Below, in pieces: positions 1 through 64,000 of a DNA stretch of 64,000 nucleotides. The DNA comes from Bacteroidia bacterium (GTDB lineage: Bacteria > Bacteroidota > Bacteroidia > Cytophagales > Flammeovirgaceae), in contig JAUIAB010000003.1 of the NCBI GenBank assembly GCA_030425505.1, forward strand, positions 1 through 64,000, read 5' to 3'. Below the pieces are notes generated by a model that saw only the letters and a list, made by a program, of their open reading frames with translations, was not told where the DNA came from and made no database searches. The translations under genes and the position numbers were made by a program. Each line of letters begins with the position of its first letter. Positions within the stretch are counted from its first letter, which is position 1.

Positions 1-131
1 TTTACACAGTTCTTTCTCTATAGGTTTCCAGTCTATGATTAGTTCTATTTGTTGCAAGAAGTCATTTTTCTTTATGCGTGAAAGAACATAGTTACCAGCA
101 AAGCTCATCGGTGTAGGGGTTTTAATAAACA
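1..131 (-). mobile_element. Partial transposase gene, N-terminal part of an IS5/IS1182-like (InsH N-terminal domain-like) transposase. The ORF continues upstream beyond the left window edge.
   Basis: Reverse-strand translation from an ATG at ~131 gives MFIKTPTPMSFAGNYVLSRIKKNDFLQQIELIIDWKPIEKELCK..., open to the window edge. The pattern (S-F-A-x-x-x-L-x-R...L..I...IDW) is typical of the N-terminal domain of IS5/IS4-family DDE transposases. Confidence 0.5.
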
Positions 132-309
132 TAATCACCTCTGATTTACCATATAAACAATTGACAATCAAATAAATAAGCCCCTAAATCAACCCTTTTT
201 GCCGTGCAAAGGTCTCTACTATTACATAAACTTGTAATTGGAATCTATAGAAGGGAAAAGGGGCGATTTTATTTTTAAGCTAAAACTAAATAACTCTTTC
301 TAAGTGAGA

Positions 310-672
310 TTAAAACGCTTTCAAAATGCCCTTTAATTCTTCTATTGCTGCAAAACAGGTTGAAGAAATAATATTCACTTTTTTTCCTATCTCATTAAGA
401 TTAACTAAGTCTTTAGCATTTTGCTCTACCTCTAAAACTTCTTTCTGGATGGATTTAATTCCCATAAAACTTATGGAAGTTTTTAAGGTATGTGCAATTT
501 TATAGACTTCATCCCAATTTTCATCATGAACGTTTTTTTTCAAAGAATTTAGTTCCCTTGGTGTATTATCAATAAAAAGACAAATCATCTCCTTAATAAA
601 ATCTTGATCATTTCCACTGAAATCTTTAAGGTAAGTAAAGTCTGTTAGCATCCTTTTTGCAGAGGCATCCAT
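310..672 (-). CDS. Stand-alone Hpt (histidine phosphotransfer) domain protein
   Basis: 120 aa with the Hpt-like motif AHTLKTSISFMGI (AHxLKGxxxxxG-type phosphoacceptor histidine context). No receiver or kinase domain is fused. Confidence 0.55.
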   Translation of the reverse strand: MDASAKRMLTDFTYLKDFSGNDQDFIKEMICLFIDNTPRELNSLKKNVHDENWDEVYKIAHTLKTSISFMGIKSIQKEVLEVEQNAKDLVNLNEIGKKVNIISSTCFAAIEELKGILKAF

Positions 673-756
673 GTGTAAAAAAAATTATTCTTCCCTCTGT
701 TATTCGTAAACAAGCGTTAAAAGTTGAGAAAAAATACTGTTTTATTAAAGTAATTC

Positions 757-2211
757 TTACTTCAATCCTAAAATAACTTTATTTGCATAACTTTCAAGTA
801 CTTCGATAGTGGTCTTTACATCTTCCCATAAAGTTCTAGGGTTTATCAAACACATTCTCAGTACTTTTTTCTGAAACAGTATAGTTGTTACAAGCATGGC
901 ATTACCATTTTCGTTTATCATAGTAGATATTTGCTGGTTTAATTTATTTAATTCTTCTTCTGATAGGCTTAAGCCGTTGGGCTTGTATCTAAAGTTTATG
1001 ATTGCTAGTGTCGCAGGAGAAATAATTTCCCAATTAGCGTTTTCTTGGAGGTAGCTCTGTGTTTTTTCTGCAAGTTGCATGTTATATCTTACTGCTTCTC
1101 TGAAAGACTTCAAGCCAAATGTTTTTACTGACATGTAAAACTTTAATGCTCTAAACCTTCTGGTAAGCTGAACTCCATGATCATAAAAGTTAACTTCTTC
1201 CGAACTTCCTTGAATATCTTTTAAGTACTCTGGGTTCATCTTAAATGCTCCGTAGAGCCATTCATAATTCCTTACTAAAACACACCCGATCTCATAAGGC
1301 TGGTAAAACCATTTGTGCGGATCAACAGTAATTGAATCTGCCAATTCTATTCCAGAAAGTATACTTTGCCCTTTTTCTGAAAGAATTGCAGCTCCTCCAT
1401 ATGCTGCATCTACATGCATCCACATTTTTTCCTGACGGCAAAGTATTGCTATTTTAGATAAAGGATCTACAACACCTGCATTTGTTGTACCCGCATTGGC
1501 AATTACACAAAAGGGCTTTTTCCCATTTTCCTTATCTTTTTTTATTTCTTCCTGTAATAAAGAAAGAGGAATTTGAAGGTTAGTATTAGAGGAAAGTCTT
1601 TTAATATTTTTCTTTTTAAACCCAAGAACAATCAAAGCTCTATCTACGGAAGAGTGTGTCTGGTCTGAATAGTACACTACAGCATTTTCAATTTCATTAT
1701 TTAAGATTGCTTTTCTTGCAACAGCCAATGCAGTAAGATTTGCCATAGATCCTCCGCTTAAAAAAAGTCCACCTCCCTCTCGTACAGGTAACCCAAAAAG
1801 CTTTAGTAACCAGTTAATTGTCAATATCTCAATTTCTGCAGCACCAGGGGAAGATACCCATGCTCCAGAAAAAACATTAAACCCTGTAGCTAGCGTATCT
1901 GCAATAACACTTATAAAGTTGCTAGGGCTAGGAACAAAAGAGAAAAATCTAGGGTGATTAAGCGAAGCACAGTTTTTTAATACATTTTTCTCCACATGCT
2001 CCATGACACTTAAGGGATCTTCTCCTATTTCAGGCATAGGCTCATTAAGAAGCCAGTCCATAGAAGCCCTATCTGCCTTTGCAACTGGAGTCTCTTTGGG
2101 AAGTTCTTCATAGTGCGATACCAAAAGATCTATCGCTTTATAGCCGATTTCTCGCATCTGCTCTGAAGAAAGCTCTAGTTTATAATTTACTTCTTTATTA
2201 TTCTTCTCCAT
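757..2211 (-). CDS. Pyridoxal-phosphate-dependent group II amino-acid decarboxylase (aromatic-L-amino-acid / diaminobutyrate / glutamate decarboxylase family)
   Basis: 484 aa with SGGSMANL and VDPHKWFYQPYEIG (PLP-lysine in the D-x-H-K-W context), which is typical of group II decarboxylases. Confidence 0.85.
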   Translation of the reverse strand: MEKNNKEVNYKLELSSEQMREIGYKAIDLLVSHYEELPKETPVAKADRASMDWLLNEPMPEIGEDPLSVMEHVEKNVLKNCASLNHPRFFSFVPSPSNFISVIADTLATGFNVFSGAWVSSPGAAEIEILTINWLLKLFGLPVREGGGLFLSGGSMANLTALAVARKAILNNEIENAVVYYSDQTHSSVDRALIVLGFKKKNIKRLSSNTNLQIPLSLLQEEIKKDKENGKKPFCVIANAGTTNAGVVDPLSKIAILCRQEKMWMHVDAAYGGAAILSEKGQSILSGIELADSITVDPHKWFYQPYEIGCVLVRNYEWLYGAFKMNPEYLKDIQGSSEEVNFYDHGVQLTRRFRALKFYMSVKTFGLKSFREAVRYNMQLAEKTQSYLQENANWEIISPATLAIINFRYKPNGLSLSEEELNKLNQQISTMINENGNAMLVTTILFQKKVLRMCLINPRTLWEDVKTTIEVLESYANKVILGLK

Positions 2212-2377
2212 ACTGATTTTTAATTGCTATTTTGAAAACACAAAAGTAATTGGTGTCTTTGCAATAATATGAATGATTCAATCTTAAGTTCTTAAACTAC
2301 AATGAGAAGAAAAGAGATCTACTAATAAAAGAAGCATAAAGAAAGAACCATAACTATTTAATTATCAATATTTTATT

Positions 2378-3121
2378 TTGAAAAAAATAAAATTTATTTT
2401 ATATCGACTTTTAGGCTCTCAAAGGTATTTGAGACTGGTTAGTAGCTTTTTTTTTCTATTCTACTCACTAGGACTTCTAAAAAGGAATCCTATTTACTAT
2501 ATCCACTATTTTGTTAAAAAACTCATAAAAAAAGGAGATTACATCATTGATATTGGTGCAAATCTGGGTTATTACTCTAAAATTTTCTCTGATTTAGTTG
2601 GAAGGAAAGGGAAAGTTTATGCAGTAGAACCTCTTCCTATTTATCAAAAAGTTTTAAAAAGAAACACCGCTAAGAAAAGTAACATTCAACTTATTCCTTA
2701 TGCCTTAGGAAAAGAAAATGGGAAGGTACAAATGGGTGTTCCAGGTAATGATGTCTATCAACATGGTCGAAATCAGGTGTTGACAGAAAACAAAAAAATC
2801 ACTTCTTCGACTGAAGTGGAAATCAAAAAAGCTTCTACCTTATTTTCAGATCTTGAAAGACTTGACTACATAAAATGTGATGTGGAAGGATTTGAAATGA
2901 ATATTATTCCTGAGCTCGAAGAATTGCTACTTAAGTTTAAACCCATTCTTCAAATTGAAATAGACTCAAAAAATAAACCTGATCTATGTTCTTTTCTAGA
3001 AAACTTAGGGTATAGTTTTTTTTCAGTAGAAAAAAGTAACTTAATACCTGAGTCAATGGATACCCTTTCCAAAACTAAAGGAGATTTGATCTTTATTCAT
3101 GAACTAAACAGACTTCAGTAA
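2378..3121 (+). CDS. FkbM-family SAM-dependent methyltransferase
   Basis: 247 aa with IIDIGANLGYYS (FkbM-type SAM motif) and an N-terminal hydrophobic segment. Confidence 0.65.
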   Translation: MKKIKFILYRLLGSQRYLRLVSSFFFLFYSLGLLKRNPIYYIHYFVKKLIKKGDYIIDIGANLGYYSKIFSDLVGRKGKVYAVEPLPIYQKVLKRNTAKKSNIQLIPYALGKENGKVQMGVPGNDVYQHGRNQVLTENKKITSSTEVEIKKASTLFSDLERLDYIKCDVEGFEMNIIPELEELLLKFKPILQIEIDSKNKPDLCSFLENLGYSFFSVEKSNLIPESMDTLSKTKGDLIFIHELNRLQ

Positions 3122-3236
3122 TCAGTTTAGTTGATTTCTAATGACTGTACCTTACAAGTAACGCGTTAAAAATGTACTCTATCAATAAATGGCAACAAGA
3201 GAAGTACTACCCTGTTTAGTTAAGAGACTCGAAAAT

Positions 3237-4202
3237 TTACAAGTCTAAAATAGTATTAGCAGGAAACAAAATTTCATAGCTATTATTTGACTTAACCGTT
3301 AGGGAGTTCTCTCTAAGCCAAGGGTTATAGTATTTTAGGGTGCGGTAAGAAACATCATTCTCTTTGGCAAATTCAGCAAGGTCTTTAATAGATTCTGTTA
3401 CTTTTATCTTTTTTGTCTGTAAAGGTTGGTATACGTTTTCTTTAGAAATGCTAAAGTTAAACTCGGAAGGGTTTTTTAGTATTTCTTTAAATGCCAGAAT
3501 TCTAAAAACATATCTGGAAGTTTCTCTATTTAAGGACAGGTCATAGTATGTTTTTCCATTTTGTCTTTCAAGTACTCTGGATAACCCTCTCATGCCCATA
3601 TTATATGACGCTGCAACTAACGTCCAGTTATTAAACTTTGAATAGGCTTTTTTTAGGTACTTGCAAGCTGCTCTGGTAGATTTTATTGGGTTATATCGCT
3701 CATCTACTTCACTATTGACTATTAAACCATACTCTTTTGCTGTTCCTTTCATTAGCTGCCAAAAACCAGTAGCCCCTCTGGGAGAAACTGCATTAGAAAT
3801 ATTACTTTCAATTACCATTAAGTATTTAAAATCATCGGGTATTTTTTCTTCTTTGAGTATTTTTTCAATAACAGGAAACCAACGGTGCATTTTTTTGATA
3901 ATTAGGATTGTACTAGAGTGCCAAAAAGCATTTTTTAAAAGTTCTTCATCTAGCCTCTCTATTACATCAGGATTAGTCAGATCTACTGACTCTCCACAGA
4001 AGTTTAAGGAATCAGGGATAGAAATATCTATCGGGTAGGTATCACAGCTGATCAGAACAGGAGTATTTTCTTTCTCCTTATTTTTATCAAGTGTAGTATT
4101 CCCCTGCTTTTCAGATAGAAAGTCTTTTTTTTTGTTGTAAAAGAAGATTATCCCAATTATTAATACTACTCCCATTAAGGCTATTTCCCAATAATTCTTC
4201 AT
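3237..4202 (-). CDS. Lytic murein transglycosylase (SLT domain, MltD-like) with N-terminal membrane anchor
   Basis: 321 aa with SLT catalytic motif VIESNISNAVSPRGATGFWQLM (E-S-x-x-x-x-x-S-x-x-G-A-x-G-x-x-Q) and an N-terminal TM helix. Confidence 0.8.
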   Translation of the reverse strand: MKNYWEIALMGVVLIIGIIFFYNKKKDFLSEKQGNTTLDKNKEKENTPVLISCDTYPIDISIPDSLNFCGESVDLTNPDVIERLDEELLKNAFWHSSTILIIKKMHRWFPVIEKILKEEKIPDDFKYLMVIESNISNAVSPRGATGFWQLMKGTAKEYGLIVNSEVDERYNPIKSTRAACKYLKKAYSKFNNWTLVAASYNMGMRGLSRVLERQNGKTYYDLSLNRETSRYVFRILAFKEILKNPSEFNFSISKENVYQPLQTKKIKVTESIKDLAEFAKENDVSYRTLKYYNPWLRENSLTVKSNNSYEILFPANTILDL

Positions 4203-4353
4203 CTCTTAGTTTTTTTGATAGAGTGCATTAACCTTACAAACAATGTGCTTTATTACTCTTATATCTAATACAATTATTTCATAGATTCCATGTAAGACAA
4301 TATCTTTACTCTTATCAAAGTTAATTTAGTAAAGGAGCAATAAAAAATACCAC

Positions 4354-4983
4354 ATGCGCAAATACTTACCTCTCCTATTTTTAGTGGGAGTTTTGGTTTT
4401 CCCCAAAAAAGGAATTGCTGACTCTCCTCTCACCTCTATTACCCTTTCTTTTGCTTACACGGATGAGCCTATAATGAAAGACGCTGCTAAAGCAGATAGT
4501 GTTCTTAATAAGAAGCTAATAAAATATCTTTTAGATGAAAATAACCCTATCGATCTGAAAATGGCAGTCATCAATAGGCTTGGGTGGGATTTTTATGGAA
4601 AAGATAATGCAGTCATCTTTTTTGATTATCTCAAAAAAAAGAAAAAGTATGAAAGTGAAGATGATTTCAGAATATATGCCAGTGGAGATGAGCTTCTTTG
4701 TATGGCTTACCTTAAAGCTATGGATAATTATTTTAGGGTAGATGATGCAATAGAGTGCGCTGACTTAGCTTTAGAGAAGAATAAAAAAAGTTATACCTAT
4801 AATATTATTAATGCTATCATAAAAGCTCAAAAAATTATGCAAAAAAGCTTTTGCGATACTTACAAAGCAGCCAACCAAGTACGTGAAGACGAATCGCTAA
4901 AACAAGATATGAAAAATGAAGCAAAAGTGCTGATTTTTGAATATATGGATCTCTATAAAGACTATTGTAGAGGAAAATATTAG
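4354..4983 (+). CDS. Hypothetical secreted protein
   Basis: 209-aa ORF with an N-terminal signal-like segment (MRKYLPLLFLVGVLVFP). I recognise no family. Confidence 0.4.
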   Translation: MRKYLPLLFLVGVLVFPKKGIADSPLTSITLSFAYTDEPIMKDAAKADSVLNKKLIKYLLDENNPIDLKMAVINRLGWDFYGKDNAVIFFDYLKKKKKYESEDDFRIYASGDELLCMAYLKAMDNYFRVDDAIECADLALEKNKKSYTYNIINAIIKAQKIMQKSFCDTYKAANQVREDESLKQDMKNEAKVLIFEYMDLYKDYCRGKY

Positions 4984-5003
4984 TTTTAGCAATCTTTTGG
5001 AGT

Positions 5004-5696
5004 GTGATTATTCGTACCATAATACCAGTTTTTAACGAAGAAAAATCGATTGGAAAGGTAATTAAAGCATTACCTTCAAGCTTGATAAAAGAAATAATTG
5101 TAGTAGATAATGGATCTACTGATCAAACTTCAACGATCGCTCAAAATGCTGGTGCTACTGTCTTATATCAGCCTCAGAAAGGCTATGGTGCTGCTTGTTT
5201 AAAAGGGATTCAATATGTCAATGAAAATAAGCTAGAAACGGATATTGTCGTATTTATAGATGGGGACTTTTCCGACTTTCCCGAAGAGTTACCTAAAGTA
5301 ATTGAGCCAATTATTAAACAAAACTTTGACTTGGTAATTGGATCCAGGGTTCTTGGAAATAGTGAAAGAGGTTCGCTTACTCCTCAGCAACGATTTGGCA
5401 ACTGGCTAGCCACCAAGCTTTTATACCTATTTTTTGAAGCTCAGTTCACTGATCTAGGTCCTTTCCGAGCAATTAAGTACGAAAAGCTCAAGTTACTGAA
5501 TATGCAAGACACCAATTTTGGGTGGACAGTAGAGATGCAAATTAAAGCAGCAGGAGATAAACTTACGTTTACTGAAGTTCCTGTAAGCTATAGGAAAAGA
5601 ATTGGAAAGTCTAAGATCTCAGGAACGGTAAAAGGAACTATCTTAGCTGGCAGAAAAATTCTCTGGCTTTTGTTCAAATATGCCTTATGGAAATAG
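5004..5696 (+). CDS. Glycosyltransferase family 2, small DPM1/GtrB-like (polyprenyl-phosphate sugar transferase type)
   Basis: 230 aa. IIPVFNEEKSI...VVDNGSTDQT...DGD is the GT2 N-terminal signature. It overlaps the next GT2 gene, suggesting translational coupling. Confidence 0.8.
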   Translation: MIIRTIIPVFNEEKSIGKVIKALPSSLIKEIIVVDNGSTDQTSTIAQNAGATVLYQPQKGYGAACLKGIQYVNENKLETDIVVFIDGDFSDFPEELPKVIEPIIKQNFDLVIGSRVLGNSERGSLTPQQRFGNWLATKLLYLFFEAQFTDLGPFRAIKYEKLKLLNMQDTNFGWTVEMQIKAAGDKLTFTEVPVSYRKRIGKSKISGTVKGTILAGRKILWLLFKYALWK

Positions 5697-7198
5697 TTAT
5701 TTCAATTGTCTATTTTGTAGGATTGCTTTTTATTTTCCTGTTCAGCTTATCGCAATTACACCTGACTTTATCCTATTTAAAAGCTAAACGAAAAAAGTGT
5801 AATAATGGTGTTGCTCATAAAAAGTTGGAAGAGTTTCCTTATGTTACTATTCAACTTCCAGTTTATAATGAGTTGTATGTGGTAGAAAGGTTGATAGATG
5901 CTGTCTCCAAAATAAATTACCCAAAAGAAAAATTAGAAATTCAGGTTTTGGACGACTCCACTGATGAGACGGTTCAAATTATAGAAAACAAACTCAATAA
6001 TATCGACAAAGCTATTAGTATTCAGCACATACGAAGACCAAAAAGAGTTGGCTTTAAAGCTGGAGCATTACAATATGGCTTAAAAAAAGCTAAGGGAGAA
6101 TTTATAACCATTTTTGATGCTGATTTTCTTCCCATTCCTGATTTTTTGTTAGAAACTCTTCCTTATTTTAAGCAATCCAGTATTGGAATGGTACAAACCA
6201 GATGGGGGCACATAAATCGAGATTATTCTTTGCTGACCAAGTTGCAAGCATTTGGCTTAGATGCTCACTTTACTATCGAACAGGTAGGGAGGAAATGTAA
6301 TGGCTCTTTTATCAATTTTAATGGGACAGCTGGAGTATGGAGAAAAGAGTGTATAGAAGATGCAGGAGGGTGGCAATCAGATACACTTACAGAAGACCTA
6401 GACTTGAGTTATAGAGCTCAGTTAAAAGGTTGGCAATTTGAATATTTAGAAGAGGTGGTCAGCCCTGCAGAGTTACCTATAGCGATGTCTGCCATCAAGT
6501 CTCAACAGTTTCGGTGGAATAAAGGGGCAGCAGAGTCAGCAAAGAAGCATCTGAGGAATGTATTGACTTCTTCTAAAGTTAGCTTCACTCAAAAGGTGCA
6601 TGCTTTTTTTCATTTGATGAATAGCTCTACTTTTTTCTTTTTACTAGTTGTCTCTTTGGCCAGCGTGCCAATGCTGTGGCTGAAGAATAAGTATGAAGAG
6701 TTCAATTTATTCTTTCATTTGGCATCTATATTTCTCCTCGGCTTCTTTTCTATTTGCTTTTTTTATTGGGTTTCAACCAAAAAAATATATCCTGAGAAGT
6801 ACAATAAACACTTCTTTTCTATTTTCCCCCTATTTCTTGCCGTTAGTATGGGGCTTTCTATCCATAATAGTTTAGCTGTTTTGGAAGGTTGGCTGGGTAT
6901 AAAAACCAATTTTATTCGAACCCCAAAGTTTAATATAGGCACAGAAAATAAGCTATGGAAAAAGAATGTTTATTTGAATAAAAGGTTTTCCTGGAGTCTT
7001 ATCTTAGAAACTCTGGCTTTTGTTTACTTCTGTTTTGGAGTATTCTATGGAATTTCTATCCAAGATTACGGTTTACTAGTATTTCACCTTTTATTGGCAA
7101 CTGGTTTTTTGATCGTTTCATGGGAAGAATTTAAAGTTATGCTTCCTGAAAAAACACCTCCAAAGACAAAAGGTTCGTTAGTTATTTCGAGTACTTGA
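5687..7198 (+). CDS. Processive family-2 glycosyltransferase (NodC/cellulose-synthase-like) with C-terminal multi-TM domain
   Basis: 503 aa with an N-terminal TM, D/DxD motifs (QVLDDSTDET, FDADF), the Q-x-x-R-W motif (QQFRWNKG) and at least 4 C-terminal TM helices. Confidence 0.8.
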   Translation: MEIVISIVYFVGLLFIFLFSLSQLHLTLSYLKAKRKKCNNGVAHKKLEEFPYVTIQLPVYNELYVVERLIDAVSKINYPKEKLEIQVLDDSTDETVQIIENKLNNIDKAISIQHIRRPKRVGFKAGALQYGLKKAKGEFITIFDADFLPIPDFLLETLPYFKQSSIGMVQTRWGHINRDYSLLTKLQAFGLDAHFTIEQVGRKCNGSFINFNGTAGVWRKECIEDAGGWQSDTLTEDLDLSYRAQLKGWQFEYLEEVVSPAELPIAMSAIKSQQFRWNKGAAESAKKHLRNVLTSSKVSFTQKVHAFFHLMNSSTFFFLLVVSLASVPMLWLKNKYEEFNLFFHLASIFLLGFFSICFFYWVSTKKIYPEKYNKHFFSIFPLFLAVSMGLSIHNSLAVLEGWLGIKTNFIRTPKFNIGTENKLWKKNVYLNKRFSWSLILETLAFVYFCFGVFYGISIQDYGLLVFHLLLATGFLIVSWEEFKVMLPEKTPPKTKGSLVISST

Positions 7199-8294
7199 AT
7201 CTTATTTTATAAATAAAAGGAGGCTTAACTAATCTTCCCTCCCACTCTCTTCTACCTGCATTTACAATTATTTTTTTTCCCTCTTCTATCTCCTCTTTTT
7301 TGATATAAGCCAAAGCAATTCCCTGATTTAGCATTGGCGAAAGTGATCCGGAGGTAACTATTCCTATTTCTTCTCTATTAGCGTTTAGTACTTTATAACC
7401 ATCTCTGGGGATTCCTCTTTCGTTTAAAATTAATCCATATAATTTTTTACTAACTCCCTCTTCTTTTTGCTTTATCAATGCTTCTTTTCCAATAAATTCT
7501 TTGGTGAATTTGGTAACCCAACCAAGACCTGCTTCCAACGGTGTTACATCTTCCCCTATGTCACTTCCATGAAGACAATACCCCATTTCTAATCGAAGTG
7601 TATTTCTTGAAGCCAAACCACAAGGTTTTATTTCATACCTTCTTCCTGCATCCATTATTGCATCCCAAAGGTCTTCTGCATCTCCATTTTTTATATATAG
7701 TTCGAAGCCACCAGAGCCTGTGTAGCCCGTAGCAGAAATAATTACATCTTCTTTACCAGCAAATGTCCCTTCCACAAAATGATAGAATGGAATGCTCTTT
7801 AAATCAATTTCTGTAAGGTTCTGTAATACCTCAATACTTTTAGAACCTTGTACTGCCAGCAAGGATATTCCGGAAGACAAATTGGTGATATTTACCCTTT
7901 CTGATTTTCTTTCATTTATCCACTTCCAGTCTTTTTCTATATTCCCAGCATTGACAACAAGCATGTACTTATTTTCCGCCAATTGATATACGATCAAATC
8001 ATCAATTATACCTCCTCGCTCATTAGTAAGGCAGGAATACTGAGCTTTCCCAGGTTTCAGCTTCGATGCATCATTAGTTGTAAGGGTCTGAACAAGATCT
8101 AGTGCATTTTCTCCTACCACAAGAAATTCTCCCATATGAGAAACATCGAAGATACCTACTCCTGAACGAACCGCTTTATGCTCTTCTATTTCTGAACTAT
8201 ATCGAAGTGGCATTTCAAAGCCTGCAAAGGAAGCCATTTTTGCTCCAAGCTCTACATGTTTTGAATGTAATTGAAGTTTTTTTAGTTCTGCCAT
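7182..8294 (-). CDS. gcvT: Glycine cleavage system T protein (aminomethyltransferase)
   Basis: 370 aa. The N-terminus LHSKHVELGAKMASFAGFEMPLRYSSEIEEHKAVRSGVGIFDVSHMGEF is canonical GcvT. Confidence 0.9.
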   Translation of the reverse strand: MAELKKLQLHSKHVELGAKMASFAGFEMPLRYSSEIEEHKAVRSGVGIFDVSHMGEFLVVGENALDLVQTLTTNDASKLKPGKAQYSCLTNERGGIIDDLIVYQLAENKYMLVVNAGNIEKDWKWINERKSERVNITNLSSGISLLAVQGSKSIEVLQNLTEIDLKSIPFYHFVEGTFAGKEDVIISATGYTGSGGFELYIKNGDAEDLWDAIMDAGRRYEIKPCGLASRNTLRLEMGYCLHGSDIGEDVTPLEAGLGWVTKFTKEFIGKEALIKQKEEGVSKKLYGLILNERGIPRDGYKVLNANREEIGIVTSGSLSPMLNQGIALAYIKKEEIEEGKKIIVNAGRREWEGRLVKPPFIYKIRFKYSK

Positions 8295-8299
8295 AGCTT

Positions 8300-8779
8300 T
8301 TATATTAGCTGCAAAGGACGGGTAAATTGTTCTTTTAATGAAATTAATGTTTCTGTACTTGTAATCCCTTCTATTTTTTGGATTTTGTCGTGCAAGACTT
8401 CTCTAAGATGGTTAGTATCCCTGCAAATAATTTTGGCAAAAAGACTATACTGACCTGTTGTATAATGTAGTGTCAATATTTCTGGTATTTTTTTCAATTC
8501 TGCTTCCACTACATCATTCATAGAGCTCTTTTCCAGATAAATCCCCAGAAAAGCTGTTATATCATATCCTAGGCTATCTAGATTTATACTAAGAGAAGAG
8601 CCTTTGATTACTCCTAGTTTTTCTAGTTTCTTAATTCTAACATGCACTGTTCCATTGGAAATGCATACTTTATCAGCAATCTCAGCATAGGGTTTTTTGG
8701 CATCTTCCATCAGTTCTGCAAGAACTTTCAGGTCTATCTCATCAATCTGAGATTTTATAGTAGGGTTTAGTTTGTTCAT
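8300..8779 (-). CDS. Lrp/AsnC-family transcriptional regulator, immediately upstream of and co-oriented with gcvT
   Basis: 159 aa with an HTH (YAEIADKVCISNGTVHVRIKKLEKLG) followed by an RAM/AsnC_trans-like C-terminus. Confidence 0.8.
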   Translation of the reverse strand: MNKLNPTIKSQIDEIDLKVLAELMEDAKKPYAEIADKVCISNGTVHVRIKKLEKLGVIKGSSLSINLDSLGYDITAFLGIYLEKSSMNDVVEAELKKIPEILTLHYTTGQYSLFAKIICRDTNHLREVLHDKIQKIEGITSTETLISLKEQFTRPLQLI

Positions 8780-8861
8780 TTCTGAAACAGAATGTTAATT
8801 GCTCAAATTTAACAAAGAGCTTTTCATTTTTTTCTTTTTTTATACAAGGATATAAACGAAA

Positions 8862-8897
8862 AAGGAAGAGAACTTATTGGCTCTTCCTTGCATTTCA
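8862..8897 (-). terminator. Rho-independent terminator for the minus-strand gene ending at 9094
   Basis: GGAAGAG...CTCTTCC inverted repeat (8874-8880 / 8891-8897). On the minus strand it is followed by TTTTTCGTTTAT. Confidence 0.5.
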
Positions 8898-9093
8898 TTT
8901 AGTTTATTTTCTAAAGCCCTTATTTCTTAATTACTTTGGATCTAAACATTTTTCCCTTTCCAGTATGTATACTTAGCACATCACTCATACTGTTTAATTA
9001 GATACTGACTATTTTAAGCTGAATTTAGTCTTTCAATTGACAAATTTTAGCTAAATTCTGTCAATATTTAAAGCAACTTTGAGTTTAAACAAA

Positions 9094-9702
9094 TCAATTC
9101 CCCTCTCCCAAAGAATAGGAAGGAACTTTAGGTTTTAAGTATCGTTTAATAAATGAATCTTTAAAAGGAGGATAATATTCTAACTCACCATCACCTTCTC
9201 CTTCTATCACCTTTATAATTTTATTTCTATGATAGTATACTCTAGCTGAATAACCTAAGTTTTCATCTTTGTAGTAAAAGATTAAATTACCTTTTTCTTC
9301 TCCAGGTATACAATTACATTTTTTATATTCTTCGCCTTCACTATTATAATTATACATTACCCATTCAAAAAGACTTCTCCTTGCAGCATTTTCAGTTTTT
9401 TTCTTGACTTTTATTTTATTATCGTGATAATCTACAAAGAATGTTATTTGCTCATTATAGTTTCCCACTCCAGGAAAAGAAACATCATTGGTATTTACGT
9501 TCAATATATTTTGAATCTCACTTTTTCCACAATTAAAGCGGAAAAAATCTATTTTTTTGACTATTGAATTAATGCTATCCTTGGAGAGAGAAATAGTATT
9601 TTGATTATTACTTTCCTTTGATGCACTTTCACTTTCCAATGTGCTTTTTATAAATAGCAAACCTAGAAAAATAATAAGAAGAGAAGTATATATTTTATTC
9701 AT
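9094..9702 (-). CDS. Hypothetical secreted/lipoprotein-like protein
   Basis: 202 aa with a signal peptide (MNKIYTSLLIIFLGLLFIKS). Cys-containing. No recognisable family. Confidence 0.45.
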   Translation of the reverse strand: MNKIYTSLLIIFLGLLFIKSTLESESASKESNNQNTISLSKDSINSIVKKIDFFRFNCGKSEIQNILNVNTNDVSFPGVGNYNEQITFFVDYHDNKIKVKKKTENAARRSLFEWVMYNYNSEGEEYKKCNCIPGEEKGNLIFYYKDENLGYSARVYYHRNKIIKVIEGEGDGELEYYPPFKDSFIKRYLKPKVPSYSLGEGN

Positions 9703-9915
9703 TATGGATTTAAACTTATTCTCTAATACAAATATATTCTTTTGCCTGTTTGAAAAGGAATGTCATTTTAGCACTTTCCCCAAATTTATATTTATCTAAA
9801 ACGGCCATTTTAGCATTGATTCTCAAAAAAAATACCTTAAAAATGTCATTTTGGCTTATTTTCTCAATTGAAACAGTTTTTGAAGAGTAAATTTCAAAAA
9901 ACAAGATAACAAACT

Positions 9916-12540
9916 ATGAACTTTGATAAATTCACTATTAAATCACAGGAAGTTTTGCAAAAAGCAACTGACTTAGCAAAGAGCTTCCAACAACAAATTA
10001 TACAAACAGGGCATTTGCTAAAAGCTATTAGCCAACAAGAAGATAGTTTTTTTTCTTTTTTGAGTAAAAAGCTAAATATAGACAGCATTAGATTAAACTC
10101 AGAGCTGGAAAGCATTTTGCAAGCATATCCCAAGACAAGCGCAAGTAATCCTTATTTGTCTAATGATGCGGCCAAAGCAATTCAGAATGCAGAAAAGCAA
10201 GCATCAGATATGAAAGACGAGTTTGTCGCTGTAGAACATCTTTTACTAGGTATTCTGAATGTAAACGATAAGGTATCGACCTTACTTAAATCTGTTGGGT
10301 TTTCAGATAAACATCTTAAATCAGCAATTAAAGAACTGAGAGGAGGTAATAAGGTTACAGACCAAAATGCGGAATCGAAGTATCGCTCTTTGGAAAGGTA
10401 TTCACAAAACCTAAATGAGCTTGCCAAGAAAGGTAAGATTGATCCTATTATCGGAAGAGATGAGGAAATCAGACGTGTCTTACAGATTCTTTCCAGAAGA
10501 ACGAAAAATAACCCTATGCTTATTGGTACACCAGGTGTTGGTAAGACTGCTATCGTAGAAGGTCTGGCTCAAAGAATTGTTTCTGGCGATGTGCCTGATA
10601 ATCTTAAAGATGTTACAATTGCTTCTTTGGATATGGGTTTACTGGTTGCTGGAGCTAAGTACAAGGGAGAGTTTGAAGAAAGGCTGAAAGCAGTAATCAA
10701 GGAGGTAGTTGATGCAGATGGTAAGATTGTTTTATTTATTGATGAAATTCATACACTTGTTGGTGCCGGTTCTGGAGGAGAAAGTGCGATGGATGCTGCT
10801 AATTTGCTTAAACCTGCTTTGGCAAGAGGCGAACTACGATCTATTGGTGCAACTACTTTGAAGGAGTACCAGAAGCATATTGAAAAGGACAAAGCTCTGG
10901 AAAGGCGTTTTCAAACGGTAATGGTAGAAGAGCCAAGTGTGCAGGATGCGATTTCTATTTTAAGAGGTATCAAAGAAAAATACGAAGTACACCATGGGGT
11001 GAGGATTAAGGACGATGCTATTATAGCTGCGGTAGAGCTTTCTCATCGCTATATTTCAGATAGGCAGCTGCCTGATAAGGCCATTGATTTGATGGATGAA
11101 GCTGCAGCACGAATGCGAATTCAGATTGACTCTTTGCCAGAAGAGGTAGATGAGGTTCAAAGAAAGGTGATGCAGTTGGAAATTGAACGAGAAGCTATCC
11201 GAAGAGAAAAAGATAAAGAAAAGGAGAAGATTTTATCAAAAGAGATTGCTGATTTGACGGAAGAGTTAAATTCTTTGAAAGCAAAATGGCAAAGCGAAAA
11301 GGAGTCTATTGAGGGTATTCAAAAGGTTAAGGAAGATATTGATAAGTATAAGCTAGAAGCAGAGCAGGCAGAACGATCTGGGGATTATGGTAGGGTTGCT
11401 GAGTTGCGGTACGGCAAAATCAAAGAAGCTGAAGATTTATTGCAGTCGCTACAAGAGAAGTTAAAAGAGAAGCAGCAAGATCAAAGCACTCTTTTAAAAG
11501 AGGAAGTAACTTCAGAAGAAATTGCTGAAGTAGTATCAAAATGGACGGGTATCCCAGTCACTAAAATGCTGCAAAGTGACAGGGAGAAGTTATTAAAACT
11601 TGAAGAGGTATTGGGCAATCGAGTTGCAGGTCAGGAAGAAGCTATCCATGCTCTATCTGATGCAGTAAGGCGTAGTCGTGCTGGTTTACAAGATCCCAAA
11701 AGACCTATTGGTTCCTTTATTTTCTTGGGTACTACGGGTGTAGGTAAAACAGAGCTCGCCAAAACCTTAGCTACATTTTTGTTTAATGATGAAAATGCCA
11801 TGGTGAGAATTGATATGTCGGAATATCAAGAAAGGCATGCAGTTAGTCGCCTGATTGGAGCACCTCCAGGGTACGTTGGGTATGATGAAGGTGGACAGCT
11901 TACTGAGGCTGTAAGAAAGAAACCCTACTCTGTTATTTTACTAGATGAAATTGAAAAAGCGCATCCAGATGTATTTAATATTTTACTACAGGTACTAGAT
12001 GATGGTAGGTTAACGGATAATAAGGGACGTATAGCCAATTTTAAGAATACTATCATTATTATGACCTCCAACATTGGCTCTCATTTGATCATGGATAAGT
12101 TAGGAGAGCTTAAAGGGACAAATGAAGATGAAGTGGTTTTCGATAGAACCAAAACAGAGCTTTTTGAGCTTCTGAGAAAGACTTTGCGACCTGAATTTCT
12201 CAATAGAATTGATGAGGTAATTATGTTTAAGCCTCTTTCCAGAAAGGAAATGAAGAAAATTACAGAGATACAATTCAAAGAGATTCAACGTAGGCTTGAG
12301 GAATCTGGAATTACTATTGAAGCATCAGATGAGGCTCTCTCTAAATTAGCTGATATCGGCTATGATCCGCAGTTTGGAGCTAGACCATTGAAAAGGGTTC
12401 TGCAGACACATGTTCTAAATGATCTCTCTAAAGCCATTTTGAGTGGTAAGGTATCTAAAGATTCCGTAGTAGGCATTACTTTGGATGATGATGGGCAAAT
12501 CCAGTTTGAGAATGTAGGTGACGTTGTAGTTAACCAATAA
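9916..12540 (+). CDS. clpB: ATP-dependent chaperone ClpB (Hsp100 disaggregase)
   Basis: 874 aa with two AAA+ modules (GTPGVGKT; GTTGVGKTE), a long coiled-coil middle domain, and N-terminal Clp_N repeats. Confidence 0.95.
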   Translation: MNFDKFTIKSQEVLQKATDLAKSFQQQIIQTGHLLKAISQQEDSFFSFLSKKLNIDSIRLNSELESILQAYPKTSASNPYLSNDAAKAIQNAEKQASDMKDEFVAVEHLLLGILNVNDKVSTLLKSVGFSDKHLKSAIKELRGGNKVTDQNAESKYRSLERYSQNLNELAKKGKIDPIIGRDEEIRRVLQILSRRTKNNPMLIGTPGVGKTAIVEGLAQRIVSGDVPDNLKDVTIASLDMGLLVAGAKYKGEFEERLKAVIKEVVDADGKIVLFIDEIHTLVGAGSGGESAMDAANLLKPALARGELRSIGATTLKEYQKHIEKDKALERRFQTVMVEEPSVQDAISILRGIKEKYEVHHGVRIKDDAIIAAVELSHRYISDRQLPDKAIDLMDEAAARMRIQIDSLPEEVDEVQRKVMQLEIEREAIRREKDKEKEKILSKEIADLTEELNSLKAKWQSEKESIEGIQKVKEDIDKYKLEAEQAERSGDYGRVAELRYGKIKEAEDLLQSLQEKLKEKQQDQSTLLKEEVTSEEIAEVVSKWTGIPVTKMLQSDREKLLKLEEVLGNRVAGQEEAIHALSDAVRRSRAGLQDPKRPIGSFIFLGTTGVGKTELAKTLATFLFNDENAMVRIDMSEYQERHAVSRLIGAPPGYVGYDEGGQLTEAVRKKPYSVILLDEIEKAHPDVFNILLQVLDDGRLTDNKGRIANFKNTIIIMTSNIGSHLIMDKLGELKGTNEDEVVFDRTKTELFELLRKTLRPEFLNRIDEVIMFKPLSRKEMKKITEIQFKEIQRRLEESGITIEASDEALSKLADIGYDPQFGARPLKRVLQTHVLNDLSKAILSGKVSKDSVVGITLDDDGQIQFENVGDVVVNQ

Positions 12541-12566
12541 GTCGCAAGATTTTTTGAAGAGTCATT

Positions 12567-12604
12567 AATGAGGCTACCCAAAAGGTCAGCCTCATTTTTA
12601 TTTT
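12567..12604 (+). terminator. Rho-independent terminator downstream of clpB. Its T-tract overlaps the stop of the convergent vWA gene.
   Basis: AATGAGGCT-ACCCAAAAGGTC-AGCCTCATT hairpin followed by TTTATTTT. Confidence 0.55.
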
Positions 12605-15234
12605 AATCGTTTTTGGGCTTCTCTGATAACCATTTCCTCAGAGTTATCAGCAGTTACATGCAGGTATTTACCCCTACCCTTCTCTACTAGTTTTTTTAAG
12701 CTATCATCACTGTCTGTAGATTTACCATAGCTAAAGATAGTTAACTGAATACCCTGCTCTGAGTTTCTATCAATTAACTGATTTAGTGAACCATCTATTC
12801 TAAAAATCCCATCTGTTATTAGTATTACTTTATCATTTGTGCTAGGCTTTTTGTTAGACTCAACTGTTTGATAAGCTAATTTCAAACCTTCATAAATATT
12901 GGTTCTCCCTTTGGGCTTTAAGCTTTCAATTGTTTTGACAATTTTCTTCTTTTTTCTTGCAGAAATAGGCTTTAATGCAACTTTTGCACTCCCTGAGTAT
13001 TGCACTATACTAAGCTCATCCTCTTTTCGCATAATTTGAAGAAGATTTTCCAAAGATTTTTTAAAGAGAGGGAGCTTTTCTGGGCTACGCATAGATGCTG
13101 ATACATCTAATAGCAATGTTATGTTTGTGAATGCATAACCTTCCATGCTTTTTGAGCTATTATCTATATTTTGATTGCTTCCTGAGTTAGAGTTATCTTC
13201 AGGTTTTCCTTCTGGAAACCGCAATAGATCTTGCTGTTTTAACCCTTCAAGCAATGGCTTATCAGCTAGAGAAACAATTTTATCATAGCGACTAACAAGA
13301 CTATTATAACCATATGCCAAACTCGATAGTTTACTCCATTTAGTCTTAAAATCAACACTTTTTTCATAATCTTCAATGCGATCAAAATATGCTTTCAAAT
13401 CGTGATTAAACCATTCATAAGCAGAATAAGGGCAATCTCCATGAGTACTACCTATTTTTTTTAGTCCTTTTAGGTTTGAGTATTGGTCTTCTACTAGTTT
13501 TGTGTAGTATATCTTAAGATTATTTTTTAGACTGTCTATTTTTTCATTTGAATTGCTTTTTGTTGAGCTTTTAAATTCTTCTTTTTCTAAATCTAAAATC
13601 TCTTTAGCAGTCGGCAGAGCTTTGCGCAGTGCATTTGCTGATTTTACCCACGAGTTTTCATCATCTTGTTCGTAGGAATCGTATATATTTTTAATAGAGG
13701 AATATACTTTTTCTTTTTGAAGATCAAATTCATCGAAAAGGATAATAAGTCTTTTGGTTCTACGACTCACATCCTCGAATTTGTCGCTTAAAAACTTTTC
13801 TTTCTCTAAGTAGTCAAGGATTTCTAAGGTTTGGTATTCTATTTCATACGTTATGTCATAGAGTGCATTTATGCTCCGCAGTAAATTTATTCTATATGCT
13901 TCAGGGAAATTATTGCTGTAAAACCCAATTTTGATTAATTGCGATCTTGGTATGGTATAACCTCTAGCTTTAAAGTGAATATATTTATTTGCTGCAATAA
14001 GCATCCTATCTGAATCAGATTTCAAAATATTTTTTATACTCCGATGCATTTTCCAAAGCATAGATTGCAATGACTTATTTTCTAACACCATCCAATTTAT
14101 GCAGTCCACTACTTGATTCAAATGATCATTTAAATTGGGAGTAATTTGTCCTTTCGTTGCTGTATTAGCATCTATTATTTCCAGCTCTTTTTTTTCATAC
14201 TTATTATTTAAGAAAATATACTTAACACTTTCAGTATCAAAGCTTAACTGTGGCGTAAATGAAGCTATGTATCTGTATTTATTATTATCAACTCTGCTTC
14301 TTTTTAAGAATAAGGCATAGTTCCTTTCTAGTTCCACACCATATGCTTTGAACCACTCCAGATAGAATCGATTTTTGAATTCATCAGAAGAGTAACCATT
14401 CATATAAAACTGGTTCATTGCAAGCATCTTACTATCTATTAGGTAGTCTACCCCTCTTTGAAAATGATAAAATTGTTGCTTTGCATCGTAATGTGTACCA
14501 CCCTGTAGATTTACTTGCTTTAGTTTATTTTTATATTCCAAATTAAACTCTACATTTTTTCTTATTAATGTTGTATCCCATCCTGTATATAGTTTGTCAT
14601 TGAATTTGAGAGTGAAGGTTTTCAAAAACTTTTTTTCTCTCTCTATGAAGCTAGCCATAAGTTTAGCAGCTGAATGGTATTGATTTCCGTTAGGATGATT
14701 GCTTTTAAAAACCAAAACATTAACAGAATCTATTTCTTGCTGAATTTCTAAGTATACGTTTCCTACTTCTTCTAACAGATGATCTGACTCTTTGAATAAA
14801 TCTTCTTTATACGTTTCTAGCTTACAATATGTATCAATTGCCTGTAGTTTAGAGTTTACTTTTTGAAGTAAACCCCAAATCTTTTTTGCAGACCTGGCAA
14901 ACAGGTTACCTCCTGTTTCTTGTGCTTTTTTAAATTTATATTCATTTACTAAGCCAGCACAATCAAACCTGGCATACAACCTCCTTGAAGCGTTTGTGTT
15001 TTTATCGCTTGATTGCATTCTTTTTTGAAACTGCGTTTGTTTATAAAAGTCTTTAGTACATCGCAGTTTTTGAAGAAGCCATTTATTACTCTCATGTATA
15101 AATTCAGCATAACTATCAAGTGCTGCCAAATTATTAATGCCATCTTGTGAATGAGAATCTAAACTTAAAAAAAAACTATTTGCAAGACATACTATTAGTA
15201 CTATACCTTCTCTTAACATAAAGAAATTGCTCAA
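12598..15234 (-). CDS. Large secreted protein with C-terminal von Willebrand factor A (vWA) domain
   Basis: 878 aa with an N-terminal signal-like hydrophobic segment and a long predicted helical region. The C-terminal vWA has a MIDAS-like LLLDVSASM...SIVQYSG...TNIYEGL...ILITDG. Confidence 0.65.
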   Translation of the reverse strand: MSNFFMLREGIVLIVCLANSFFLSLDSHSQDGINNLAALDSYAEFIHESNKWLLQKLRCTKDFYKQTQFQKRMQSSDKNTNASRRLYARFDCAGLVNEYKFKKAQETGGNLFARSAKKIWGLLQKVNSKLQAIDTYCKLETYKEDLFKESDHLLEEVGNVYLEIQQEIDSVNVLVFKSNHPNGNQYHSAAKLMASFIEREKKFLKTFTLKFNDKLYTGWDTTLIRKNVEFNLEYKNKLKQVNLQGGTHYDAKQQFYHFQRGVDYLIDSKMLAMNQFYMNGYSSDEFKNRFYLEWFKAYGVELERNYALFLKRSRVDNNKYRYIASFTPQLSFDTESVKYIFLNNKYEKKELEIIDANTATKGQITPNLNDHLNQVVDCINWMVLENKSLQSMLWKMHRSIKNILKSDSDRMLIAANKYIHFKARGYTIPRSQLIKIGFYSNNFPEAYRINLLRSINALYDITYEIEYQTLEILDYLEKEKFLSDKFEDVSRRTKRLIILFDEFDLQKEKVYSSIKNIYDSYEQDDENSWVKSANALRKALPTAKEILDLEKEEFKSSTKSNSNEKIDSLKNNLKIYYTKLVEDQYSNLKGLKKIGSTHGDCPYSAYEWFNHDLKAYFDRIEDYEKSVDFKTKWSKLSSLAYGYNSLVSRYDKIVSLADKPLLEGLKQQDLLRFPEGKPEDNSNSGSNQNIDNSSKSMEGYAFTNITLLLDVSASMRSPEKLPLFKKSLENLLQIMRKEDELSIVQYSGSAKVALKPISARKKKKIVKTIESLKPKGRTNIYEGLKLAYQTVESNKKPSTNDKVILITDGIFRIDGSLNQLIDRNSEQGIQLTIFSYGKSTDSDDSLKKLVEKGRGKYLHVTADNSEEMVIREAQKRLK

Positions 15235-15277
15235 AGAGATAAATATAATACTTCATATTTTGTTATGAGCATTAATT

Positions 15278-18055
15278 TTACCTCACTATCAATATTTTCT
15301 TCGATAGCATTTCTTCTCCTTTATCGTTATGCAAACTCACAAAGTATAATCCTTGCTTAAATCCTTTTGCATCTATTAAAGCTTCTTGCCTTCCTGAAAA
15401 AAGTTGGTCTGTATAAATTTTCTGACCGAGCATATTGATAATATTGAAATGAATGCTTTCACTAATAGCATCTGACTTGGATATAATCAAAATGTCTTCT
15501 ACCGGATTGGGATAAATAGAAATGAATTTATCATATATACTTTCTCCTATACTTGTAACTTCTTCCTCTTCTTCTACAGTTACAGCATTTGAAATATTGC
15601 TAAACCTAGATTGAAAACCCTGATTAGTAGCCTTTACTCTATAGTAATATACTGTATCAGGTAATACATCTTCATCTATATAATTAACTACATTAGCCTC
15701 TAAAGAAGCTATTTCTTCAAAATTCTCTCCATCATTACTTCTTTCTAAAGTAAAGCTAGCTTCAAACTCAGAATTATCTTCCCATGATACCTCCACCAAA
15801 TTAGAATCATTTAGCCTTGCTTCAATATTTGATGGTGTATTTATCAAACAAAATGTGCCACTTGTTTCAAACCCAAAATTTAGATCTAAACTTACCAAAT
15901 TAGAGCCTTCACTATTAATGATTTTAATCTCTTGCTCATCAACAAAAATCCCATCACTCTCCGTATCATAAATTATAAGGGTATGACAACCTTCAGGAAG
16001 GCATATATCTTTTTCAATTAACTGAAGGCTTTGACTTAAAGGGAAGTATCCACCAAAAGCTAGTGAGTTATTTTCTGAATCAATTAGATCCCAATAGGTT
16101 TCTTCAGGATATTCATCTAAAGGGAGTTGTAAGGTAACATTGTAAGTTTCTCCTAAATATTCATTTACTGTAGTATTCAAAGAAGATACATTATCATTAG
16201 GAGTTACATCTTGCTCATCATCAGCATGTTGTATAGTAAAAGCAATCTCATTACTTCCATTTGCTAATTCTAACTCTGGAAGCTCAATATACATTGTACT
16301 TGAAGAAGAAAACAAAGTTTTTTCTATTGTTTCCACCTTGTTTTCAACAGAGCTTGAATACTCAATTGTGAATGAGTTTACAGGAGAAGATCCCGAGTTT
16401 TTCACTAAAACTCCTGGCATAATACTATCATCACATAATGTTAACTCTTCTCCGTCAATTGGAAAAACTCCTTCTATTACCAGATCTTTTTTATTTTGAT
16501 AAGGCAACTCAAAATTCACTTCTACAGCAGGAAGGTTAGCATCTTCTGTAGAGTAATAAATTGGAACATCGTTTCTTCCATTAGGTACTTGAAAAATAAA
16601 TGGAGAAATAGTATTATCTGAGCTCTCATTAGATATTGCTGATAAAGTATATTTTCCTCTAGCTAAACATAGCCCACCTTTTTTCTTTTGGTCTTCACCT
16701 GGTGCAGGGAATTCACGTGTTTCAATCCGGGTAACTTCTTTTTGTGTATCAGAATTTGCCACTATAAACGTTTCAGCTGAATAAACACCCGTGTTATTTA
16801 AGCTTTGCTCAATTTTAGATAAAAACCCTTCTTCAGAGTCTATAGCTATTGCAGTAGCATTTCCAATAAAATCTTCATTATTTAAATTGGTGAAAGATGG
16901 ACGCCATTGTACTTCGTATTGCGCAATTTGATCAACGGTAAATGTAGAGTTAACTACAAAAGACTCCCCTGCTTGCAAAACATCAGGCAATACTGTTTCT
17001 ATTTCTTCTTGACTAAGAATATCATTATTAACTGAAACTTGCTGATTTAAGGTTATTGCCGTTATTGGGTTTTCTCCATTATTTATTATCACTAACTCTG
17101 TCGGCACTTCTATTAAATTATCTCCACATATTCCGCAATAATATTGTTCAAGGTTACTGGCTATTTGAATTTGGGTATTTTGAAGGTAGGCTCTTTTTAC
17201 TATAACACTATTTTCAAGACCATCATCCAAAAGATAGTTTGTGGTTTTTCCTTCTATCCAATCTAAAAACGAAGACACCCGAGTGTAGACTCCTGGAAAT
17301 TCTGGCTCTGCACATCCCTGCCCAAAACTAACTATTCCTGCAAGTAACCATCGATCATCATTTGCATTTCTTATCACTAAAGGTCCTCCACTATCTCCCT
17401 GGCAAGCATCTTTACCACCTTCCTCAAAAAAACCTGCTGCTATCATAAGCTCAGGAACAAAAAAACTTCCATAAGAAGACACTACATTTTCATTAGGCAC
17501 TAATGGTATGGTTACTTCTTGCAGAATACTAGGATACTTATTCCCATTACTAACCGTATTACCCCATCCCGTAACTGTTAATAAAGCTCCAGCTATCAAC
17601 AGTTCTTCTGCCTCTTCTTCACTTAAAAGTTCAATTTTATCAATATTTGCTCCATTGAGTGGCAACGGTTTAGCTAACCGAAGTAGAGCAATATCATTCT
17701 GATAAGAAGATCCACTAAAGTCTTCATGAGAAATTATATCTGTAACCTTTATGCGAATTACATTTTCATCATCATTTAATGAAGAGATACCTGCCACTAT
17801 TTCTATATCCGATGGAGATTCAATATCTTCCAAACAATGAGCCGCAGTTAATATCCAAAACTCATCAATAATTGACCCACCACAAAACTGCCCACCAAAA
17901 GTAGGTCTACCAGCTTGTACAATACCTATCTGCCAGGGATAGCTTGTTATTTCAGCATTTTTCCCTCCAACAATTCTGGTATCTTTTTTTTGTGCCTGAA
18001 TACATGTAATAGCCATGATTGAAGTAAATAAAAGTGCAGTAATTTTTCTTATCAT
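15278..18055 (-). CDS. Secreted trypsin-like (S1 family) serine protease with FN3-like domain and T9SS C-terminal sorting domain
   Basis: 925 aa. Signal peptide, then IVGG...TAAHC...(D)...GDSGGPL catalytic triad context. A fibronectin-III-like segment is present. The C-terminus (ISIYPNPVEDILII...KILIVR) resembles the Por/T9SS type-A sorting domain. Confidence 0.8.
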   Translation of the reverse strand: MIRKITALLFTSIMAITCIQAQKKDTRIVGGKNAEITSYPWQIGIVQAGRPTFGGQFCGGSIIDEFWILTAAHCLEDIESPSDIEIVAGISSLNDDENVIRIKVTDIISHEDFSGSSYQNDIALLRLAKPLPLNGANIDKIELLSEEEAEELLIAGALLTVTGWGNTVSNGNKYPSILQEVTIPLVPNENVVSSYGSFFVPELMIAAGFFEEGGKDACQGDSGGPLVIRNANDDRWLLAGIVSFGQGCAEPEFPGVYTRVSSFLDWIEGKTTNYLLDDGLENSVIVKRAYLQNTQIQIASNLEQYYCGICGDNLIEVPTELVIINNGENPITAITLNQQVSVNNDILSQEEIETVLPDVLQAGESFVVNSTFTVDQIAQYEVQWRPSFTNLNNEDFIGNATAIAIDSEEGFLSKIEQSLNNTGVYSAETFIVANSDTQKEVTRIETREFPAPGEDQKKKGGLCLARGKYTLSAISNESSDNTISPFIFQVPNGRNDVPIYYSTEDANLPAVEVNFELPYQNKKDLVIEGVFPIDGEELTLCDDSIMPGVLVKNSGSSPVNSFTIEYSSSVENKVETIEKTLFSSSSTMYIELPELELANGSNEIAFTIQHADDEQDVTPNDNVSSLNTTVNEYLGETYNVTLQLPLDEYPEETYWDLIDSENNSLAFGGYFPLSQSLQLIEKDICLPEGCHTLIIYDTESDGIFVDEQEIKIINSEGSNLVSLDLNFGFETSGTFCLINTPSNIEARLNDSNLVEVSWEDNSEFEASFTLERSNDGENFEEIASLEANVVNYIDEDVLPDTVYYYRVKATNQGFQSRFSNISNAVTVEEEEEVTSIGESIYDKFISIYPNPVEDILIISKSDAISESIHFNIINMLGQKIYTDQLFSGRQEALIDAKGFKQGLYFVSLHNDKGEEMLSKKILIVR

Positions 18056-18212
18056 CTTGTAGTAATTTGATTATAATGATGTTCTTACGTAATTATACAG
18101 ATTCTGTTAGTTCAACTTCCAAAAAAAATGTTTCATTGATTACAGTCAGATGCTTACTATCCTATATTAGGAAATTATCTTATAAATTACATATAAAGTT
18201 TAGTAATTAATT

Positions 18213-18824
18213 TTATTTTGATTCATTAAAAATAACATTTCCTTCTTTAATATACGCTAAAACATCTTCAACTCCAGTTTTCTTGAATGCTGAGGTGGTA
18301 TAGATTGGAGGTAATTCCTCCCAATATTTCAACAATTCTTTTTCATAGCCAGCTATTAACGCTTTTTTTTTGGAAACACCTGTTACCTTGTCTGCCTTTG
18401 TAAATACTATGACAAATGGGAGCTGATTTGTGCCAATCCATTCTAAAAACTCTAAGTCTACTTTTTGAGGTTCATGTCTAATGTCTATTAGTATAAAAGT
18501 GGTTACCAGATTTTTTCGCTTCAATAAATACTCTCTTGAGAATTTACTGAATAGTTTTTTTTCACCTTTACTTACTTTAGCCCAGCCGTATCCTGGAAGA
18601 TCTACTAAATACCAGGAGTTATTTATCAAAAAATGATTTATAGTCTGTGTTTTTCCTGGAGTTGACGATACTCTAGCTAAGTTTTTTCTATTAAGCAATG
18701 TATTCAGCAAGGACGACTTCCCTACATTAGACCTTCCAATAAATGCGTACTCGGGCTTATCCTCAGGAGGGCACTTATTCACCTCCACACTAGAAAGAAT
18801 AAATTCTGAAGTTTTAATTTTCAT
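18213..18824 (-). CDS. engB: Ribosome-biogenesis GTPase EngB/YihA
   Basis: 203 aa with G1 GRSNVGKSSLLN and a DLPGYG switch region. Confidence 0.9.
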   Translation of the reverse strand: MKIKTSEFILSSVEVNKCPPEDKPEYAFIGRSNVGKSSLLNTLLNRKNLARVSSTPGKTQTINHFLINNSWYLVDLPGYGWAKVSKGEKKLFSKFSREYLLKRKNLVTTFILIDIRHEPQKVDLEFLEWIGTNQLPFVIVFTKADKVTGVSKKKALIAGYEKELLKYWEELPPIYTTSAFKKTGVEDVLAYIKEGNVIFNESK

Positions 18825-18836
18825 CTGCTTAACTTT

Positions 18837-20585
18837 TTAGTGTGCTGTTTTTATATCTTTTATTTCCAGCTGAATACTTGTAGTACCTTTGTAAACATTC
18901 TTTTTCAACACATAACACATATCGAAGCTATCTGATGCTGATATAAGATCTTTCATAAAGGCATTACCAAAACCAATAGCGTCAAAAGAAACTACTTTGT
19001 TATCTTCCTGATAAACTTTGAGCTTTAAGTGTTCTTCTTTTAAAACTCGTAGCGGTTCAGCTAATTTCAAATTTCTAGTTACAAATACTGGTCTTGGGTT
19101 TCCCGGTCCAAAGGGAGATAGCATATTTATCTCATTCAGTAGTTCAAAAGTAATTTCATCTAGCTTAATCTCTAAATCTATGTTTAAATGTGGGATAAAT
19201 TCTTTTTCTACATAGCTACTGGCAACAACTTTTTCAAATTCAACAGAAAAACCTTCTAGCTTTTCTGCTTTCAAATTAAGACCCGCCGCAGCATGATGCC
19301 CCCCATAACTATCCAAAAACTCAGAACATTGATCTATAGCTGAAAATATATTGAAACCATCAACTGACCTAGCCGACCCAGTTATAGAGTTATGATTTTT
19401 TGTAAATACTATCGTTGGTTTATATACTTTTTCAATACACCTAGAAGCTACAATCCCTACTACTCCTTTATGCCATTTTTCATTGTATAAAACTGTACTC
19501 TTTTTACTTGTCAGGTCTTTGCCCTGGGCTAAAGCTACTGCCTCCTCTGTAGCTTTTAAGTCGTACTCTCTACGCAAATTATTTTTTTTCACAACCTGAT
19601 CCACATAATACTCTGCCTCCTCTTCATCTTTAGCAATTAGCATCTGGATAGCCATATTAGCATGTGCTATTCTCCCCGCAGCATTTATTGCTGGAGCAAC
19701 CTTAAAAACAAGGTCAGATATTTCTACTTCACTTTGAGCATCGGGTTTAACTTTTTTCAATAAGGTTTTTAAACCTAAAGAAGGGTTTTTATTTATTTTT
19801 TCTAGCCCAAGAGTTAATAAGATTCGGTTCTCATCTATTACAGGAACTATATCTGCAGCAATACTGACTGCAAGTAAGTCTAATACATCAAATACTTTCT
19901 CGCTGCTTATATTTTCTGAAGCTGCATAAGCCTGAATCAATTTAAATGCAACTCCACAGCCACTCAATCCTTTGAATGGATAGCTACACTCTTTTTGAAC
20001 AGGGTTTAAAATAGAAAAGGCTTTAGGAAGCTTTTTATCCGTTTGATGGTGATCGCAAATTATAACATCAATTCCCTTTTTATTTGCTTCTTCTACGAAT
20101 AAATGCCCTTTTATCCCACAATCTAATGTTATAACCAATTCAGCATTAACTTTTTCTGCATAACTCAAGCCTCTTAAAGACAAGCCATAGCCTTCACTAT
20201 ATCTATCTGGAACATAGTAATCTATATACGGATATATTTTTTGAAAGAATAGAAGATTCATAGCTACAGCCGTAGTTCCATCCACATCATAATCTCCATA
20301 GAAAAGTATTTTTTGCTTCTTCTGAATTGCTTCTTGCAATCTTAAAACTGCATTACTTAGTCCTTTTAGTAGATATGGATCATATAAATTAGATGCATCA
20401 GGATGAAGAAATTTTTCTATCTCTGCGCTAGTTTTTAGCCCTATATTCTTCAATAACTTAAATATCGTTTCACTAAAGACCTTATCATTGAAATGTGAAT
20501 TTTGGTCTACTTCTAAACTACTATTTTTATAAATCCACTTCTTACCTATACCCTTTTCTACTCGAAAATCACTTTTAGTTTCCAT
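18837..20585 (-). CDS. recJ: Single-stranded-DNA-specific exonuclease RecJ
   Basis: 582 aa with DHH motifs (GDYDVDGTT; ITLDCG; DHH) and a DHHA1 domain. It overlaps the downstream DUF885 start by 11 nt. Confidence 0.9.
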   Translation of the reverse strand: METKSDFRVEKGIGKKWIYKNSSLEVDQNSHFNDKVFSETIFKLLKNIGLKTSAEIEKFLHPDASNLYDPYLLKGLSNAVLRLQEAIQKKQKILFYGDYDVDGTTAVAMNLLFFQKIYPYIDYYVPDRYSEGYGLSLRGLSYAEKVNAELVITLDCGIKGHLFVEEANKKGIDVIICDHHQTDKKLPKAFSILNPVQKECSYPFKGLSGCGVAFKLIQAYAASENISSEKVFDVLDLLAVSIAADIVPVIDENRILLTLGLEKINKNPSLGLKTLLKKVKPDAQSEVEISDLVFKVAPAINAAGRIAHANMAIQMLIAKDEEEAEYYVDQVVKKNNLRREYDLKATEEAVALAQGKDLTSKKSTVLYNEKWHKGVVGIVASRCIEKVYKPTIVFTKNHNSITGSARSVDGFNIFSAIDQCSEFLDSYGGHHAAAGLNLKAEKLEGFSVEFEKVVASSYVEKEFIPHLNIDLEIKLDEITFELLNEINMLSPFGPGNPRPVFVTRNLKLAEPLRVLKEEHLKLKVYQEDNKVVSFDAIGFGNAFMKDLISASDSFDMCYVLKKNVYKGTTSIQLEIKDIKTAH

Positions 20586-22344
20586 CTTTTGTAAGATAAT
20601 TTTTCACAGAGCTCTCTAAGTATTGCATTGGTATTGCCCCCTGATCTAAAATCGCTTTGTGAAATTTGTGCAATCTAAAATCCTTCCCCATTTCCTTTTG
20701 TATTTTTTCTCTTAATGAAAGAATTTCATCTTTAATCACTATTGCTGCTACTGCTCTACCTGGGTAGTTGAGGCACTCTTGAATAAAAAACCCAGCAATT
20801 TCTTGGTTCAAATATACATTCTCCTGTAAAAAAGTCATAGCTCTATCATACTTCCAAGACTTGTAATTCATCCCAATATCTACTATCATTTTACCAAGCT
20901 GTATCAGCTTCCAATGATTTAGCGCATCTACTTCTTCTTTCTTGACTAAAGCACCCTTTTCTTCTATAACTTCTAACGCATAAAAAGCCCAACCTTGATT
21001 CAATTCTGAAAAGTCTATAAAACGCCTAAATGAGGGCACTTTATGATTATTTAACTGATATGTTTTTTGCAAATGCTTTCCTGGAGATACATTAATCAGC
21101 CACCAAATTTTCCAGTACTCAGGTGGAAAAGCTTCAAAATAGGCTCGATTATAATATAGAACTGCTTTTCTGGTTCTATTAATGTTTAATGGAAAATAGT
21201 AAAATGCAGAAACTGTTTCTTGTATGGGGAAAGGTTTTATCTGAATATTAGAAAGACTATACGACGGTAAGCCTATTGAAAACCGTAAAAACTTATCTGT
21301 CATTAGCTTCTTAAAAGCTAAGAAGGACTCTTCTATTTTTACTGAATCAAAATTAGCGTTACTTTCTAACTGGTTTGGACTATCCCGCAATTGCTTTTTG
21401 TGAAAATCAATTTCCTTCATCGCTTTTTCAAAAAGTCCATCAGGGTTTGTTTCTGTTACTATTTCAGCATACTCAATTCCAAGCTCTTTTTTTAACAAAT
21501 AAAGAAACAGCCTCTGTTCATTACATTTTTTCCATAAGCCTCCTTCTTTAGTCGCCTGAGGTATTAAAAATTTAAGCTTTTTATCTAAAGTGATATAGTT
21601 TGGGTATAACTTCTCACTAATTATTAAATCAGAAAGATATTTTAACTCACTAAACACTTCATTCGAAATTTCATCTAGTCTACCCAGCTTTTGAATAAAA
21701 TCTTTATATATAAAGTTTTGCTTTGGCTCTACAGAGGTAAAAAACTCGATTTCTTTTTGCATCATTTGTAATGCCTCAACAGGCATTATTATGCCATGAG
21801 ATGTTGAAGAGTCTATTTCTGCTATTGCTTTTTCTATTAAAAAGGAAAAATGATTTAATTGATGAACATACCTATAGGCATCTTTTATGTTTTTTATTCC
21901 CAGTGCATTTTCAAAGAAAAGTGGTAAGCTAATATGAACACCATCTATTGGGTTCAAAGGGTATTCAAACTCCTTTATTTGACTTTCATAAACTTTATCT
22001 TCCAGAAAATACTGTAATGTTTTAAAGGACAGTTGCTTTTCAAAGTTTGCACTTTTTAATGGGTATGAAGTTAACGTCTTATACTGTTGGTTAGCCTTTT
22101 CAAATTGAGATACACTGTTTTTTTTGCTCTGGTAATGCTGTTCAATATCCAGATCTACGTGAACGTGTAAATCATCTAACCACCCTGTAGTTATCAAAAG
22201 ATTATGATTTTCTTCTAAATGTTCTATAAACCATTTTTCAAAAAAAATAGTAAGAGTAAATGGCTTAAACCATATCGTATTTGCTAGCCAACCTAAAAAT
22301 AGGATGACTGCAATTATAAATACTCGTTTTATCCATTTAAGCAT
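20575..22344 (-). CDS. DUF885-family protein with N-terminal membrane anchor
   Basis: 589 aa. The C-terminal region (FRLHKFHKAILDQGAIPMQYLES) is the conserved DUF885 tail, and there is an N-terminal TM helix. Confidence 0.5.
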   Translation of the reverse strand: MLKWIKRVFIIAVILFLGWLANTIWFKPFTLTIFFEKWFIEHLEENHNLLITTGWLDDLHVHVDLDIEQHYQSKKNSVSQFEKANQQYKTLTSYPLKSANFEKQLSFKTLQYFLEDKVYESQIKEFEYPLNPIDGVHISLPLFFENALGIKNIKDAYRYVHQLNHFSFLIEKAIAEIDSSTSHGIIMPVEALQMMQKEIEFFTSVEPKQNFIYKDFIQKLGRLDEISNEVFSELKYLSDLIISEKLYPNYITLDKKLKFLIPQATKEGGLWKKCNEQRLFLYLLKKELGIEYAEIVTETNPDGLFEKAMKEIDFHKKQLRDSPNQLESNANFDSVKIEESFLAFKKLMTDKFLRFSIGLPSYSLSNIQIKPFPIQETVSAFYYFPLNINRTRKAVLYYNRAYFEAFPPEYWKIWWLINVSPGKHLQKTYQLNNHKVPSFRRFIDFSELNQGWAFYALEVIEEKGALVKKEEVDALNHWKLIQLGKMIVDIGMNYKSWKYDRAMTFLQENVYLNQEIAGFFIQECLNYPGRAVAAIVIKDEILSLREKIQKEMGKDFRLHKFHKAILDQGAIPMQYLESSVKNYLTKDGN

Positions 22345-22528
22345 ATCGTATCAATGAAACCCTGCAAGATAATAACTATTATAACTATTAATGATCATTG
22401 AAACTCAATTTCATAAGCATTTAAAAATCAATATCTGAAACTACTTTTTTTCTCCCCTAATTCTTATTTTACCTTCTATTTTAACTTATTACTATTACAT
22501 TAAAAAGGAATAAAAAATGTAATTACTT

Positions 22529-24631
22529 TTGCTACAGATGTTGCTAAGTTTTTTTGATAGTTTTTCCATTTGGTCTTTGCTCATAAGCTTACTTATTTCT
22601 ATTTCTTTAGCTTTAGTACAATACCGTAAGCAAACTAATAAATCCTGGAAGTTTAAACTCCTTTTAGGGATAAAAAGCATAATCTTATTTATCCTTATTC
22701 TTATATTATGTAACCCTCTACTTTTACAACTTAAGGCTAAAAAAATAAAACCTACTATAGCTTTTGCGATAGATAACTCTAAGTCTATACCACAACGGAT
22801 TTCACTAGATTCTATAGCTAAAATTGTTAAGATCTTAGATGCATCTACCAAATCTCTGGCTGAAAAAGGCTATAATGTTGTAGTACATTCTCTAAGTACT
22901 CTTGATAGTTCTTCCAAGGATACTCAAAGCTTATTATTTGATCACACTCAGACAGATTTAAATAATGCTATACAATATTTAACTCAGTTGTACGAATCAG
23001 ATGATTTAAGTGGCATTGTCTTAGTTTCTGATGGTGTCCACAATGCAGGCATTTCACCCATTTATCAAAAATATAGCACCCCAATTTATAGCGTAGGCAT
23101 CGGAGATACTTCCTCAATTATAGACGCCTCTATCTTAGAGGTTAATTATAACAAATATGTTTATTCCGAAAGCATGTTTCCTATAGAGGTAGAAATAAAA
23201 AGTAATGGATTCTCTAACAAGATAGGTAATATTGCATTGTTTTCGAATGGCAAGAAAGTTTCTGAAAAAAAAGTAGACTTTTCTTCTTCAGGCTTTAATT
23301 CTGTACTTTTTAACACTACATCAGCAAAATCAGGAGTAAATAAATATCAGGTTATTTTAGAAGAAGTGCCCGGTGAGTTTACACTTAATAATAATAATAC
23401 TTCCTTTTTTGTAAATGTAATTGATGATAAAAAAAAAGTTTTAATTTTGGCAAACCACCCCCACCCTGATATTAAAGCTATAAAGCAATCTCTCGAAAAA
23501 AAGAAATCATTAGATGTTGACATAAAAACATTATACATTGGTGAGATATTAAATAAGAAGGAGATAGCAAAATTTGATCTGATCATATTGCATGATCTAC
23601 CAGGTTTTGAAACAACTAATTCCCAAGCACGTATTTCTAAATCTTTAGAAAATTACAAAGGCGCTAAGTGGTTTATTTTAGGAAGAGGCACTAATCTAAA
23701 AGATTTTTCTACTTTTAATTCTCTTTTGAATGTAAGCAATGCATACTATAACTACCCGTTGGAGTCTTATCCTATTTTTGAGCCTAGCTTTAAACGATTC
23801 TCTTTTGACACTAACCCAAATGAGATTTTAGAACTTTTTCCTCCACTTCAAATTCCAACAGGTACGTTTTCATTAGCACTTAATGCCGATATCTTATTTT
23901 ACCAAAAGTTTGGCAATGCTGAAAAAAAACTACCTCTCATGGCTCTTAGCAGCTTCTCTAATAGTAAAGAAGCTATTTGGCTGGGAGAAGGTATGTGGCA
24001 GTGGAAAATGCAAGAGTTCTTAAAAAACAAGAATAGTGACTTCTTTGATGAACTGGTGAATAAAACAGTACTCTATTTGACCTCAAAAGAAAATAAAAGT
24101 AAGCTACGAGTTGAGCCTGTTAAGGATGTTTTTTTGAATAATAACTCTATTGTTTTTGATGTTTCGACTTATGATGACCTTTACAAGGAAATCTTTGACC
24201 AGAAAATTAGTTTGAAGGTTCAAAATTCAACTGGAAAAGTTTACTCTTATGACTTTATTAATTACACTAACCAATTTAAAATCACAAGCTTACCAGAAGA
24301 TACATATCGTTTCATAGCCACAAGTGTCATTAATAATAAGCGGGAAAAATCTACAGGAGGTTTTTCTGTGCAAAATATTGATTTTGAGTCTATCAATCTA
24401 CAAGCAGATCATAATCTTTTGAGAATCGTGTCTAATAATAGTGGAGGACAATTTTATTCTATTACTGATATTAACTCACTTGAAAAGTACTTATCGAAAA
24501 ATAAGCCAACAGAAAATGTATATGAAGAAAAAGAACTAAGTACTATCATTGATTTTAAGATTTTACTTTTTTTGATTATTGTGCTAGCAGGTATTGAATG
24601 GACTCTTAGAAAAAGATCTGGGCTTTATTAA
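22529..24631 (+). CDS. N-terminal double-transmembrane (BatA-like) protein with vWA-like domain and C-terminal TM anchor
   Basis: 700 aa. Two N-terminal TM helices are followed by IAFAIDNSKSI (vWA D-x-S-x-S MIDAS start). There is a C-terminal TM (ILLFLIIVLAGI). Confidence 0.55.
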   Translation: MLQMLLSFFDSFSIWSLLISLLISISLALVQYRKQTNKSWKFKLLLGIKSIILFILILILCNPLLLQLKAKKIKPTIAFAIDNSKSIPQRISLDSIAKIVKILDASTKSLAEKGYNVVVHSLSTLDSSSKDTQSLLFDHTQTDLNNAIQYLTQLYESDDLSGIVLVSDGVHNAGISPIYQKYSTPIYSVGIGDTSSIIDASILEVNYNKYVYSESMFPIEVEIKSNGFSNKIGNIALFSNGKKVSEKKVDFSSSGFNSVLFNTTSAKSGVNKYQVILEEVPGEFTLNNNNTSFFVNVIDDKKKVLILANHPHPDIKAIKQSLEKKKSLDVDIKTLYIGEILNKKEIAKFDLIILHDLPGFETTNSQARISKSLENYKGAKWFILGRGTNLKDFSTFNSLLNVSNAYYNYPLESYPIFEPSFKRFSFDTNPNEILELFPPLQIPTGTFSLALNADILFYQKFGNAEKKLPLMALSSFSNSKEAIWLGEGMWQWKMQEFLKNKNSDFFDELVNKTVLYLTSKENKSKLRVEPVKDVFLNNNSIVFDVSTYDDLYKEIFDQKISLKVQNSTGKVYSYDFINYTNQFKITSLPEDTYRFIATSVINNKREKSTGGFSVQNIDFESINLQADHNLLRIVSNNSGGQFYSITDINSLEKYLSKNKPTENVYEEKELSTIIDFKILLFLIIVLAGIEWTLRKRSGLY

Positions 24632-24699
24632 AGGAAGCTTTTTAAAGTTTTAGTTTTTAAAATGATCTAAAACGTTCTTTTGCATAAAGAATTACAAGA

Positions 24700-24861
24700 A
24701 TGAGCGAAATTATTTTTATAGTTGAAGAATCTCCTGAAGGAGGGTTTGAAGCAAAGGCTTTAGGACACTCAATTTTTACGAAAGGAGACACTATTGAAGA
24801 AGTTAAAATAATGTTAGAGAAGCCGTTCGCTGCCATTTTGATAGAGAAACCCCTAAAATAA
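24700..24861 (+). CDS. hicB: HicB-family (UPF0150) type II antitoxin, short form
   Basis: The 53-aa ORF MSEIIFIVEESPEGGFEAKALGHSIFTKGDTIEEVKIMLEKPFAAILIEKPLK matches the HicB N-terminal fold consensus (...E.DGG.....P.LPGC.TQGDTLEEA..N..EA). Confidence 0.55.
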   Translation: MSEIIFIVEESPEGGFEAKALGHSIFTKGDTIEEVKIMLEKPFAAILIEKPLK

Positions 24862-24898
24862 TTAGGCTACACTACGTAAAAGAAGAAGTGCTAGCAGC

Positions 24899-25146
24899 AT
24901 GAAATTACCTAGAAATTTATCTGGAAAAGAGCTAATTAAAAAAGTTGAAAAATACGGCTATAAAACCACTCGTCAAATAGGTAGTCATATTCGATTAACA
25001 ACTGAAGATGAAGGAAAACACCATATTAAATACCAGCTCGCAAGCCATTAAAAGTGGGAACTCTATCTAATATTTTAAAAGAAATAGCGACCCATTTTAA
25101 TAAAACAAAGGATGATATTGTAGCTGAGCTTTTCACAGAACTATAG
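24899..25146 (+). pseudogene. hicA: HicA-family mRNA interferase toxin gene, disrupted by a frameshift at ~25028-25030
   Basis: Frame 1 gives MKLPRNLSGKELIKKVEKYGYKTTRQIGSHIRLTTEDEGKHHIK... then a stop at 25049. An alternate frame from ~25030 gives IPARKPLKVGTLSNILKEIATHFNKTKDDIVAELFTEL*. Joined, they match the HicA consensus (...GSHxxL....HHITIPxHKPLKxGTLxxILKxxA). The shift falls in an AAA run. Confidence 0.55.
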
Positions 25147-25396
25147 TGAACATATTTTTACTTAAACAAACCTAAAATTTCCACCTATTTTTTGAGTATA
25201 TTGATGTATACACTATTTTGCATGTAAATACCATAGTATTGGTATAAAGATCTTCCCTGGCTGACTGATAAATCAGCTGGAAGCGCGAAAAAAGTGGAGG
25301 GTAAAGTCCTGATGAGAGTTTCGAAAAAGCTCCATAGTATTGATCTGGTTAGACTCAATATGCTACTTTGCTTAGAAGCTGTTTTTCTTAATCCAT

Positions 25397-25427
25397 AGGT
25401 TGAGGGTTCGAATCCCTCTTGTATACT
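25397..25427 (+). other. tRNA-derived fragment: T-arm plus 3' acceptor strand without a foldable 5' part
   Basis: GAGGG-TTCGAAT-CCCTC T-arm followed by TTGTATAC. I could not fold the upstream 80 nt into D or anticodon arms. Confidence 0.35.
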
Positions 25428-25435
25428 ATGTATAT

Positions 25436-25498
25436 AATAGCTCAATTGGTTAGAGCGATGGGCTTGTTCTCGTGGGTTCGAATCCCACTTTCTCCACT
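25436..25498 (+). other. tRNA-like remnant: canonical D-arm joined almost directly to a T-arm and 3' acceptor strand, with no anticodon arm
   Basis: TAGCTCAATTGGTTAGAGC (D-arm), 15 nt, GTGGG-TTCGAAT-CCCAC (T-arm), then TTTCTCC-A. The 5' acceptor complement is absent at the expected position. Confidence 0.4.
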
Positions 25499-25499
25499 A

Positions 25500-25545
25500 T
25501 GGGGAAATGGCGGAGTGGTCAAACGCGATAGATTCAAAATCTATG
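25500..25545 (+). other. 5' half of a tRNA-Leu(CAA)-like gene (acceptor 5' strand, D-arm, anticodon arm) with no downstream variable arm or T-arm
   Basis: GGGGAAA-TG-GCG-GAGTGGTCAAA-CGC-G-ATAGA-TTCAAAA-TCTAT gives a type-II-like D-loop and anticodon loop U33-CAA-A37. GGGGAAA is complementary (with G-U) to the TTTCTCC located 3 nt upstream. Confidence 0.4.
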
Positions 25546-25787
25546 AACTCACCCCGATTAGGTGATCAGAAGAAGGCTAACTTCTAAAAATAGCCACCAT
25601 AAAAACAGAAGAGGTAAAGCCTGCTTTTTACTACACATGTAGCATTAAGCAGTCTTGAAAAAGCTTCGAAGTTAAAGGGATACCGTAAGGTGGAACGGTT
25701 TACTTTTTTTAGTACTGTTGGAAGTATAGTTAAGCTTTTGCCTAACTACATTAAAAACAGATATTTAAAAAACTACTCCACGAAACT

Positions 25788-26981
25788 TTGCTCAACTTTA
25801 GTTCCGTTTTTGATAAGATGGTTTTACTTCTATCTGTTTTTTCTAAGGAGAAAAAAAATGTATTAACGCATAAACACATGAAAAAGATAAAAATTGCAAC
25901 AGGAAAGGTAGGGTTAGTTTTTAATAAAGGTGTATATAAGAAAGTAATAGAAGAAGGAAGCCACTGGATAGGTTTTGGGGATGAAGTTAAAGAATACAAC
26001 TTAAGAACTAGTCTTGCCACAGATTTTGGCATTGAGTTATTGATAGAAAAAGATAAAAAATTAGCAGACTTAATTGAGATTGTAATCATAGAAGATCATG
26101 AAATAGCTTTACGATTTGACTCTGGAATATTTCAATATGTTTTAATACCAGGTAAGTACGTTTTTTGGAAGAGAGTAGTAAAGCGAGAGTTTGTCAAAAT
26201 AGATTTGAATAAAATTGAAATAACAGAAAACATAAAGCCCAAACTACTAAAGCACCCTTCTTTATTGCCCTACATTAGAGCTTATACTATTCAATCGTAT
26301 GAAAAAGGAATACTTTTCATTAATGGGAAATATGAAAAGATATTAGAAGAAGGAAGCTATAATTTTTGGAGTAACCATATCCCAATAGAAGTTTTAAAAG
26401 CGGATATGAGACAACAGCAAATGGAAGTATCTGGGCAGGAAATTCTCACAAAAGATAAAGCTACCATTCGAATAAATTTTTATGCCATATATCAGGTTAA
26501 TGACATTAATAAAGCCTTAAGAGAAAATAAAGATTATGAAAAGCAGCTCTATACTCTTTTCCAATTAGCCTTAAGAGAGTTTATTGGAACGCAGACTTTA
26601 GATGAGATGCTGAATAATAAAGAAGCTGCTTCTAGTTACGTAATAGATGGACTCAAAAGTAAAATTGAGGATCTGGGAGTTGAAGTAAAGCGCTGCGGGA
26701 TTAGAGATATTATTCTTCCTGGAGACGTGAAAGAAATAATGAACCAAGTATTAATTGCTCAAAAAAAGGCTGAAGCAAATGTTATTACCAGAAGGGAAGA
26801 AACTGCCTCTACAAGAAGCTTGCTTAATACTGCCAAACTCATGGAAGATAATGAGATGCTCTTTAAATTAAAAGAAATGGAGTATGTAGAAAAGATTGCA
26901 GAGAAAATAAATAGCATTTCTGTATCTGGTGGAGGACAAATAGTCGATCAACTTAAAGAAATATTCGTTCAAAAGAAGTAA
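25788..26981 (+). CDS. SPFH/band-7 (stomatin/slipin-like) domain protein with ~170-aa N-terminal extension. The true start may be the internal Met at ~25878 (MKKIKIATGK).
   Basis: 397-aa ORF. The C-terminal half has the SPFH pattern (TKDKATIRINFYAIYQV...TLDEML...IEDLGVEVKRCGIRDIILPGDVKEIMNQV...AEANVI). No NfeD partner is adjacent. Confidence 0.6.
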   Translation: MLNFSSVFDKMVLLLSVFSKEKKNVLTHKHMKKIKIATGKVGLVFNKGVYKKVIEEGSHWIGFGDEVKEYNLRTSLATDFGIELLIEKDKKLADLIEIVIIEDHEIALRFDSGIFQYVLIPGKYVFWKRVVKREFVKIDLNKIEITENIKPKLLKHPSLLPYIRAYTIQSYEKGILFINGKYEKILEEGSYNFWSNHIPIEVLKADMRQQQMEVSGQEILTKDKATIRINFYAIYQVNDINKALRENKDYEKQLYTLFQLALREFIGTQTLDEMLNNKEAASSYVIDGLKSKIEDLGVEVKRCGIRDIILPGDVKEIMNQVLIAQKKAEANVITRREETASTRSLLNTAKLMEDNEMLFKLKEMEYVEKIAEKINSISVSGGGQIVDQLKEIFVQKK

Positions 26982-28079
26982 ATGGTCAAAAGGTTTTTTC
27001 TTTTCGTTTTATTCGGATTTTTACTTCTTTCTTCCTGTGACAAGGAAAGTACAGAAGATGAGGTTGAAATAGATGATCCAGTAAGCTCAGACATGTATTT
27101 CCCAGGAAACAATAGTGAAACTTGGGAAGAAGTTAGTACCTCTAAGCTGAACTGGTGTGAAGACGAATTATCCTCTCTAAATACATATCTTGAAGAGAAA
27201 AACACGAAGGCTTTCATAGCACTTGTAAATGGAAGAATAGCTATAGAGTGGTATTTTGGATCATTTGAGCAAGATAGCGCCTGGTACTGGGCATCCGCTG
27301 GCAAGACTATTACTGCACTGTTAGTTGGGTTGGCTCAGCAAGATGGCAGCCTGAGTATTGAAGACAAAACCTCTAACTATTTGGGAAATGGATGGACTTC
27401 TCTTTCGTTAGAAAAAGAAGAACTGATAACCATTAAAGACCAATTGACGATGACTACAGGTTTGGATGACAGAGTACTTCCAAGCCCTGATTGTACAGAT
27501 AAAAGCTGTTTACAATATGCTAGTGATGCAGGAACAAGATGGGCTTACCATAATGCACCCTATACTTTATTAGGAAATGTACTAGAAGCTGCAACTGGCG
27601 TTAGTAGGCAATCTTACACTACTCAAAAGTTAGGTGCTATAGGATTAAGGGGAATTTGGATCAAATTGGACTTTAATGAAGTTTTCTTCAGCAATGCCAG
27701 AAGCATGGCAAGGTTTGGGTTACTCATTTTGAATAGAGGGATTTGGAATGATAATAGGGTTATTAATGAAGGTTATTTTAATAAAATGACTAATAGCTCG
27801 CAAGACCTAAACCCCTCTTACGGCTACTTATGGTGGTTAAATGGAAAAAAGAAACATATGTTACCACAAACTCAAGTAGCTTTCCAAACAGACTTAATTC
27901 CATCTGCTCCAGATGACCTTATTGCAGCTCTTGGCAAAAATGATCAAAAGATTTATGTAGTTCCTTCTAAAAAAATAGTGGTAATACGAATAGGGGATTC
28001 TGCAGAACAGCCTAGATTTGCACTATCTTCTTTTGATAATGAACTGTGGGAGAAGATGGAGGACTTAGAGTGCCATTAA
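26982..28079 (+). CDS. Beta-lactamase-fold serine hydrolase lipoprotein (class C beta-lactamase / esterase family)
   Basis: 365 aa with a lipoprotein signal (LLLSSC) and an S-x-x-K motif (ASAGKTITALLVG) in the beta-lactamase-like position. Confidence 0.65.
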   Translation: MVKRFFLFVLFGFLLLSSCDKESTEDEVEIDDPVSSDMYFPGNNSETWEEVSTSKLNWCEDELSSLNTYLEEKNTKAFIALVNGRIAIEWYFGSFEQDSAWYWASAGKTITALLVGLAQQDGSLSIEDKTSNYLGNGWTSLSLEKEELITIKDQLTMTTGLDDRVLPSPDCTDKSCLQYASDAGTRWAYHNAPYTLLGNVLEAATGVSRQSYTTQKLGAIGLRGIWIKLDFNEVFFSNARSMARFGLLILNRGIWNDNRVINEGYFNKMTNSSQDLNPSYGYLWWLNGKKKHMLPQTQVAFQTDLIPSAPDDLIAALGKNDQKIYVVPSKKIVVIRIGDSAEQPRFALSSFDNELWEKMEDLECH

Positions 28080-28140
28080 GTATACTCTAAAAACACTCTT
28101 TGTTTAATATTGAAGTCATAGTGAGGATATATAAATACTG

Positions 28141-29124
28141 ATGAGTTCTTTTTCTAATGAGGTGAAATATAAGATATTTAAATTTTCTGCTGATGACTTT
28201 GAAGAGTATTGCTTAGAAATTTTTCAATACCAATCCGTTGAAAATGAAGCTTATAAGAATTATCTCAGTAATCTGGGAATCAATAAATCTCAAATTAAAA
28301 AGGTTAGCCAAATCCCTTTTTTACCTATTTCTTTTTTCAAAAAACATAAGGTCATTTGTGGAAACCAGAAAGCAGATTTTTACTTTGAAAGCAGCGGAAC
28401 AACAGGATCTGAAAAAAGCAGACATTTTATTAATGATTTAGACTTCTATAGAGAGGTCTCCATTAAAATATTTGAAAAAAGTTATGGAAACCTTTCTGAC
28501 TTCAAAATACTAGCCCTGCTCCCCTCCTATCTTGAGCGAAAAAATGCTTCTCTTGTATTTATGGTAAAGCAATTCATAAAAAAAGCACATAAAGACTCTG
28601 ATTTTTATTTGGATGAATGGGATAAATTGGAGGAAGTAATAAACTACAGCAATCAAAAGATGCTTTTGCTGGGTGTAACCTTTGCTCTTTTAGATTTTTC
28701 AGAGAAAAAAAGTGTTAGCAACTCACTGCTTACCATTATGGAAACTGGCGGAATGAAGGGCAGAAAGGAGGAGATGATACGTCAAGAGGTGCATCAGAAG
28801 CTAAAGAGTAGCTTTAATGCTAAGCAGATACATTCTGAATATGGAATGACAGAACTTTTATCTCAGAGCTATGCCCCCAATTATGGTATTTTTATCCCTC
28901 CTGCCTGGAAAAAAGTTTTGATACGGCAAACTAATGACCCTTTTTCTCTAGCAGAATATGGTAATGCTGGAGTGATCAAGGTTATTGACTTGGCTAATAT
29001 TGACAGTTGCTGCTTTATAGAAACGCAAGATCTTGGAAGAATAGTTAACCCTACAACAGGCACTTTTGAAGTACTAGGGAGAATGGATAATTCTGAAATG
29101 AGAGGCTGCAATCTTATGGTCTGA
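28141..29124 (+). CDS. Adenylate-forming enzyme of the LuxE acyl-protein synthetase / PaaK-like family
   Basis: 327 aa with FESSGTTGSEKSRHF (TSGTTG-type AMP-binding P-loop of LuxE/PaaK ligases). This is a family-level call only. Confidence 0.45.
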   Translation: MSSFSNEVKYKIFKFSADDFEEYCLEIFQYQSVENEAYKNYLSNLGINKSQIKKVSQIPFLPISFFKKHKVICGNQKADFYFESSGTTGSEKSRHFINDLDFYREVSIKIFEKSYGNLSDFKILALLPSYLERKNASLVFMVKQFIKKAHKDSDFYLDEWDKLEEVINYSNQKMLLLGVTFALLDFSEKKSVSNSLLTIMETGGMKGRKEEMIRQEVHQKLKSSFNAKQIHSEYGMTELLSQSYAPNYGIFIPPAWKKVLIRQTNDPFSLAEYGNAGVIKVIDLANIDSCCFIETQDLGRIVNPTTGTFEVLGRMDNSEMRGCNLMV

Positions 29125-29723
29125 CTTTGATACCTTACTAATTACTATTTTTATATTAACTATCAATTATAGCATGTAAAGCACTCGCTATTATGAACTC
29201 ACAGACTTGTACTGGTATAAACTATTGCGCTAAAACGAAATTCAGTTTAAAGAAAGTGTTTTAATATACTTTTAATACAAACTTTGACTATTTTTTCTTT
29301 TTTACAAAGGGAAAGAATAAAGTGGGAGAAAAACTTTATACGAGCCAAATTCATTTTATCTTTAAAATGAGAAGAAAGGGCTAGAGATAATTCATTACTT
29401 TTATAAGAAGTATTGGTTTTCTTCATTAGAACAATAGGTGATTTTATTATTCTAATACACTGAAAACCAATAATTTCTGAAAACGCGCCACTCTAATATT
29501 TTACCAAATATCAGGTGGAAATGGCATTTTTGTCATATACTTAGCACATTCTTATATTATTTCAGTTTTATCAATACCCTTTTTAAGAATTAATTTGGTG
29601 TAACTTCTCAATAAAGCTCTTTGCGAAAAAAGTTATTGCCTCACTAATAAAAACAGCCATACTATCTTTCCAATCAAAAGTTCCATATATTCCCAAAAAA
29701 CCCATAAGCTCCCATATAATGCC

Positions 29724-29969
29724 TTAGACTATTACAGCCAATACAATCTGCTTATTTTTTTCTTTATTTGAAATACCTTTTCTAATTCCCCAAACAAAAA
29801 AGCAAAAGCAAATAACAGAAGCTAAACTTCCAATTGTATCTGCAAAACCAAAGTCATTTATACTATACTTATAGATATAAGGTCTATAAAAAGTATTTAG
29901 TAACATACCTATAGTAAGAATGCATAAGCTAGTTGTCAGATAAACTTTTTTCTTTTTATTAACTGTCAT
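29724..29969 (-). CDS. Small hypothetical membrane protein
   Basis: 81-aa ORF with two hydrophobic helices. It follows a 600-bp AT-rich non-coding gap, so its coding status is uncertain. Confidence 0.3.
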   Translation of the reverse strand: MTVNKKKKVYLTTSLCILTIGMLLNTFYRPYIYKYSINDFGFADTIGSLASVICFCFFVWGIRKGISNKEKNKQIVLAVIV

Positions 29970-29975
29970 AAATAT

Positions 29976-32021
29976 TTATAACCTACCCATATCAAACCTC
30001 CATACTCCTCTTCCATAAGTACTAACATAAAGTTTTCGAGTTTTATAATGAATATCAATGTCCATAACTCGCGTATTTGGTAAGCCTCCACCAACTTTTT
30101 CCCAATATATCTTATCTGAATCAGAGCTGTAAAGCCCAAGCTCAGTACCAAGAAACAGTTTATTAGAAACCTCATCATATACTATACTCAAAACAGGAAT
30201 ATTTGGTAGATTCTCAGATATATTTTCAAAAGATTTACCCCGGTTCTTTGAAAAGAAAACCTTTCTACCTTCATTATAACCTTCATCTATTATCCATAGC
30301 TGATCTCTTTTACTCGGGTGGGGTTCTAACCTCTTTAACTTTTTAGAATCAAAATCATATCTAGACCAGCTTCTTCCCCCATTTGATGACTCTAGGATGG
30401 AAGATTTTGTAATAGCATAAATAGAACGATCATCATTTTTAGTAAATCGAATATCTCTGATTTTCTCATCAGCTGAAATATTTTTATCAGCAATTTTTTC
30501 CCATGTATCTCCATAATTATAACTCAAAAATATTTCCTTAGATGCAACAATTATCTTCCCCGATAGCTGCCAGCTAAGATCAAAAGGAGATACCCAATCC
30601 GCCTTACCCTTATATCCAGGAATATTCTTTTCAATTCTTTTCTTTGTTTTCCATCCATCCATTGTTCTATACAACTCCTTACCTGAAGGAAAAGTAGAAA
30701 AACCAACCTTAGCATTTTGAGGGTCGATCGCATTGCTTACTGCATCTCCTCCATTACCGTTAATCAAACCAGTTTCTGGAGAGTAGAATCCTCCGCCATT
30801 ATCTTGGGAACCAAAGAAATATGTATTTTCAGCACTTTGAGCAACAAATGTTCTGTAAACCTGAGTAATGCACAGACCATCATTTAGCTCCTTCCATTTA
30901 CCTGTCGACTCCGAGTACTCATAAACACCTCCATCATTACCCCAGTATATCTTATCATTTAGAGGATTATATACAGTAACCCACTGGTCTAAATGAACAT
31001 AGTCCTCACCCTTTTGCGTCGTGAGGTTTTCAAACGTTTTTCCGTTATCCAATGATCTTTTAATTCTTCCATACCCAGAGTAGATTATATCTTCATTTTT
31101 TGGAGACACAAATATTCTACTCTTTTTTAAATGATCAATCCTATCATTAGAAACCCAGGTTTCACCATTATCTAAAGAGTAATGGATTTTCTTTTCATCA
31201 CCTATTACTGTCTGAACAACAACTTTGTTTGGATTAGCTGGTGTCACCGCTACATTTAGCTTTCCATTTTCTTCAAAATCAAAATTGGTAACATTTTTCC
31301 AGCTTAAGCCTCTATCTTCAGATTTAAAAAGATCTGTATTTACCCCCTTATAATCCCACCAAGCCAAATAAGCTATATTCGGGTTTTTAGTATGAAAAGC
31401 TATTTCCAGAGCGTTTCCCCACCCTCCCTTAGAAGATTTTGGAAGACCTTCATTTGCCAGATGAAAACTAATCCCATCAGTCGATCGATATACTCCCGCT
31501 GTAGTAGCAACTATCAACAAATTTGGTATGTGGGGACTACCTTTCATATCAAGATAAGCAACTCTATCTTCTAGTTTAGTATTCAAAGAAGTGGCACTCC
31601 AGGTATTTCCTCCATCCGTACTTCTGTAAACACCCATCCCATAATCCCACCATCCTACCCTATCTCCTACAGTAATATGAATAGTATTGGGGTTAGCTTG
31701 ATCAACTACTACATTACCCGCAGAATTGTAAGGCAAATTATCACCTATTGACCTATAAGACCTTCCTCCATCTTCCGTTTCCCAAATTCCTCCTTTTGGT
31801 GCTCCTACGTAAAAAATATTTTCATCGGTAGGATGAAAAGCGATATCACTAACTCTTCCCATTCCCCAATACTGTCCAGAACGCTTTTTAGGTCCCAGAA
31901 ACTCCCATACAGAGCTTTTATTCTCTTGAGAATACGAGTACAAGTTTGTTACAATGAGCAGTAAAGTTGCTTTCACTAAGGTTTTTGTACGATTTTTTTC
32001 AAAAAAAACAGTCTTTGCCAT
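29976..32021 (-). CDS. Secreted BNR/Asp-box repeat beta-propeller protein (sortilin-Vps10 / GH74 / Ycf48-like fold), paralog 1
   Basis: 681 aa with a signal peptide and multiple Asp-box motifs (STDGGNTW, SEDRGLSW, SLDNGETW, SLDNGKTF, SNGGRSW, SKNRGKSF). Confidence 0.7.
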   Translation of the reverse strand: MAKTVFFEKNRTKTLVKATLLLIVTNLYSYSQENKSSVWEFLGPKKRSGQYWGMGRVSDIAFHPTDENIFYVGAPKGGIWETEDGGRSYRSIGDNLPYNSAGNVVVDQANPNTIHITVGDRVGWWDYGMGVYRSTDGGNTWSATSLNTKLEDRVAYLDMKGSPHIPNLLIVATTAGVYRSTDGISFHLANEGLPKSSKGGWGNALEIAFHTKNPNIAYLAWWDYKGVNTDLFKSEDRGLSWKNVTNFDFEENGKLNVAVTPANPNKVVVQTVIGDEKKIHYSLDNGETWVSNDRIDHLKKSRIFVSPKNEDIIYSGYGRIKRSLDNGKTFENLTTQKGEDYVHLDQWVTVYNPLNDKIYWGNDGGVYEYSESTGKWKELNDGLCITQVYRTFVAQSAENTYFFGSQDNGGGFYSPETGLINGNGGDAVSNAIDPQNAKVGFSTFPSGKELYRTMDGWKTKKRIEKNIPGYKGKADWVSPFDLSWQLSGKIIVASKEIFLSYNYGDTWEKIADKNISADEKIRDIRFTKNDDRSIYAITKSSILESSNGGRSWSRYDFDSKKLKRLEPHPSKRDQLWIIDEGYNEGRKVFFSKNRGKSFENISENLPNIPVLSIVYDEVSNKLFLGTELGLYSSDSDKIYWEKVGGGLPNTRVMDIDIHYKTRKLYVSTYGRGVWRFDMGRL

Positions 32022-32029
32022 AATATTTA

Positions 32030-34051
32030 TTATTGATTAATACTTTTAATATCTATTCTCCATAAGCCTCTCCCAAAAGTGCTTACATATAGCTTTCGAG
32101 TTTTATGATGAATCTCTAGATCCATTACCAGAGTATTTGGAATTATACCATCTATCTTTTTCCAGTTTACTGTCTGAGTACCAATAAAGAATATTCCCAA
32201 TTCAGTACCAACAAATAAACTCTTTGTTACATCATCATATACTAAACAATAGACTGGTATATTAGGAAGGTTTGCAGAGATATTTTCAAACGATTTCCCC
32301 CTATTGCTCGAAAAAAACACTTTCTTCCCATCCTCATACTTACAGTTAACGACCCATAGCTTATTTCCATCTTCTGGATGAGGAATTATTCTTCTTAGAT
32401 TTTTTACATCTAAAGAATGTATATTCCAATTTTTTCCATTATTAGAAGACTCACATACAGCGTTTTCAGTAATAGAATAAATCGAATTGTTATCTTTTGG
32501 AGAAAACTGTATATCTATTATTTTATCTCCTTTTTCAAGACCAGTAATACACTTCTCCCAGGTTTCCCCATAATCATAGCTAAGGAAAATGTTTTCTGAG
32601 GCTACCGCAACACAACCCAAAACAACAGAACTTAGTGCTAGAGGGGTTTTCCATGTTGCAGTACCATAATAATTAGGGACTTTTTTTTCGATTTTTTCTG
32701 AAATTTCCCAACCATCAAATGTTCTGTGAATTGCCCTACCAGATGGATATGTTGAGAATATTACTTTGTTATTTGATACATCGATTGCATTGCTTACAGC
32801 ATCACCTCCATTCGTATTTACCCAGCCTGTTTTTGGAGTGAAGTATGCTCCGCCATTGTCCTGAGTTCCAATTATATACTCATCTACAGTACTTTGTGAT
32901 ATCGATGCTCTATGAATTTGAGTTATAGCTAAAGTATTACTTAACTCTTTCCATAAGTCTGCTCCTTCCTGATACTCGTAAATACCTCCATCATTACCCC
33001 AGTATATCTTGTCATTCAGCGGATTATACACAGTAACCCATTGATCACCATGTACTCTAACTTTTCCTCTGGTTGAGGTCAAGTTTTCAAAGCTCTTTCC
33101 CCCATCTACAGACTTTTTAATTTTAGTAAATCCTGTATAAAGGACACCTTCATTTTTCTGAGAAATAAATAATCTGCTTTTTTTATTCGTGTAATCTTCT
33201 AAATCATAGGTAACCCAGTTTTTCCCATTATCTAAAGAAGAATGTATTTGTGCTTTTTCATCAACTACCGTTTGAACTACAAGCTTATTAACATTAGCAA
33301 TAGTAACCGCTGCTGATATTGCTCCTCTGCTTTTGAATGGCTGATAAAATAACTCCTTCCATGAGTGCCCCCTATCCTGAGACTTAAACAAAATTACTTT
33401 TTTATTTCTCTTATCCCACCAGGTCAAATAAACTATATTACTATTTTTAAGGTGGAAAACGATTTCCTGAGGATTTCCTCTTCCTCCTTGAGAAGGTCTA
33501 GGTAAGTCTTCTTCAACTAACCGAAAGTCTTCTCTATTTTCACTTCGAAAAACACCTTTATTCGTTGCAACTAAAATTAAATCAGATATATGAGGACTTT
33601 CTTTCATGTCTAAATAAGTCACTTTTTCTTCTAAATCAGAAACTAAGCTTGTAGATTGCCATGAAACCCCTCCATTTTCCGTTTTATAGATGCCCATTCC
33701 ATAATTCCACCAACCCATTCTATCGCCTAAAGTAACTCGGATTATCTGTGGGTTATCTTTACTGACTACTATGTTGCCCACAGAGTTATAAGGAAGGTTA
33801 TCTCCAATAGATTCATATGACTCCCCACCGTTCGTGGTTTTCCAAATACCCCCATGTGGAGCTCCTACATAAAAAATATTAGCATTAGTAGGATGAAACG
33901 CAATATCCGTAACTCTACCCATGCCCCAATACCCACCTGACCTTTCTAAAGGACCTAAAAATTCTGAAGAACTATATGTTTGAGCAAAGCAATACTTTGC
34001 AAGCAATAGAGAAAATACTAAGAAAATAAGCTTTTTAGTTTTTTGAAGCAT
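32030..34051 (-). CDS. Secreted BNR/Asp-box repeat beta-propeller protein, tandem paralog 2
   Basis: 673 aa. The protein is colinear with paralog 1 (EFLGP..RSG.YWGMGRV.DIAFHPT..NIFYVGAP.GGIW.T..GG.SY.SIGDNLPYNS). DNA is ~85% identical over conserved blocks, e.g. 30935-30995 versus 32985-33045. Confidence 0.7.
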   Translation of the reverse strand: MLQKTKKLIFLVFSLLLAKYCFAQTYSSSEFLGPLERSGGYWGMGRVTDIAFHPTNANIFYVGAPHGGIWKTTNGGESYESIGDNLPYNSVGNIVVSKDNPQIIRVTLGDRMGWWNYGMGIYKTENGGVSWQSTSLVSDLEEKVTYLDMKESPHISDLILVATNKGVFRSENREDFRLVEEDLPRPSQGGRGNPQEIVFHLKNSNIVYLTWWDKRNKKVILFKSQDRGHSWKELFYQPFKSRGAISAAVTIANVNKLVVQTVVDEKAQIHSSLDNGKNWVTYDLEDYTNKKSRLFISQKNEGVLYTGFTKIKKSVDGGKSFENLTSTRGKVRVHGDQWVTVYNPLNDKIYWGNDGGIYEYQEGADLWKELSNTLAITQIHRASISQSTVDEYIIGTQDNGGAYFTPKTGWVNTNGGDAVSNAIDVSNNKVIFSTYPSGRAIHRTFDGWEISEKIEKKVPNYYGTATWKTPLALSSVVLGCVAVASENIFLSYDYGETWEKCITGLEKGDKIIDIQFSPKDNNSIYSITENAVCESSNNGKNWNIHSLDVKNLRRIIPHPEDGNKLWVVNCKYEDGKKVFFSSNRGKSFENISANLPNIPVYCLVYDDVTKSLFVGTELGIFFIGTQTVNWKKIDGIIPNTLVMDLEIHHKTRKLYVSTFGRGLWRIDIKSINQ

Positions 34052-34087
34052 TAAGAATATTCAAACATGTTTCTGAAAGAACGATTA

Positions 34088-34630
34088 TCATTCCATATTG
34101 TTATTATCTATCACTTTAAAAGAAGTAGGAGAAACTATTCTCAAAAATGACTTTGTCGTAACTCCTAAAGCTTGAATAAAAAGTAGAACAAAGCCTATTA
34201 ATATAAACCCTTTGGTAATATATCTAAATGGCAACCCTCCCGGATCTGTAGAGGTTTCTTTCATCTTCCAAGATACTTCTATATATGGAATAGCTCCTTT
34301 TAATATTATCCAACAAAATGGAATTAAAAAGAGTATGCTTCCAATTAGGTTTACCCAATTCTTACCCTTAGAACTCATCTTATCGTAAAAAATATCTACT
34401 CGAACATGTTTATCGTTTTTTAAAGTATAAGATGCTCCAAATAAAAAAATAATGGAAAAAAAGTGCCACTCCATTTCAAATAAAGATGCACTAGAAAAGT
34501 TGAAAAAATATCTTGCAACAACATCTATAAAAATAACTACAACAAGCAACAAACATGCTATTGCACTTATTTTTCCTGATAAAGAGCTTACCTTATCAAT
34601 AATAAATAAAACTCTTCGTATAGATTGCAT
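34088..34630 (-). CDS. TRAP-transporter small permease (DctQ)-like membrane protein, orphan (no dctM or dctP nearby)
   Basis: 180 aa with 4 predicted TM helices and the DctQ-like pattern ...VARYFFNFSSASLFEMEWHFFSIIFLFGASYTLKNDKHVRVDIF... Confidence 0.5.
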   Translation of the reverse strand: MQSIRRVLFIIDKVSSLSGKISAIACLLLVVVIFIDVVARYFFNFSSASLFEMEWHFFSIIFLFGASYTLKNDKHVRVDIFYDKMSSKGKNWVNLIGSILFLIPFCWIILKGAIPYIEVSWKMKETSTDPGGLPFRYITKGFILIGFVLLFIQALGVTTKSFLRIVSPTSFKVIDNNNME

Positions 34631-34991
34631 GCTGAATATCTTAAGTCTATTGCCAATCTAATGAAAACTAAGAAGTTATTTAAATACAAACATTTAATAT
34701 TGGCGTGATCGAATTTGCAACACTATGTTCAAAAATGTACAATTCTTTATTATGTAATAATAGTTTAGGGGATGCCTTGAATAAACCCAAAACAAAAAAC
34801 ACAGTGCATTTGGCTTTAAATAAAAGAAAAGGTTTTATGTTTTTTGTTATTTCTCTTTGGTACAAAGATTGTCTACGTTTGGAGTTGACGATATTGGATT
34901 AATCTAGGATTAAAGTGTAAAAACATAGTCACTATATATTAGTTCAACTAATAGCTTAAAACAGTTTTAAGCCAATAATTTTATTAGCTGT

Positions 34992-36143
34992 ATGATACGA
35001 AAAGTAGTTGTTGTATTTCTAGCCCTGTTTGTAATCTTTGGATCTTTTTTCTTAATGAAAGTTTTATCGGGCAGTAAAAAGCCCCCTCAAAAAAGGAAAG
35101 CTGTTGAGTCTAAAAAGTATGTTAAAACTAGTCCAATTGCCTACAGTGAAATCTCTACCCAAATTGAAGTATTTGGTAGAGTTGCATCTGCTTTACCACT
35201 TTCGATTATATCAGAAAGCTCTGGGAAAATCAGGCAAGGAAGTGCTTCTTTAAAAGAAGGAGCTCGATTTAAAAAAGGAGATCTTCTTTTTAAAATTGAT
35301 AGTAGAGAAGCAGAGCTTAATCTCAAGTCACAAAAAAGCTCTTTTTTAAGAGACATAGCAGGAGTATTAGCAGACTTTAAAATTGACTTTCCTGAAAGCT
35401 TTTCTACCTGGCAGAATTACTTTAACTCTATAGATATTGATTCTCCTCTGCCAAAAATGCCTGATGTACTGTCAGAAAAAGAGAAAGTCTACCTAGCAAC
35501 TAAAAATATTTTTGCTTCTTACTACAATATATTGAGTAGAGAAGAAAATCTGTCAAAATACAAAGTATATGCGCCATTTAATGGTTCAATAATCTCTGTT
35601 AATATGCAACTAGGTGCTTTTGCAAACCCTGGAGCCAAAGTTTTAGACATAATTAAGTCTAATGCTCTTGAGCTTAAAGCTCCTATGAGTGTAGATGATG
35701 TAGCTTGGCTTAAAAAAGGTTCAGGTGTAACTGTATCTAATGAAACTCAAACTTTAAAATGGGAAGGAAAAATTTCTAGAATCGCAAGTACTGTCAATCC
35801 AAACACACAATCTATTGATGTTTTTATCGACATAAAACCTAATACTAATCCTATTTTTGAAGGCATGTATCTCAAAGCTGAAATTCCAGGTAATACTATT
35901 GCAAAAGGGATGAGAATACCTAGAAGTTCTGTATTTAATAATAAATATGTCTACATAGTAGAAGATAGCTCCCTAAAAAGTAAAGAAATTAATATCCTAA
36001 AAGTAGATGACGAATCGTTGGTTTTTGAAGGGGTAGATGAAGGGCTTAACCTGGTCATAGAACCATTGATAAATGCATATGATAATATGAGAGTATTCAA
36101 ATTAGAAGAAGAGCAAAACCAAAACGTAAGTATCAGCAAGTAA
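34992..36143 (+). CDS. RND efflux periplasmic adaptor (membrane fusion protein, HlyD family)
   Basis: 383 aa with an N-terminal TM anchor and biotinyl/lipoyl-like and beta-barrel MFP regions (GDLLFKIDSREAEL...; YKVYAPFNGSI). Confidence 0.8.
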   Translation: MIRKVVVVFLALFVIFGSFFLMKVLSGSKKPPQKRKAVESKKYVKTSPIAYSEISTQIEVFGRVASALPLSIISESSGKIRQGSASLKEGARFKKGDLLFKIDSREAELNLKSQKSSFLRDIAGVLADFKIDFPESFSTWQNYFNSIDIDSPLPKMPDVLSEKEKVYLATKNIFASYYNILSREENLSKYKVYAPFNGSIISVNMQLGAFANPGAKVLDIIKSNALELKAPMSVDDVAWLKKGSGVTVSNETQTLKWEGKISRIASTVNPNTQSIDVFIDIKPNTNPIFEGMYLKAEIPGNTIAKGMRIPRSSVFNNKYVYIVEDSSLKSKEINILKVDDESLVFEGVDEGLNLVIEPLINAYDNMRVFKLEEEQNQNVSISK

Positions 36144-36182
36144 ATAATTCTAATGTCTGTTTAAGGTTAACCCATAGCTTTT

Positions 36183-39100
36183 ATGAGGAAAATTATAGAG
36201 CAATTTGTCAAATACGGAATTCTATCTAATACAGTTATTGCAGTTACCATTATTGCTGGGGTAGTGGCTCTCTTAAATACAAAAAAGACATTCTTCCCTG
36301 AAAGAGAGCTAAAAGCAATAACTATCCAAATTACCTATCCAGGAGCTTCTCCTGAAGAAGTAGAAGAAGGAATAACCCAGAAAATTGAAGAAGAAATTCG
36401 AAATATTCCTGGAGTCGAAGAAATTAACTCTACCTCGTCTGAAAACTTTGCCAGCATCAATATTAAGATTTTGGAAAGTGAAGATCTAGATGATGCCTAT
36501 ACAGAAATTAAGAATGCTGTTGATAGAATTAGTTCTTTCCCAGTAGGAGTAGAACGACCGATTATCTTTAAAAACAGATCCAGATCTACAGTTTCTTGGG
36601 TTGCACTTTATAGTGAAGATAATTCTACAGATTTACTACGATTGAAAAGTGTTGCAGATAGAATTAGAGATGATTTTCTTAGAAGTGGAAAAGTTTCGCA
36701 GGTAATACTAAGTGGCTTTCCTCCACTCGAAATAGCTATTGAAGTAGCAGAAGAAAGATTGCTAGAGTACGGATTAACATTTGATCAGGTTTCTCAGGCA
36801 GTAAGTATGGCTAATAGAGATATTTCTGGAGGCTCTATCAAAACAAAAAATGAAGAAATCTTAATTAGATCCAGAGGGAAAAGAACAGAAGTTGATAAAA
36901 TCAAAGATATAGTCTTAAGAGCTAATAATGATGGTAGCCTTATTTTACTTAGGAATGTAGCTGATGTAAAACTCCAGTTTGAAGATAGACCCGTAAAAGA
37001 TATTCTTAATGGGAAACAAATAGTTTCTATTAGAGTAGACAAGCTTATCACGGAAGATATAGATGAAGTTGCAGGCTATGTAGAAGAATATGTAGAAAAA
37101 TTTAATAGTGAAACGGAAGGTTTAAAATTAGAAATTACTTTCAGCTTTATTGATATGCTGAAGCAGCGAATCAGCATGTTGCTTGAAAATGGGTTGATGG
37201 GTTTAATTTTAGTTCTAATTTCTTTAAGCCTTTTTTTAAATACTCGTCTATCTCTTTGGGTTGCTTGGGGTATTCCTTCCTCTTTCCTGGGTCTTTTCAT
37301 AATTGGAAGCTTTGTGGGTTTCACGATCAATATGATCTCTTTGTTTGGAATGATTCTGGTTATTGGAATTCTAGTAGATGATGGTATTGTAATAGCAGAA
37401 AATATATACTCCCATTTTGAAAAAGGGAAAAACCCCTACAGAGCTGCAGTAGATGGCACACTAGAAGTATTACCAGCTGTAACAACTTCTGTACTTACTA
37501 CAATGGTAGCCTTTACACCAATTCTGTTACTACAAAGTGGTTTTAGCTTCTTAAGAGATATGGCTATCGTAGTCATAGCAAGCCTTGGGTTTTCACTTTT
37601 AGAGGCTTTCTTTGTACTACCAGCTCACTTAGCAAGCCCTCATATTTTACGATCCAAAAAGAAAACCAATTTTGCAACAAAAATTAGAGGCAAGATAAAT
37701 CAGGCAATTAATTTCTTACGATATAAGATTTACGGTTCTGTTCTTCGTATTACAATGAAGTACAAGTGGGTAAGTATGGCTTTCTTAATAGCATTATTTC
37801 CTATTACTATCGGATTGTTTGGTGGGGGTTTCATTAAAGCCACTTTTTTCCCAAATATTCCTTTTTCTCAGATCAACTTGAATTTGACATTAAAGGCAGG
37901 TACAAGAGAACAAGTAGTAGAGAAAATGCTAGTTGATTTTGAGTCTAAAATTTGGGAAGTGAATAAAGAACTAAAGAAAAAATATGCTGAAGAAAAAGAT
38001 TTCGTTGAATATTCAATAATCTCCCTGGGAAATAACTCTGATGGAGAGTCTGGATCTCATGCGGGCACCATTCAAATATTTTATAGAGATATGGATGATA
38101 TGCCAATTAGCGGTAGAGACTTAGGACAAGCTATTTCCAAAAAGATTGGTAATGTATCAGAAGCAGAGAAGTTTTCTGTAGGAAATGTATCAAGGTTTGG
38201 TAAGCCAGTAGCAGTTAAGCTGATAGGCAAAAACTTCAAAGAATTAAATAGTGCTTCTGAGTTTTTGAAAGCTGAGTTAGCCAAGATTGATGCTCTGAAA
38301 GAAATCAAAGATGATCAATCCGTTGGTAATAGAGAGCTCAGGTTAGCTTTAAAATCGAAAGCACATTTTTTAGGCCTCACTCACAATGAAATATCAAGGC
38401 AGGTCAGACAAGGTTTTTTCGGTGATGAAGTTCAACGATTGCAAAAAGGAAAGGATGAAGTAAAAGTCTGGGTTCGATTCCCCAACTCAGGAAGGCTTAA
38501 TTTAGGACAGTTAGAAAAAATGAAAATCAAATATGCTGGTGCTGAGTATCCTCTTAATGAGCTAGTAGATTATAACATTAAAAGAGGAATATCCGATGTG
38601 AAGCATTTTCAAACGGCTAGAACAGTTACAGTAGATGCTGAGTTAGTTGATCCTTTTGCTGAGGTTCCTCCTATTACAAATAAAGTTTTTGGAGAAATTG
38701 TACCTCAACTAAAAGCTAAGTTTCCTGGAGTAATAATAGATACTGGTGGTCAGGTTAGAGAGAGCAATAAATCGAGGCAGGAAATGCTTTTATATTTTGC
38801 AGGAGCATTTTTTATCATGTTTTTAATAATAATGATAAACTTCAAATCTTTTTATCAGGCAGTTTTAATAGTCTCGATGATTCCATTAGGCTGGCTAGGT
38901 GCTACTTGGGGGCATGGTCTACACGGTCATCCTGTTTCCATCCTTAGTGCCTGGGGGATGGTGGCACTTTCAGGAGTTATTATCAACGATGCTGTAGTCT
39001 TTTTAGATAAATTTAACAGAAATATGAAAGAAGGAATGAGCGTTTATGATGCTGCCTATGATGCTGGACTGGCTAGGTTTAGACCTATACTTCTAACTTC

Positions 39101-39389
39101 TATTACCACCGTTTTAGGTCTTTATCCTTTAATACTAGAAACAAGCTTCCAGGCTCAGTTCCTCGTGCCAATGGCTATTTCTGTTGCTTGGGGAGTTTTA
39201 ATAGGAACTATGATCATCCTACTATTTTTCCCTGTTCTCATCTTATACTTCAATCAAGTAAGAGTATGGATGAAGTGGGCATGGACTGGCTCTAAACCAA
39301 AAAATGAAAATGTAGAAAGAGTGATAATTGATAAAGGCAAAGACAGATTACTCCACCCTAATGAAGAGATTGTTTTAGAAAAAGATTAA
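36183..39389 (+). CDS. RND efflux transporter permease (AcrB/CzcA superfamily)
   Basis: 1068 aa with 12-TM RND architecture and two large periplasmic loops. Conserved TM4 region VIGILVDDGIVIAENI. Confidence 0.9.
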   Translation: MRKIIEQFVKYGILSNTVIAVTIIAGVVALLNTKKTFFPERELKAITIQITYPGASPEEVEEGITQKIEEEIRNIPGVEEINSTSSENFASINIKILESEDLDDAYTEIKNAVDRISSFPVGVERPIIFKNRSRSTVSWVALYSEDNSTDLLRLKSVADRIRDDFLRSGKVSQVILSGFPPLEIAIEVAEERLLEYGLTFDQVSQAVSMANRDISGGSIKTKNEEILIRSRGKRTEVDKIKDIVLRANNDGSLILLRNVADVKLQFEDRPVKDILNGKQIVSIRVDKLITEDIDEVAGYVEEYVEKFNSETEGLKLEITFSFIDMLKQRISMLLENGLMGLILVLISLSLFLNTRLSLWVAWGIPSSFLGLFIIGSFVGFTINMISLFGMILVIGILVDDGIVIAENIYSHFEKGKNPYRAAVDGTLEVLPAVTTSVLTTMVAFTPILLLQSGFSFLRDMAIVVIASLGFSLLEAFFVLPAHLASPHILRSKKKTNFATKIRGKINQAINFLRYKIYGSVLRITMKYKWVSMAFLIALFPITIGLFGGGFIKATFFPNIPFSQINLNLTLKAGTREQVVEKMLVDFESKIWEVNKELKKKYAEEKDFVEYSIISLGNNSDGESGSHAGTIQIFYRDMDDMPISGRDLGQAISKKIGNVSEAEKFSVGNVSRFGKPVAVKLIGKNFKELNSASEFLKAELAKIDALKEIKDDQSVGNRELRLALKSKAHFLGLTHNEISRQVRQGFFGDEVQRLQKGKDEVKVWVRFPNSGRLNLGQLEKMKIKYAGAEYPLNELVDYNIKRGISDVKHFQTARTVTVDAELVDPFAEVPPITNKVFGEIVPQLKAKFPGVIIDTGGQVRESNKSRQEMLLYFAGAFFIMFLIIMINFKSFYQAVLIVSMIPLGWLGATWGHGLHGHPVSILSAWGMVALSGVIINDAVVFLDKFNRNMKEGMSVYDAAYDAGLARFRPILLTSITTVLGLYPLILETSFQAQFLVPMAISVAWGVLIGTMIILLFFPVLILYFNQVRVWMKWAWTGSKPKNENVERVIIDKGKDRLLHPNEEIVLEKD

Positions 39390-39396
39390 ATAAAGT

Positions 39397-40740
39397 ATGT
39401 CCATTAAGTTTTCAAATATCTCGATTTCTTTTTTACTAATTGCTCTGCTTTCTTTTAACCTTAGTAGAGCTCAAGAAACGATTTCTCTTTCTGAAGCAAT
39501 ATCTACTTCTCTGAAAAATAATTTTGATATAAAAATTCAAGAGTTATCAAAGGAAGTTGCACAAAGAAATAATTCCTGGGGGCAAGCTGGCAGATTCCCT
39601 TCCATTAATTTTTCACTCGCGCAAAATAATAGCTTGAGAGATGTTAATAACCCTGCAGCTTTTTTGCAGGGAGTCACTACATCTAGAAATATTTCTCCTT
39701 CAGTGAGCCTTAACTGGATACTTTTTGATGGTTTTAGAGTAAATATCTCTAAAGAAAGATTAGAAAACATTCAGATAGAAACAGAAGGAAATGCTGAAAT
39801 AGTGGTTCAAAACACACTTCAGGCTGTCATTCTAGGATATTATCAGGTTCTTTTAGAAAAAGATAGGCTTGGGGTGTTCAAACAAGTTCTAGATCTTTCC
39901 AGAGATAGGTATAACTACCTCAAACTTAAAAGAGAGATCGGTAGTGCTGTTACAGCTGATGTTTTGATCGAAAAAGAGAGCTATCTGGCTGATTCAGCAA
40001 GCTTTCTGACTCAAGAGGTTAATTTGAAAAACGCTATTAGGAATCTCAATTTTTTATTAACGAATGAAGAAATAGATAAAGAGTACATTTTTTCAGACTC
40101 TTTAAATCAAAATTTCAAGGTATATCAATTTAGTGATTTGGCTGATAAAATGTACTCTTCAAATGCTAACCTGAAAAAAGAATACATCACTCAGAAGATT
40201 TTAGACAATGACGTAAGACTTGCCAAAGCAGATATATACCCTCGTTTATCTATAGATGCTTTCTATTCATATACAAGTGATAGGTTAAATCTCGAAAGAG
40301 CTAATATTTCTGTAGAAAATCCAATAATTAGTGCTCAAACATCTAACGCTGGTATAAACTTTACTCTTTCCTTTACATTATTTAATGGTGGAAGAATAAA
40401 AAGAGCTATTAAAAATACTATAGCCCAACATCAGATTGGTTCTGTAAAAGTAGATCAGATGAAACTACAACTTACTAGAGACTTAAAGTTTGCCTATGAT
40501 CTATACACCACAAGAGTTAAGCTGAATGGAATAGCTAAAGAAAGAGAAGATGCTTCCAAAGTTAACTTGACTATTTTTAATGAGCGTTTTAAAACGGGAG
40601 TTGTTAATTCTTTTGATTTCAGAGATGTCCAAATGAGATACCTACAATCCGCGTTAGCTCGCCTTCAAGCTACCTATGATCTTATAGAAGCTGATGTATC
40701 TATTCTCAGATTAACCGGAGGTATTGTAGATTACAATTAA
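39397..40740 (+). CDS. TolC-family outer-membrane efflux protein
   Basis: 447 aa with a signal peptide and two OEP repeats. It directly follows the RND permease gene. Confidence 0.85.
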   Translation: MSIKFSNISISFLLIALLSFNLSRAQETISLSEAISTSLKNNFDIKIQELSKEVAQRNNSWGQAGRFPSINFSLAQNNSLRDVNNPAAFLQGVTTSRNISPSVSLNWILFDGFRVNISKERLENIQIETEGNAEIVVQNTLQAVILGYYQVLLEKDRLGVFKQVLDLSRDRYNYLKLKREIGSAVTADVLIEKESYLADSASFLTQEVNLKNAIRNLNFLLTNEEIDKEYIFSDSLNQNFKVYQFSDLADKMYSSNANLKKEYITQKILDNDVRLAKADIYPRLSIDAFYSYTSDRLNLERANISVENPIISAQTSNAGINFTLSFTLFNGGRIKRAIKNTIAQHQIGSVKVDQMKLQLTRDLKFAYDLYTTRVKLNGIAKEREDASKVNLTIFNERFKTGVVNSFDFRDVQMRYLQSALARLQATYDLIEADVSILRLTGGIVDYN

Positions 40741-40773
40741 GTCAAATTTAAGATTACGGGTTAAATTTAGAAA

Positions 40774-41112
40774 TTACATCAAAGGCATTACTTCATGTAG
40801 CTCTATTTCACATGCATCATTCCATCCAGAAAGATGAGGATGCCCTTCTAATAGTTTTTTTGCATGATCCATATCATCAGCTTGAAGGATAGAATATCCA
40901 CAAACTTGTCGACCACTATTACTAACTTCTCCTTTTACATTAAGGCTTTGGCCTTCTCCAAGAGGTGAGCCAAGGTCTACCAAGTGATCTCCACATTTTT
41001 GCGCCCACTGCATCCACATCTCCATTCCTTTTTGTGCATCATCAGAAGATATATTTTCCATTTGAGACATTGCCTCTACTGGCGCATGATAGGTTATTAA
41101 ATATTTTTTCAT
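40774..41112 (-). CDS. Hypothetical small protein
   Basis: 112-aa ORF with no recognisable motif (possibly YciI/Dabb-like; weak). Confidence 0.4.
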   Translation of the reverse strand: MKKYLITYHAPVEAMSQMENISSDDAQKGMEMWMQWAQKCGDHLVDLGSPLGEGQSLNVKGEVSNSGRQVCGYSILQADDMDHAKKLLEGHPHLSGWNDACEIELHEVMPLM

Positions 41113-41135
41113 ACTACTTTTTTATAAACTCTAAT

Positions 41136-41537
41136 CTATAAAGTTTTTTTAAACTTTTCCAGCATTTCCTTGTACTCAACTATTTCAAATTCAAATACTG
41201 GTATTTTATCTAACCATTTTACGCTAGATCCAACTTTATTAGTCTCTGTTTCTGCTGTATTGTCTACTCCTACCCTATTCCATAGTATTGAATTTCCTTT
41301 ATTTTCTATTTCTGCAATCAGCAAAGTACAAGAAAAGTCGCAATCGTCCGGGCACATCAGTATGGGGCACTTTAGAGAGTCTCCCTTCTTAGGAAAAATT
41401 CTACTCCACACTATTAACCTCTCTTTTTCATCTTCAAGCCAATTCAATAAGGTTGGGACAAGACCTCCATAAAACTGATTTGGGTAAAGCTCATCAACTA
41501 TCTCATCTAGCCATTTACCATCTACCTGAAAATTCAA
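41136..41537 (-). CDS. Hypothetical small protein with Cys cluster
   Basis: 133-aa ORF. The CPILMCPDDCDFSC motif suggests a possible metal-binding or Imm-like protein. Confidence 0.4.
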   Translation of the reverse strand: MNFQVDGKWLDEIVDELYPNQFYGGLVPTLLNWLEDEKERLIVWSRIFPKKGDSLKCPILMCPDDCDFSCTLLIAEIENKGNSILWNRVGVDNTAETETNKVGSSVKWLDKIPVFEFEIVEYKEMLEKFKKTL

Positions 41538-41728
41538 ATAGTCATGATAGTTGTCGTAATCACTAGTATCTAATATAGCTTTTATTGAATTGATATATAC
41601 TTCTTAGAATGGTTTATACTTAGCTTTTATCCTCTAACCTGTAGTTAGTTCATGAGGAAGTCGTTCACTTTAGATCAAATAATCAGCTAATTACTCGTTC
41701 CCATTCAATAAGTCCCGAATTATTCGGG

Positions 41729-42178
41729 CTAAATTGGTTTAACCCAAAGCAAGTGCTTCCACTTTTCTTTCTCTTTCAATACAAGAGCAATATTAATCAC
41801 CAGCAATGCCCCAGTTAGAAACAGCTCTCCTATCTCATCAGGCTCTAAAAATGCATGAATTAAAAATATGTGCAACGTTATTGGAAGAAGAAAAATAGCT
41901 CCAAAAAAACTAGTACCCTGGATAAGAATCATTAAGCCAAATAGTAATTCGCAAATGCCTAATACTTGCCAAAAGTAGCCAGTTTGCATTAGCCCATTTA
42001 TATACAGAGTTTTTTGTAACTTTTTTGTACTTTCTGTTGGGCTTACTTTTTCTATTTTTTCCACAACTTCTTGAGATGAAGGGAGAGACATGGCAAACTT
42101 ATTTACACCTGCATAAACCATCATTCCTCCTAAAAATAAGCGCAGTAATATAAATAGTATGTTAATAGACTTCTTCAT
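41729..42178 (-). CDS. DoxX-family membrane protein
   Basis: 149 aa. RLFLGGMMVYAGVNKF is the DoxX N-terminal signature. 4 TM helices. Confidence 0.7.
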   Translation of the reverse strand: MKKSINILFILLRLFLGGMMVYAGVNKFAMSLPSSQEVVEKIEKVSPTESTKKLQKTLYINGLMQTGYFWQVLGICELLFGLMILIQGTSFFGAIFLLPITLHIFLIHAFLEPDEIGELFLTGALLVINIALVLKEKEKWKHLLWVKPI

Positions 42179-42263
42179 ATTTAAAAAAATACTTATTCGG
42201 TGATTTGATAGATAAATATAATTTAACTGCTCCTAACTTGTAAACTAAAAATAGTTAAAATTT

Positions 42264-43214
42264 TCATGAAGCTTTTTCCATCCTTTGGTTATACTCTGGC
42301 TCTAAAATACTGGTTTTCAAATCCTTTTTGGTTTTATTCTTCATTTTAGCAATATCTTCTTTGTGCTTATCTACAGGGCTTCCAAACAATATATTCCATA
42401 CTTCTTTAGGAGATCTAGCTTTTCCAAGATCTTTAAAAACTTCCAGCCACTCGTGAAAAACTAAGTAGATCGGATTATATGAATTTACTGGCTTTGTAAT
42501 CCCGTACCTTGTTTTCTCATCTTCAGGTTGAAAAGTACCAAATATTCTATCCCAAAAGATAAAAGTAGAGCCATAATTTTTATCTATAAATCGCTCATTA
42601 ACAGAGTGGTGCACCCTATGATGCGATGGCGTAGTAAAAATAAACTCAATAGGCTTTGGCAACTTCCTAATTAACTCTGTATGAATCCAGAATTGATATA
42701 AAACTTCAATTTGATGAACTATGAAAAACACTAGTGGATGAAAACCCATCAGTATAACAGGGAGGAAAAATATTATTTTTAGGTTTTGAGTCCATGAAAG
42801 TCGAAAAGAAACGGATAAGTTATAATGCTCAGAAGAATGATGTACCACATGAGTAGACCACCAAAATCTTTGCTCATGAGCTATTCTATGCGCCCAGTAC
42901 CTACAAAAATCTAATACGACTAAGCACAATACATATGACCACCAGGTATGTGGAATATGCAATGGTGTTAAATTATAGAAAAAAAGAAATACCATAAACA
43001 TTCCCACCTTCATCAGTCCATTAAGGACTAAATTCCCTAAGCCAATAGAAAGTGAGGCAAAAAAATCTTTTCCGCTATATAAATTTTTATACCTTTTTCT
43101 CCCTAATAAAAATTCTAAAAGGACAAAAGAAAACATAATTGGGGCTGCAAACCATATTACAGTAGTAAAATCAAGGTTTGTAATATCTTCTAAGGCTAGT
43201 GTTCTTTTTTGCAT
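42264..43214 (-). CDS. Fatty-acid hydroxylase / sterol desaturase superfamily membrane di-iron enzyme
   Basis: 316 aa with histidine boxes HRIAHEQRFWWSTHVVHHS and HHRVHHS and multiple TM helices. Confidence 0.8.
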   Translation of the reverse strand: MQKRTLALEDITNLDFTTVIWFAAPIMFSFVLLEFLLGRKRYKNLYSGKDFFASLSIGLGNLVLNGLMKVGMFMVFLFFYNLTPLHIPHTWWSYVLCLVVLDFCRYWAHRIAHEQRFWWSTHVVHHSSEHYNLSVSFRLSWTQNLKIIFFLPVILMGFHPLVFFIVHQIEVLYQFWIHTELIRKLPKPIEFIFTTPSHHRVHHSVNERFIDKNYGSTFIFWDRIFGTFQPEDEKTRYGITKPVNSYNPIYLVFHEWLEVFKDLGKARSPKEVWNILFGSPVDKHKEDIAKMKNKTKKDLKTSILEPEYNQRMEKAS

Positions 43215-43388
43215 TAATAATGGAGGTTTCTTTTGCTGCTCTAAATAAAAAATTAAATTCTATTATGTAATTTCAAGCTCTTAAATATTAAGACTGGTTC
43301 TTAAAAATCGACTTAACAAACACCAAGGTAACAATAAATATTTACTCTAAACTTATTGCAGGCACTTCTTTTTCAAGAAGTTTTAAAG

Positions 43389-43760
43389 TCAAACGTGCTG
43401 ATCCAAAAGAATAGGATTTCCATCAGGATCAACAATAACAAAACTTGCAGGACCTTTTGTGTTTTCATCTATTTTTTTTTCTATAGCAACGCCCTCTTTT
43501 TTTAATTGCTTTTGAATTTCTCTTACATCTTCAAATGAATCTAGTGGACTTGCATTTTCATCCCATCCAGGATTGAAAGTAAGAATATTTTTCTCAAACA
43601 TCCCTTGAAACAAGCCTATTATAGTGGTATCATTTTTCATGATAAGCCAATTCTGCTTTATATCTCCCCCAAGTTCAGAAAAACCTAACTTTTCATAAAA
43701 TGCTTTGGAAGCATGTATGTCTTTTACATTGAGGCTAATAGAAAATGTTCCTAACTTCAT
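43389..43760 (-). CDS. VOC (glyoxalase/bleomycin-resistance fold) family protein
   Basis: 123 aa with the VOC fold pattern (MKLGTFSISLNVKDIHASKAFYEKLGF...IVDPDGNPILL). Confidence 0.6.
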   Translation of the reverse strand: MKLGTFSISLNVKDIHASKAFYEKLGFSELGGDIKQNWLIMKNDTTIIGLFQGMFEKNILTFNPGWDENASPLDSFEDVREIQKQLKKEGVAIEKKIDENTKGPASFVIVDPDGNPILLDQHV

Positions 43761-43985
43761 ATTGATACTCTAATTTTAGTTCATAAATATAAGAGTATGC
43801 AAGTGGTTTTTCTAATTTCATTCAAATTCTGAAAAAAGAATAAACATCTCTATTTAGCTCCTTTTTGATCCCTGTAAAACTACGATAACCCAAATTCTAT
43901 TCGATTTCGCCACATAAAAACCTGATTTATTTTACTTATCGCAACTTAAGATCTAAATTCGTGTAGATTATAGAAAAAGTGTAGC

Positions 43986-44966
43986 ATGAGCAGCACCTTA
44001 TCGTTTATAAAAAGGCCCATAGAAGCAGAGTTAAAAATTTTTGAAAAAAAGTTTAGGGACTCTATGAAAAGCGATGTGCCTTTACTTGATAATATTACTC
44101 GCTACATTATAAAAAGAAAGGGGAAGCAAATGCGACCTATATTAGTCTTTTTATCTGCTAGGCTATGCTCTGAAACTGTAAATGATTCAACGTATAGGGG
44201 TGCTTCCTTAATAGAGCTCTTACATACTGCTACTCTTGTTCATGATGACGTTGTTGATGATGCCTACTATAGGAGAAGTTTTTTTTCCATTAATGCACTG
44301 TGGAAAAATAAAGCCGCCGTATTAGTTGGAGATTACCTACTATCCCAAGGCTTACTCTTAGCTACAGATAATGAAGACTTTAGCCTACTAAAGATAGTTT
44401 CGAATGCTGTAAGAGAAATGAGTGAAGGGGAGCTGCTACAAATGGAAAAGTCTAGGCTATTAAACATAACAGAAGAAGATTATTTTAAAATAATCCGACA
44501 AAAAACAGCTACTCTTATATCTGCTTGCTGCGAAGTAGGTGCCTGCTCTGTTAATGCTCCTAAAGAACTTCAGACTAAAATGGCTCAATTTGGAGAAAAA
44601 ATAGGTCTAGCTTTTCAAATCAAAGATGATTTATTTGATTATACAGACAACTCTAAAATTGGCAAGCCAGTTGGAATTGATATTAAAGAAAAAAAATTAA
44701 CCCTCCCGTTAATTTATTCTTTAAATAAAGCTCAAAAATCAGAAAGAAAAAAAGTCATACATACCATAAAAAACGAGAGTCATAAAAAAAGTAACGTTCA
44801 ATGGGTAATTGACTTTGTAAAAGAATCTGGAGGAGATAATTATGCTATTCAAAAAATTCAGGAACTACTTAGTGAAGCAAAAAATTTGTTGAATGGAATA
44901 AAGCAAAATGAAATTCAACCTTCTCTAATGAGCCTTGTAGACTTTATTGCTACAAGAAATAAATAA
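43986..44966 (+). CDS. ispB: Polyprenyl diphosphate synthase (octaprenyl/solanesyl-PP synthase, IspB-like)
   Basis: 326 aa with FARM LVHDDVVDDA and SARM IKDDLFDY aspartate-rich motifs. Confidence 0.85.
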   Translation: MSSTLSFIKRPIEAELKIFEKKFRDSMKSDVPLLDNITRYIIKRKGKQMRPILVFLSARLCSETVNDSTYRGASLIELLHTATLVHDDVVDDAYYRRSFFSINALWKNKAAVLVGDYLLSQGLLLATDNEDFSLLKIVSNAVREMSEGELLQMEKSRLLNITEEDYFKIIRQKTATLISACCEVGACSVNAPKELQTKMAQFGEKIGLAFQIKDDLFDYTDNSKIGKPVGIDIKEKKLTLPLIYSLNKAQKSERKKVIHTIKNESHKKSNVQWVIDFVKESGGDNYAIQKIQELLSEAKNLLNGIKQNEIQPSLMSLVDFIATRNK

Positions 44967-45960
44967 TTTTTTATACCTTAATGCGATTTTTACGTTGTTA
45001 ATGAAGAGTAATAGAAATATCTTTATGAAGATCAGAAAAATCATATTTATTTTATTGACTATACCCATATATGCTAGTGGACAAATAGAATATTACAAGG
45101 TTCGAAATAATAGATTTGATTTAGGCAATTTTTTATCTTCTAGTGCCGGTGCTAAAATAATTAAACAAAGTCAAACAGGCATTGATAATAAAGCTTGTAC
45201 CAACCTGATCGACAATACGCAAAACGTAAATGGAGTATGGAAGGTTAAAAACCAGAACTTTATGGGTAGTAATGCTTTCCCCCACTGGTTTGTCATAGAA
45301 CTACCAAAGCCAGCTTTTCTTACAACCATGGCAATCAACACAGGAAAAGTATCTGAAAAGAAACAAAGTGGAATCACTGCAAAGTCTATTTCTATTGAAA
45401 TTTCCAACACAAGTCCATCTTCTGGGTTTAAACAAGTATCATTTCAGAGACTAAAAAAGTATAAAGACAATCAGGTTTTTTCTCTTGAAGCTGACTCTGC
45501 AAGATGGATAAAAGTTAGTATTCTTGATAATTGGGGGTGTAATAACTTTACTGAAATAGGTAGGTTTTATGGCTATAATGACACTAAAGTTGAATTATTA
45601 GAAGAAGCTCTTCTTAAAAATAAAAAAGTAGATGTTCACGATATACACTTCAAATCTAACTCTGCACTACTTGAAAGCAATAGCCTCCCTGTAGTTGAAA
45701 TGATGGTTGATATTTTGTTACGAAATAAAAGCTTCAAAATCTTAGTAGAAGGGCATACAGACAGCGATGGAAAACCTTCCTCCAATTTAGACTTATCAAA
45801 AGATAGAGCCGAAAGTGTAATGAACTATTTAGTTAAACTTGGCATCTCAAAATCGAGGCTTAGCTCTGCTGGCTATGGAGAAAGCCAACCAATAGCCTCT
45901 AACTCAAGCGAAGCTGGAAAAGCAGTAAATAGAAGAGTGACTTTCAAAGTAATCAACTAA
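44947..45960 (+). CDS. OmpA-family protein: N-terminal discoidin (F5/8 type C)-like domain plus C-terminal OmpA peptidoglycan-binding domain
   Basis: 337 aa. The C-terminus FKILVEGHTDSDGKPSSNLDLSKDRAESVMNYLVKLGISKSRLSSAGYGESQPIASNSSEAGKAVNRRVTFKV is a canonical OmpA_C. The middle region is discoidin-like. Confidence 0.75.
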   Translation: MLQEINNFLYLNAIFTLLMKSNRNIFMKIRKIIFILLTIPIYASGQIEYYKVRNNRFDLGNFLSSSAGAKIIKQSQTGIDNKACTNLIDNTQNVNGVWKVKNQNFMGSNAFPHWFVIELPKPAFLTTMAINTGKVSEKKQSGITAKSISIEISNTSPSSGFKQVSFQRLKKYKDNQVFSLEADSARWIKVSILDNWGCNNFTEIGRFYGYNDTKVELLEEALLKNKKVDVHDIHFKSNSALLESNSLPVVEMMVDILLRNKSFKILVEGHTDSDGKPSSNLDLSKDRAESVMNYLVKLGISKSRLSSAGYGESQPIASNSSEAGKAVNRRVTFKVIN

Positions 45961-46771
45961 CTTTTTTTCTCATTGAATACGCCAAAAGAATACATCCCCC
46001 AATAAATAATGGTATACTTAAAATCTGACCCATATTTAGTGGTAAAGTAGATTCAAAATCAACCTGATTTTCTTTTAAAAACTCATAGAAAAACCGAAGC
46101 CCAAAAATCCATATCAAGAATATTCCCAATAAACTTCCTTGCGGTGTTTTTTCTTTTTTTGTTTTGACAACAAACCAAAGGATAAAAAATAAAATCAAAG
46201 ATGAAATCGACTCATAAAGCTGGGCTGGATGCCTTGGTTGAAAATCAACTCTTTCAAAAATAACACCCCAAGGTAAATCTGTCGGTATTCCTAAAATTTC
46301 CGAATTCATAAAGTTACCAAGTCGAATAAAAAAACCTGCCAATGCTACTACAACAACTACTTTATCAATAACCCAAAGAAAGGATTGGTCCGCTTTTTTT
46401 CTAGAATATATCCATGCCCCTAAAAGAATCCCTATTGCAGCTCCATGGCTTGCTAAGCCCCCTTGATGTATCCATAGTATGCGTATTGGCTTTTCTAAAT
46501 AATACTCTGGCTGATAGAATAAGCAGTGTCCCAACCTCGCCCCTACCACCGTGGCAATTATCATATAAATGGTTAATGTATCTACATCAGACTTTGGCTT
46601 TCCTTCCATAGAATACATCTTATACATTAGCTGCTGACCTACCAAAAATGCTGATGCAAACAGTAATCCATACCAGCGGACTGTTATTGGACCAATGCTA
46701 AATATTTCTGGGCTAACGTTCCAATTTATTGAAGATAAAAACTCTATCATTTTTTTGTAAATATTTGACAA
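45953..46771 (-). CDS. lgt: Prolipoprotein diacylglyceryl transferase
   Basis: 272 aa. The N-terminus FSIGPITVRWYGLLFASAFLVG and the H103/Y235-type conserved blocks are Lgt-like. Confidence 0.85.
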   Translation of the reverse strand: MSNIYKKMIEFLSSINWNVSPEIFSIGPITVRWYGLLFASAFLVGQQLMYKMYSMEGKPKSDVDTLTIYMIIATVVGARLGHCLFYQPEYYLEKPIRILWIHQGGLASHGAAIGILLGAWIYSRKKADQSFLWVIDKVVVVVALAGFFIRLGNFMNSEILGIPTDLPWGVIFERVDFQPRHPAQLYESISSLILFFILWFVVKTKKEKTPQGSLLGIFLIWIFGLRFFYEFLKENQVDFESTLPLNMGQILSIPLFIGGCILLAYSMRKKVS

Positions 46772-46792
46772 CCAAAACTAATAAAAAACAAC

Positions 46793-47617
46793 TCAAACAA
46801 ATGGAATTAATCCTATTCCAAAAAGCATAATTATTTTCAAAAAACCACTTAGCTTCTTATACTCTTTTTTAGTATCTGCCCAATATAAACAGTAAAGAAA
46901 GTAAATAGTCAGTGTTGAAATTAAGAATAAAGAAACTGCTATCTTCCAGTCATAAAGAAAAGCGCCAAATACAACTATACTAATGAGGAAAAAATGTGTA
47001 ACTATAAATATTAATACTTTTGTTTTCCTTATTCCAAACCTTCCAGGATAGGTTTTACAGCCAAACTGAAGATCTCCTTTGAGATCTTCTATGTCTTTAA
47101 CTAATTCTCGTATAAGTGTAGATAAAAAAGCAAACGAAATAAAAAAGTAAACTTCTTTACTGTAATTAGGAAAAATAATTATAACAGTAACAAAACTTAA
47201 AGTTGCAACTAAAGCAACAGTTATATTACCTAGCAAAGGTGTGCATTTCAAATATTTTGAGTATATCCATAGAATATTAGTTGTAAAAAATAACAAAACT
47301 CCTAGCCAAACTGAAAGGTAAAAACCAATTGCTACACCTAGTACGCTAAAAGTCAGATGGCTCAACAAAACCTTTCTTCTACTCATTTGCTTCCCAACCA
47401 CGACTTTTCCAGGTTTATTAATAAGATCAATCTTAACATCAAAATAATCATTTATTATGTATCCCGCAGCAGCAACAAGGAAGCAAGAAAATAATAATAG
47501 AGAAGATAAGATAAAAGCTTCTTTGTGCTTAGTACTGGTAAGATAAAAAACAGAAAGAAGCTGCGTAAGACTTAAAATAACGAGGTTTTTAAACCGTATT
47601 AACCTAAAGAAACCCAA
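46793..47617 (-). CDS. UbiA-family prenyltransferase
   Basis: 274 aa with the NDYFDVKID motif (N-D-x-x-D-x-x-x-D) and 8-9 TM helices. Confidence 0.7.
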   Translation of the reverse strand: MGFFRLIRFKNLVILSLTQLLSVFYLTSTKHKEAFILSSLLLFSCFLVAAAGYIINDYFDVKIDLINKPGKVVVGKQMSRRKVLLSHLTFSVLGVAIGFYLSVWLGVLLFFTTNILWIYSKYLKCTPLLGNITVALVATLSFVTVIIIFPNYSKEVYFFISFAFLSTLIRELVKDIEDLKGDLQFGCKTYPGRFGIRKTKVLIFIVTHFFLISIVVFGAFLYDWKIAVSLFLISTLTIYFLYCLYWADTKKEYKKLSGFLKIIMLFGIGLIPFV

Positions 47618-47703
47618 CTATGACTACTATATTATTGAATACATATAAGTACACTTAAACGAATGAGTAATTTTCTATTTTTATGCTTTTACTTATTTAT
47701 TAT

Positions 47704-48828
47704 TTAATCAAGTAACTCTTCCAACTTTTTCATCAATGCTTCTCCTCTGAGGTTTTTTTCAATAATTACACCTTCAGGGTCAAGCAAAAACGACATAGGT
47801 ATAGCAGACACATTATAATCTTTTGCCGCCTGAGATTTCCAAAATTTCAAATCCGAAACATGAACCCATGGCAAACCATCGTCTTTAATTGCATTTAGCC
47901 AACTGTCTCTATCTCTATCCAAGGAAACCCCATAAATTTCAAAACCCTTGTCTTTAAACTTTTGATACGCTTTCTTCAAATATGGGTTTTCCTGACGACA
48001 CGGAGTGCACCATGATGCCCAAAAGTCAATCAAAACAAAATCTCCTTTAAGAGAAGATAAAGCAATAGGTTTTTCACCTGCATTAGGCAGCATTATTTCT
48101 GGAGCTTTTGAACCAATTGCAGTAGCTTTTTCTAACTCTATATTATCTTCTATCTGTTGTATTAGTGGCGAATCACCATATCTTAATTTAGCCTGCTCCA
48201 CGAGATCTTCAAACAAAGAAAGGTGATCAGAAACTCTAAGCATGGAAGAAGAAATAATCAAGCTAGCCAAAGATCCTTTCTTTTCTAATGAGAAAGCCTT
48301 TACTTTTTCCTCCTGCCTTTTTCTAAAATCATTAACTAATTCATTTGTCTTACCTTTATTATCGGGATTTGACAAGGCCGCAGTAAGTTGACTTGCTTCT
48401 TGTTGAAAAGCCTTTTTTAAGCTATCAAAGCTTTCCAGGTACTCTTGTTCTTTAGAGGAAGTAATTTCAAAAATACCGCTAGGGTCTTTACCATCCACTT
48501 TGATTCTCACATCACTTCCATCCAAGATTAAAAGCTTTTCTTGAAGGTTATATACACTCAGAAGATATAAACCAGGAGATTCAAGCTTAATTTTTTTTAA
48601 AAAACTTCCTCCCTGATCCGTTGAAATATCAGCAAAACCTACCCTACCCTCGTTTGTTATTTTAAAAAGCTTAATGTCTGCTTTTTGAGGATTTAATACT
48701 TGCCCTGAAATACTTAGGGTCTTGGGGTAATTGAAAGAAGCACTTTCCTCATTCTTGCTATTGCAAGCAAAAAGTACTGCCAGCAAAATCATTAAAATAC
48801 TATTGGCTATGTAATGGCTTGAACGCAT
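47704..48828 (-). CDS. TlpA/ResA-like thiol:disulfide oxidoreductase (thioredoxin fold) with N-terminal lipoprotein domain
   Basis: 374 aa. Active site FWASWCTPCRQE (W-C-x-x-C). Confidence 0.8.
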   Translation of the reverse strand: MRSSHYIANSILMILLAVLFACNSKNEESASFNYPKTLSISGQVLNPQKADIKLFKITNEGRVGFADISTDQGGSFLKKIKLESPGLYLLSVYNLQEKLLILDGSDVRIKVDGKDPSGIFEITSSKEQEYLESFDSLKKAFQQEASQLTAALSNPDNKGKTNELVNDFRKRQEEKVKAFSLEKKGSLASLIISSSMLRVSDHLSLFEDLVEQAKLRYGDSPLIQQIEDNIELEKATAIGSKAPEIMLPNAGEKPIALSSLKGDFVLIDFWASWCTPCRQENPYLKKAYQKFKDKGFEIYGVSLDRDRDSWLNAIKDDGLPWVHVSDLKFWKSQAAKDYNVSAIPMSFLLDPEGVIIEKNLRGEALMKKLEELLD

Positions 48829-48830
48829 AT

Positions 48831-50297
48831 CTATAAATTCTTCAATTCTTCTTCTAACAAAATATTAATTTCTTTTGGGTCTTTTCCCTTACCACTCATC
48901 TTCATAATCTGTCCCATAAAAAAACCGAGCAACCCTTTTTTACCCTTCTTATACTGCAAAACCTTATCAGAGTACTGCTCAAAAATAATATGAATATCCT
49001 TTTTAATCCTATTAAAGTCAAACTTATCCTCCTCATTGTCTGATGCAAAAGCTTGTGTAATATCAAACTGGTTATCGGTCATTAATTTTGGAAGCAACTC
49101 ATTTGCAGCAGTGGTATAAGACACCTTTTTATCTTCAATAGCATCCACTACAAATGCAAGTTTTTTAGGGGTTAAGTTAGAAGATAAGAGGCTAGTACCT
49201 TCTTTATTCAACCACTTTTGAATTGCTCCCATGAGCCAATTAGCCATCTTTTGGTAATTACATGACATCTCACAGGCTTTGAGAAAGAACTGAGCTATCT
49301 CAATATCCTGAGAAAGAAATTGCACAGATTCTTTGGAAAGAGAAAATTTGTTCAAAAGTTTGGTCTCTAACTCCCAAGGAAGTAAAATTAGCTTTTCTTT
49401 TAAGACTTTTATATCAGCCTCCGTAAGTTGGATAAATGGTAAATCTGGATCTGGAAAGTACCTATACTCATCTAATGTCTCTTTCGTACGAAGACTAACA
49501 GAAGTATTACTATCCGCTCTATAATCTCTAGTTTCGGAAATGATCTCATTCCCCTTCAAAACCTCTTCTACTTGCCTTTTAAACTCACCATCTATTGCCC
49601 TCTGAAGATTTCTCGTAGAGTTTAGGTTTTTAATTTCAACTTTTATTCCAAGTTCTGTGCTTCCTTTTCTTCTTACTGAAACATTAGCATCACAACGCAT
49701 AGACCCTTCCTCCATATTACCATCACTGATATTAATAAACTGAACTAATCGCCTAAGCTCTTGCACAAAGGCTTTAGCTTCTTCAGAGCTGTGTATCTCA
49801 GGCTCTGTCACCAACTCAATCAATGGAGTTCCAGCACGGTTTAAATCAACATAAGTATCCTTAGAGCTTTTATCATGTATAGACTTGCCTGCATCCTCTT
49901 CAAGGTGCATTTTAGTTAATTTTACATCTCGCTTATTTTTCGATACTTTAATATTTAATATTCCCCCCTTGCAAAAAGGTTCATTATCTTGTGTAATTTG
50001 AAACCCTTTGGGTGAATCAGGATAGAAATAACTTTTCCTATCAAAAAAACATAGCTTATTAATTTCTGATTTACAAGCTATGCCTAAGAGAACAATAGAA
50101 TCTATTGCTTTTTGGTTAACAATAGGCAACGTTCCCGGGTGAGCAATATTAAGTGCCGACACATTGGTATTTGGCTCACACCCAAAAATATTCTTATCCG
50201 AAGAAAAAAGCTTTCCTTTACAATTCAACTGTATATGAACCTCTAGCCCAACAACTAATTGAAAGTCAGTAAAAGAAGAGCCTCTGGCTGAATGCAT
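48831..50297 (-). CDS. gatB: Asp-tRNA(Asn)/Glu-tRNA(Gln) amidotransferase subunit B
   Basis: 488 aa with GatB N-terminus (FQLVVGLEVHIQL) and a C-terminal GatB/YqeY domain. Confidence 0.9.
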   Translation of the reverse strand: MHSARGSSFTDFQLVVGLEVHIQLNCKGKLFSSDKNIFGCEPNTNVSALNIAHPGTLPIVNQKAIDSIVLLGIACKSEINKLCFFDRKSYFYPDSPKGFQITQDNEPFCKGGILNIKVSKNKRDVKLTKMHLEEDAGKSIHDKSSKDTYVDLNRAGTPLIELVTEPEIHSSEEAKAFVQELRRLVQFINISDGNMEEGSMRCDANVSVRRKGSTELGIKVEIKNLNSTRNLQRAIDGEFKRQVEEVLKGNEIISETRDYRADSNTSVSLRTKETLDEYRYFPDPDLPFIQLTEADIKVLKEKLILLPWELETKLLNKFSLSKESVQFLSQDIEIAQFFLKACEMSCNYQKMANWLMGAIQKWLNKEGTSLLSSNLTPKKLAFVVDAIEDKKVSYTTAANELLPKLMTDNQFDITQAFASDNEEDKFDFNRIKKDIHIIFEQYSDKVLQYKKGKKGLLGFFMGQIMKMSGKGKDPKEINILLEEELKNL

Positions 50298-50328
50298 ATT
50301 TGTTTAGTTATTAGTTACTTGAATAGAG

Positions 50329-51633
50329 TTACATTTGAAACCCGTTATTAGGGTTTACAGTATCTAATTCATCTCTAAGTTTTTTCTCTATTCTCTTTTT
50401 CGTTCTAATCTTATTAATCAAATTACTTTTCTTTTTGATTAACTCCTGACTGTCGTATCCATCATCACTCATTTGGTTATCAAATACACTCAACTCCATC
50501 TCATCCTTATTTATATCTTCTGCCACTAGGTCAAGTTTAACATTAAGCTGTTCTTGTTTTGACTTTTTAAAGAAATTAGGCGAGCTGTTTTTTGCTGCCA
50601 TATCTAAGAAGTAACTCTCAAATATTTCATTACAAACAATCCTAAACTTTAAGTTAACTGTCTTATCTTCTTCTGTAGGAAATCTTCCCAATTTTCTCCA
50701 AGTACCTTGAATCTCTTTTACCTTATTTATTCTATACGGGCTACCAGAGTTTAAGATTCTTTGCACATCTTTTAAGTACTCTCCTTTCAAATCTTGAGCT
50801 AAAGCTTCATCAATATCATGCAATTCATCTATTCTTTGCTTTATAGTTTTAAAGAACGCACTTAACTCTGTTTCAAACTCCTGATTAAGCCTGACTAATT
50901 TCTTTTTAGGAATAGCGCCAATTTTTTTCCATGAACCTTTAATATCTCTAATGTCATAGTACTTTTCTATTCCTCGCCCTGCATTATTTATTTCTTTTAC
51001 TTCATCAATCAGCTGCTTATACTCATCTATTCTATCTTTAGCAACTTTGGTTTGCTTTTTGAAAAATGAGTTTCTTCTATTGAAAAAATGATTGACAGCT
51101 TCCTCAAATCTATGTCTAAGCACTTCTTCAACTTCATCTGAAGCATTTCCGGTACGAATCCAGATAGACTTCATCTCACTGTACTTCTCAGAAGCTTCTT
51201 TCCACTGCGTACTGTCTTTTAACAACTCAGCTTCCTGAACTATATTCGTTTTAGTTACTTCATTCCTTACTCTGTTTTCATTAATGTATTCTCTTACTTT
51301 ATCTTCCAACTCATTGAGTAAAGAAAAAAGGTATACAAAATCCCCTAAGCCATTATACGTCACTAACTTAGATCGCATGTGCAGAATTTTCATTAAATAA
51401 GAACCCTTATTTTCTGAGCTTTCTACATCTTTTTCTATTTGCTCAATTTTTTCTTTGATATGATTATATCTATCAACAAAATATTGAAGGCTTTCTTCTG
51501 GATTTTCTCTTACCTCCCCTACTTCTCTTTCATCAAAGGAGTCGAATTTTTTAAGAACTACTTTTCCATCTTTAACATAGCCATAAGGAGTTATGCTTTC
51601 CATTTCTACTTTTTCTTGAGTTATTGATTTCAT
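50329..51633 (-). CDS. DUF349-repeat protein
   Basis: 434 aa with repeated W-x-K-x-G-x-x-P modules (WKKIGAIPKKK; WRKLGRFPTEE) typical of DUF349. Highly charged. Confidence 0.6.
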   Translation of the reverse strand: MKSITQEKVEMESITPYGYVKDGKVVLKKFDSFDEREVGEVRENPEESLQYFVDRYNHIKEKIEQIEKDVESSENKGSYLMKILHMRSKLVTYNGLGDFVYLFSLLNELEDKVREYINENRVRNEVTKTNIVQEAELLKDSTQWKEASEKYSEMKSIWIRTGNASDEVEEVLRHRFEEAVNHFFNRRNSFFKKQTKVAKDRIDEYKQLIDEVKEINNAGRGIEKYYDIRDIKGSWKKIGAIPKKKLVRLNQEFETELSAFFKTIKQRIDELHDIDEALAQDLKGEYLKDVQRILNSGSPYRINKVKEIQGTWRKLGRFPTEEDKTVNLKFRIVCNEIFESYFLDMAAKNSSPNFFKKSKQEQLNVKLDLVAEDINKDEMELSVFDNQMSDDGYDSQELIKKKSNLINKIRTKKRIEKKLRDELDTVNPNNGFQM

Positions 51634-51840
51634 GACTTTTAAGTGAAGTTTTAAATTATAATTAAGCTATTGCTTATTAAAATCTGACTATTTATTTATT
51701 TACTATTCTTTTAATCTAGTTACTTTGACACAGTGATTAAAACTTAGTTAGTTATATCAACAAATATTTGAAGTATTTATAACAAACACAAAAGAAATTT
51801 AAATATCATAACTTTAAATTCATTTTTGAGTCTATAAACT

Positions 51841-52812
51841 GTGAATATTAAGAAATACGTATCAGGCTTTAAAGGGTTAAAAATACTAGTTATAGGTGAT
51901 GTAATGATTGACTCATATTTGATAGGAAGTGTAAATAGAATCTCTCCGGAGGCACCAGTTCCTATTGTAAATGTCAAAACAAGAGAAAAAAGACTAGGAG
52001 GAGCAGCAAACGTTGCTTTGAACTTAAAAGAGCTAGGTGCCACTCCAATAATTTGTTCCATAATAGGAAATGACAACGAAGGCACTGATTTGATCAATCT
52101 GTTAAAAGAAAAAAATATAGCTTCCGAGCATTTAGTTTTAAGTGACAACAGAAAAACAACTGTTAAACATAGAATCATATCAGGCTCGCAGCAGCTTCTC
52201 AGAGTTGACTCAGAAGATGATGTCAATCTAACCAAAAAGGAAGAACAAGCCTTAGTCAAAAAAATATCTTCGAAAATTGAGGCTGGTATAGATGCTATAA
52301 TTTTTGAAGACTATGATAAAGGAGTATTAAGTCAAGAGTTGATTCAAAACATTGCATCAAAAGCCAAAAAATCTAAAATACCCACTATTGTAGATCCTAA
52401 AAAAAGAAATTTCTGGGCATACAAAGGAGTAACTCTTTTTAAACCTAATTTAAAGGAAATTTCTGAAGGCTTAAATATTAAAATTGACACTTCAAACCTT
52501 GAAAGTATAGAAAAAGCATCACACCTAGTAAAGGAAAAACTAGATGTTGAAAGTTTAATTGTTACTCTTTCTGAGAAGGGTATTTGGGGAACTAATTTCA
52601 AAGAAAAATACCATGTCAATGCCATGCTTAGAGAAGTGGCGGATGTATCTGGAGCTGGAGATACTGTTGTCAGTATTTTAGCACTATGTGCAGCTAATAA
52701 CATCCCGCTTCTAGATTCAATAAAGCTTTCTAACTATGCAGCTGGCATTGTCTGCCAACAACTAGGTGTAGTGCCTATTAATGTAAATGATTTAATAAAT
52801 ATTAAAGAGTGA
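51841..52812 (+). CDS. PfkB-family carbohydrate kinase (RfaE domain-I / heptose-7-phosphate kinase-like)
   Basis: 323 aa with an N-terminal LVIGDVMIDSY motif and a C-terminal DVSGAGDT (PfkB signature 2). Confidence 0.8.
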   Translation: MNIKKYVSGFKGLKILVIGDVMIDSYLIGSVNRISPEAPVPIVNVKTREKRLGGAANVALNLKELGATPIICSIIGNDNEGTDLINLLKEKNIASEHLVLSDNRKTTVKHRIISGSQQLLRVDSEDDVNLTKKEEQALVKKISSKIEAGIDAIIFEDYDKGVLSQELIQNIASKAKKSKIPTIVDPKKRNFWAYKGVTLFKPNLKEISEGLNIKIDTSNLESIEKASHLVKEKLDVESLIVTLSEKGIWGTNFKEKYHVNAMLREVADVSGAGDTVVSILALCAANNIPLLDSIKLSNYAAGIVCQQLGVVPINVNDLINIKE

Positions 52813-52843
52813 TTTTTGCTTCTACTGCTTAAGCTGACTCTAA

Positions 52844-52869
52844 CTGAAAAATAGAATTTTATTTTTCAG
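52844..52869 (+). terminator. Possible rho-independent terminator after the PfkB kinase gene
   Basis: CTGAAAAATA-GAATTT-TATTTTTCAG inverted repeat (an AT-rich stem; weak). Confidence 0.3.
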
Positions 52870-52875
52870 TATATA

Positions 52876-53769
52876 ATGTATCTTTTCATTAAATTATACG
52901 TAATATTTAATACGTTTTTACTAGTTTTCTACGTCATGAGACTTATCATCATAATATTTATATTAAAGCTCCTATTAATTAATGACAACAATGCTCAAAA
53001 TATATATTATGTTATCAATGTTATAGGTGAAATTGAATTAGTTGGCACTGATAAATTATTGAAAACAGGACATAAATTAAAAGATACACAACAGGTAAAA
53101 TTTCTAACAGAAAATGCCAAAGCAGTTGTAATAGGAAGCAACAAAGGCAGAATGGTGATTTCTAAGAAGCAAAGTATTGGAAGTACTGATTCAGAGTTTG
53201 TACATTTTTTGAAAAATGTCTTATTCCCACAAAAAACTTCAACTAGACTCAGTACCAGAGGTAATGATAGTTTTGTAATAGAAGATTTTGAAGATTACTT
53301 TGGAGGGTCATTTTATGCTTTTATTGGCAATCAATTGAAAATACCAATAGATATAGATAAATTTCCAATAGATAAAAATAGGGTAATTGTTTACCGATAC
53401 TATTACAATAAAGCCCCAGTTCAAAAAATTTTACCAGCTGTCAATTCAATGATAATTTTTGATAAAGAGAAGCTATACGAAAGATTTGGAAAAAAAATTA
53501 ACATGAGTTTAGTCTCAGATACTGTAGAACTGTACTACGTAAACAAGCTTTCTAGAGCAACTACAAGTTTGGTCTCATTTAAACCTATTTTTCTGAATCA
53601 AGAAAAGATTTCTACAGAACTGAAAGTACTAGTAGAGTATTTCAAAAATGTAAAAAAAATATCTCATCCTAGCATTACGCAAGAGTTATATGATTATGTA
53701 CAAGCTACATATGGTAAAGTTAACTTCTCTCTATTCAAAAGTTGGTTAGATACTAACTCTATAATCTGA
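52876..53769 (+). CDS. Hypothetical protein. The start may be the internal Met at 52936 (MRLIIIIFILKLLLI, signal-like).
   Basis: 297-aa ORF with no recognisable motif. Confidence 0.4.
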   Translation: MYLFIKLYVIFNTFLLVFYVMRLIIIIFILKLLLINDNNAQNIYYVINVIGEIELVGTDKLLKTGHKLKDTQQVKFLTENAKAVVIGSNKGRMVISKKQSIGSTDSEFVHFLKNVLFPQKTSTRLSTRGNDSFVIEDFEDYFGGSFYAFIGNQLKIPIDIDKFPIDKNRVIVYRYYYNKAPVQKILPAVNSMIIFDKEKLYERFGKKINMSLVSDTVELYYVNKLSRATTSLVSFKPIFLNQEKISTELKVLVEYFKNVKKISHPSITQELYDYVQATYGKVNFSLFKSWLDTNSII

Positions 53770-53782
53770 CTAATTAAAACCT

Positions 53783-56164
53783 TCACAAATAGCTAGGAAA
53801 TTGTGAAGGCTCAACTTCACTCATGGTTTGATAGCACGCATCAAATATATCTTCCGCATTTGGTTTAGAAAAATAGTCCCCATCATCAGCATAAGCTGGT
53901 CTGTGGTCTTTAGCCGTCACACATAAAGGCTTTGAATCTAAGTATTTATATCCATTCTTTTCATCTAAAACTTTAGCTAACATATAAGCTGTTGCACCTC
54001 CTGAAACATCTTCGTCTGCAAATATTATTCTGTTAGTCTTTTTTAAAGATTCAATAATAGTATTAGATAAATCAAAAGGTAAAAGAGTTTGAACATCTAT
54101 TACTTCTATGTCTATTCCAATATCTGTAAGCCTTTCAGCAGCTTCCATAACTACCCTGCACATGGAACCATAAGTAACCACTGTAATATCATTTCCATTT
54201 TTTAAAACTTCAGGTTGACCTAGAGGTACTGTAAACTCTTCTAAATTGGAAGGCATCTTTTCTTTAAGCCTATATCCATTCAAGCATTCAATTATCAAAG
54301 CCGAATCATCGCTTTTGAGCATGGTATTGTAAAAACCTGCAGCTTGGGTCATATTTCGAGGAACAATAAAATAAATTCCCCTTATACAATTAAGTATCGT
54401 ACCAATTGGAGATCCAGAGTGCCAAATCCCTTCCAGCCTGTGTCCACGAGTTCTAATAATTACTGGAGCTTTTTGTCCTCCTTTCGTTCTATACTGCAGA
54501 GTAGCCAGATCGTCACTCATTATTTGTAATGCGTAGAATATGTAGTCTAAATATTGTATTTCGACAATAGGTCTTAGACCTCTCATAGCAGCCCCTATCC
54601 CCTGCCCGAGGATTGTTGCTTCTCTTATTCCAGTATCTGTTACTCGTAATTCCCCAAACTGCTTCTGAAGACCCGCAAAACCTTGATTTACATCACCAAT
54701 TTTGCCTACATCTTCTCCTATCGCAAAAACTCTAGGATCTCTATCTAATATTTTAGAAAAACAAGCCTGCATAATTTCCCTACCATCAACTACCTCATCT
54801 TTATTATATTCAGGTAAAGTCTCTTCTATACTAAGTGCCGAAAACTGGCTTTGGCTGTAAAGATGTGAGCTATATATTTCAAAGTTTCTTTCATTTGCTT
54901 TTTTTACCCACTCTCTAAGCTCGAAACTATCTTCACAATAATTTCTAGAAGCAACGAGAGCTTTCCTTGCAGTTTTCATAATATCTAATCTGGTAGAAGC
55001 TAGTTGCTTTGACAGAGTTGTCTTTAATGTACGAAGCTCTTCGTTATCCTTTTTCTCTAAAAGAGACCCTATGATATTAACTACTGTCTTTCTTTCATCT
55101 TCAAAAGATTTAGAGAATTCGCTCCAAGCCTTCTTTCTAGCTTCTTTTACTTTATCTATTGCCTCTTTCTCTAATTTGTCAAGCTCATTCTCTTTAGCAA
55201 TACCTTCAGAAAGAATCCAGCTTTTCATTTTTGCAATGCAATCATGTTCCTTCTCCCATTCTAACCTTTCTTTAGATTTATATCTTTCATGAGAACCTGA
55301 GGTGGAATGCCCTTGAGGTTGGGTGAGTTCTATAACATGAACAATAACCGGGATATGCTTTTTTCGACATAATTTCTCAGCATCATTATATGTCTTGTAA
55401 AGTGATGGATAATCCCAGCCTTTTACTTTAAAAATCTCAAACCCTACATCTCCAGCATCTTTTTGAAAACCAGACAGAACCTCTGAAATATTACCTTTCG
55501 TTATTTGATAATGATTTGGAACGGATATCCCATAATTATCATCCCATATTGACATCAGCATTGGCACTTTTAATACCCCTGCTGCGTTAATTGATTCCCA
55601 AAATAATCCCTCAGCACATGATGCATTTCCAATAGTACCAAATGCGATTTCATTTCCTTTATTAGAGAATTGTTTAAAATCCTTGAGAAGATTATTCTCT
55701 CTGTAAAGCTTCGAAGCATAGGCAAGACCAACTAATCTGGGCATTTGAGAAGCTGTACAAGAAACATCAGCACTAGAGTTTTTCATACTCATTAGATCTT
55801 TCCACTCTCCTTTTTCATCTAAACTTCTAGTTGCAAAATGTGAGTTCATACACCTTCCAGCTGAAGATGGGTCTGCACATATATCTGCATGAGCAAAAAG
55901 CTGAGCAAAGAATGCTTCTAAAGTAAGCTGACCTATTGCTGACATAAATGTTTGATCACGATAGTATCCTGACCTGAAATCACCATTCTTAAATACTCTG
56001 GCCATTGCTAATTGAGGAACTTCTTTACCGTCTCCAAAAATTCCAAACTTAGCTTTTCCCATGAATACTTCCTTTCGTCCCTGTAAGCTAGCTTGTCTAC
56101 TTTCAATAGCTAATCTATAGTCGCTTAATATGTCTTTTTTAGTTAGTCCCTTGATCATTCGCAC
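53783..56164 (-). CDS. Fused alpha/beta E1 component of a 2-oxoacid (branched-chain or pyruvate) dehydrogenase complex
   Basis: 793 aa. The N-terminal half has a TPP-binding E1-alpha domain. The C-terminal half has a transketolase-like pyrimidine-binding plus C-terminal domain (E1-beta). This fusion is common in Bacteroidetes. Confidence 0.8.
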   Translation of the reverse strand: MRMIKGLTKKDILSDYRLAIESRQASLQGRKEVFMGKAKFGIFGDGKEVPQLAMARVFKNGDFRSGYYRDQTFMSAIGQLTLEAFFAQLFAHADICADPSSAGRCMNSHFATRSLDEKGEWKDLMSMKNSSADVSCTASQMPRLVGLAYASKLYRENNLLKDFKQFSNKGNEIAFGTIGNASCAEGLFWESINAAGVLKVPMLMSIWDDNYGISVPNHYQITKGNISEVLSGFQKDAGDVGFEIFKVKGWDYPSLYKTYNDAEKLCRKKHIPVIVHVIELTQPQGHSTSGSHERYKSKERLEWEKEHDCIAKMKSWILSEGIAKENELDKLEKEAIDKVKEARKKAWSEFSKSFEDERKTVVNIIGSLLEKKDNEELRTLKTTLSKQLASTRLDIMKTARKALVASRNYCEDSFELREWVKKANERNFEIYSSHLYSQSQFSALSIEETLPEYNKDEVVDGREIMQACFSKILDRDPRVFAIGEDVGKIGDVNQGFAGLQKQFGELRVTDTGIREATILGQGIGAAMRGLRPIVEIQYLDYIFYALQIMSDDLATLQYRTKGGQKAPVIIRTRGHRLEGIWHSGSPIGTILNCIRGIYFIVPRNMTQAAGFYNTMLKSDDSALIIECLNGYRLKEKMPSNLEEFTVPLGQPEVLKNGNDITVVTYGSMCRVVMEAAERLTDIGIDIEVIDVQTLLPFDLSNTIIESLKKTNRIIFADEDVSGGATAYMLAKVLDEKNGYKYLDSKPLCVTAKDHRPAYADDGDYFSKPNAEDIFDACYQTMSEVEPSQFPSYL

Positions 56165-56370
56165 CTAATATTATAAGCTTTTACTCTTTCTTATTATCTA
56201 AATCAAAGACAAAGTTAAGCATATATTGCAAACGAACATTTTTCAATAGATTAGTTTACACTAAAGAGTTTTTTTGTTAAACAAGAATAATGTTAAATTA
56301 TATGAAAAAAGTTTTTTATTAAATTTTGTTTAATATATTAGACTTATAAGTTAAACAAAATAGCAAAGTT

Positions 56371-56886
56371 ATGTCTGCTCAAGAATTTGGAACGATTCTA
56401 TTTCAAACATGTCTAACACTTAAACCCTATGCAATCAAGCTTACAAAAGATGGAGAAGATGCCGATGATCTTTTGCAAGAAACTGTTTTTAAGGCCTACA
56501 CGAATAGAGATAAGTTTGTTGCCGAGACAAACTTGAAAGCTTGGCTTTTTACTATAATGAGAAATACCTTTAATACTAATTATCACAAATTAGTAAGAAG
56601 AAAAACTTTTGTAGATACTACCGATAATTTACATTATATAAATTCAGCGGAAAGTACTACACAAAACCAAGCTTTTGAAAACCTAATGGGTGAAGACATC
56701 GATCGTGAATTAGATAAGTTAGAAGATGCCTACAAAAAACCATTTATAATGCACTTCAGAGGCTTTAAGTATTTTGAGATTGCTGAAAGACTAAAAATCC
56801 CATTGGGAACAGTTAAGAATAGAATCCATATTGCAAGAAAAATATTGAAAAATAAATTAAAGGTATACTCACCCAGTACTAATTAA
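56371..56886 (+). CDS. ECF-type sigma-70 family RNA polymerase sigma factor
   Basis: 171 aa. Region 2 (DLLQETVFKAYTNRDKF) and region 4 HTH (FKYFEIAERLKIPLGTVKNRIHIARKIL). Confidence 0.8.
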   Translation: MSAQEFGTILFQTCLTLKPYAIKLTKDGEDADDLLQETVFKAYTNRDKFVAETNLKAWLFTIMRNTFNTNYHKLVRRKTFVDTTDNLHYINSAESTTQNQAFENLMGEDIDRELDKLEDAYKKPFIMHFRGFKYFEIAERLKIPLGTVKNRIHIARKILKNKLKVYSPSTN

Positions 56887-56926
56887 ATTAAGTTTTTAAG
56901 TATTTTAGGTCTTAGTTAATCTTACC

Positions 56927-58414
56927 TTGAATAGAAAAAAAGCTGTAGTCGTAGGTGCTGGATTTGCAGGTATATCGGCTGCTACATATTTGGCAAAAAA
57001 AAATATTGATGTAACTATCTTAGAAAAAAATGCAACACCTGGTGGTAGGGCAAGGCAATTCCAAGAGAATGGGTTCACTTATGATATGGGGCCAAGTTGG
57101 TACTGGATGCCTGATGTTTTTGAGTCTTACTTTAATGATTTTGGCAAGAAAACAGAGGACTATTATCAACTTGAAAGATTAGATCCATCATATCAAGTCT
57201 TCTTTGGAAAACAACAAGCCACCAAAGTTCCAGCAGACCTTAATCAGGTAGAACTATTATTTGAATCTTTTGAACCTGGAAGTTCTAAAAAACTAAAACA
57301 ATTTCTTAAAGAAGCCTCTTATAAATATGAAGTAGGAATAAAAAACCTTGTTTACAAACCCAGCTTATCATTATTTGAATTTCTAAATTTTTCTTTACTA
57401 AGAGACCTTTTGAGGTTAGATGTTTTTAAGTCATTTAGCTCTCATATCAAGAAGTATTTTACCAATTCTGAACTTCTTCAATTGATTGAATTTCCAATAC
57501 TATTTCTTGGCGCTAATGCGGAAAAGACTCCTGCATTATATAGTTTAATGAATTATGCAGACATCTCTCTCGGAACATGGTATCCTAATGGTGGAATGTA
57601 TAAGATTGTGGAAGCGATGACGCAACTTGCCCTTGAGCATGATGTAAAGTTTGAATATAGTGGTGCTGTTACTTCTGTAGAAATAAATAAAAGAACTATT
57701 TCTATAGTTAATACTACAAAGAATAACTTTGAAGTGGACTATATAATATGCGGAGCAGATTATCATCATTTTGAAACTGAAGTCTTACCGAAAGAATACC
57801 AATCATACACAAAAAGTTATTGGAACTCTCGCACACTAGCTCCTTCCTCTCTCCTATTTTATCTTGGAATAAATAAAAAAATAGAGGGATTAGAGCATCA
57901 TAATTTATTTTTTGATGAGTCACTAAAAGAGCACTCTAAGGAGATTTATGATACACCAAAATGGCCTTCGAAACCGCTATTTTATGTATCGAACCCTTCC
58001 AAAACAGATACGACTGTAGCTCCAGAAGGATGTGAGAATATTTTCATTTTGATTCCTGTGGCTCCTGGCTTAGAAGATAAAGAAGCAATAAGAGAAAAGT
58101 ATTTTGAAATTGTTGTTTCCAGAATAGAAAAGATATTAAATCAGGATATTAAATCACATATTATATACAAAAAAAGCTATGCTCATTCTAACTTTATTGA
58201 AGATTACAACTCATTTAAAGGCAATGCCTATGGATTGGCAAATACCCTTAGGCAAACGGCTATTTTAAAACCAAGGCTTAAAAGCAAAAAGATTAAGAAT
58301 TTATACTATACTGGTCAACTAACTGTCCCAGGTCCTGGAGTACCACCTTCATTAATATCTGGAAAAGTAGTAGCCAAACAAGTAATTAAAGATATAAAAA
58401 GATCTAACCCATGA
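56927..58414 (+). CDS. crtI: Phytoene desaturase
   Basis: 495 aa. N-terminal FAD fold VVVGAGFAGISAA, and a CrtI family C-terminal signature. Confidence 0.9.
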   Translation: MNRKKAVVVGAGFAGISAATYLAKKNIDVTILEKNATPGGRARQFQENGFTYDMGPSWYWMPDVFESYFNDFGKKTEDYYQLERLDPSYQVFFGKQQATKVPADLNQVELLFESFEPGSSKKLKQFLKEASYKYEVGIKNLVYKPSLSLFEFLNFSLLRDLLRLDVFKSFSSHIKKYFTNSELLQLIEFPILFLGANAEKTPALYSLMNYADISLGTWYPNGGMYKIVEAMTQLALEHDVKFEYSGAVTSVEINKRTISIVNTTKNNFEVDYIICGADYHHFETEVLPKEYQSYTKSYWNSRTLAPSSLLFYLGINKKIEGLEHHNLFFDESLKEHSKEIYDTPKWPSKPLFYVSNPSKTDTTVAPEGCENIFILIPVAPGLEDKEAIREKYFEIVVSRIEKILNQDIKSHIIYKKSYAHSNFIEDYNSFKGNAYGLANTLRQTAILKPRLKSKKIKNLYYTGQLTVPGPGVPPSLISGKVVAKQVIKDIKRSNP

Positions 58415-59250
58415 TTCACCTTTTTGAAAAAACTACTTTAAAGTGCAGTAAAATAATTACGCAAACCTATAGCACTTCATTTACCTTAGGAATAAAAATG
58501 CTGGATAAAAGCATTCAGCCCCCTATTTACTCCATTTATGGATTCGTTAGATATGCTGATGAAATTGTGGATACTTTCCATGAATTTGACAAAGAAAAGC
58601 TTTTAGAAAAATTTGAAGAAGACACGTATCAGGCTATATCTCAAAAGATAAGCTTGAACCCAGTATTACATTCTTTTCAAATTGTTGTAAATAAATACAA
58701 TATTGATTTGGAGCTAATTAAAGCTTTCCTGCATAGTATGAAAATGGATTTGAATCTCACAAACTACGATACTAATCTTTACAAAGAATATATATATGGT
58801 TCTGCAGAAGTAGTAGGTCTTATGTGCTTAAAAGTTTTTTGTAATGGAGACAAAGATAAATACGACAGTCTACTCCCTGAAGCTAAATCTCTAGGAGCTG
58901 CTTTTCAAAAGGTTAATTTCTTAAGAGATATGAAAAGTGACTACTTGGAAAGAGGCAGAACTTATTTTCCTGAGGTTAATTTTAATTTTTTTGATTACGA
59001 CACGAAACTATCCATTGAAAAAGACATTGAAAAAGATTTTAAAGAAGCTAAAGAAGGAATTAAAAGATTACCATCTAGTGCTCAACTTGGAGTTTATATT
59101 GCTTACAGGTATTATGTAAAGCTTTTCAAGAAAATAAAAAGGACAAAACCTGAAAAGGTAATGTCCACCAGAATAAGAATTAATGATATTAAGAAGCTTT
59201 ATTTGCTTGTACTAACTTATCTTCAAACAAAGCTTTCTCATAATATTTAA
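58411..59250 (+). CDS. crtB: Phytoene synthase
   Basis: 279 aa with a squalene/phytoene synthase fold (YGFVRYADEIVD; GAAFQKVNFLRD). It overlaps crtI by 4 nt. Confidence 0.9.
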   Translation: MIHLFEKTTLKCSKIITQTYSTSFTLGIKMLDKSIQPPIYSIYGFVRYADEIVDTFHEFDKEKLLEKFEEDTYQAISQKISLNPVLHSFQIVVNKYNIDLELIKAFLHSMKMDLNLTNYDTNLYKEYIYGSAEVVGLMCLKVFCNGDKDKYDSLLPEAKSLGAAFQKVNFLRDMKSDYLERGRTYFPEVNFNFFDYDTKLSIEKDIEKDFKEAKEGIKRLPSSAQLGVYIAYRYYVKLFKKIKRTKPEKVMSTRIRINDIKKLYLLVLTYLQTKLSHNI

Positions 59251-59252
59251 TA

Positions 59253-59612
59253 TTAGTTACTCAGTTCGTTTACAAGAAAGTAGTCTTCTGCATCTCCCAC
59301 ATTACTGAGAATCTTGAAATGTGTATCTAGCTTTGATGTTTCTATCATACTCATAGGATGCTTATTAACATTAATCAAAACAACAGCTCCTTTAACCTGC
59401 CTAGCTAACTTATCCGCAAGAAGTAATGCTTTGATACCTGTAGTATCAATTAACTTCACTTCGTTCAAATCAATAATAAGATTAGTAACTGCACCTGCTT
59501 CAAAATGAAGAACAAACTCTGATTTAAGCTGCGGCACTCTCGCACCCATTAGCTTCTCTTCATTTATGGTTAATATGGCGTATCTTTCTTTTTTCTCAAT
59601 ACTGTATTTCAT
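59253..59612 (-). CDS. STAS-domain protein (anti-sigma-factor antagonist, SpoIIAA-like)
   Basis: 119 aa with the STAS pattern (NLIIDLNEVKLIDTTGIKALLLA). Confidence 0.65.
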   Translation of the reverse strand: MKYSIEKKERYAILTINEEKLMGARVPQLKSEFVLHFEAGAVTNLIIDLNEVKLIDTTGIKALLLADKLARQVKGAVVLINVNKHPMSMIETSKLDTHFKILSNVGDAEDYFLVNELSN

Positions 59613-59671
59613 GGAACTTAACTTTATACTACAATTTTAAGAAAAATATAAGTTATTATTGAAAGTTATTT

Positions 59672-60391
59672 ATGAAAAGAAGACTTTTTATAAAATCTTT
59701 GATTGTTTTACCAAGTGCAGCATATGCCTTGCCTCATTTTTTTTCTCAAAATTTAAATAAAAAAATAACGGGTATAGAAAGACCTGAGTTAAAAGGAGAT
59801 AATTTCAAACTTTTACCTGAGGCTGCCTTTGCTTTCATAAAAATGAGAGAAGAAGCTAAGAAGAAAAATATTGATATATATTCTCTTTCAAGCTATAGAA
59901 GCTTTGAGCATCAAAAAAAAATTTGGAATAGAAAATTTGTAAAGTATCAATCAAAAAGCTTGAGCAATTCTGAAATTATAGAGAAAATAACAGAGTTTTC
60001 TGCTATACCAGGAACTTCTAGGCATCACTGGGGAACAGATCTAGATATTATTGACAAAAACTATCCAATAACTGGTGATGAGCTAATCGAAAAAAACTAT
60101 TTAAGTGGAGGAAAGTATGAAAAAATGAAGAGATGGCTTGATAATAATGCTAATAAATATGGTTTTTTTGAAGTTTATACGAATGATAAACAACGAAGTG
60201 GCTTTGAGTTTGAACCTTGGCACTTTAGCTATCAACCTTTAGCAAAAGATATATTGAAAACGTATTTGAAAATTGATTTGGTAGAGCTATTTCGACAACA
60301 CCCTATTCAAGGATCTAATTTATTTGATTCAAGTTTTCTGAATAATTATACTAAAGACTTTGTTTTGGGTATAAATAAATCCTTAATTTGA
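59672..60391 (+). CDS. Peptidase M15B (VanY / D-Ala-D-Ala carboxypeptidase-like) with Tat-type signal
   Basis: 239 aa. The N-terminus MKRRLFIKSLIVLPSAAYA is a twin-arginine-like signal. Zn-ligand blocks are SSYRSFEHQ and SRHHWGTDLDI. Confidence 0.7.
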   Translation: MKRRLFIKSLIVLPSAAYALPHFFSQNLNKKITGIERPELKGDNFKLLPEAAFAFIKMREEAKKKNIDIYSLSSYRSFEHQKKIWNRKFVKYQSKSLSNSEIIEKITEFSAIPGTSRHHWGTDLDIIDKNYPITGDELIEKNYLSGGKYEKMKRWLDNNANKYGFFEVYTNDKQRSGFEFEPWHFSYQPLAKDILKTYLKIDLVELFRQHPIQGSNLFDSSFLNNYTKDFVLGINKSLI

Positions 60392-60402
60392 AGTAAATTT
60401 CA

Positions 60403-61833
60403 GTGAATTTGAAAGCGGCTAACTTTATCAAGCAACTTTTTGCTATTCCTTTTTTTTTGGTCATTGTATTTGCATTTTACCTTCAATCATGCCTTAATGA
60501 ACATGAACGCATTGATTTAAATAATACTGTAAAGCTTAGCTTTTCTAGCGACACTCTAAGCTTTGATACTATTTTTACAGATTTAGAAAGCACCTCTAAA
60601 TGGTTAACTATATACAATAATTCAAAAAATGCTATTAAGGTTGATGAGATTAAAGTTGCTGGAATAGAAAACTCACCTTTCAGCTTAATTATTAACGGAA
60701 AAGAGCAACAAAGCATCCAAAACCTTGAGGTTCTTGGCAAAGATAGTATTGTTGTATTTGCTAAGGTTTTAATTAATTCTAAAAACCAAAATTTACCGTT
60801 CGAAATTAGAGACTCCATCTTATTTGACTATAATAATTTTCAGCAGGATGTTAAACTTATTGCTTGGGGACAAGACTCCGAAGTTATCAATGGATCTGAA
60901 ACGGTGCTGGATTGCTCAACTACCTGGGACAGCTCTAAGCCTTATAGAGTTTATGACTCTCTTATAGTAGAAGAGGGTTGCACTTTACGATTACTGGAAG
61001 GAACTAATGTTTTTATGGGCATTAATTCTTCCATTATTGTTGAGGGTAACCTGATAATAGAAGGCAGTAGTAGTAAAAAAGCTGTGCTTACTAGTCTTCG
61101 CAATGATGAGGGCTACAATAAGTTAGCAGGCCAATGGCTTGGTATATTTTTTAAACCAAGCAGTAATAATAATTCTATCCAATGGGCTGAAATCAAAAAT
61201 GCTTTTGTAGGAATCAGAGTAGAAATTAATGATGATGATATTTCTCCAGATCTGGAAATACAACATACCATTATTGAAAATATGGCAGTAGATGGCTTAC
61301 AAGCTTTTGGCTCAGACCTTTCTTTAAAAAATACTTTAATCAATAACTGCCTTGATCATACTATTGCTTTGGTAGGAGGAGGAAATTATACTATAGAGTT
61401 TTGTACTATTGCTAACTTTCAGTTTGATTTTAAAAGAGAGACTCCCTCGATTGTATTGTCTAATGCTTTTGGTGATTTAACTGAAGACCTGAACTTAGAT
61501 ATTAAAAATACCATACTATGGGGCAGTTTAGAAGAAGAGTTTGAAATAGTAAATGAGCCAGGAACTTCTATCAACTTATTATTTCAAAATAATATTTTGA
61601 AAACCAATATAGAAAGCTTTAATTTAAATCAAAATATTATAAACGAAGACCCTAGGTTCAAAGGTATTCCTAGTGACCAAATGTTTCTTCTTGATTCACT
61701 TAGTCCTGCAATAGGAAATGCTGTTAAATTAGATTTTCGTATAGATTTATCTGGAAGAGAAAGAGATGAAAATCCTGATATAGGGGCGTATGAATATTTT
61801 GAAGAAGATGATGATGAAAATGAAGATGGATAG
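60403..61833 (+). CDS. Hypothetical lipoprotein, possibly right-handed beta-helix fold, with acidic C-terminal tail
   Basis: 476 aa with a lipobox (YLQSC). Repetitive N/G-rich segments. The C-terminus is EEDDDENEDG. Confidence 0.4.
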   Translation: MNLKAANFIKQLFAIPFFLVIVFAFYLQSCLNEHERIDLNNTVKLSFSSDTLSFDTIFTDLESTSKWLTIYNNSKNAIKVDEIKVAGIENSPFSLIINGKEQQSIQNLEVLGKDSIVVFAKVLINSKNQNLPFEIRDSILFDYNNFQQDVKLIAWGQDSEVINGSETVLDCSTTWDSSKPYRVYDSLIVEEGCTLRLLEGTNVFMGINSSIIVEGNLIIEGSSSKKAVLTSLRNDEGYNKLAGQWLGIFFKPSSNNNSIQWAEIKNAFVGIRVEINDDDISPDLEIQHTIIENMAVDGLQAFGSDLSLKNTLINNCLDHTIALVGGGNYTIEFCTIANFQFDFKRETPSIVLSNAFGDLTEDLNLDIKNTILWGSLEEEFEIVNEPGTSINLLFQNNILKTNIESFNLNQNIINEDPRFKGIPSDQMFLLDSLSPAIGNAVKLDFRIDLSGRERDENPDIGAYEYFEEDDDENEDG

Positions 61834-61897
61834 GTTTTGTAACCGTAGTTAATAAATATTATCAAAACAAATAGTGTCAAAATAATTATTCCTAGAA

Positions 61898-63145
61898 ATG
61901 TTTGATCTTAATACCTGGGAGGAAATTTATCTCACCATCAAGCAACATAAGCTAAGAACTATTCTTACAGCTTTCGGAGTTGCATGGGGGATTTTTATGC
62001 TGGTCATTTTAATGGGTGCTGGAAAAGCTCTTAGGAATGGTGTGGAACATCAGTTTAGAGATGATGCCATCAATAGCTTATGGGTTTGGCCTGGAACTAC
62101 TTCTAAACCTCATGATGGACTACCTATAGGAAGACGAGTAAACCTTACTAATAGTGATTATAGTAAAATAAGAGATCATTATGACGAAGCAGAGTACGTT
62201 ACTGCCAGGTTTTATTTATCGGGTGAATACACTATTAGCTATAAAAAGAAGTCCTCCTCATTTTATGTAAGATCTGTTCATCCAGATCATAAATATCTGG
62301 AAAATACGATAATGACTAGTGGTCGATTCTTAAACAATAGGGACATTGAAGAAAAAAGAAAGGTGGCAGTTATTGGCAAATTGGTAAAAGAAGGTCTTTT
62401 TGAAAAAGATGAAAATCCAATTGGAGAGATAATTAACCTAAAAGGGATTAATTATAAGGTAATTGGCACTTTTGAAGATACTGGTCATGACAGAGAGATG
62501 ATGCACATATATATTCCTATTTCTACTGCTCAGCTTGCCTATAATGGGAAAGATGAAATTGATCAACTCATGTTTACAATAGGTGACATGAGTACTAAAG
62601 ACGCAAAAGCTCTTGAGGATAGATTAGTTAAAGATTTAGCTAGGAAACATAATTTTGATCCTGAGGATAAACAAGCTGTATATATTAGAAATGGTATTGA
62701 GCAGTATGAAAATGTAAAAAGTCTATTTTTTTGGATAAAGGCATTTGTTTGGTTTGTCGGTATAGGATCTATCATTGCTGGCATTGTAGGAGTAAGCAAT
62801 ATAATGCTCATTGTAGTTAAAGAGCGCACAAGGGAAATTGGAATAAGAAAAGCTTTAGGAGCAACACCAGGTTCTATTGTTGGAATTATTTTAAAAGAAG
62901 CATTCGTAATAACTGGTGTTTCAGGTTACCTAGGTCTCCTTGCTGGTACGGGACTTTTGTTTGGCATTAATCAGCTGATTGAAAAAAATAATATTGACTT
63001 AGGCTTTTTTAGAAATCCCGAAGTAGAAATATCTGTTGCTATTGGAGCAACTATAGTCTTGATAATATCTGGGCTTTTATCTGGGCTTGTTCCCTCTATA
63101 AGAGCAGCAAGAATTAACCCTATTGAAGCAATACGATATGAGTAG
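61898..63145 (+). CDS. ABC transporter permease, FtsX/MacB-LolE family
   Basis: 415 aa with an N-terminal TM (RTILTAFGVAWGIFMLVILMGAG), a large periplasmic MacB_PCD-like domain and a C-terminal FtsX 3-TM bundle. Confidence 0.8.
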   Translation: MFDLNTWEEIYLTIKQHKLRTILTAFGVAWGIFMLVILMGAGKALRNGVEHQFRDDAINSLWVWPGTTSKPHDGLPIGRRVNLTNSDYSKIRDHYDEAEYVTARFYLSGEYTISYKKKSSSFYVRSVHPDHKYLENTIMTSGRFLNNRDIEEKRKVAVIGKLVKEGLFEKDENPIGEIINLKGINYKVIGTFEDTGHDREMMHIYIPISTAQLAYNGKDEIDQLMFTIGDMSTKDAKALEDRLVKDLARKHNFDPEDKQAVYIRNGIEQYENVKSLFFWIKAFVWFVGIGSIIAGIVGVSNIMLIVVKERTREIGIRKALGATPGSIVGIILKEAFVITGVSGYLGLLAGTGLLFGINQLIEKNNIDLGFFRNPEVEISVAIGATIVLIISGLLSGLVPSIRAARINPIEAIRYE

Positions 63146-63169
63146 TAATCTTTGTAAATAAAAGTATCC

Positions 63170-64000
63170 ATGTTTGATCTCGATAAATGGCAAGAAATAT
63201 TAGCTACTATTAAAAAAAATAAGTTAAGAACTATTCTTACTGCTCTGAGTGTGTTTTGGGGCATTTTTATGTTGATTTTCATGCTCGGCGTTGGAAAAGG
63301 CTTAGAGAATGGAGTTAGAAAGGGGTTTGGTCAACATGCGAAAAACAGTTGCTATATGTGGGGAATGAAAACTCAGAAACCCTATAATGGGCTTAAAGCA
63401 GGAAGGTGGATACGCTTTACATATGAAGACATGGATGCCATACGAAGCCAGGTGGAAGGAGTTGAAAGTCTAGCTCCACAATTAAGAAGAAACAATGAAA
63501 TCACAAGGTATGGGAATAACTCTGGCGCATTCCAAATAAAAGGAGATGTGCCAGAGTATCAAGAAATCAACCCAATGAATATTACCAAAGGTAGATTTAT
63601 CAATCAAAAAGATATTAAAGAAAAAAGGAAAGTAGCAGTTATAGGGGAGCGAGTTCTAGACATTTTATTTGATGATAAGATTGATGCTATTGGAGAGTTT
63701 ATAAAAATAAGAGGTGTCTATTTTCAAGTAGTAGGTATTGCCAAATCTTTTAGAAAAAATGATGATGGCGAAGAGGATGAAAAAAGTATATATGTCCCTA
63801 TAACTACTATGCAAACTGCCTATAATATGGGCAATAGAGTTGGTTACCTATCTTTTACTGCAAAAAATGGAGTAAGTGTCTCAAGCATTGAAGATCAAGC
63901 AAAAGAATTACTCATGCATAGACACAAAGTTGACCCAACAGATAAAACGGCTATTGGCTCTGCTAACCTTGAAGAAGAATTTAATAAAGTTCAGGGTCTA
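63170..64000 (+). CDS. Second FtsX/MacB-family ABC permease (tandem paralog). Truncated by the window end.
   Basis: The ATG at 63170 gives MFDLDKWQEILATIKKNKLRTILTALSVFWGIFMLIFMLGVGKGLENG..., colinear with the preceding permease. The ORF is open to the window end. Confidence 0.75.
   Translation, partial: MFDLDKWQEILATIKKNKLRTILTALSVFWGIFMLIFMLGVGKGLENGVRKGFGQHAKNSCYMWGMKTQKPYNGLKAGRWIRFTYEDMDAIRSQVEGVESLAPQLRRNNEITRYGNNSGAFQIKGDVPEYQEINPMNITKGRFINQKDIKEKRKVAVIGERVLDILFDDKIDAIGEFIKIRGVYFQVVGIAKSFRKNDDGEEDEKSIYVPITTMQTAYNMGNRVGYLSFTAKNGVSVSSIEDQAKELLMHRHKVDPTDKTAIGSANLEEEFNKVQGL

Follow-up and report, generated by a model that had tools for sequence, protein, structure and literature searches.

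Two tandem tRNA mimics form the core of a conserved structured RNA linked to an SPFH/Band-7 gene in Bacteroidota and other bacteria

How can three tRNA-like pieces lie within 350 bp on one strand of a bacterial genome without adding up to a tRNA gene? The question is raised by a contig of a Bacteroidia bacterium from the Flammeovirgaceae (JAUIAB010000003.1, assembly GCA_030425505.1), of which we analyzed positions 1 to 64,000, called the window in the following. A preliminary description had offered two readings, a circularly permuted tRNA or tmRNA-like gene and, as the favoured one, debris that rounds of integration and excision had left behind at a tRNA-Leu locus. Our analysis leads to another answer, as the pieces belong to a conserved noncoding RNA in which base pairs covary and which is tied to an SPFH gene. 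Judged by conservation and by motifs at its ends that resemble a promoter and a terminator, this RNA is predicted to comprise ~470 nt on the + strand (roughly 25240–25710). We regard it as likely that the locus as a whole is best explained by this one conserved structured RNA together with an identity and role as an SPFH-linked tRNA-like RNA.

Architecture of the tRNA-like core

All three pieces are present where they had been described (Table 1), and GGGGAAA (25501–25507) of the third piece is indeed complementary to TTTCTCC of the second over 7 bp with one G-U; the gap in front of it is 4 nt (CTAT) instead of the 3 nt given before. What had been overlooked is the 5' partner of the first piece, which follows just downstream (TTGTATA-CTATG-TATATAA). 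Thus, both T-arms lead into a closed acceptor hairpin and then into a D-arm, with acceptor hairpins of 7 bp each in the window and no free CCA end in either module. The second piece, a D-arm joined over 15 nt (25457–25471) to the following T-arm, had been taken as a single tRNA-like unit, which is a misparse: its would-be acceptor stem, the conventional cross-module pairing of a tRNA, is formed in only 52% of cells across the relatives described below. The core consists of two tandem tRNA mimics with the topology of the bacterial YrlA Y RNAs. In module 1 the closing stem takes the place of the anticodon stem, and module 2 alone continues after its D-arm into a complete anticodon-arm mimic, the triplet of which is free to vary. 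A variable arm had been reported as missing from the third piece; a variable-arm-like hairpin (TCACC..GGTGA) does follow the anticodon arm there. A three-way-junction domain on the 5' side and, on the 3' side, a candidate pseudoknot and a GGAUACC hairpin flank the core.

Table 1: Features of the locus with their positions in the window.
Feature	Position	Strand	Elements	Basis
Candidate Bacteroidota-type promoter	25192–25220	+	TTG 25192–25194, 19 nt, TATTTTG 25214–25220	read from sequence
5' hairpin P0	25252–25283	+	CTTCC..GGAAG, inner GCTGA..TCAGC; directly followed by purine-rich CGCGAAAAAAG (25284–25294)	sequence; counterpart in relatives, by eye
5' three-way-junction domain	25300–25372	+	Pc, GGTAAAG 25300–25306 with CTTTGCT 25366–25372; junction UCCUGAUGA; Pa, AUG 25312–25314 with CAU 25333–25335 plus GAGUU 25316–25320 with AGCUC 25328–25332; Pb, UAUUG 25338–25342 with CAAUA 25356–25360, UGCUA after	covariation among 67 Bacteroidota relatives
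tRNA-mimic module 1	25392–25462	+	P1 (anticodon-stem analogue), UCCAU 25392–25396 with AUGGG 25458–25462; variable loop AGGUU between P1 5' strand and T-arm; T-arm GAGGG-TTCGAAT-CCCTC 25402–25418, then TTGTATA 25419–25425; closed acceptor hairpin UUGUAUA-CUAUG-UAUAUAA 25419–25437, then U8 A9; TAGCTCAATTGGTTAGAGC 25438–25456 with D-arm parsed as 25440–25456	covariation in 114 relatives, Rfam YrlA match, part of R1 match
Linker between modules	25463–25471	+	CUUGUUCUC	length and sequence vary in relatives; no conserved pairing found
tRNA-mimic module 2	25472–25544	+	T-arm GTGGG-TTCGAAT-CCCAC 25472–25488, TTTCTCC 25489–25495, A 25496; closed acceptor hairpin UUUCUCC-ACUAU-GGGGAAA 25489–25507; D-arm, tRNA-Leu type, 25510–25526; anticodon-arm mimic AUAGA-UUCAAAA-UCUAU 25528–25544	pairing in 114 relatives; RNAalifold supports same helices
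Extra hairpin at type-II variable-arm place	25549–25565	+	UCACC-CCGAUUA-GGUGA	sequence alone; missing from most relatives
Candidate H-type pseudoknot	25571–25595	+	S1, AGAAG 25571–25575 with CUUCU 25581–25585; A-rich linker AAAAAU; S2, AGCC 25592–25595 with GGCU 25575–25578 inside S1 loop	motif recurs in relatives with different sequences
3' domain	25596–25710	+	variable helical region, then conserved hairpin GGGAUACC-GUAA-GGUG 25677–25692, then UUUACUUUUUUU	
SPFH/Band-7 protein gene	25878–26981	+	367 aa from MKKIKI	Pfam Band_7, E = 3.2e-32

ARAGORN found neither a tRNA nor a tmRNA across the 64-kb window, so the ordinary intact tRNA genes for which the preliminary description had left room are not found there, and the modules are never called in 60 related loci either. 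The Rfam tRNA model reaches just 29.1 bits (25436–25490, gathering score 29, anticodon arm collapsed) and 29.0 bits, both on chimeric units. With no finder call and a cross-module acceptor paired in about half of the cells, the locus does not have the features of a canonical tRNA gene. The Rfam YrlA model (RF02553) matches 25394–25460 with 36 bits (E = 1.1e-5, gathering score 69) over its positions 23–85, and together with the covariation of P1, T1, Acc1 and D1 this identifies a tRNA-like module of the YrlA kind. On the relatives it matches both modules with 33–42 bits; its positions 1–22 and 86–114 are unmatched in the window as well as in most relatives. The tmRNA-like gene proposed before finds no support, since the models for tmRNA (RF00023) and tmRNA_permuted (RF04321) give 18.5 and 17.7 bits where the threshold is 47, and ARAGORN makes no call. 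No family for a band-7-associated tRNA-like RNA was among the Rfam matches. A segment resembling a hammerhead ribozyme core (CUGAUGAG, 25309–25316) was rejected, as AUAG and not GAAA follows the hairpin and no Rfam match was obtained at E <= 10.

Conservation of the core and its flanks

Relatives were gathered by searching GTDB species genomes with a spacing pattern taken from the window, which gave at least 119 genomic loci, chiefly from Bacteroidota and also from Firmicutes and others. As the pattern is derived from the window, the invariance of the T-loops and of AGCTCA is given by construction, and only P1, the hairpins, the flanking regions and the synteny count as independent evidence. 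In 114 sequences 93.6% of the cells of the closed-hairpin structure are paired versus 65.9% in shuffles, and its covariation score of 0.735 versus 0.203 was attained by none of 500 shuffles (slid controls 38–48%). Pairing amounts to 92% for P1, 99.6% for T1, 95.4% for Acc1 and 99.8% for D1 in module 1 and to 97.4% for T2, 87.6% for Acc2 and 83% for D2 in module 2, with compensatory base changes in both acceptor hairpins and the closing stem. An anchored, alignment-free count for Acc1 gave 0.88 versus 0.49. The covariance model R1, built from 113 relatives with the window left out, matches 25390–25535 over its full length with 102.4 bits (E = 3.5e-24), and the arrangement is thus far beyond chance. 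Several lower-scoring R1 matches in viral contigs are ordinary tandem tRNA genes; the spacing pattern itself matched 11 times in viral contigs, and tblastn found SPFH, RtcB, WYL or RlaP beside none of these.

These results refute the integration scar, according to which the pieces would be leftover att-site copies at a tRNA-Leu gene and to which we assign practically no probability. The T-arm and 3'-acceptor fragments beside a hicBA toxin–antitoxin pair speak for it only superficially, and hicBA, which had been taken as a sign of an integration hotspot, is not among the recurrent neighbour gene families. The same arrangement is found in at least 119 genomes of several phyla with compensatory changes, it is embedded in conserved non-tRNA domains and its synteny with the SPFH gene is fixed (94/98 loci, see below). 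Furthermore, the window itself is matched by a model made without it, and its two T-arm/acceptor segments differ in sequence, each of them pairing with its own downstream strand. What would mark an att-site remnant is not found in the window either, as it has no intact tRNA gene and a Pfam search of 18 of its ORFs gave no integrase domain.

The permuted layout of the preliminary description is supported as a structure, with the 3' half directly upstream of the 5' half in a conserved order, but not as a tRNA-Leu or tmRNA that matures from it. A 5-bp stem with a 7-nt loop follows the D stem after 0–2 nt in 88 of the 114 relatives, in 82 of them after exactly 1 nt as in tRNA, and the loop obeys tRNA rules (Y32, U33, R37, A38), with 25 different triplets listed among the 88. 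Permuted tRNA genes of Cyanidioschyzon merolae (Soma et al. 2007) yield canonical tRNAs, for which they need a splicing endonuclease and RNase P/Z and pass through a circular intermediate. They resemble the locus in that the T-arm and 3' acceptor strand come right before the 5' half and a short sequence closes the acceptor stem. Module 2 follows the same order of halves (T-arm, 3' acceptor strand, 5-nt loop, 5' strand, D-arm, anticodon arm), but the alignments A2 and A3 contain no conserved junction pairing of this type and no anticodon is conserved. To our knowledge there is no bacterial endonuclease for such a step.

An adaptor precursor could also be processed differently: RNase P would open the hairpin of module 2, and trimming of its 3' strand and addition of CCA would give a chargeable two-piece or permuted tRNA- or tmRNA-like molecule. 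Besides the layout itself, the 7 bp in both window hairpins fit this, as do the G3-U70-like pair and the A after the 3' strand of module 2 and the YrlA of M. smegmatis, which has an acceptor stem of 7 bp and undergoes both RNase P cleavage and CCA addition. RtcB, a ligase of the class that joins tRNA halves, is encoded in relatives, and end-joining by RtcB would be a possible step. However, the seventh acceptor pair is formed in just 53–55% of the relatives, the G3:U70-type pair in 7 of 114, and the anticodon triplet is unconserved. The regions 5' of T2 and 3' of the anticodon arm are not linked by any conserved helix, a tag reading frame was not identified and RtcB is missing from the window; ARAGORN, with its permuted tmRNA detection, and the tmRNA models are negative as described above. 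Maturation into a working tRNA or tmRNA is therefore unsupported and in our view very unlikely.

The conserved RNA extends beyond its core. In 67 Bacteroidota relatives Pa is paired in 92–98% and Pb in 98.8% of cases with many compensatory changes; the first four pairs of Pc reach 69–78% and the entire helix 59%. Altogether the 5' domain is 87.2% paired versus 65.7% after shuffling, with a covariation score of 0.616 versus 0.220 that was reached by none of 500 shuffles. Further upstream, relatives have a hairpin of other sequence at the place of P0, again followed by a purine-rich stretch (alignment A1). The candidate promoter misses the Bacteroidetes promoter consensus TTG/TAnnTTTG by one position and would start a transcript near 25226–25240. 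On the 3' side a stem, an A-rich linker and a loop complement as in the candidate pseudoknot recur in 46 of 116 loci versus 9 of 348 shuffles (S1+S2 >= 10); a preQ1-I riboswitch was considered for this pseudoknot and dismissed, the Rfam match being absent. GATACC lies 118–221 nt past T-loop 2 in about one third of the loci, in Bacteroidota and Firmicutes alike. In the window ACCG..CGGU (25682–25699) with a T-run scores as an intrinsic-terminator-like site, and this hairpin overlaps the conserved GGAUACC hairpin. An intrinsic terminator as the conserved 3' end was rejected, as one is found in 17 of 105 loci versus 24 of 525 shuffles. We also rejected a closing helix around module 2, formed by GGCTTGTTCT (25461–25470) and AGAAGAAGGC (25569–25578), because relatives differ in the linker and the 3' strand is part of the pseudoknot stem. 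CTGTTTTT (25379–25386) and AAAAACAG (25601–25608) are candidates for a long-range pairing in the window. For the downstream half, RNAalifold on a MAFFT alignment resolved only T2, Acc2, D2 and the anticodon-like hairpin, the length being too variable for other helices.

The SPFH gene and its neighbourhood

The SPFH gene of the window begins 168 nt past the end of the RNA, and in 94 of 98 testable loci (104 of 119 by neighbour clustering) the RNA is followed within 1.5 kb by an SPFH homologue on the same strand, with a nearly fixed distance of ~300–450 nt between T-loop 2 and the SPFH start. RtcB follows SPFH in 36 of the 60 relatives with enough downstream sequence, and a WYL regulator is located upstream in 22 of 70 loci. 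Recurrent neighbour families according to Pfam are RtcB, WYL+WCX, RlaP, RNaseH_like and AAA, and in 29 of 60 loci 1 to 14 genuine tRNA genes adjoin the element, often as same-strand arrays. Homologues of RtcB, WYL and RlaP are absent from the 64-kb window, which thus contains a reduced version with the RNA and SPFH and without RtcB, WYL regulator, RlaP or a tRNA array. As a consequence, its link to RNA repair comes from the homology of the RNA–SPFH pair and not from the local context. NCBIfam and PADLOC assigned no specific family to the SPFH protein and its neighbours and gave no defence-system match. As the RNA–SPFH pair is nearly invariant in at least 119 species and RtcB is optional, SPFH and not the ligase is indicated as the direct partner of the RNA.

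The RNA and the following SPFH gene probably share one transcript. As a rival reading, the RNA might be a cis-acting leader, i.e., the 5' UTR of an SPFH(-RtcB) operon in which the modules would sense a tRNA-directed activity and switch downstream expression, for instance when an anticodon nuclease cuts the anticodon-like loop or a tRNA-binding factor binds. This would agree with the common strand and the nearly fixed distance to SPFH, with the lack of a conserved terminator between the two (17 of 105 loci) and with a pseudoknot with an A-rich linker after the tRNA-like part, and the terminator-like hairpin of the window could serve as an attenuator. Nevertheless we consider a leader unlikely. 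An alternative terminator/antiterminator pairing was not found, the stretch of 100–180 nt from the conserved RNA to the start codon is unconserved, and control by a divergent WYL regulator is more obvious in one third of the loci. Moreover, YrlA and YrlB lie in an rsr-yrlBA-rtcBA operon yet work as separate RNAs, so that co-transcription need not mean regulation in cis.

With YrlA as the best non-tRNA match in Rfam and an identical module topology, the element could also be a genuine Y RNA that binds Ro60/Rsr, its rsr gene being located elsewhere in the genome. But the match covers only the tRNA-like part (23–85) and with 36 bits stays well below the gathering score of 69, similarly in most relatives, and P1 is short (5 bp) and does not continue into a Ro-binding helix. 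In addition, the scan of suitably sized window ORFs gave no TROVE domain, the 15 commonest neighbour families of the 119 loci include none, and the invariant partner is SPFH. We hold a Ro60/Rsr-binding Y RNA to be extremely unlikely.

Relation to known RNAs and possible role

A tRNA-like RNA beside Band-7 genes, b7a-tRNA, was predicted by Burroughs and Aravind (Nucleic Acids Res 2016), as summarised in Wang et al. (2018, bioRxiv 10.1101/312249); this summary also notes YrlA-like RNAs beside Band-7 genes and describes the b7a-tRNA prediction as never experimentally validated. Literature searches for SPFH with RtcB, SPFH with tRNA-like and RtcB with WYL found nothing newer on this RNA. From the genomic association we infer that the element is this SPFH/Band-7-associated tRNA-like RNA of RtcB-type RNA-repair systems. 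As far as the summary goes, both are tRNA-like noncoding RNAs next to a Band-7/SPFH gene (168 nt here, and adjacent in 94/98 relatives). The b7a-tRNA operon includes RtcB in many genomes; here RtcB is present in 36 of 60 relatives and absent from the window. Instead of one cloverleaf (52% paired), two permuted modules with closed acceptors are conserved here (95% and 88% paired), and they are part of a longer conserved RNA with 5' junction domain, pseudoknot and 3' hairpin.

The closest structural parallel is YrlA (RF02553), a permuted tRNA mimic with a closed acceptor (Chen et al. 2014; Wang et al. 2018). Common to both are the T-arm, the closed acceptor stem-loop, the D-arm, a closure analogous to the anticodon stem, the elbow nucleotides (D-loop GG, T-loop TTCGAAT) and the coding within RNA-repair operons. 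Unlike YrlA the window RNA has no Ro60-binding helix, no rsr neighbour and only 36 instead of 69 bits, it has two tandem modules, the second with a true anticodon-arm mimic that is absent in YrlA, and its partner is SPFH and not Rsr. A two-piece permuted tmRNA likewise has its acceptor 3' piece upstream of the 5' piece, and the window hairpin happens to carry a G3-U70-like pair and a discriminator A, but a tag ORF and a pseudoknot series are missing, ARAGORN gives no call, the Rfam models score far too low and the G-U pair is unconserved (7/114). A resemblance may also exist to the eukaryotic vault particle, which consists of major vault protein, vault RNA and the TROVE-domain protein TEP1: there, large assemblies are built by a protein of SPFH-type fold paired with a small structured RNA, and a TROVE (Ro-like) protein belongs to the same RNP world. 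The RNAs are, however, unrelated in sequence, and neither a cage nor RNA packaging is indicated here.

Most likely, the RNA would be a partner of the SPFH protein to which it presents a tRNA-shaped surface with an exposed anticodon loop, and it may act as a cofactor or decoy in the repair of tRNA damage. If it binds SPFH, it could be a decoy or sentinel for anticodon nucleases or, alternatively, a scaffold and platform that brings damaged tRNAs to the ligase, in analogy to YrlA with Ro60/Rsr. It is possible, and put forward here only tentatively, that the "band-7-associated tRNA" is the visible tip of an undescribed class of ~450–500 nt multi-domain bacterial RNAs. In such an RNA, a three-way junction built around an invariant CCUGAUGA/AUGCUG core would form the 5' part, followed by two tRNA bodies in permuted form with closed acceptors, a free anticodon-arm mimic with a freely evolving triplet, an H-type pseudoknot and a GGAUACC hairpin common to Bacteroidota and Firmicutes, an architecture that is not in Rfam 15 and was not found in the searchable literature. 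Together with a cytoplasmic SPFH assembly it might serve as sentinel or decoy for anticodon nucleases, backed up in fuller loci by RtcB and RlaP and by spare tRNA genes in arrays of up to 14.

In summary, what looked like tRNA wreckage is recast as a clean and testable RNA gene. Annotation misses this class as tRNA finders reject it, Rfam has no model for it and the tRNA model yields a chimeric pseudo-tRNA across the modules; the structure and the covariance model could now seed an Rfam family. The RNA and SPFH of the window represent a minimal two-component system for study, and as carriers include cultured strains of Pedobacter, Chitinophaga, Chryseobacterium, Sphingobacterium and Ruminiclostridium, the Band-7/tRNA-like ribonucleoprotein predicted in 2016 for RNA repair is directly testable.

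Two tandem tRNA mimics in a conserved RNA

The tRNA-like pieces of the preliminary description are all present in the sequence, with GGGGAAA starting four bases beyond TTTCTCC-A. As the first T-arm, too, is followed by a hairpin, which had been missed, the repeating unit consists of a T-arm, a closed acceptor hairpin and a D-arm, and it occurs twice (module 1, 25392–25462; module 2, 25472–25544). ARAGORN found no tRNA or tmRNA gene in the entire 64-kb window. Rfam at gathering thresholds reported solely a borderline tRNA with a collapsed anticodon arm (25436–25490, 29.1 bits vs 29), joining the first D-arm to the second T-arm. Read as a conventional tRNA, this piece would have an acceptor stem built from two hairpins, hairpin 1 giving the 5' strand and hairpin 2 the 3' strand. 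Since this cross-module stem is paired in only 52% of the cells, the match is a chimera of two modules. In a permissive Rfam scan of 24500–26500 the tmRNA and permuted-tmRNA models stayed at 18.5 and 17.7 bits (threshold 47) and the top non-tRNA match was YrlA (25394–25460, 36 bits, E = 1.1e-5), confined to model positions 23–85, where that family has its T-arm, closed acceptor stem and D-arm.

Features of the RNA and the next gene
Feature	Position	Strand	Basis
5' three-way-junction domain	25300–25372	+	window counterpart of domain in 67 relatives
First T-arm and 3' acceptor-like strand	25402–25425	+	sequence
Hairpin TTGTATA-CTATG-TATATAA, directly 3' of first T-arm	25419–25437	+	sequence
Perfect D-arm	25438–25456	+	sequence
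Second T-arm, 15 nt past D-arm, then TTTCTCC-A	25472–25488 (T-arm)	+	sequence
tRNA-Leu-type D-arm after GGGGAAA, then anticodon-like hairpin (loop UUCAAAA)	25528–25544 (hairpin)	+	sequence
H-type pseudoknot candidate (stem, A-rich linker, segment complementary to the stem's loop)	25571–25595	+	motif recurrence
GGAUACC hairpin	25677–25692	+	recurrence in relatives
SPFH/Band-7 protein gene, next gene after RNA	25878–26981	+	Pfam

Relatives were searched in one genome per GTDB species using the pattern T-loop, 20–26 nt, AGCTCA, 26–33 nt, T-loop, which is a non-tRNA spacing. At least 119 loci match, and among the matches listed most are from Bacteroidota (Chitinophagaceae, Saprospiraceae, Pedobacter, Sphingobacterium, Flavobacteriales including a Chryseobacterium, Cytophagales), the others being from Clostridia, Thermoactinomycetaceae, Fretibacterium and a few more taxa. 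As the T-loops and AGCTCA were set by the pattern they carry no evidential weight; all other features are independent evidence. We aligned 114 distinct sequences with MAFFT and tested the module 1 closing stem (P1) and the T-arms, closed acceptor hairpins (Acc1, Acc2) and D-arms of both modules. Of the cells tested 93.6% were paired vs 65.9% in shuffles and 38–48% with slid partners, and the covariation score was 0.735 vs 0.203, with none of 500 shuffles reaching the observed value. P1, Acc1 and Acc2 are paired in 92%, 95% and 88%, respectively, with both-side changes at every pair, and an alignment-free anchored count gave 0.88 for Acc1 vs 0.49 with shuffled partners. R1, a covariance model built from 113 relatives with the window left out, recovered the element at full length in the 64-kb scan (102.4 bits, E = 3.5e-24).

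The element is an RNA of several domains, conserved and covarying, in which two bodies have the shape of a tRNA; as they stand, these bodies are not open to aminoacylation. The permuted topology proposed in the preliminary description is right, but its other reading, debris scarred by integration and excision at a tRNA-Leu locus, is refuted, and maturation to a working adaptor finds no support; the RNA is unlikely to be the precursor of a permuted adaptor that can be charged.

The sole other R1 match in the 64 kb (38428–38526, 11.4 bits, E = 0.24), centred on GGGTTCGATTCCC, falls within a 1068-aa ORF (36183–39389), chance being the likeliest explanation. Two-module tRNA-like units were also seen on three phage-like contigs (L124, 5636–5777; L126, 41–191; L131, 11586–11726) with 85–87 bits in R1, near terminase, portal or primase genes; no SPFH, RtcB, WYL or RlaP gene accompanies the units on these contigs. 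In L124 a single outer stem GGGGGCG/CGCCCCC seems to close both modules in place of the module 1 stem.

Module 2 and the flanking domains

Module 2 is nearly an entire tRNA body. In 88 of the 114 relatives the D stem is succeeded by a hairpin of 5 bp with a 7-nt loop, in 82 of them at exactly the tRNA-like distance of 1 nt. The loop keeps the tRNA rules, with a pyrimidine at 32 (77/88), U33 (71/88), a purine at 37 (83/88) and A38 (59/88). As at least 25 different "anticodon" triplets are listed among these 88 relatives, the CAA of the window is one of many; the Leu-like D-arm is common to some relatives and others have a class-I D-arm. A G-U pair such as the one that the window hairpin has at 3:70 occurs in only 7 of 114 sequences and thus is no alanine identity signal. 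In the Flavobacteriales relative L014 (about 3147–3000, minus strand) a third T-arm, GAGGTTCGAATCCTC, follows module 2, so the number of tRNA-like modules varies within the family.

The RNA is predicted to be far longer than its tRNA-like part. At a fixed distance upstream of the core 67 Bacteroidota relatives share a 5' domain composed of a hairpin, a purine-rich stretch and a three-way junction in which the strands CCUGAUGA and AUGCUG are nearly invariant. Its helices Pa and Pb are 92–99% paired with many compensatory changes, support for the closing helix Pc is limited to the first four pairs, and the whole domain reaches 87.2% pairing vs 65.7% in shuffles and a covariation of 0.616 vs 0.220. 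The pseudoknot motif recurs with differing sequences in 46 of 116 loci vs 9 of 348 shuffles, and the GGAUACC hairpin lies 118–221 nt past T-loop 2 in about one third of the loci, in Bacteroidota and Firmicutes alike (both among the matches listed). No Rfam 15 family matches this extended architecture of 5' domain, pseudoknot and GGAUACC hairpin. The region 25240–25715 folds somewhat better than shuffles (z = -2.2), and a candidate Bacteroidota-type promoter-like motif is located at 25192–25220. The sequence CCATAGTATTG occurs twice in the window (25243–25253 and 25333–25343), the second copy belonging to the conserved Pa/Pb junction, and a third CCATAG lies where module 1 begins (25394–25399).

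Genes linked to the RNA

The RNA is linked obligately to the SPFH gene and facultatively to RtcB, RlaP, a WYL regulator and tRNA genes. Among the matches listed, 94 of the 98 loci that have enough sequence carry an SPFH homologue after the RNA and on its strand, RtcB comes next in 36 of 60, and a divergent WYL-WCX regulator is located upstream of the RNA in 22 of 70; RlaP nucleotidyltransferases, an RNaseH-like protein and an AAA ATPase are further recurrent neighbours. Genuine tRNA genes, 1 to 14 each, are present at 29 of 60 loci examined (including L003, L013, L017, L025, L028, L068 and L109), often as same-strand arrays just upstream of the RNA. In such arrays tRNA-Phe(GAA) is often the final gene, and there are many Lys(UUU), Asn, His, Asp, Gln, Tyr and Arg(ACG) tRNAs, which are typical targets of anticodon nucleases. 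In the window itself, a tblastn search of the full 64 kb gave no homologue of RtcB, WYL or RlaP, Pfam detected neither a TROVE/Rsr nor an integrase domain among 18 scanned ORFs, and the remainder encodes housekeeping genes (engB, recJ, gatB and others).

Between the RNA and the start of the SPFH gene no terminator is conserved, as one is present in only 17 of 105 loci among the matches listed, which makes co-transcription of the two probable. That the RNA is a cis-acting leader is a less likely possibility.

Three further observations concern the surroundings. A hicB-like ORF (53 aa, no Pfam match) and a short hicA-like ORF (50 aa; HicA_toxin profile positions 1–32 of 58 only, 26.8 bits vs a cutoff of 27) at 24700–25051 may represent a toxin-antitoxin pair that is truncated or in decay; other genomes do not have it as a recurrent neighbour of the RNA. 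A weak match to the Rfam freshwater-2 motif (25804–25861, 22.9 bits vs 49.9, E = 1.1) ends in AAGGAGAAAAAAAATG, the start of a two-codon mini-ORF (ATG TAT TAA) 17 nt upstream of the likely SPFH start at 25878; the Shine-Dalgarno-like sequence at this site is strong, which is unusual in Bacteroidota. Two adjacent paralogous genes (681 and 673 aa; 29976–34051, minus strand) are unrelated to the RNA; both have a hydrophobic, signal-peptide-like N-terminus and the first, the sole one scanned, matches Sortilin-Vps10 and BNR repeats.

Known RNAs and a possible function

In YrlA, a tRNA mimic, the acceptor stem is closed, "resembling circularly permuted tRNAs", and one YrlA whose stem has 7 bp is reported to undergo RNase P cleavage and CCA addition (Wang et al. 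2018, bioRxiv 10.1101/312249). The module topology of the window element is that of YrlA, and the YrlA model matches both modules in three of eight relatives tested (33–42 bits). The element differs from YrlA in the Ro-binding helix, rsr linkage and score, and a true Y RNA is unlikely. According to the summary of Burroughs and Aravind (2016) in Wang et al. (2018, bioRxiv 10.1101/312249), RtcB is encoded in some bacteria beside a Band-7 protein and the "band-7-associated tRNA" (a predicted ncRNA), YrlA occasionally adjoins a Band-7 gene, and these predictions are without experimental validation. The window element shares the defining Band-7 association of this class as that summary describes it, and is a member of a predicted but uncharacterised class. 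No later papers on this RNA turned up in a literature search.

We infer that the RNA would act as partner of the SPFH protein, which would be parallel to YrlA with Rsr, and its likely co-transcription with the SPFH gene would parallel the Salmonella rsr-yrlBA-rtcBA operon containing yrlA and yrlB. It would present the surface of a tRNA, including an exposed anticodon loop that evolves freely. For anticodon nucleases it could be a decoy or a sentinel; alternatively, it could provide a platform on which broken tRNAs are re-ligated. The extended architecture and the minimal pair of RNA and SPFH gene are what merits follow-up.
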